In this document: one piece after another, positions 1 through 26,706 of the stretch
How positions within the stretch are numbered: position 1 is the stretch's first letter
How the letters are laid out: each line of letters begins with the position of its first letter
Notes under the pieces: model-generated
What the model saw: only the letters and a program-made list of their open reading frames with translations
What the model was told of the DNA's origin: nothing
The model's database searches: none
Program-made: the position numbers and the translations under genes
Source of the DNA: a virus
Lineage: Duplodnaviria > Caudoviricetes
Virus record (IMG/VR): IMGVR_UViG_3300043772_001134
Coordinates: 1-26,706 of that record
Strand: one strand, 5' to 3'
DNA length: 26,706 nucleotides

Positions 1-1170
1 TGGCCGTGGTGATGCGACGTGCATGGACGACAGCCCGCCGTCGTGGTCATAGAGGAACGTTTCGCAAGCCTGCCGCGAACCGATGAAGCCGTTGACGCTG
101 TGCCAATCGTCTGGCGGGCAGAGTGCAGGCGCGGTGCGGACGATCACGCCGTCGAGCGTCTCAATCGGCCGCTGCCATTCCGCAGCCTGTGAATGGAAAT
201 GCCCGGTATGCCATTCCCGGTATGGGCATTTGGCCCAGTGCTGCGAAGCCTCTAGCGCCATGATCTGCGGCAACTTTCGCTTGGCCCTGTGGCCGTGCGC
301 GAAGCCCAGCAGATTCCGCCCGTGCGTAAGGTACTGCCGCCCGGTGAAATCCTCTTTCACGCGCACGGACTTTGAGTTGCGGAACCGTTCGAGCAGGATG
401 CGCTGGAAAGTCCACGTCAGCACTTCGTCATGGTTGCCGTTGACGATCACGACATCTGTAGGCGCCGTCGCGGCGGACCGCTCAACGATCGACAGCAACG
501 TGTCGCAGCCCACCTGGATCATCTTCTGCAGGCGGCCGTCACGCTCGAGCGGTGTACCACTGGTGGTACTTCCATCTGGCCGATCGTAGTGAAACAGATC
601 ACCAAGAAACGCGATCGTGCGGCGGGCCGGCCTTGCAGCGTTGCCAACGTCCAGCAGCTGCTGACCGGCCGCGGCAACCAGTTGTTCCGCGAGACTCAAA
701 TCGTAGTCATCGCCGCCGGTCGTGCGCCCCCAGGCGTATTTGCCGAAGTGCGTGTCTGCCACCACCAGCACCTGCCAGAGCCCATCCAGACGTTTCGGTT
801 TTGCATATACCGTTTTCGGTATATGCCGCAGTTCTTTCTTCGCCGCGGCAATCATCGCCGCCACGCACTCCAGCGTTGTCGGGCCGCCCCGTGGCTTGAG
901 CCGCACGAATACACGGTGCAACTCAATGCTTCCGCCTTCGCCGTCGCCGCACTCCCATTTGGTCGCTTCACTAGCGGCGATCTCAAACAGGGCCATGTCG
1001 GCTTCAATGTGCCGCAGCAGATCGTCCACCGTCTTGATGCGGCGGCTGGTGCTGCGGGCTTCGAGCGTGTCGCCAGATTGCGACTGCGTCACCTGTTCCG
1101 CATCAGCGGCAGGCTTCGGCGCTGGCAGCTTGGCCGCAACGCTGTCTATGAGGGCCTTGCGTTCAGCCAT
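1..1170 (-). CDS. Calcineurin-like metallophosphoesterase (3' end runs off the window)
   Basis: Not in the ORF track; translated by hand from the ATG at 1170 (MAERKALIDSVAAK...) and open for 390 codons to position 1. All five MPE motifs occur in order: ADTHFG, LGDLFH, NGNHDE, FAHGH, TGHFH. Confidence 0.9.
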   Translation of the reverse strand, partial: MAERKALIDSVAAKLPAPKPAADAEQVTQSQSGDTLEARSTSRRIKTVDDLLRHIEADMALFEIAASEATKWECGDGEGGSIELHRVFVRLKPRGGPTTLECVAAMIAAAKKELRHIPKTVYAKPKRLDGLWQVLVVADTHFGKYAWGRTTGGDDYDLSLAEQLVAAAGQQLLDVGNAARPARRTIAFLGDLFHYDRPDGSTTSGTPLERDGRLQKMIQVGCDTLLSIVERSAATAPTDVVIVNGNHDEVLTWTFQRILLERFRNSKSVRVKEDFTGRQYLTHGRNLLGFAHGHRAKRKLPQIMALEASQHWAKCPYREWHTGHFHSQAAEWQRPIETLDGVIVRTAPALCPPDDWHSVNGFIGSRQACETFLYDHDGGLSSMHVASPRP

Positions 1171-1388
1171 GCGATGACGCCTTGTATGCCGGAGGTTTCC
1201 CAGCCACGTTCCTTGGCAGCCTCAATAATTGCGACGCAATAGGCACGTTTCTGATGAATCGCCGGATTGAAGGCGTTGCGCACGATCTCCAACTCCGATT
1301 GGGCATCTGGGGGCAGGCGATCAAACCACGTGCGAAAGCCGGGCCTGCCATGCGCCGCACGAGACATCACGTCATCCAGCAGGCTCAT
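1146..1388 (-). CDS. Hypothetical 80-aa protein, possibly helical/HTH-like
   Basis: TGATG coupling with the upstream zincin gene at 1386-1390; overlaps the phosphoesterase start by 25 nt. Function unsupported. Confidence 0.7.
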   Translation of the reverse strand: MSLLDDVMSRAAHGRPGFRTWFDRLPPDAQSELEIVRNAFNPAIHQKRAYCVAIIEAAKERGWETSGIQGVIAWLNARPS

Positions 1389-1666
1389 CAGTCCTCCTGG
1401 TCGTCAGGCCGGCGGAATCCTTCGGCATCGATCACGCCCGAAAGCGTCTCGGCAAACTCCGCTACTGCGTCTTCGTGGAGATCCGGCCACCGGGCGTGAA
1501 TCAGTTCGTGTATCAGCGTATCTAGCAGGTCAACGCCAACCAGCTTGTCGGCAATGCGGATGGTGCGAGTCGTGTAGTTGCACTGGCCATCATCGTGACG
1601 CAGCCGCACGCGCTCAACTTTCCAGCGTTGATCGCCCACGTAGACGGTGCGTCGCTTCCGTGCCAT
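1388..1666 (-). CDS. Minimal zincin (SprT-like/phage metallopeptidase-like) protein
   Basis: DTLIHELIHARW contains HExxH, preceded by G-Q-C-x-Y-x-x-R-T-I-R-I and followed by HEDAV, a typical mini-zincin layout. Confidence 0.8.
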   Translation of the reverse strand: MARKRRTVYVGDQRWKVERVRLRHDDGQCNYTTRTIRIADKLVGVDLLDTLIHELIHARWPDLHEDAVAEFAETLSGVIDAEGFRRPDDQED

Positions 1667-1673
1667 GTGCCGG

Positions 1674-4600
1674 CTAGCTCCGCTTCAGCTTGACGCTGTA
1701 CGCACCATCCACGCCACCAAGCGGCATCGTGATTTCATCGCCGTTGGCTAGTGCCACTTCTTGGTCAGGCGTCAGCGTGTGGGTGTAAGCGTAATCGTTG
1801 AGTACCCGTTCCGTTAGCGTTCGAGTGGCAATCGACTGGTATTTCTCGCAGTACATCAGCCAGCGCACTGCCGGCAATTTCCATGTGTCTTCTTCGACAT
1901 CTAGGCCGATTAGATTGTCTAGCAGCCAGTCCATGGCTTCAGAAAACGTCATATTTTCTTGGTAGATGTAGCCGGGACCGCCCCAGATGCTTGGTTCTCC
2001 GACGAGCCGCACGTACTCCGTTGGCTTGACGCTGAAATCTTCGTATTCCGTCTCGGCCTTGATGCACGCACGAAATGACAGCGTCAGCACAAGCGGACCA
2101 AGCGTCGTTGTCTTGAGTGCCGGGAATGTCTTTGCCTGCCTGCAGGCGGTGAGCATCCCTTGGACGCCTTCCAGCGAATAGGTAGCAGATTTTACATAAC
2201 GAACTTTTCGCTGCAGTTCTGTTTCGCCAAACGGGAACGGGCCATCTGTCAGCAAATCCTCTTTCGCAAACCGCAGCCCTTCTTTTGCGTCTTCCTCAGT
2301 TGTTTCGGAATCGCCATACGTTTGTTCCTCGCTGTTGAAGTGCCTCAAGAAATGCGGCGTGTCGTCCAGCCAATGGTTTGACTCCGTGAAAGATTCACCG
2401 TCCAAGAAATAAGCACTGCTTGTAGCCTGTGGGTAAGCAATGATTTCCGTTCCCCCACTCACGCCGACGCAAGCCCACACGTTTTGCGAAAGCGTGGTGC
2501 CTTGAAAGGATGTGCCAAGATTTATTACCGGCGGCAAAGGCAGGCACATGATTCGCGGGAAAAGATCGATGGCGACATGGTTGAAGTCGCCTAGCGCGGC
2601 GCCGTTGAATACCAACTTGTCGTCTATGTACCCGCCGCCAGTCTCAGTTGGCGCGATCTCATTCCCGTCAATATCCAGAATCACAATGCGCACAGCGAAA
2701 GACGTGATTTCTGTATTGCAAACAATCGCTGAACTGTGCCACTGCGCCTCGCTTGGCCCGGCGCACTGCGACACCAGCGCTGGCGGGCTGGGATCAATCG
2801 TCGTGCCGAGGCCCCAGTAGGAAAACGGGCCGGTCGCGCCAGTGGCAGGAACCCGAGGCACAAAGCCTTCGTAGTTCACGGCCGTGGCGACCAATCCAAA
2901 GTCGATGAAATCTTGCTGCGGCTGCACAGGAGGGGGAACCTCCTGACCACCAACGCCTTGCTGCGTAGTTCCAGGCGACGACTCAGCGGCAATCCCGATG
3001 TCACCGCTAGACGCAATGGCCAAGTCGTTCTGCTGCATATTGATTGACGCACTTGCGCCAATGCTTGCGGCACGCCCGACAACGAATCCGCGCAGCACCG
3101 AACTGGTGTCAATCAGTCGAGGCCACCCGTCAACGTCTGCCATCAGCCAGCTTGTGCGAGCGACGATTACCGATGGCTCTGGGTCATACGCATTGCCGTT
3201 CCAGTCCAGCGGGTTGCCGGCTATCTCAACGTATGAAATCGCATACGTAGATGGATTAACGGACACGGAAAACCGCAGGCCGTCGTCATCCGAAATGAAT
3301 ACCAGTCGAAACAGTTCTGCCATCCGCTGCGGATCTGTTGGGAAATCATCTTTTGTCGGATAGTGAACTTCTGGGAATACGTCAGCCGTCATCACGGTGC
3401 CGGCAGGGTCATATTCCAGCAGGCAGAACGTTGCCGACTGCTGCACCCCCAGCGGTACGATGATTCGCCATTTCTTTGTTGTGCCGTCCGCTTGCTCAAT
3501 GGTGCAGCCAGCGGTGCTTACGCCGTTGCAGTACAACCGCACCTGCGAGTTTTCTACAGTTGCTGGATCAACTGGCCTGTCAAACGTCAGGATCACAGAG
3601 CCGATTTTCTCTGACTGCAACCGCGCCCTGTGGTATTCGCGGGTCTGCAGGCCTGGCTGATCCAGTGACGGAATGGCACCGTAGTATGAATGGCCGCCGG
3701 GAAGGACTGCCCGCCTATGGTTGGCGTCTTTTTCATGGACAGTCCATGACTGCGTAAACAACTCGTCTGGGTTGTTGCGCGCGTTATCAACGCATTCAGA
3801 CGCATCAAATGGCAGCGACAGCGTGTACGTTCCAGCCGTCCACGCCAACGATTCAGCAGATTGGCCGTCATCCTCTAGCCATATGTTTGCGCATGGTCTT
3901 GCCAGCACGCCAGTGGGCGACTCATCATCCGCGCACACCGGATTGACCAGAGGCTTTGTGGCGGTAACAACGCTGGCGACCGGCGCTTGTTCGCCTGGCG
4001 TTTCGTCAAGCACGAAGATGTCATCAATGGCAGAAAAACCGACAACCGGCTTTCTTCTGTCAACCACAAAACTGAAAAAGTCTTTGTTTGTCGGAATTGC
4101 AGTGCTGGGGTTGCCGTAAGACCCGGTTGGGGTCACGGTCACCAAATACGAGCCCTCGTCTGCCGTGGCGTCAAACAGCTGCTGCCTAGTTGGCGCCTGC
4201 GTTGCCGGCAGGGTTTCGCTTCCGTCTTTTGTGATGCGATACAGCATCCCCGTGCCGGCGTCTTGGTTGGCAGTGTTTCCACGGTCAATGCCTACCAATC
4301 GCCCCTTGATGTACGGGCTGACGGTTCCTGTTGGTCCGGTTACGTCGTAGTCAATGTGCGTCTGCCGAGCCCAGTTCAAATGCGTCGGACGAAACACAGC
4401 CGCCGTCCAGAACCCAGACGTTGGCAGTGCCTCGTCTGTTGGCTGACCGCTGCAGACAAACGACAGCGACGCTGGATACGGCCACGCTGGGCGCGGTCCG
4501 CCGCCTTCCGGCAACAACAGCCTTTGTTCCCCATTGAATTCAAGCGTGTGGGAAAGCGTGTAGCCAGACGTGATCGGTGGCGTTTGGCTAGCACCTCCGA

Positions 4601-5291
4601 GTTGCTCACGCTGCAAGTTCCATTTGGCTTGATCTGTTCCATTAAATACCTCGCGCCAGCACAGCAAATCTTTTAACCCGTCAAGCGGCCTCTCAGTGAA
4701 CTCGTCCAGAGCCGTTCCCATTGCTGTTGTGGACACATCCAGAACAGACGCAAATACTCCAGAGTCCGTAAACGTGAGAGACTGAATTTGCTGGCCAATA
4801 ACCGCTGACGCTGTGAACGGCGGGTCGCCATTGTCGCTCTTGTCAACGTAGACGGCATTGCTGACAGAGGCATCTAGTTGATTAAGCGTCAGCGAGTAGG
4901 ACAGCGCCAGCGACACGCCGTAGAGCGACGCCGTAACGGAACCAGATTTCGGGAGTGCCGATAGTGTTTCGTTGTCTGGGTAAGCAATCGTCCACACGCT
5001 CGGAAACAGAAACGTTCCCAGCGATAGGCCAGGCCCGTCCAGTTTCGTGAACGTGACTGAAGACCCTGACAGCCAGCGGCCGTCAACAAAAGAATCCCAG
5101 CCGGGCTGGCCCTGCATTTCAATAGGGCCGTGGCCGTCAACAACGTTGTGGAGTGAGCCCCCAGCGTCAGCCCACGTCACCAGTTTTGTTGTGGTGAAGT
5201 CTAGGTTTTGATCGCTGCCGTTGAGCCAAACAGGCCCGCCAAATCCACGAGTGAGCGGAAGCCCGGCGCATACGCAGCACGTGCAAGTCAC
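1674..5291 (-). CDS. Large tail-tip/receptor-binding-like protein (1205 aa)
   Basis: Long ORF with a GTG start overlapping the previous stop (GTGA). Last gene of the tail module, with a Cys-rich N-terminus (MTCTCCVC) and Ig-like-looking segments (FVVDRRKPVV; LTFDRPVDPATV). Function inferred from position. Confidence 0.65.
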   Translation of the reverse strand: MTCTCCVCAGLPLTRGFGGPVWLNGSDQNLDFTTTKLVTWADAGGSLHNVVDGHGPIEMQGQPGWDSFVDGRWLSGSSVTFTKLDGPGLSLGTFLFPSVWTIAYPDNETLSALPKSGSVTASLYGVSLALSYSLTLNQLDASVSNAVYVDKSDNGDPPFTASAVIGQQIQSLTFTDSGVFASVLDVSTTAMGTALDEFTERPLDGLKDLLCWREVFNGTDQAKWNLQREQLGGASQTPPITSGYTLSHTLEFNGEQRLLLPEGGGPRPAWPYPASLSFVCSGQPTDEALPTSGFWTAAVFRPTHLNWARQTHIDYDVTGPTGTVSPYIKGRLVGIDRGNTANQDAGTGMLYRITKDGSETLPATQAPTRQQLFDATADEGSYLVTVTPTGSYGNPSTAIPTNKDFFSFVVDRRKPVVGFSAIDDIFVLDETPGEQAPVASVVTATKPLVNPVCADDESPTGVLARPCANIWLEDDGQSAESLAWTAGTYTLSLPFDASECVDNARNNPDELFTQSWTVHEKDANHRRAVLPGGHSYYGAIPSLDQPGLQTREYHRARLQSEKIGSVILTFDRPVDPATVENSQVRLYCNGVSTAGCTIEQADGTTKKWRIIVPLGVQQSATFCLLEYDPAGTVMTADVFPEVHYPTKDDFPTDPQRMAELFRLVFISDDDGLRFSVSVNPSTYAISYVEIAGNPLDWNGNAYDPEPSVIVARTSWLMADVDGWPRLIDTSSVLRGFVVGRAASIGASASINMQQNDLAIASSGDIGIAAESSPGTTQQGVGGQEVPPPVQPQQDFIDFGLVATAVNYEGFVPRVPATGATGPFSYWGLGTTIDPSPPALVSQCAGPSEAQWHSSAIVCNTEITSFAVRIVILDIDGNEIAPTETGGGYIDDKLVFNGAALGDFNHVAIDLFPRIMCLPLPPVINLGTSFQGTTLSQNVWACVGVSGGTEIIAYPQATSSAYFLDGESFTESNHWLDDTPHFLRHFNSEEQTYGDSETTEEDAKEGLRFAKEDLLTDGPFPFGETELQRKVRYVKSATYSLEGVQGMLTACRQAKTFPALKTTTLGPLVLTLSFRACIKAETEYEDFSVKPTEYVRLVGEPSIWGGPGYIYQENMTFSEAMDWLLDNLIGLDVEEDTWKLPAVRWLMYCEKYQSIATRTLTERVLNDYAYTHTLTPDQEVALANGDEITMPLGGVDGAYSVKLKRS

Positions 5292-5818
5292 ATAACACCA
5301 GCGGCGAACTTGTCGTCACCCACACCCTGCGACCACACAAGCCGCAATGGGCCGCACGCCGTGCTGATCAGCTGCGTTACGTCGTTGTTTCGAGAACGTG
5401 CGTATTTGTGATCCACTGTGACAACCTTAACCTTGCAGGCAAATCGCCCGCCGATCGCACACTGCCCGATCTTGCCTGTTTCAATCGGTTCCATGGCAAC
5501 AGCGAACGGCGACAGTCCGTCAGGCATCAATCCGGTTAGCACCATGTTCTGGCCGAACTGCGAAGGCTTCTCTGGATCATCCAGAACGATTGGCGTTCCA
5601 ATCCGCAGGACGCCAAATTGCGGCACGACAATACCAGCGTCGTTTCGTAGGAGGATGATGTTCGCCGCTCGAGCACCAGGCGTGCTGTCCCCCGCATCAA
5701 AGCCAGTGACAGACCCAAGCACAACGTCGGCGGCATCCTGCGCCCGGTTCCACGCCCGTGCAGACACGGCCGAGGACAGACGCTGGCCCTTTTCGATTCG
5801 GTAGTTGTCGCCTGCCAT
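5288..5818 (-). CDS. Minor tail protein (176 aa) with DUF2190-like C-terminal motif
   Basis: Coupled to both neighbours (TAATG, GTGA). FAVAMEPIETGKIGQCAIGGRF resembles the DUF2190 protein encoded at 20563..20880. Confidence 0.6.
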   Translation of the reverse strand: MAGDNYRIEKGQRLSSAVSARAWNRAQDAADVVLGSVTGFDAGDSTPGARAANIILLRNDAGIVVPQFGVLRIGTPIVLDDPEKPSQFGQNMVLTGLMPDGLSPFAVAMEPIETGKIGQCAIGGRFACKVKVVTVDHKYARSRNNDVTQLISTACGPLRLVWSQGVGDDKFAAGVM

Positions 5819-6714
5819 TAGGTCGTGCCAATGCCTAGGTCGGAGAAATTGGCTTCTCGATAGACCTTGTTGACGTAGACGGCCTTTGGATGCTGCAGCA
5901 GAGCGTTGCTGTCAACCTTGGATTCGTAGCGCACCCAGAGGTATTCGTGGCCGTTCTTGGTAATGCCGCTAATGTTTCCAATCGTTATGGCTGGCATCGT
6001 CTGCCCTGCGCCAGCGTTTGGTGAAGCCACGAACTTGAACGATAGCGACCACGGTCCGTGGCCCTTCTCCTCGTCCCATTCGTGCGAGCCGCTGCACCCC
6101 ATGAACAGCACTTCGCCTATCGCGAACGTGCGAAAAGCAGCGTTGTTCACGGTGCCTGTCAGGCCGGCCACCTTCTTGATGTAGGCCGCATCAACGTAAT
6201 TGTCAGGCACGTCATAGTTTTCCGTCCACGTCAACTGCGGCACGACAATGTCAACGCCGGCAACGCTGGAATCGTCAACGCCGATAGCGCCAGACATGTT
6301 GGTTGCGCCAGACGGAAAACGCTTTTCAAAGTCTAGAGTCGCACCGGCACCGATCGCTTGGCACTGCGTGATGTGCTGCGTTCCGCCGGAAGTGTCAAAC
6401 GATCTTGACCGCTTGAGAGGATCTTTCTGGGTGTCATCGTCCGCCCCCATCTTTTCGTACTGAATCGTTACCTGCCACGCCTCGTCGCCTAGGTACGAAA
6501 CGGAATAGCTTTCGGCTCGCAGGTTGACGCTGGTGCCTGGATATTGCCAGTACGGCAGCAGCGTTGAAATCCGCTGGTTGCAGTCGGCGTGCAACACAAC
6601 GTCATCAGTGGTGCCGAAGACTTTGTAGCTACGCTGCATCGTCGCCGTGGACTTCTTGCCCAGGCGATGAATCGTGGCGGATCGGCTGTCGCCGTCTTCA
6701 ACCCATGTCAGCAT
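5818..6714 (-). CDS. Tail protein immediately after tape measure (distal-tail/hub-like by position)
   Basis: TAATG overlap with the tape measure stop; 298-aa beta-rich sequence. Assignment by synteny only. Confidence 0.6.
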   Translation of the reverse strand: MLTWVEDGDSRSATIHRLGKKSTATMQRSYKVFGTTDDVVLHADCNQRISTLLPYWQYPGTSVNLRAESYSVSYLGDEAWQVTIQYEKMGADDDTQKDPLKRSRSFDTSGGTQHITQCQAIGAGATLDFEKRFPSGATNMSGAIGVDDSSVAGVDIVVPQLTWTENYDVPDNYVDAAYIKKVAGLTGTVNNAAFRTFAIGEVLFMGCSGSHEWDEEKGHGPWSLSFKFVASPNAGAGQTMPAITIGNISGITKNGHEYLWVRYESKVDSNALLQHPKAVYVNKVYREANFSDLGIGTT

Positions 6715-9344
6715 TACTCAGCGGCCCGTGGGCCGCCCTCCGCTGCGATTTGTTCCGTAGCTGCCGCCGTGCGTTCCGCAGCCTTGAGCGTCCGTTCCGC
6801 AAGGCTGCTACCAAAGCCCATGCCGCCAAGGGCCATGGACGAGAACGTGCCGGCCACTTCCGATTTGCTTCTGGCGGCATCTTGGCCAGCTGCATCAGCA
6901 CCGGCCTGCGCCGAAGACTGCGCCGAAGCCGATTGAGCATTGACAAGGTTTTTCGTGATCCGCTCTTGGGCATCATCAAGTGCCGCTTCAATTGTGCTGG
7001 ACTGTACGGAAGACAACCGACCATTGGCGGACAGTGCGTCAAACTCACCATAGAGGTCGCGCAGCTGATCAATGGATGAAGCGCCCTCGATGTCCGACAG
7101 CAGGCGCGCAAACTGATCGTTTCGTGCGCGTGACTCACGCTTGCCCTTTCCTTTGCCAGCTACCGTTGATTCAGCCGCCTGCGTGTCTGCCCTGCGCTGA
7201 TCGGCACGCCGTCTGTTTTCTGCCTGCCGCGCCTCCCGATCAGCCGCCGCGCCTTCAACAACGGCACGCTCTCGGTCCTTTCGCTGATTTTCTGCGTCAG
7301 CATTTTGTCTAGCGGCTTCTGCCGTGCGACTCTCAATGCCAGGCCGCTCCTGCCGCCGCTGTTCAGCCCGCGCGGCGTTCTCATCCTTGATCGCCTGCAC
7401 ACGCTCCTGCGTGTCCTTGGCTCCAGTGATGAACCCTTGAATTTTCGTCCATGCGATCTGAATGGCGGCAACGAGATTGTCGAACGTCGCCATAATTCCG
7501 TTGGCGATGTTGTCGAAGAACCCAGTTATCCATGCCCCCATCGTGTTGAGAATCGCAGCGGAATCGGTGTAGAGTTTGTCCCAGATGATGTAGATTTCAG
7601 ACCCGATGCGTCCGAACACGTCTTGAAACGCCGTTGTCCACGGGTCAACGTAGGACATGATTGCTTCCACGCCACGCAGCCAACCGGCAACAAGCCCTGC
7701 CCAGAGGATGTCCATGGCGCCAGCTAGGTCGCCATCTGCAATCGCTTCGTAGATGCCGTTAAACGTCGTGGTGGCGGTTGACGCCAAGTCGGACAGAACG
7801 ACAGCTCCATCAGATACTGCGGCGCTGAACCCGCTGCCGATGGCCGATGCGATCCCAGAGAATCCGCCCGCTGCCGTGATGGCTACTGCCGCAACGGCTC
7901 CCAGTAGGCCAATCATGGCAAGCAGCGGCGCATTGGCTACTGCCCACGCAGCGCCAGTGGCAACGGCAGACGCTACGGACTGCGCTGAAAAGGCAACGAC
8001 GCCAGCAATCGCGTTGTAAAAAGACGTGCCGATAAACATGGCAAGGCTGGCAACAGCGTTTAGCGGAGCCGCCACAATGCTGCACGCTTTGAGAATGCCG
8101 CCGAATGCAAAACTGGCCACTTGAAGTGACAAGCCTAGACCTGTCAGCACGCCGCCAACGGCAATCGTCGCCACCGCCAGCTTGGCAAACTGGGCCACCG
8201 CTTCTTTATTGTTGGTGACGAAGTCCACAAGGCTGCGCGCTAGCCCTTCAACAAACGGAATGACGGAAGCCAGCGCGGGTGCGACAGCGTCAGATATGGC
8301 AATCGACATCCGTTCCAGTGACGCCATGATGTTGCCCATGGCGCCCGATAGGCCGGACATCATCACCTTGTATTTCTCACCAACCGGCAGCGCCGACGCC
8401 ATGCTTGCCTGCATGTTGGCGAAGCCTTCCGCGCCGGCGCTCGTCAAGATCGAAGCCGCACGAATGGCGTCAGCGCCGAAGATGCGGCGGAAAATGTCAT
8501 CCTTCGCCGCCTGGTCCATTCCCGCCATCGCCCCGTTGAGCGTGCGGATAATTTCGACCATTGGCTTCATCTTGCCGTCAGCGCCACGGAACGCATCGAC
8601 AGACAGGCCGAGTTGCGCAAACGCGCCGATTGCTTCATCTGCCGGCGCCATCAATCGCATCAGCATCGTCTTGACGCTAGTGCCGGCATCGCTGCCCTTA
8701 ACGCCGTTGTTGGCAAGGATGGCGAGAGCCGCCGACAGATCGTCAATCGACTGGTTCGCCAGCGCCGCCACGGCAGACGACATTGAGAACGCTTCGGACA
8801 TCTGCGAGATCGATGTACTAGATGCGTCAGCCGCAGACGAAAGCGTGTTGGCGGCCTTCTCGCCGCTGATGCCAAAGACGTTCATGGCGTCCGACATCAC
8901 AACGGCCGCCTGGCCGACATCCATTTCGCCAACCTTGGCGAACTCTAGTGCGGCCTTGCCAGCACCACCAAGTACGGCGTCAAGGCTCATGCCTGCCTTG
9001 AGCAGTTCGAGCATTCCGGCTGCGGCCTCGGTCGGCCCGACGCCGAGCGCCTCCGACATCCCCATTGCTGCCGACTTGACCCGATCAAGTTCGCCTTGCG
9101 TTGCCCCGGTTGACGCCTTGATGGCAAGCAGGCGATCTTCAAACCGAGCGCCGGCGGCAACTGCCGCAACGATGGGCGCCGCCATCCCGGCGCCGATGCC
9201 AGTGAGCGCCGCTCCCGACATCGACAGGCTGCGGCCCATTGTGCCGACAGCCTTATTCAATTTGCCGAGCGCGGCAAAGAACTTTCGAGGATCTGCCCCG
9301 ATCTCAACGTAAACCTGGCCAGCACGTACCTTGGAAGAACTCAT
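6714..9344 (-). CDS. Tail tape measure protein (TP901-family core)
   Basis: 876 aa, Ala/Gly-rich and helical. Has the core motif LAILANNGVKGSDAGTSVKTMLMRL...FGADAIRAA, hydrophobic segments and a charged coiled-coil C-terminus. Follows the chaperone genes. Confidence 0.95.
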   Translation of the reverse strand: MSSSKVRAGQVYVEIGADPRKFFAALGKLNKAVGTMGRSLSMSGAALTGIGAGMAAPIVAAVAAGARFEDRLLAIKASTGATQGELDRVKSAAMGMSEALGVGPTEAAAGMLELLKAGMSLDAVLGGAGKAALEFAKVGEMDVGQAAVVMSDAMNVFGISGEKAANTLSSAADASSTSISQMSEAFSMSSAVAALANQSIDDLSAALAILANNGVKGSDAGTSVKTMLMRLMAPADEAIGAFAQLGLSVDAFRGADGKMKPMVEIIRTLNGAMAGMDQAAKDDIFRRIFGADAIRAASILTSAGAEGFANMQASMASALPVGEKYKVMMSGLSGAMGNIMASLERMSIAISDAVAPALASVIPFVEGLARSLVDFVTNNKEAVAQFAKLAVATIAVGGVLTGLGLSLQVASFAFGGILKACSIVAAPLNAVASLAMFIGTSFYNAIAGVVAFSAQSVASAVATGAAWAVANAPLLAMIGLLGAVAAVAITAAGGFSGIASAIGSGFSAAVSDGAVVLSDLASTATTTFNGIYEAIADGDLAGAMDILWAGLVAGWLRGVEAIMSYVDPWTTAFQDVFGRIGSEIYIIWDKLYTDSAAILNTMGAWITGFFDNIANGIMATFDNLVAAIQIAWTKIQGFITGAKDTQERVQAIKDENAARAEQRRQERPGIESRTAEAARQNADAENQRKDRERAVVEGAAADREARQAENRRRADQRRADTQAAESTVAGKGKGKRESRARNDQFARLLSDIEGASSIDQLRDLYGEFDALSANGRLSSVQSSTIEAALDDAQERITKNLVNAQSASAQSSAQAGADAAGQDAARSKSEVAGTFSSMALGGMGFGSSLAERTLKAAERTAAATEQIAAEGGPRAAE

Positions 9345-10083
9345 ACGTATTTCTGCCAGTCTTTACCGAACAGCCGTTTCAGTTCTTCGGGCGATGCCTC
9401 GCGCGCCTTTGGCTTCTTTGCAAACGGGTTGAACTTTCGGGGATCGGCTTTCGGTGCGTGCTGGGCTTTGTGCAGGTTGACTTGCTGTGCCAGCAGGTTG
9501 GCCGTATGCCACCAGTCGTTCTCTAGGCGGCCGTTTCTAGCTGCGATGAGTTGTCGGAGGGTCCACTTTCCTGGGTGGACTCCAAGGATTCCTGCGGCCT
9601 CCCAGACGGCATCCCAGATGCTGCGTTCGTCAGCGCCTCCACTGTCACGCCCGCCATCTGCGCCTCCGCCCGACCGAGCATTTCGGTTTGCACTTCGTCC
9701 ATCTTGCTGCCGAGAAGCCCGACCATCTTGCGGAGGCGCAGCGGGAAAAAATCGACAAGCTCAGCCTCCAACGCCTTAGAAGCCGACTCGAGAGAATCGC
9801 CACGCAGCCCGTCCAAGAATTCTTCCTTGGACAACTTCCGTTCCTCGATCTGCTTCACAAGCATGGCGTAGAGGATTTCGCCCAACTTGGAGAACTGGCT
9901 CCGAAGCACCTGGAACGTCTGCGCGATGGACCCGGCGTCCACCAGATCGAACGGCACTTGCTTCCGTTCGCCTGTGTCATCGTCGGTCACGTCAACCGTG
10001 ACCATGTCGCGGACACGCAACGCGCTGGCAACCGTCAACGCCAGCCGCCACGGCCGGCCTTCCTCGTCTCTGAATTCACGCAT
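9341..10083 (-). CDS. Frameshifted tail assembly chaperone (gpGT-like, ~247 aa) via -1 ribosomal frameshift
   Basis: The -1 frame is open from the slippery site (9745-9751) to TGA at 9341-9343, which overlaps the tape measure ATG. It encodes ...IWDAVWEAAGILGVHPGKWTLRQL...WWHTANLLAQ...FGKDWQKYV. Confidence 0.8.
9523..10083 (-). CDS. Tail assembly chaperone (lambda gpG-like)
   Basis: Lies between the tube genes and tape measure; carries the slippery heptamer T TTT TTC at ...VDFF. Confidence 0.8.
   Translation of the reverse strand: MREFRDEEGRPWRLALTVASALRVRDMVTVDVTDDDTGERKQVPFDLVDAGSIAQTFQVLRSQFSKLGEILYAMLVKQIEERKLSKEEFLDGLRGDSLESASKALEAELVDFFPLRLRKMVGLLGSKMDEVQTEMLGRAEAQMAGVTVEALTNAASGMPSGRPQESLESTQESGPSDNSSQLETAA
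9745..9751 (-). other. -1 programmed frameshift slippery site (T TTT TTC)
   Basis: In-frame X XXY YYZ heptamer within GAT TTT TTC CCG. The -1 frame has a TGA a few codons upstream and stays open downstream. Confidence 0.8.
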
Positions 10084-10085
10084 AT

Positions 10086-10439
10086 CTAGCGGAGCCCCTC
10101 TTTCGTCATCCTGGCTTCAATCGTGTAGGTCACCACGCCGTCAATCGGGCACGATTCAGAAACGCCAGTGACAACCGCCGGGAACGACCAGCCGCCCGTG
10201 CCGCCAGACACTGTCAGTTCCGTGCCATTCTGCAGGGACGTTATGAAACTGCTGGCGGCGTCGTCGTTCACCTCAATGGACACTGATGCGTCATAGCCGG
10301 TCGAATAGACGGACGAATAGCGGCTACCAAACTCGTTGATTTCAATGGTGCGGGCCGACTCAGTGAACGTCACGCTGCGAACGCCGGCCACTTGTCCGTC
10401 AACGTCCACCGTGCAGTCTTTGCCGAGCGTGATTGCCAA
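10086..10439 (-). CDS. Tail tube-like protein, paralog 3 (TTG start)
   Basis: Starts MAITLGKD; has C-terminal PIDGVVTYTI; AAGGAG Shine-Dalgarno lies within the end of paralog 2. Confidence 0.75.
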   Translation of the reverse strand: MAITLGKDCTVDVDGQVAGVRSVTFTESARTIEINEFGSRYSSVYSTGYDASVSIEVNDDAASSFITSLQNGTELTVSGGTGGWSFPAVVTGVSESCPIDGVVTYTIEARMTKEGLR

Positions 10440-10442
10440 GTA

Positions 10443-10760
10443 TCAGAACTCCTTGGCAGTCACCGAAAACGTCACGGCGCCGTCAACTCCGATGTTCTCC
10501 GTGACGCTCATGACCTTCCAACCGCTACTGGCGTTCGCCTGAAGGTCAGTAATCAAACCGGTCGCGTCGTGGCACTCAATCTCCCACGTCTTCGTGGTGA
10601 ACCCTGCCGTGGACATCTTGTAGCCCGGCGCCCCGGTGCTGCCGCCGATGTTGTCTCGGTTGCTGATGTCGATCGTTTCGCACTCCTCGGTGTAGGTGGC
10701 AGAAATGATGTTCGTGCCAACCGGAGGCGCTGTCTGGTCCTTGCCGAGAGTGATGGCCAT
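10443..10760 (-). CDS. Tail tube-like protein, paralog 2
   Basis: Starts MAITLGKD; has ETIDIS and GVDGAVTFSV; TAAGGA Shine-Dalgarno. Confidence 0.75.
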   Translation of the reverse strand: MAITLGKDQTAPPVGTNIISATYTEECETIDISNRDNIGGSTGAPGYKMSTAGFTTKTWEIECHDATGLITDLQANASSGWKVMSVTENIGVDGAVTFSVTAKEF

Positions 10761-10799
10761 GTGCTGTCCTTAGTGTGTGGGTGCGTGTGTGTGTGCTTG

Positions 10800-11117
10800 T
10801 CAGTCGGCAACGGTGCGAGAGCCGGAAACCGTGAACGTCACAATGCCGTCAAGCGGCTCTGACTGGGCAACGCTTGTGCAGATGTAGTCTGCGTTTCCCG
10901 TCTCGGTGCCAGTGATCGTGAACACGTCGCCAGCCTCGACGCCGGGATCGTCAACGCATTCAACCTCAATCGTCTGCTCGATCAGCGCCTTGCGGTACTT
11001 GCGCGACGAATCGCCAAGCTTGGTAACGTCCACTTCCGATGCGCTGGACGTGACGGTGCAAGACCGAGCGTTGGAAACGCCGGCAATCGTCACGTCTTTG
11101 CCGAGAGTAATGGCCAT
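10800..11117 (-). CDS. Tail tube-like protein, paralog 1
   Basis: Starts MAITLGKD; has SEVDVTKLGD and PLDGIVTFTVSG, reminiscent of siphovirus tube proteins. AAGGAG Shine-Dalgarno; occupies the major tail protein position. Confidence 0.78.
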   Translation of the reverse strand: MAITLGKDVTIAGVSNARSCTVTSSASEVDVTKLGDSSRKYRKALIEQTIEVECVDDPGVEAGDVFTITGTETGNADYICTSVAQSEPLDGIVTFTVSGSRTVAD

Positions 11118-11144
11118 GTGTGCTCCTTGGGCGGGTGTGCTTGC

Positions 11145-11184
11145 AGATTAGGGCCAGCACAGCAAAGCGGCGTAGGGGGTGTGG
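11145..11184 (-). promoter_or_regulatory. Putative late promoter: CCACACCCCCT-N23-TAATCT
   Basis: The 11-mer (11174-11184) is identical to 24560-24570, with the same 23-nt spacing to a TAnnnT box (11145-11150). Intergenic, upstream of the tube genes. Confidence 0.65.
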
Positions 11185-11991
11185 CTAGCCTGTTTTCCGC
11201 AGAGCGTTCCGCCACTTTTCGTTCGCTTTGGCAACGGCCTTTTGCACAAGCCGAGCGCCCTGCATGAACGGGCGGGCCGGATAGCGGGCCGTCTTCACAA
11301 TCGTGGTGGCTTCCCAGTTGCGGGAATGCCGTGGCTTTTTGTTGGTCCAGACAAGCAGCCCGTAGTCAAACTGATTCCGTTGCGGGCCGAGGCTTGTGCC
11401 TTTCGTGAATCTTCCTGACGCATCGCGCCCGGCCCCGCTTCGACCGGCAGACCTTCGCAGATAAGCATTTCGTGCGGCGCCAACGCCAGTGCGCCACGCA
11501 CGCAGCCGCAGCGTTCCGCCAAACTCATGCAGCTTGTTGAGCCACGGCGCCTTGGCGGCCCCGATCACTGCCGTCTTGCGGCTGGTGTCGAAATAGTCTT
11601 TTATGTCTGCGTAGGTGAACCGCTTCGGCCCCCACGATTTGATTGGACTGCCGGCAGACCGCGGCTTCCCGCTGTTCACCATCGTCAAATCTTTGTATAG
11701 GCCACCGACAAACTCAACGATGGCCCCGGAATTGACCGCGCGCTTGCCAGCCTTTGTTTTCGCTGGTGGCTTTTGGCCAATGCCCTTCTTTGCAGCCTCT
11801 TTGATATTCAGCCCGGCCTTTATCAGACACGTCTGGTTAGTGGCATCCAGCATCCGGCGAACATGGGCGCGGTCGAAAAACCCGCTTTTGATCTTGAAGT
11901 TCAACGCCAACTTCAGATCAGTGGCGGCAGACCGTGACCGGCGGTTGCCGCCAATCTGGCCAGGTCTAATCCATGCACGGCTAGCACGCAT
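11185..11991 (-). CDS. Tail completion/neck protein (HK97 gp10-like), highly basic
   Basis: Arg/Lys-rich, with LHEFGG and C-terminal YPARPFMQ motifs typical of this family; lies next to the terminator and tube genes. Confidence 0.7.
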   Translation of the reverse strand: MRASRAWIRPGQIGGNRRSRSAATDLKLALNFKIKSGFFDRAHVRRMLDATNQTCLIKAGLNIKEAAKKGIGQKPPAKTKAGKRAVNSGAIVEFVGGLYKDLTMVNSGKPRSAGSPIKSWGPKRFTYADIKDYFDTSRKTAVIGAAKAPWLNKLHEFGGTLRLRAWRTGVGAARNAYLRRSAGRSGAGRDASGRFTKGTSLGPQRNQFDYGLLVWTNKKPRHSRNWEATTIVKTARYPARPFMQGARLVQKAVAKANEKWRNALRKTG

Positions 11992-11997
11992 GTGCGT

Positions 11998-12456
11998 TCA
12001 CTCCGGCAGGTCGTCGCTTTCAAGGACGCGATAGGTGGCAACAATCGCCGCCCGCCAAACGTTTCGTTCACTCAGCGCATCGTCTGGGTTTAGGTCGATC
12101 GTGACCGTCTGCGGGCTCGTCACGCCCTCTGGCCAGTCCTCGATATCATCAAACTGGTGGGCCTTCACCTGGCGGAAAATGTCGTTTGCCAAATCAAGCA
12201 TCCCGTCAACGTCTTGATCGGTCGTGACGTGTCTGCCAACGAACACCTGCACGTCATAGTCCACCTGCGTCTGCCGGCGTCCGATTCGGGTCACGTCAGC
12301 GGACCCAGGCGTGACGTAGACCACCGGATTGGCCATCGACTCCACGTCGATGCTGACCCAGTTCTTTCGTTCCACGGTCGTGGACTGAATCGCCCACGTG
12401 ACGCCATCCAGGCTAGTGGCTAGCGCGTCGGCAATCTGCCGCAGATAACTACTCAC
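11998..12456 (-). CDS. Tail terminator-like protein (152 aa)
   Basis: Start re-called to GTG at 12456 (GTGA overlap with the GT2 stop, AGGAGG upstream). Sequence pattern IADALA...VYVTP...YDVQVFV...LDLANDI; synteny. Confidence 0.7.
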   Translation of the reverse strand: MSSYLRQIADALATSLDGVTWAIQSTTVERKNWVSIDVESMANPVVYVTPGSADVTRIGRRQTQVDYDVQVFVGRHVTTDQDVDGMLDLANDIFRQVKAHQFDDIEDWPEGVTSPQTVTIDLNPDDALSERNVWRAAIVATYRVLESDDLPE

Positions 12457-13508
12457 GCCGCGCCTCCTAGCGTCTGTTCCATGGCCGCCACGTTTGAGCG
12501 CAGGCGGGCGTCTTCCGGCCATCTTGCCAGAGCCTGCCGGGCGAACGTGAGTGCCTCTGGACGCCTCCCAAGCTCCCACAGGGCAACCGCCAGCAGGTCC
12601 ATGGCGCGAGTGCGTGCCAGCGGGTCGCTGCAATGCGTGCCGATATTTTCACAGGCAACTGCCCGTTCAGCACACGCAACAACCTTTGCCCATTCACGCT
12701 GCCTGTATGCCAAGAACGCCAGCCGCTCCCACGCTTCTGGCTCGTCTGGCGCTTCTGCCGTGGCCTGCACTAGATAGGCAGGATCGCCGGTTAGCTTCCA
12801 CAAGATGCGGCAGGCGAATGCGCGTTCTGTCGCTATGCCGCCGTCCATCTGCAAATACCGCTCAAAGGCTTCCCGTGCCTCTGGCATCCCGGCGTAGTCC
12901 ATTTCGCGTGCTAGATACCACTGCGCCCGTGCGTCGTGCGGAGCCTCGCGCACGGCGATTCGCAACAACTCTAGGTCGGTCGTGTGCTTTTTCCCCTTGT
13001 CTCGAAAGTGGAAAATCTGCAAGTCAGTAATCATTTTTGACCGCTTCTCGCCATGCCAGCAGATCAACCCTTCGTGCGTCGGTGCTGACCAGCGAAACCC
13101 ACGGCGCGAGTGGATGCGGTCCGCAATGAACACTAAGTCTTCCGTGCCATCGGAAGCCCATGACCAAACGTATTTGTAGAACAGTTGATTTGTGCCGTCC
13201 GTCCATTCCCGTTCAATCACGTCCCGCCAGCCCGGCGACAGCCGCTCATCTAGGTCCAGTCGGATGCACACATCTAGGTCAGACGGCAGGTGGTAGAGCG
13301 ACAGATTGTGGGCATCGTCCCACCGCCACGGCACGACGTTGCCGGTGGCCACCGTCACGCCAGACTGCCGCAGCCTGTCAACCGTGGAATCGGTGGAGCC
13401 AGTGTCGGTGACAACTCGCACGTCGGCTTCGTCACACGAATGCGACCAGTCAAAGACGTGCTTTTCTTCGTTGCGGGCCAGCGCGTAAACGCCGATTTTC
13501 AGACTCAT
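12453..13508 (-). CDS. Glycosyltransferase family 2 with C-terminal TPR repeats
   Basis: KIGVYALARNEE...VVTDTGSTDST, DxD motif (RLDLDE), THE motif, then TPR-like helices (ARAQWYLARE, PEAWERLAFLAY). Confidence 0.92.
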   Translation of the reverse strand: MSLKIGVYALARNEEKHVFDWSHSCDEADVRVVTDTGSTDSTVDRLRQSGVTVATGNVVPWRWDDAHNLSLYHLPSDLDVCIRLDLDERLSPGWRDVIEREWTDGTNQLFYKYVWSWASDGTEDLVFIADRIHSRRGFRWSAPTHEGLICWHGEKRSKMITDLQIFHFRDKGKKHTTDLELLRIAVREAPHDARAQWYLAREMDYAGMPEAREAFERYLQMDGGIATERAFACRILWKLTGDPAYLVQATAEAPDEPEAWERLAFLAYRQREWAKVVACAERAVACENIGTHCSDPLARTRAMDLLAVALWELGRRPEALTFARQALARWPEDARLRSNVAAMEQTLGGAA

Positions 13509-14044
13509 AGGATCAGTGCCGATTGCCGCAGGCCATCGTCGGTGAACGTGGCCCGCCTGTTCCTGCTAGCGCAGAAGTCTTCGACGGCCCGGCGCACGCT
13601 GGCGTTGTCGCAATCATCCGCCAGGATCGCCGGAACGTCAGCGACCAAGTGCAGATCCGCCAGGGCGCCGGCGTAGGAATGATCGCCGTCCACGTGCGCG
13701 AAGTCCGCAGGCGGCAACTCCGTTACACCTCGAGTGTCGGCCCGCAGCAGCTGGGCATTGATTCGCCATTCAGCCACGATCCGCTGCCAGTGGTCCATGC
13801 ACTGCGGCGAATCAGCGTCTAGCCAGCCGTCCACGCACAGCCATCGCGTGCCAGGGCTTGCCAGATGGAAAGCCAGGAGCGAGTACCCGCAGCGGGTTCC
13901 GATCTCAATGCCGGTCTTAGGCTGGATCGCTGCAACGGCGTCAGCCTTGTGCTGGTAGTGCCGCAGCGACCGTGCGTCCAGCGCAAACCAGTCGTTTGGC
14001 ATCCACGATTTCGCCAGTGCGTCAGCTATCTGCTGGTGCAGCAT
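13505..14044 (-). CDS. Class I SAM-dependent methyltransferase (Methyltransf_24-like)
   Basis: IEIGTRCGYS motif I and DFAHVDGDHSY...ADL...LADD. ATG at 14044 preferred over TTG at 14050. Confidence 0.88.
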   Translation of the reverse strand: MLHQQIADALAKSWMPNDWFALDARSLRHYQHKADAVAAIQPKTGIEIGTRCGYSLLAFHLASPGTRWLCVDGWLDADSPQCMDHWQRIVAEWRINAQLLRADTRGVTELPPADFAHVDGDHSYAGALADLHLVADVPAILADDCDNASVRRAVEDFCASRNRRATFTDDGLRQSALIL

Positions 14045-15095
14045 CCGCAAGCATCCCTTCCACGGCGCCGGCGTCTAGGCCCACAAGCCACGCTTCCGCG
14101 TCACGCACGCCAAACGACGCCACTACGCTGCTGCCGGTGATCGCAAGACCAGCGGCGAACTCAATCGCCTGCCGCTCCCGAAACACAAACGGCAGCGACC
14201 ACCGCTTGAGCGTTAGCGAATTGTCCAGCCACACCCAGCGGTGTTCGTAGACCCTGTGGCCGCCGTGCGCCACTTCGTGGATCAGCCCGAGCCATCCGCC
14301 ACGGAATTCCACCAGCTGCGAGCCGCCGCGGAACTGGCTGGCAATGTGCGGCGCCTGCGACCGGCGGTGCATCAGATACGCACCAGCAAGCGACGGGTCA
14401 GCGTCCACTGTGACCGTGTGGCCGGCGTGATTGACGGCGTAGACCCAACCATCAGATCCCTGAAGCGGCATCCAGTTTTTTTCGTGCTGCTGCAGCGACA
14501 GGCAGTCCAGCATTCGCAGGCCTGTGAACTCGGCACGGTCAACGTCCAGATCGGCAATCCCAATCCGGCAGTCGCCGTTGAGCGGCGCCGCATCGCGGAC
14601 CGTGGCGGAAACACCTATACCCGTTTGGGTATGCCTCAGCCTGCAATCCTCGAGCCCCTCAACCGGATACTCGGTCCGGTGGTATTCTGGCCCGGCTATC
14701 GGCCGACAGTCTGCCACGGTCAGATCGGGCCGCAGGCGAACCAGAAGGTTCTGCGTGCGTATCCGGTCGCCGTCTTCTGCTGGCATCACATAGGCGCCAT
14801 CAACGATGCGGTAGTTGCTGGAACGGACAACGGCCACCAGGCCGCCAGCGTCTGCAATCGTCGGATTGAACGCAGACCACCCGTCATGCGCCGGCTCAAC
14901 GTCAAGCCGAACGAAACGGCACCCAGCCAGTTCCTCCAGCGGCTGCGTGTAAAACGTGCGGTTCACCCTGGTCTGCATTTCCATTTCCTGCGGCAGACCG
15001 GGCAGAGACAGCAGCCGTTCGCACGACCGGCGGCCGGCGTCCAATTCGCCTGCGTAGAAGGCGTGGACGCTCAATGCCGCTAGGTGCTGGATCAT
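14022..15095 (-). CDS. GH43/DUF377(GH130)-like five-bladed beta-propeller glyco-enzyme with an N-terminal TPR-like helix
   Basis: Motifs AFNPTI, GLEDCRL, EKNWMP, RGGSQ, LIHEV, YEHRW, IEFAAGL, SFGVRD. Confidence 0.75.
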   Translation of the reverse strand: MIQHLAALSVHAFYAGELDAGRRSCERLLSLPGLPQEMEMQTRVNRTFYTQPLEELAGCRFVRLDVEPAHDGWSAFNPTIADAGGLVAVVRSSNYRIVDGAYVMPAEDGDRIRTQNLLVRLRPDLTVADCRPIAGPEYHRTEYPVEGLEDCRLRHTQTGIGVSATVRDAAPLNGDCRIGIADLDVDRAEFTGLRMLDCLSLQQHEKNWMPLQGSDGWVYAVNHAGHTVTVDADPSLAGAYLMHRRSQAPHIASQFRGGSQLVEFRGGWLGLIHEVAHGGHRVYEHRWVWLDNSLTLKRWSLPFVFRERQAIEFAAGLAITGSSVVASFGVRDAEAWLVGLDAGAVEGMLADAAPADS

Positions 15096-16525
15096 GGCGT
15101 GAAGGTCAAAACGATGTCATTGCCAGAGTCGGACAGCGACCACGTGCCGCCATCCAAATCGTTGTTGTTCGTGAACTCGCTGGCGTCGATCGTGAACTTG
15201 TTGGATGCGAACCCTGCCAGCGTACCGGCCGTGGCAATCGTGAACGACTTCGATGTTGTGTTGTCAAAGTTGGGAACGGCACCGGAGACGTTGCCGGAAG
15301 TCAGCCCAACCAGTTTGATCGTGAACGTGCTGCCGCTGGTGGCCGTGATCGACAGGTCATCGCCTGACACAACCAGCTGGGCAAAGCCGCTGCCGGCAGA
15401 ACCCGTCCAGTTGTTGATTTGCCAGCGATAGGCGCCGCCACTGGCAAGCGTTAGGCCGGCTGAAAACGCTTGCGACCCAACAGGATCGCCGGGCGAAAGC
15501 GTGGCATTCGCGCCAGCTGTGACGGCCGAGGCAATTTCGCCGGAACCGGAAATCGTCCCGCTTGTGAGCGTCACAGGCGAAGCCAAGGCAATGGAACCTG
15601 TGTGCTTGAGAACTGCACCGGCGCCATTGATCACCACGGCCGCGGCAGTTGGAATGTCACCGCTGCTGCCGTCTATTTGCAGCGTCCCATAATTGACCGT
15701 TACCGTTCCGGTCGTTGACACGTCCCGTGTCAGCCTGACAGTGCCAGTGCTGCCAGACGATCCAACGGCAATGTCCACGTCTGGGTAGCCGTCGCCTGTG
15801 TAGTTGTTCCACACAGCGTCAAAGACAACCGTGCCGCCGGCAGCTGCCTGGAGCGTCACGTTGCGGCCTACGAGAATAAATGACGATGACGACCCGACCG
15901 TTGCGGTTCCTGACGTGCTTTCTCCACCGATCACGACGGCCTGGCTCGAACCCGCCCCGCCTGCTGGAATCTGAATCCATTTGGTGAGCGTCACGCCTGC
16001 GGCAACCAGCAGCGCAGCAGTACCGGATGCACCAGCAGAATCATCGCCAAGAATGACTGCGGACGACTGCGCGCCAAATGCGCCTGAACTCGGCAGCGTG
16101 TTTGCTCCCACAGCAATCGTCCCATCAAGGATTGACGTTGAGCCGCTGTAGGTGCTGGAGCCCGTTAGCCGCCACTTGCCTGCCCCTGACTTCACAAAAG
16201 AAATCGGGTTTGCCAGCGGCGCGATGCCAGCAAACGAATTTCCTGCCGTGCTGCTTCCACTAAGCGTCAGCGTTTTGGCGCCGCTGCCTGTGGCAGTCAT
16301 TTGCGCCGTCAGGACCAGTGCGCCAGAGCCAGAAGCATCCAGCGTGGCGCCGCCACTGGTGCCTGCCATGTTGAACACACGGGACGTGGTGTGACCGCTG
16401 CCGGTGTAAAGCACGGTTGCCGAGCGGCTGGCGCTGCCGACGTTGATCGTGGCTCCGTCGCTGCCGTCAAAAGCTATAGAGGCAGGAACGACAAACCGGC
16501 TGAACAGACCGGCCTTGCCTCTCAT
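15092..16525 (-). CDS. Autotransporter-associated beta-strand repeat (PATR) protein
   Basis: [28 protein letters not shown] repeat, TLSPG motif, Gly/Ser/Thr-rich beta-helix composition. Confidence 0.8.
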
Positions 16526-17271
16526 GCGTCAACGTCTCCAACCAGCAGCCACGTGTCAGCTGCATAGAGGATCACCGTCCCTGCGGAATACTGATCGCGC
16601 AGCTTTGTGCCAGGCGTGGCGTTGACGGTCACGCCAGTTGCACCAGTTACCTGAACGGCGCCGACTCCAATTCTGGCAATGTCAACGTGCGTGCCGGTCG
16701 GAAAATCAACGTCAGCAGATGCCGGCACGATGACTTCGACAGGACCGGTGGCAACGTCTACGGTCACCAAACGTCCGGCGTCGGCAAACGCCAGCGTGTA
16801 ACCTGTGGTCTGTGCGTTGATGGTCTGAGGAAGACCGAATCCGCCCGTAGGGCCGGTCACTGCAGGCCCCGTAGGCCCCTGCCTGCCCGTGGCTCCGGTC
16901 ACTGATCTGCCCGTTGGCCCGGTGCTTCCTTGCGGACCCGTCACCGCAGACGCAGGCCCCGTTGCCCCCGTGCTTCCCTGCGGGCCGGTAACAGTCGATG
17001 CAGGCCCTGTGCTGCCAGTAGCACCCGTGCTTCCCTGCGGCCCCGATGGGCCGGTAACAGTCGATGCTGGCCCCGTTATGCCCGTAGGGCCAGTAGGGCC
17101 GGATGACACATCTACCGGCGATCCCCAGCCGGTAACAGCATCCTTGGGACCGTAAAGCGACTTTCCGGTTTTGTCTAGGTAGATGTCACCAACGTTTCCG
17201 ATGCCGCCCGTCGGCGCACCGTTGCCGGCGAGAACAGGCGATCCACCAGTTGGCAGCGAATAGAAAGGCAT
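16522..17271 (-). CDS. Collagen-like fibre protein (249 aa)
   Basis: Central interrupted G-X-T repeats ([18 protein letters not shown]...), N-terminal GAP...GDIYLD...LYGPK domain and a globular C-terminal domain. Confidence 0.85.
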
Positions 17272-17280
17272 GGATGAATC

Positions 17281-17562
17281 CTAGACGTTGTTATTGGGAA
17301 CCGGCTGTGTCTCTGGTGGCACGAACTCGCCGTCGGGTCCGCGCGTCGGGTCGAACGTGTAGCCGATGCCGGCGTACGTGCCGCGGTATGGCGTGCCGCC
17401 GTACAGGTGAACGCCCGATCTCGTGTTATACGAGGTCCTGCGACAGGTCAGGTTGCGGACGCTCGCGTAATACGCCTCCCAGTCGGTGTCCTCGCATTCG
17501 TCTTTTCCAGCGATGACCTCGACAACGACGTTCTGTTCGTCAAGAAAAGCGTAGTGTGCCAT
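17281..17562 (-). CDS. Hypothetical virion-associated protein (MAHYAFLDEQNVVVEVI..., 93 aa)
   Basis: Start re-called to ATG 17562, just after the previous stop. YRGTYAGIGYTFD motif of the small proteins I recall following Gly-rich phage genes. Confidence 0.7.
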   Translation of the reverse strand: MAHYAFLDEQNVVVEVIAGKDECEDTDWEAYYASVRNLTCRRTSYNTRSGVHLYGGTPYRGTYAGIGYTFDPTRGPDGEFVPPETQPVPNNNV

Positions 17563-17564
17563 TG

Positions 17565-18404
17565 TCAGCTCCACGAGACCGTATCGGTGCCAGCCGTGAT
17601 CGTGACGGTCGTCAGTCCGCCGCTGGTGGCCGTGCTGCTCGTCAGGCCGGCGCCGATCGTGATCCGCAACGCAGAGTTGAACCTAATGACGACGATTCCT
17701 GATCCGCCCGCAGCGCCGGCTTGAAAGCCGCTCGTCGCCCCGCCACCGCCTCCGCCACCGCCGGTGTTGGCGGTCCCTGCCGTGGCCTGCGTTGTGCTGG
17801 CGGCTCCGTTGCCGCCGCCGCCGCTGCCGCCGGTTGACGTGGTAGACAAACCGTTCGCGTTGCCGCCGCCGCCGCCGCCGGCGTAAGTCACGCCGTCGAA
17901 GGCCGTCTTCCCGGCGCCTCCGTTCCCCGGCGCTCCCGGCGACGAGTTTGCGGCGACTCCGACAGCGCCGGCGCCACCTCCGCCGCCGCCCCTGGCGACG
18001 TTGCTGGCGTTGTTCCCGTTACCACCAGAGTTGCCCTGCGGCGATGCGATCGACGCCGCGGCGGCCGTCAACGAGTTGCTCCCGCCGCAGCCAGACCCGC
18101 CGACAGAGGCTGACAGATTGGTCTGCCCGCCGCCGCCGCCAACAGGAACGATGCCGTCGAACCGAGAATGAGATCCTCGCGAATTGACAGCGCCGCCTGC
18201 GCCGACTGTCACGCTGTACGAGGTGTTCAGCGTGATCCCGAGCGTCTGCTCGAGGAATCCTCCACCGCCGCCGCCACCGCCGGAGCCCGACGCGGTATGG
18301 CCGCCGCCGCCGCCAGCGACGACGAGGACTTGGACGCTTCGCGAAATCTGCTCGCGGATGTCGCTGCGGCTGGCGAGCGAGTTTCCGGCCGTGCGGATCG
18401 ACAT
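17565..18404 (-). CDS. Glycine-rich fibre-associated protein (279 aa)
   Basis: Start re-called to ATG 18404 (TGATG overlap). VLVVAGGGGG...YAGGGGG...ANTGGGGGG...GGSGIVVIR is the phage glycine-rich domain pattern. Confidence 0.85.
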   Translation of the reverse strand: MSIRTAGNSLASRSDIREQISRSVQVLVVAGGGGGHTASGSGGGGGGGGFLEQTLGITLNTSYSVTVGAGGAVNSRGSHSRFDGIVPVGGGGGQTNLSASVGGSGCGGSNSLTAAAASIASPQGNSGGNGNNASNVARGGGGGGAGAVGVAANSSPGAPGNGGAGKTAFDGVTYAGGGGGGNANGLSTTSTGGSGGGGNGAASTTQATAGTANTGGGGGGGGATSGFQAGAAGGSGIVVIRFNSALRITIGAGLTSSTATSGGLTTVTITAGTDTVSWS

Positions 18405-18733
18405 CAGGTGATCTCGGTGCCGAAGAGGGAGAAGGCGAGGTTTCCGTTCCCGGCGTAGACCGTCACGACATCGGTCGTCGCGAGCGAAAGGCCGAGCGTG
18501 AGGATGGTCGTATCGTTGGCGGGAATTGAAACGTCGTAGGCCAGATACATAGCGTTTGTCTGCGATGCTCCCGCGGGCCTCGCGCTTACCCTGTACGTTG
18601 TGGCCGTCGCGCCGATGTTGGCGATCGTCAGCGAGGACACGACGGCGGACGTTGAGCTCGGCACCGTGTAGAGCGTCGTCGCCGTAGTGGCCGACGGGTT
18701 GGCCTGTCCTAAGACTTTGTAGGCGGCTGGCAT
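18404..18733 (-). CDS. Small beta-sandwich virion protein (109 aa)
   Basis: Clean coupled ORF (YKVLGQ...TLYTVP...FSLFGTEIT) inside the fibre cassette; function by context. Confidence 0.7.
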   Translation of the reverse strand: MPAAYKVLGQANPSATTATTLYTVPSSTSAVVSSLTIANIGATATTYRVSARPAGASQTNAMYLAYDVSIPANDTTILTLGLSLATTDVVTVYAGNGNLAFSLFGTEIT

Positions 18734-18736
18734 TTG

Positions 18737-19801
18737 TCACATCCCTGCAATAAGGAACGGGTGGAAAAACACAGAAACGGCCGCCTGGGCGTTGGCACTG
18801 AGCCGCGCATCAGCGAGCGTGCCGCTGGTCAAATCTGATGCCGATGAAGATCCGCCGCCACCACCGCTTCCGGCTGGACCGGTTGGCCCAGTCACGCCTT
18901 GACCGCCAGCGGAGCCTGGGCTGCCCGTTGGCCCCGTCACGGTGGACGCTGGGCCTGTCGCTCCCGTTGGACCCGTCACCGTCGAAGCGTCACCAACCGA
19001 ACCAGTCGCGCCGGTTGGCCCAGTAACAGTGGATGCAGCGCCCGCCGCGCCAGTTGCGCCCGTAGGCCCGGTTACGTTAGAGGCCGCACCGGCGGCACCC
19101 GAAGGGCCTGTCGGTCCCGTGACCGTGGAGGCAGCGCCGGCGCTGCCGGTGGGTCCGGTTGCGCCGGAAGACGGTGACGCGGGCGCCCACGCAGTCCCAT
19201 TCCACGCCGCTACCTGGCCGGTCGTTGCGGAAGACTGCGTCAGCGCACTGAGCGGATGCGTATGGCTTAGGGGTGACCGGGAATCACTTAAGCGCGAGTC
19301 ATTCCCACGGCAGGCTGTGCCAGTCGTGGTCCCGTAATTGACAGTGATTTTTCCGTTTGAAAAAAAGTCGAGCCCCGTTCCAACGATGACGCCGCCGAGG
19401 TTGTCGCCATCCGCTTTTGGCAATACGTAGGCTTCTGGAATCGTCGGCTTATTGCTTAGATCGTTGTACGAATTGGACGTTGCTACCGCTGCAAGCGCCG
19501 CAGTGTCCGGCGGAAAGACCGATGGCTTTCCCGTGATGTCGGCCCAGTCAGCAACACTGGCAACGGTGAATTCTGCCCACGTCGTTAGGTCGCCGCCTAA
19601 CTGGTAGACCGTGTCTGCCGCCGTCACATAAACCAGCATCCCGGCTTCCCGCCTGGCGGACGGGATCGCATCGCGCTCCGTCGTGTCGGCAACCGTGCGG
19701 AAACCACCCTTGCCGTACTTCGCTTCATGTGAAGCATGGGTGTCCGTCGTGTCAAACGGCACCACTGGCCCGATGACGTTTGTCCCTTTGATCTCGCTCA
19801 C
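18737..19801 (-). CDS. Collagen-like fibre protein (354 aa)
   Basis: N-terminal [23 protein letters not shown] domain, WADITGKP and SYNDLSNKP fibre repeats, then (GPTGxxGxxGxASTVT)n. Confidence 0.85.
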
Positions 19802-20487
19802 GACACGACCACCTTTGCATTGCCGGTGATGGCGTAGGTCGAACGGTAGATCGTGTAGCTTGCGGCCGCCTGCGACGGGAACGTGATTGATCTAGTGGTG
19901 GATTCCCACGCAGAGGTGTACAGCCCGTTGACCGTGAACGACGCAGCGCCGAACGACGCCGGCAGAACGAAATAGATGTGCTGGCTAGCAGGCGTGAGCG
20001 TTCGAGCCTGCCCGTTGGCGCCAGCCAAGTCGCTCGAGAACAGGGAAACGATCTGCTGGTCGGTCACGGTCGCCAAAGCCGAAACGCCCCAGTAGCGTTG
20101 CTTGAGCGTTGGCAGCGCCGCGGAACTCTTGTCGGTGGCGATCGTGTGGACCCGCACGCAATTGCGGAACGGGTCGGCATACCGGAACACCGGCATCCCC
20201 GAAGGGCTAGTCACCTCATAGGTCAGGTCCACGCCGTCGATCGTCTCAACGATCGTGTCGTGCCGCAGCGGTTCGCCAAACGGCAATTCGGATGCCTTAA
20301 CGATGAAGTCCCGAGACTGCCAGATTTCAACGACGCCGGATTGCGATGCCGCCTCAAACGTCGAACTGCCGACGGTGGCACGCACCTGGGCAAAACTGTT
20401 TCCCCGGTGGTAGGTGCAGAGGCTGGCCGCAGAATCCGCCAGCCGATTGGCTAGCCACGCCGCGCCGGTCTGGAGAAGGTCGGACAC
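19798..20487 (-). CDS. Head-closure/head-tail joining protein with an extra C-terminal domain
   Basis: The N-terminal ~115 aa (SRDFIV...[11 protein letters not shown]...YEV...RVHT) fit a gpFII-like stopper at the expected position; ~110 additional aa follow. Confidence 0.7.
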
Positions 20488-20501
20488 GAAGCACCTTAGT
20501 G

Positions 20502-20551
20502 CGCAATGCCCCCGAGCCGCGCGGCGAGCGCAGCGGCTACGGGGGCTTGCG
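20502..20551 (-). terminator. Imperfect GC-rich stem-loop after the DUF2190 gene
   Basis: Arms CGCAA-GCCCCCG-AGCCGC and GCGGCT-CGGGGGC-TTGCG. No U-tract, so a terminator role is uncertain. Confidence 0.45.
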
Positions 20552-20562
20552 TGGGATCGAAA

Positions 20563-20880
20563 CTAGCGGTTGATCAGCACGTGCACGCTGGTATCGCCAA
20601 CCACGCGGGCCTTTGCCAGCTTGCCGGCGGCAACGCCGGTCGAAGCGTGGGCAACGCCCGAAATGGCGTACCAGTTGATGGCCGAACCCTGCGCGCCGGT
20701 AGCACCGGTCGCACACGGCATCTCGAACACGCCATCAACAGCCAGAGCGCCAAGCGCTCCAGCGGCGATCGGGCGCGGAGCAACCGCGACCATCGCGCCG
20801 ATCACGACCACGTCACCAACCGCAACAGCAGCGGCCGGCGTGTGGTCAAGCAGGCAACCGTCAGCAACATAAGAAGCCAT
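20563..20880 (-). CDS. DUF2190 family capsid decoration/cement protein (105 aa)
   Basis: Start re-called to ATG 20880 (GAGG upstream). LDHTPAAAVAVGDVVVIG...VAVAPRPIAAGALGALAVDGVFEMP; directly follows the capsid gene. Confidence 0.88.
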   Translation of the reverse strand: MASYVADGCLLDHTPAAAVAVGDVVVIGAMVAVAPRPIAAGALGALAVDGVFEMPCATGATGAQGSAINWYAISGVAHASTGVAAGKLAKARVVGDTSVHVLINR

Positions 20881-20919
20881 TAGAAAACCTCGCAGGAAAA
20901 AGTGTTTGTGGATAGTCAG

Positions 20920-20953
20920 GTTGCCGGGCGGGCTTTGGCTCCCGCCCGGCAAC
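20920..20953 (-). terminator. Perfect 13-bp stem-loop after the capsid gene
   Basis: GTTGCCGGGCGGG-8 nt-CCCGCCCGGCAAC; no adjacent U-tract. Confidence 0.55.
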
Positions 20954-20972
20954 TCCGGTTGAACTCTGTGGA

Positions 20973-22808
20973 CTACACGTCCATCTTGACGCCGGCGAGG
21001 TACTCGGCCTTGGCCACGCCAAAGTCGAAGTAACCACGCATCTGCACGCCGAGCGTGTTGAAGTCGGCTTCCGCCGTCTCCACGATCGGGCTTTGCACGC
21101 CGTTAAGGAACGCCACTTCCATCACCGGCAGGTCAGCCGGCGAGGCAAGCAGGTAGTAGTCGGCCGCGTTCGTCAGGTAGGCCGAGCCGACCACCTGATA
21201 CCGACCGGCGAACACGTTCGTAGACGGCTGGCCACCCGTGGCACCGCTCTGGATCAGAGCGGAACCCATGATCTCGGCCGCGGTGATCTCCAGTTCCGGC
21301 GGAACCACCAGCACGCTGGGACGAACCGCGATGGGGTTGCCATCGGGATCAACCAGCTTGCGGAACAGGTTGACCGCTTCCTTCAGACCGGCGATCGACA
21401 ACGCCGTGGCGCTCGTCTTCTTGTTGCCACGGGCCGTGGTGAAGAAGGACGAATCGTCAAGGAACGCAGCCCAGAACACGTCGTTGAGCTTCAACGCACC
21501 GCCACGGCCGATCCGCTGCGGAACAGCGGTCAGGGCGCCGAGGTCGTCGTTGATGAGGTCCGTGCGGGTCACGCTCGTCATGATGCCGTAGGTGTCGGCA
21601 CTGATCGTCCGCGACTCGTCAGAAGCGGCAGCGTTCTTGAGTTCGCCGCCGTTGGCGACTTGCTGGAACTTGAAGCCGCCGTTCAGCCGGTAGCTGGTCA
21701 CGCTCTTGAAGTCGTTGACCGAGCGCACCGCCGAAATCGACCGCCACGAAGATTCCACGCCGTCGAAGCCGGCAAGGAGGAACTTGTTGACGGTGCTGGA
21801 CAGGATGCCGGCAATCGAGTGGGTAGCCCACGCAGCCGCCAGAATCGGACGCAGCGTCGAAGCGGTCAGGCGGCGCGGGCCGTCATAACCGTTGGCCTCC
21901 GCGGCCGCCAGCAGCACTTCACCCAGCGTCGTGCTCCGCTGCACCTTGGCAGCGGCCTCGAGCGTCTGGGCGCTGTACGCCTTCTCGACGTTGGGCAGTC
22001 CGCCCTGGAGGGCAAAGGACGCCTCAATCACTTCCGCCGTGGGGGCGGTCTTCGTCGCAACGTGGACGGCCGGCGGAACCGGGCGTTCGTCACGGGTCGC
22101 GTTCAACTGCTGCATGGCTTCGACTTTCTGGGTAAGGATTTCGATCTGGGCCTTGAGTCCGTTGGCCTCGCTGGCTTCGACCTTGGGGGCCTCCACGGCG
22201 GCGCTCGCCGTGGCTTCCACCGCAGCAGCCACAACGGGCTCCTCGGCAGGCGTCTGGTTGGCGTTATCCGCCATGGTGATCTCCTCGTCGGCTTCCGCCG
22301 CGATGGCGACGCTTGTCTCCGCGTCAGCGCCAAGGGTGACAAAAGAAACCTCACGGAGACTGGAGGCTTTGACGATTCGGACCGGACCCAGATGGGTCTG
22401 CCCGTTGACGGTCGTGGCGGCTTCGGCGTCCACTTTTTGATGGCGGCGCACATCGGCGCCCACGCTGGCCTGCCACTGGTATCCACGCTCTGCCAGCGCC
22501 AGCACCTGGCGGGCCGTATCGCTGTCGGCCAAGATCTCGCCTTCAACGATCAATTTGCCGGCTTCCACTCGGACGCTGTCGGTCTGCCCAAGGATGGAAC
22601 CGAGGTTGTAGTCGTGACCCAAGACGATCGGCAGTTTCTGCTTGAACGACATTCCGGCCAGATCGATCACGACAGGCTCACGGCTCCAGCCCTGACGGAT
22701 CTGCGAACCCGTATAGGCTTCGATCGAAAACCGCTTTGGCGCTGCGGCAGCATCGCCATCAGCGGCCGTCAGGAACGTCACGCGAGTATCCAAAGAGATT
22801 TTGTTCAT
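20973..22808 (-). CDS. Fused prohead protease-scaffold-major capsid protein (Mu gpT-like capsid domain)
   Basis: N-terminal AYTG...PIVLGHD...WQASVGA...LREVSFVTLGAD protease motifs, an acidic Ala-rich linker, then a capsid domain (RSVNDFK, LINDDLGAL, LVVPPELE, EVAFLNG...FDFG). Confidence 0.92.
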   Translation of the reverse strand: MNKISLDTRVTFLTAADGDAAAAPKRFSIEAYTGSQIRQGWSREPVVIDLAGMSFKQKLPIVLGHDYNLGSILGQTDSVRVEAGKLIVEGEILADSDTARQVLALAERGYQWQASVGADVRRHQKVDAEAATTVNGQTHLGPVRIVKASSLREVSFVTLGADAETSVAIAAEADEEITMADNANQTPAEEPVVAAAVEATASAAVEAPKVEASEANGLKAQIEILTQKVEAMQQLNATRDERPVPPAVHVATKTAPTAEVIEASFALQGGLPNVEKAYSAQTLEAAAKVQRSTTLGEVLLAAAEANGYDGPRRLTASTLRPILAAAWATHSIAGILSSTVNKFLLAGFDGVESSWRSISAVRSVNDFKSVTSYRLNGGFKFQQVANGGELKNAAASDESRTISADTYGIMTSVTRTDLINDDLGALTAVPQRIGRGGALKLNDVFWAAFLDDSSFFTTARGNKKTSATALSIAGLKEAVNLFRKLVDPDGNPIAVRPSVLVVPPELEITAAEIMGSALIQSGATGGQPSTNVFAGRYQVVGSAYLTNAADYYLLASPADLPVMEVAFLNGVQSPIVETAEADFNTLGVQMRGYFDFGVAKAEYLAGVKMDV

Positions 22809-22868
22809 TCAGCCAAACTCCCAGACGGTGTCGATGTCGTCCGCATCGTGATCGCCAACCCAAGTCAT
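22809..22868 (-). CDS. 19-aa acidic micro-ORF (MTWVGDHDADDIDTVWEFG)
   Basis: Its ATG overlaps the portal stop (ATGA) and its TGA abuts the capsid ATG; it fills the gap exactly. Confidence 0.5.
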   Translation of the reverse strand: MTWVGDHDADDIDTVWEFG

Positions 22869-24313
22869 GCGTCGGCCCCCTGCGGCCTACCGTTTTCGTC
22901 CAGCGTGCCGCCGTAGTTCGTTTCGGGCGTGAAGTCCACGAACAAGCCAAGTTCCTGCATCAGCGCGACTTCCGCCGCACGTTGCCGCAGTTCTTGATCC
23001 CACTGCTTGCCTTGCTTGGCGTATTCAGCCGCCAGCGTGGTGGTGTGCGTGCGCAGCCGCGTTTCAGACGCAGTGGCTTCCTTGGCAGGGTCAACGTGGT
23101 CTTTGCCGTCCCACTGCCACGACCAGTTCCATTCGCTGAACGGCGGCAACGCGCCGGGCAGCACGCCGGCAAGGCTGGCTTCGTTGACCCAAGCCGCAAG
23201 CAGACGGTCAAGCAGGACACGCTCTAGCTGGTCGCGGTCCACTCGCTCGTGCATCCCGGCAATCTGCCAGTCCATGCGGCTGGATGCGTAGTTGTATTCA
23301 CTCGAGTTGAGCGCTGCGACGTTAAACGGAATCTGCAGGCAGCGGGCGATCTCGTTGAGGATCTGCTTGACGAACGCCGGGTATTGCGTCGTGGGCTGTT
23401 CCGCCCGCAGTTGGCTGATGTCCCAGCCTTCCGGCAGCGTGACCATGCTGCGCTTTTCGATGGGCATTTCAGCAAACGCAGTGACTTCGTCCACCTCGGC
23501 GGCAGGCGAATTGCTGTGCAGGAACGCAGCGAAATCGGCGGCCGTCTCGGCAGCCGCCAGCACGGCATCGGTGTAGCGCCGCAGCTGACCGAACAGCCGC
23601 AGGGCAGGGGCCACCTCCGGTACGCCACGGTGTTGGCCAGGCCGTTGGGCGCGGAACCAATGCACCATCTGATTGGCCGGCACACGCTGGAACTGCAGGT
23701 TGTTGACGCGGTAGTTGCTGCCGGGATGAAAGTTCAGCACTTGGTAGGCGATGACGTTTCCAATCGCGTCGAATTCCATGCCGTCAACGATGTTGCCTTC
23801 GGGCGTGATCGTCTGCGACATCAACTCAGTCGGCGTGGCGACCATTTCCGCCTCGACAAGACGAACGTCGAGTTGCACGCCCGGCAGGCGAGGATTGGAA
23901 ATCATCAGCGCGAACGCTTCGCCATCGACCACGAGCGCCTCGCGCATCGTCCGCAGTTTGGCCGGCAGGTCGATTGACCACGACCAGTCGTAGAACGCAC
24001 GCTCTATGGCCCGATCGCTTTCGGCATCGCCGGTATCCAACTGCAGGCGCGGGCCGGTGCCGATCAGACTGGCCGCCACACTGCCGGAAATGCCCGCCAA
24101 CCAAGAGTTGTTTTGCCGCTCGTAACGGGCGCGGTTCCGCAGCGTCCGCCTGACGTTTGGCGACAGGGCAGCGTCCGCAGCAAATGCGTCAGCCGCAGCC
24201 CAGTGCCGATAGTCGTCGCCCTTCTCGGCAGCGTCGAACTTTGCACGGACACGCACGGGCATCGGCTGCGCTGCCGGCTTCGACTTTGCCCAGAGGTTGC
24301 CGAACAGGCCCAT
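22865..24313 (-). CDS. Portal protein, lambda family
   Basis: LRNRARYE..NN, IGTGPRLQ, DGEAF, RPGQHRGVP, NYASSR and HVDPAKE motifs. Confidence 0.95.
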   Translation of the reverse strand: MGLFGNLWAKSKPAAQPMPVRVRAKFDAAEKGDDYRHWAAADAFAADAALSPNVRRTLRNRARYERQNNSWLAGISGSVAASLIGTGPRLQLDTGDAESDRAIERAFYDWSWSIDLPAKLRTMREALVVDGEAFALMISNPRLPGVQLDVRLVEAEMVATPTELMSQTITPEGNIVDGMEFDAIGNVIAYQVLNFHPGSNYRVNNLQFQRVPANQMVHWFRAQRPGQHRGVPEVAPALRLFGQLRRYTDAVLAAAETAADFAAFLHSNSPAAEVDEVTAFAEMPIEKRSMVTLPEGWDISQLRAEQPTTQYPAFVKQILNEIARCLQIPFNVAALNSSEYNYASSRMDWQIAGMHERVDRDQLERVLLDRLLAAWVNEASLAGVLPGALPPFSEWNWSWQWDGKDHVDPAKEATASETRLRTHTTTLAAEYAKQGKQWDQELRQRAAEVALMQELGLFVDFTPETNYGGTLDENGRPQGADA

Positions 24314-24523
24314 TCAGATCGTCCCTGGTGGAACCAGCTTGTTGAACCGCAGGCCACGCCGCGTGTTCGTTGCTGACGATGTCGCAGCCGACTTGCCAGA
24401 CAAGTACTTGTCGGCTTCGATCATGTCGGCCAAGGATTGCGCCTCGACTTCGCCCGCATCGGTGCGGACGCGCTTCGGGCCTTGGGCCGTTTCGGAAATC
24501 TTGTCGCGCAGTTCGTCGCTCAT
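24314..24523 (-). CDS. gpW-like head-tail adaptor (69 aa)
   Basis: Small protein between TerL and portal, as in lambda; abuts the portal start. Confidence 0.7.
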   Translation of the reverse strand: MSDELRDKISETAQGPKRVRTDAGEVEAQSLADMIEADKYLSGKSAATSSATNTRRGLRFNKLVPPGTI

Positions 24524-24530
24524 ACCGGCG

Positions 24531-24570
24531 ACGGTAGACGAACGGCAAGGCTCACCGGCAGGGGGTGTGG
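24531..24570 (-). promoter_or_regulatory. Putative late promoter: CCACACCCCCT-N23-TACCGT, probably a leaderless transcript
   Basis: Same 11-mer and spacing as 11145-11184. The TAnnnT box lies 7 nt before the ATG at 24523, with no Shine-Dalgarno. Confidence 0.65.
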
Positions 24571-26670
24571 CTACGTGCCAAGACGCTTCAGCGTGATTAC
24601 TCGCTTGCCGGAACCGCTGGCAGGAATCTCAACCTTCTTGCGCCGCCTGCCGCCAGCCTCGGTAGCCACGGGCTGCACGCCTGCAATCGACGCAGACACA
24701 GCGGCACCAACTAGGCAGTCGAGCCAGTGGTTGTCGCGGCCCGCCATCTTCCATTCGTCCACGACTCGCCCGCGCGCCTCTGTCCGCACTGGGTATTCAG
24801 CGGTTAGATGTTCAAACAGCAATTCGTGTTCACCGGCATGAAACGCAATCGCTTCGGGATCGCCCAGCTGCAACCGCAGGCGGGCGGCGCAGAATGTTTT
24901 CCAAAAGTTGGTGTCATAGAGGCAGGACCGCTGCCCTTCGGATATTTGCCCAACTTTCCAGTTGATGCCGATGCGGTCGCCACGCCCCTTCTTCTCGCCA
25001 ATCGGCTGGCTTGATGCACCGATGCCTTTGCCGTGACTGGGCAGCACGCTGCCGGCGAACGGCGACCGGCGGCAGAATGTGCGAACGGTTGACGTGCTCT
25101 GCCCCCAGTTGGCGTCGATCATCAGTTGGCCGATCCGCATGGCGGCCCCGTCTTCCCGCTTCCAATCACGCCCCAGCAGCAGCTGCGTGACGGACTCCAA
25201 ACCAGCGTGTAGGGACGCCTCGAACCCAGCCCCCTTCGCCGCCAGTGACAACGTCCGCTTGGCGTGTTTCGCTTCAAAGAACGATGACGCTTGGTCAGGG
25301 TACGTGCCGTAGGCCACGACGTGACCGCCGAACGACTGATTCCACGAAGCCACTAGCCAGAACAGGAGTTTTTCCTGCACGTCCACAAACGCTGTCAGCG
25401 TCTGGTGGTCAAGCGGCACCACGCCACGCTCTACGTTTGTTGCCCGTAGCGCCAACGACCGCTTGTCCAACTTGTCGCTGGCAATGTCATCCGCGAGCGG
25501 CTGATTCTGGTACTCGGCCATGAAAGCCGATTCGCCACGGTCAATCCGCAGGTTCCAGGCGTGATGGATCGCCGTGAGTTCGTCAGCGTTCCGCCGTTCC
25601 GGCCACGCCACACGCGCCCCGGCGTCCATCGCAGTCTGGTTAGCGCGGTAGAAGTCATCCGCCGCAGCGGTCCCTGTACCGTTCCGCTGGCCCTCGCGCC
25701 GCAGTTCTGCGTACTGGCTCCACAGTTCTTCGGCGGTCGGCCATTCGTAGACCAACTTCGTCCGCTCACCCTGCCAGCTTGGATGTTTCGACCGATCAAG
25801 CAGACGGTCGGCTAGGTCATCGGGCCGAATGACCGTGATGGTCGTGAGCCCGGCGATTTTCGCGCCCGGCCCGGCAAGGCCCAGGATCGCACCGGACAGG
25901 ATCTTTTCCCGCGTGGCGCACTGGGCTGGGCTACCGGCTGATTCGTCTGTCTGCGGATCGTCAATCAGCACCAGTGACGGCCGCACCGTCTTACCGTCAG
26001 GGCGGGTGTGCTTGATGCCACGGATGCGGCCCGTGATGCCAGCCACCCGCACGCAGGCTCCAGCAGATTCAGCCTTAGCAACCCACGGCAGCGTGATCTG
26101 GTCGGCGGTCCACTCGATGTGCGTAGGCTCACCGGCAGAGGTTTGCCCGCGAGCGCGGGCCGTGATCCCCTCCAGCGCCCGCACCGGGAACGCCGCCGAC
26201 GGGAAGTCCTCGAGCAGCAGGTCGTTTTGTTCTAGGTGGCTCTTGATGCTGTCCAGCATCTGGCAGGCAATAGCCTGGTCGGACCCGATGAGCATCACGA
26301 ACGGACGATGCCCGTAGAGCATGGCCCACAGGCAGGCCCATTCGCAGAGCGTGCTTTTGCCGGAACCACGGGGCATGGCGAAGGCGAACAACTCGCCGCG
26401 CAGCACGGCTCCTTCAATCTTGCCTATCGCCGTCAGGTGGTCCGCAGACCACGCCAACGGGAAGGATTCAGCCCCGTAGACTTCGCAGAACTTGCGGAAA
26501 TCTTTGCGGCAGGATTCGCGCCGCTTCTTGTCTTTGACCGGCGGGATGGAACCGATGTCGCGGCCGGCTGCACCGACAATGCGCGAGCGTTCCCCGGTCC
26601 TACGCTTGATGTCGTCATAGCGGGCCTTGGCTGCGTCAGTGCGTTTTTTCTGGTCTGCTCGAACTGCCAT
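24571..26670 (-). CDS. terL: Terminase large subunit (GpA-like nuclease domain)
   Basis: Walker A AMPRGSGKS, Walker B LVLIDD, FMAEYQNQP, nuclease motifs FVDVQ, MIDANW and RDNHWLDC; sits upstream of the portal. Confidence 0.93.
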   Translation of the reverse strand: MAVRADQKKRTDAAKARYDDIKRRTGERSRIVGAAGRDIGSIPPVKDKKRRESCRKDFRKFCEVYGAESFPLAWSADHLTAIGKIEGAVLRGELFAFAMPRGSGKSTLCEWACLWAMLYGHRPFVMLIGSDQAIACQMLDSIKSHLEQNDLLLEDFPSAAFPVRALEGITARARGQTSAGEPTHIEWTADQITLPWVAKAESAGACVRVAGITGRIRGIKHTRPDGKTVRPSLVLIDDPQTDESAGSPAQCATREKILSGAILGLAGPGAKIAGLTTITVIRPDDLADRLLDRSKHPSWQGERTKLVYEWPTAEELWSQYAELRREGQRNGTGTAAADDFYRANQTAMDAGARVAWPERRNADELTAIHHAWNLRIDRGESAFMAEYQNQPLADDIASDKLDKRSLALRATNVERGVVPLDHQTLTAFVDVQEKLLFWLVASWNQSFGGHVVAYGTYPDQASSFFEAKHAKRTLSLAAKGAGFEASLHAGLESVTQLLLGRDWKREDGAAMRIGQLMIDANWGQSTSTVRTFCRRSPFAGSVLPSHGKGIGASSQPIGEKKGRGDRIGINWKVGQISEGQRSCLYDTNFWKTFCAARLRLQLGDPEAIAFHAGEHELLFEHLTAEYPVRTEARGRVVDEWKMAGRDNHWLDCLVGAAVSASIAGVQPVATEAGGRRRKKVEIPASGSGKRVITLKRLGT

Positions 26671-26706
26671 GGTCAGGATGGGCTAAAAAACGCGCGATAA
26701 TAGGGA

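Follow-up and report, generated by a model that had tools for sequence, protein, structure and literature searches.

A putative threonine O-glycosylation cassette for virion proteins in the neck module of an uncultured tailed phage

The window analysed here is a stretch of 26,706 nt of a tailed phage (Caudoviricetes; IMG/VR record IMGVR_UViG_3300043772_001134), and all of its genes lie on the minus strand. Nine ORFs were found between the head-closure gene (20487-19798) and a conserved gene for a 152-aa protein (12456-11998). In order from head closure, they encode proteins of 354, 109, 279, 97, 249, 477, 357, 181 and 351 aa. The intergenic gaps within this insert range from -29 to +9 nt, which bears out the nine tightly coupled genes described in an earlier note on this DNA. 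A consensus scan over positions 11000-23000 returned one promoter-like site (1.8 expected) and four terminator-like sites (11 expected). The annotated features are as follows:

20566..20883, minus strand: capsid cement (decoration) protein with two loops, one A-T-G-A-T-G and the other x-x-T-G (PF09956, phrog_122)
19798..20487, minus strand: head-closure protein (PF25138, residues 2-119, E 1e-25) with a C-terminal extension of ~105 aa
18737..19801, minus strand: 354-aa fibre-like protein with interrupted GPT/GAT repeats (PHROG tail fibre/virion structural matches)
18404..18733, minus strand: 109-aa small structural-type protein (phrog_1276; weak match to tail fibre phrog_693)
17565..18404, minus strand: 279-aa glycine-rich domain protein (PF21722)
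17281..17574, minus strand: 97-aa protein (phrog_7759)
16522..17271, minus strand: 249-aa protein with GPT/GAT/GST repeats (C-terminal domain phrog_8780, minor tail protein)
15092..16525, minus strand: 477-aa protein with an autotransporter passenger repeat (PF12951, TIGR02601)
14022..15095, minus strand: 357-aa beta-propeller of the GH130 fold with an N-terminal helical remnant (fold model and Foldseek)
13505..14050, minus strand: 181-aa SAM-dependent methyltransferase (PF13578, E 3.7e-9)
12453..13508, minus strand: 351-aa GT-A + TPR glycosyltransferase (phrog_13126, E 2.6e-78, plus TPR)
11998..12456, minus strand: conserved gene for a 152-aa protein, the right border of the insert (tail terminator by position only)

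Of the two borders proposed earlier, the head-closure gene was confirmed by its PF25138 domain, while the "tail terminator" label has position behind it: the 152-aa protein matched nothing in Pfam or PHROG, and its gene was present in 79 of 80 loci selected by the glycosyltransferase (GT). Used as a search bait, the head-closure protein recovered 8 close relatives only. The 477-aa protein is likely an adhesin and belongs to the accessory genes, occurring in 4/27 enzyme-bearing inserts; the 279-aa protein may serve as a receptor-binding module.

The 354- and 249-aa proteins had been described as collagen-like and rich in GPT/GAT triplets. G-x-T-G motifs are indeed far more frequent than expected (12 and 14, respectively, against means of 1.2 and 1.5 and maxima of 5 and 6 in 2000 residue shuffles). 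The 354-aa protein contains GPTGATG itself, and the 249-aa protein has G-x-T-G-A-T-G runs closely resembling it. However, neither protein matched Pfam Collagen, and spacers such as ASTVT interrupt the repeats. Gly-X-Y runs reach at most 5 triplets in the 249-aa protein and, counting its terminal poly-Gly, 9 in the 354-aa protein. Since these runs are short and interrupted, the triple-helical "collagen whiskers" suggested earlier are doubtful in the window phage; across relatives, the number of Gly-X-Y triplets ranges from 4 to 210. A tandem-repeat scan of the 249-aa gene gave only one 48-nt two-copy unit and short GC runs, and so the repeats exist at the protein level and not as a DNA array. 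The head-closure extension and the N-terminal domain of the 354-aa fibre tend to occur together (n = 43: both in 20, neither in 21, the extension only in 2, the fibre domain only in 0). This co-occurrence makes the extension a possible docking site for the fibre.

The GT had been read as an SgtA-like GT2-TPR initiator, and the fold search agrees with this. The top six PDB matches of the GT model in Foldseek are the ThuS/SunS peptide glycosyltransferases (E 7.5e-15, TM 0.63), the identity to SunS, ThuS and GmaR being 14-16%. An N-terminal GT-A fold with a DxD motif is followed by TPR, and TPR_14 was detected in 77 of 113 homologues. The motifs DTxSxD, DLDER and THEG are invariant, as is D85-L-D87 in the 113 sequences, none of which matches PF00535 at E<=0.01. 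The GT profile (A2) matches GmaR weakly (E 0.007), and the profile of a GT2-TPR-propeller fusion, described below, matches SunS at 2e-24 and GmaR at 1e-21. Direct sequence searches of the GT and the propeller against the PDB gave nothing useful. One PDB match entitled "SGTA PROTEIN", covering the TPR part only, is presumably an unrelated eukaryotic co-chaperone. A tblastn search with the GT against 50,697 phage records returned 8 matches, none of them a mycobacteriophage. The GT is predicted to be an initiating protein O-glycosyltransferase.

In vitro, SgtA of Clostridioides difficile attaches sugar to Thr within GPTGATG peptides (PMC7157674, in excerpt). It shares with the phage GT (358 vs 351 aa) the GT-A fold with C-terminal TPR and the position beside a gene for a GPT/GAT-repeat protein (BclA3), and the acceptor motif matches. 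In the same excerpt, the authors report that they could not find the enzyme extending the SgtA product. There are differences: the acceptor belongs to a spore in the one case and a phage virion in the other, the likeness of the GT is one of layout, and in the phage the GT is joined by an enzyme of the GH130 fold and by tailoring enzymes that can be swapped, while the repeats are interrupted. The cassette would work like SgtA/BclA3, as a form of phage virion glycosylation. The best structural and profile matches, SunS, ThuS and GmaR, differ in another respect, as no glycocin precursor or flagellin gene lies near the phage GT; GmaR consists of a GT domain and TPR and adds GlcNAc to flagellin (PMC9638930, in excerpt). 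Phage glycosyltransferases are also known to glycosylate DNA (PMC12619734, in excerpt), but an anti-restriction role of this kind is hardly probable for the window phage. Its GT fold matches peptide GTs and its genes lie within a structural block; in a near-identical complete relative (93-97% over aligned parts), no hydroxymethylase, dioxygenase or DNA polymerase match was found among 40 of the 64 ORFs of >=95 aa listed for the remainder of its genome.

The model of the propeller (pLDDT 95.5) is five-bladed and of the GH130 type. All 25 Foldseek matches listed (ranks 1-33) belong, as judged from title or family, to the GH130 type (best E 8e-11). The earlier call of a GH130-like propeller was thus borne out by fold, though without a Pfam match. 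The window protein does not reach the curated cut-off of PF04041 (GH130), and we therefore file it as GH130-like and not as a GH130 member. Within its family, 8/73 members match PF04041 at E<=0.1, and a tandem homologue (P0121) passes the cut-off (31.3 vs 26 bits). PF12141 (GT91 BMT) matched 1/73 members (E 0.002), which falls short of a GT91 assignment, with P0162 at 23.4 bits lying under the cut-off of 28.3. Residues R91, E149 and D150 are invariant and align to R47, E136 and D137 of Uhgb_MS in sub-threshold HMM segments (E 0.03-0.4); these Arg and Glu-Asp positions were tied to beta-1,2 specificity (PMC12814180, in excerpt). The phage propeller shares with Uhgb_MS, Lin0857 and Teth514_1788 (and with GT108 and GT91 by kinship) the fold and may share, on weak alignments, the catalytic Asp and the beta-1,2 determinants (R47 and E136 in Uhgb_MS). 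It differs from the GH130 enzymes in its low identity (13-16%, below Pfam thresholds), its N-terminal helical remnant and its biosynthetic gene context. The family is large, a cut-off of E<=0.001 giving 2,296 cluster representatives, and its distant phage homologues carry the depositor annotation beta-mannosyltransferase. We predict that the propeller is a beta-mannosyltransferase/phosphorylase.

Elsewhere, the GT and the propeller occur fused, as the two halves of a single GT2-TPR-propeller protein. They tile a single fused profile at positions ~3-299 and ~297-655, and the window GT aligns with the N-terminal half of the fusion (hhalign, 99.4%). Among 64 long propeller homologues, PF00535 was found in 36, a methyltransferase in 14 and both in 7; P0140 is a propeller fused to a methyltransferase (51% identity).

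It could be that the GT glycosylates the virion while the propeller does not extend the chain, acting instead as a phosphorylase or hydrolase for donor supply or trimming, or as a virion-bound cutter of host mannan. Such a role is at odds with the repeated fusion of the propeller domain to GT2, GT25, methyltransferase, sulfotransferase and HtrL domains, and with its nearest viral folds, which are parts of giant-virus glyco-enzymes. In addition, the near-invariant basic and aromatic residues K206, R256, H273 and Y283 would suit an enzyme that binds phosphate and not a hydrolase with its acidic pair. Nevertheless, all characterised top structural matches are catabolic GH130 phosphorylases or hydrolases, and their GDP-Man transferase activity is weak (PMC12814180, in excerpt). 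On balance, we regard a non-extending propeller as unlikely.

The earlier assignment of a SAM methyltransferase was correct, but its role as a fixed third step was not upheld. A methyltransferase of some kind occurs in 33 of 42 deduplicated loci, and the slot is exchangeable, being filled elsewhere by different tailoring enzymes. One such gene is called HtrL-like, a weak label, as it has no Pfam match and a pairwise E of 0.001 to the PF09612 domain. No transmembrane-like segment was detected in the GT, the propeller or the methyltransferase.

The co-occurrence of the enzymes and repeat genes proposed for checking was examined across phages, and the result supports the reading of virion glycosylation. 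The propeller was present in 47/47 GT loci with enough upstream DNA, and no propeller without a GT occurred among 187 terminator-bearing loci (duplicates included). The N-terminal domain of the 249-aa protein was found in 26/27 enzyme-bearing and 0/17 enzyme-less complete inserts, and the GPT median was 13 in the 27 against 0 in the 17. These contrasts are not independent, because on the terminator tree the enzyme-less phages trace back to 1-3 losses and on the cement tree they form one clade. The N-terminal domain of the 354-aa protein also occurs in enzyme-less phages, and we infer that the 249-aa protein, whose N-terminal domain tracks the enzymes, is the best candidate substrate. Three of the 17 enzyme-less inserts keep GAT-rich collagens with >=40 Gly-X-Y triplets (20-26 Thr at Y), and no GT2 could be detected in five enzyme-less genomes that are complete; hence, Thr-rich fibres can work without the cassette. 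Conversely, independence of the enzyme trio from Thr-rich fibres, which the earlier note regarded as contrary to its proposal, is seen in part: at locus L169 no collagen-like gene accompanies the trio, but the cement protein there carries the motif.

The cement protein has [ST]GxTG in 15 of 19 enzyme-bearing and none of 7 enzyme-less relatives, and no similar T-G excess was found in 10 other structural proteins among those listed. This co-variation suggests that the cement protein is probably a further substrate. The neck or head appendages proposed earlier thus stand as candidates in the form of the repeat proteins, but the substrates likely also include cement, which lies outside 12453..20487. 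A loop of the major capsid protein differs in 9/14 vs 0/8 relatives; this is only a lead, because the pattern was picked after the alignment had been viewed.

The pairing is not confined to relatives of the window phage. In an unrelated podovirus-like family, 34/34 complete portal-scaffold intervals carry the GT2-TPR-propeller fusion together with G-x-T-G-rich genes, in a set chosen by portal that contained no enzyme-less member. In fusion loci without a GPT-rich gene, tiny proteins with G-x-T-G tails are encoded directly upstream of the GT in 22/33 cases, and no tagged small ORF was found upstream in 11/33. Cultured phages DSL-LC01 and Tunturi_5 also have the GT/repeat pairing. Five cultured phages with a GT homologue were tested, and (GxT)2G motifs are encoded in every one of them (5-148 matches, against 0-2 in the controls, among which there was no GT-less phage); in PaBG, the motifs are found in annotated tail-fibre genes. 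PaBG, Lu11 and HRDY3 had been considered as cases of a GT without substrate and were dropped, the motifs being located elsewhere in those genomes. These data bear on the idea that the neck readily tolerates insertions and that enzymes and repeat genes are co-inherited there with no substrate relation. The small number of independent losses and the presence of DNA methyltransferase-like and other unrelated genes in the inserts are in its favour. Recurrence at the portal-scaffold site, in the two cultured phages and in the tagged tiny proteins makes it very unlikely.

In locus L171, from an Urbifossiella MAG, a GT homologue adjoins a collagen-like gene in a chromosomal-looking context, so hosts may have substrates of the GT. 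The near-identical complete relative encodes an integrase-family protein. Both observations would suit lysogenic conversion, in which the enzymes act on a glycan of the host surface or on a host glycoprotein and so block superinfection, their adjacency to the fibres being incidental. This is quite improbable, given that the genes are overlap-coupled within a structural block with no excess of promoter or terminator sites. Furthermore, the enzymes lack a membrane segment, the nearest structures act on peptides, and the presence of the enzymes goes with that of the cement motif and of the 249-aa protein.

Taking these results together, we consider it fairly probable, on sequence and fold models, that the phage cassette O-glycosylates threonines in G-x-T-G motifs of its own virion proteins. 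The earlier proposal of phage-encoded glycosylation of Thr-rich appendages survives in its core the fold, co-occurrence and fusion tests; the triple helix, the fixed methyltransferase step and the range of substrates had to be revised. We suggest the following pathway. The cassette would be expressed late and act in the cytoplasm. GT2-TPR would transfer the first sugar to Thr, with the TPR binding the Gly/Pro/Thr-rich stretch, as the fold and layout suggest. The propeller may then extend the chain by beta-linked mannose, possibly in a beta-1,2 bond, using GDP-Man or Man-1-P as donor, as its fold and the three aligned residues indicate. In the least certain step, the methyltransferase or another slot enzyme may modify or cap the chain. 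The glycan would be short, probably mannose-containing and often methylated. From co-variation, the substrates would be the 249- and 354-aa proteins, probably cement and perhaps one major-capsid loop. Such a short chain likely coats the fibres and probably the capsid.

To our knowledge, virion glycosylation has been reported for few phages. Our literature search found no description of this cassette, subscription papers and bioRxiv supplements being outside the search. In mycobacteriophages (Che8 and relatives), phage GTs put glycans on virion proteins (PMC12619734, PMC11256854, both in excerpt). The window phage would share with them the use of phage-encoded GTs for virion proteins. However, their glycans are reported on the C-termini of capsid and tail-tube proteins and their GT genes lie near the right end of the genome, whereas here the genes belong to the neck module, a GH130-fold enzyme is present and glycans would be expected at G-x-T-G motifs within the proteins. 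Mimivirus also has a virus-encoded collagen-modifying GT (L230), methylated virion fibril glycans and a predicted methyltransferase, but L230 is a different enzyme that acts on hydroxylysine in a eukaryotic host (PMC9614988, in excerpt).

More tentatively, and with rather less confidence than doubt, the cassette can be seen as a portable and widespread phage glycocalyx. GT2-TPR and a GH130-derived beta-mannosyltransferase, fused or split, would read a G-x-T-G tag grafted onto fibres, cement and small head proteins, and swappable methyl-, sulfo-, epimerase and extra GT genes would vary the glycan from one lineage to the next, like a serotype locus. If true, this would define a new viral glycosyltransferase family shared with giant viruses and a sequence rule predicting glycosylated virions. 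If the main reading given above holds, virion glycosylation would be found in two or more unrelated families of uncultured phages and also in several phages in culture (DSL-LC01, Tunturi_5, PaBG, Lu11 and HRDY3), which makes it testable at once by glycoproteomics. The propeller family, so far large but uncharacterised, would gain a function, and the Thr-rich, interrupted make-up of many phage "collagens" would be explained. The cassette would also represent a compact soluble system in which O-glycans are built on a short peptide tag.

The morphogenesis block of the window is of siphovirus type and runs on the minus strand through terminase, adaptor, lambda-type portal, protease-capsid fusion, cement (a capsid decoration protein), head closure, the insert, the terminator-position gene, three short tube-like genes and tape measure. 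The insert is filled, as the earlier note described, by nine overlap-coupled genes, among them those for a glycosyltransferase (GT), a SAM methyltransferase, a GH130-fold propeller and two Thr-rich repeat proteins of 354 and 249 aa. The virus record is 26.7 kb long; a complete relative of 45 kb (93–97% identity across aligned parts) also has genes for an integrase-family protein, RecT, a clamp and a replication initiator. Alignment of the GT against bacterial and archaeal genomes gave only three matches, all in planctomycete MAGs, one of which (locus L169) has the same phage gene order as the window; therefore, we infer a planctomycete host. Other features of the window were as follows:

20973-22808 (-), major capsid protein fused to prohead protease
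11185-11991 (-), basic 268-aa protein beyond the terminator-position gene, with identity of about 65% or about 28% in relatives, suggesting two interchangeable forms
10086-11117 (-), three consecutive paralogues (105–117 aa), each beginning MAITLGKD, one matching phrog_1407 major tail protein; they apparently form the tail tube and are conserved across the phage family
1674-5291 (-), 1205-aa protein without a Pfam or PHROG match, last in the tail block and shared only by the closest relatives
1388-1666 (-), SprT-like zinc-motif protein of 92 aa past the tail block (PF10263, below cut-off)

The two repeat proteins contained about 10 times as much G-x-T-G as the shuffled mean. Their repeat runs are short and broken, and neither protein matched Pfam Collagen. 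For them, "Thr-rich interrupted collagen-like" is a better description than "triple-helical whisker". Relatives have between 4 and 210 uninterrupted triplets. In the clade whose collagens are longest (144–210 triplets; L052, L056 and L064), the inserts carry an NAD-dependent epimerase (PF01370), hinting that the donor sugar is phage-made there. Across distinct complete inserts, the N-domain of the 354-aa protein tracks a head-closure extension rather than the enzymes, pointing to a neck anchor that does not depend on glycosylation.

The GT matched phrog_13126 and bears TPRs at its C-terminus. The structures nearest to its model (pLDDT 95.2) were ThuS and SunS, and by modelled fold it belongs with SunS/GmaR-type GTs. 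A passage of PMC7157674 reports that SgtA glycosylates Thr of GPTGATG peptides; the domain layout given there is shared with the window GT. By analogy, the cassette probably works like the SgtA/BclA3 system. In 27 of 113 GT homologues, the TPR part weakly resembles the prolyl-4-hydroxylase peptide-binding domain (best E 2e-4), a lead that it may recognise Gly/Pro-rich stretches. In an Urbifossiella MAG (L171:6941-13927), a GT homologue lies immediately downstream of the gene for a repeat protein of 859 aa containing 41 G-x-T-G; both sit among housekeeping-like genes and are possibly a chromosomal SgtA/BclA3-like pair of a planctomycete.

GH130 structures ranked first in the fold search with the propeller model (pLDDT 95.5); the protein is GH130-like and by score not a GH130 member. 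Its nearest viral models were uncharacterised phage and pithovirus proteins and domains of giant-virus glyco-enzymes. The invariant R91, E149 and D150 align to R47, E136 and D137 of Uhgb_MS. According to part of PMC12814180, R47 and E136 are beta-1,2 determinants, and all tested beta-1,2 GH130 phosphorylases have weak GDP-Man transferase activity. Since these alignments are below significance, beta-1,2-mannosylation by the propeller stays a prediction.

Among the best 150 propeller homologues, 80 were at least 530 aa long; a domain scan of 64 of these found GT2 in 36, a methyltransferase in 14, both in 7 and HtrL/YibB in 3. One homologue (P0140) is a propeller fused to a copy of the window methyltransferase (51% identity). 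In addition, the N-half of the GT2-TPR-propeller fusion aligns with the window GT (probability 99.4%), and in 5/5 complete relatives the GT and the propeller match adjoining parts of the fused profile and together tile it end to end. These fusions and the tiling indicate that GT, propeller and methyltransferase very probably serve one pathway. Other propeller homologues (P0121, P0124 and P0141) are tandem duplicates or joined to sulfotransferase and GT25 domains.

Within 80 GT-selected loci, the propeller was present in all 47 with 2.8 kb upstream, and a G-x-T-G-rich gene in all 24 complete inserts. Enzyme-less relatives were retrieved via terminator-gene searches; the fusion profile and PF00535 had no match in five complete enzyme-less genomes, with complete enzyme-bearing relatives as positive control. 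Of 44 distinct complete inserts, 27 bore the enzymes and 17 did not; the 249-aa protein's N-domain occurred in 26/27 and 0/17, respectively, and GPT medians were 13 and 0. This contrast is weakened by there being only 1–3 enzyme losses on the terminator tree (45 enzyme-bearing vs. 19 enzyme-less among 64 rows). Two observations count against the enzyme-collagen link: sizeable GAT/GPQ collagens are retained in 3/17 enzyme-less inserts, and L169 has the enzymes and lacks the collagen. In some relatives, the methyltransferase slot holds the PF13578 subtype of an unrelated, podovirus-like family or a weakly HtrL-like gene.

The fused enzyme as query retrieved 80 loci, those examined being mostly podovirus-like (SU10-type portal, phrog_267 capsid). 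A gene with at least five GPT was found in 47 of them, often with the GT less than 100 nt away; of the 33 others, 22 had a small gene upstream whose product ends in a G-x-T-G tail. In a portal-selected set, all 34 complete portal-scaffold intervals contained the fusion and tagged genes. Neighbours of the fusion included epimerases, a sulfotransferase, a sugar C-methyltransferase and PF13578 methyltransferases. Uncharacterised proteins of 60–140 aa in the portal-GT interval (L302:9691-9981, L296:2760-3275, L267:2008-2328), each consisting of a short domain and G-T-T-G/G-A-T-G tails, are candidate glycosylated head decorations. At L263:18995-19807, an N-terminal G-x-T-G stretch precedes the conserved domain of a phrog_437 virion structural protein. 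As for cultured phages, two collagens adjoin the GT in DSL-LC01 (propeller and methyltransferase lie elsewhere in the genome), GTT-rich fibres adjoin the propeller in DSL-LC02, and a GPT-rich fibre lies near a GT in Tunturi_5; in PaBG, Lu11 and HRDY3 the motif is far from the GT.

The cement protein carried [ST]GxTG in 15/19 enzyme-bearing versus 0/7 enzyme-less relatives, and T-G in its second loop in 19/19 versus 0/7; because the enzyme-less cements form one clade, this counts as one contrast. The L012 cement, which branches beside that clade, has the motif in the second loop, and that of the collagen-less L169 in the first. No comparable enzyme-linked difference was seen in ten other structural proteins. 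A capsid-fusion loop near the C-terminus was SGATGG-like in 9/14 enzyme-bearing versus 0/8 enzyme-less relatives, a pattern picked post hoc.

Stabilisation of a triple helix by glycosylated Thr has a precedent in Riftia collagen (cited in a passage of PMC10141479) and, by analogy, may hold for those relatives whose runs are long. A capsid loop and runs that are short and interrupted would more plausibly gain stiffness, resistance to proteases or control over adhesion to particles and non-host cells. The cassette is real, conserved and coherent. Phage virion glycosylation was already known in principle; this analysis adds a GH130-fold partner that is split or fused, a tailoring slot with swappable genes, controls lacking the enzymes, and the motif in cement.
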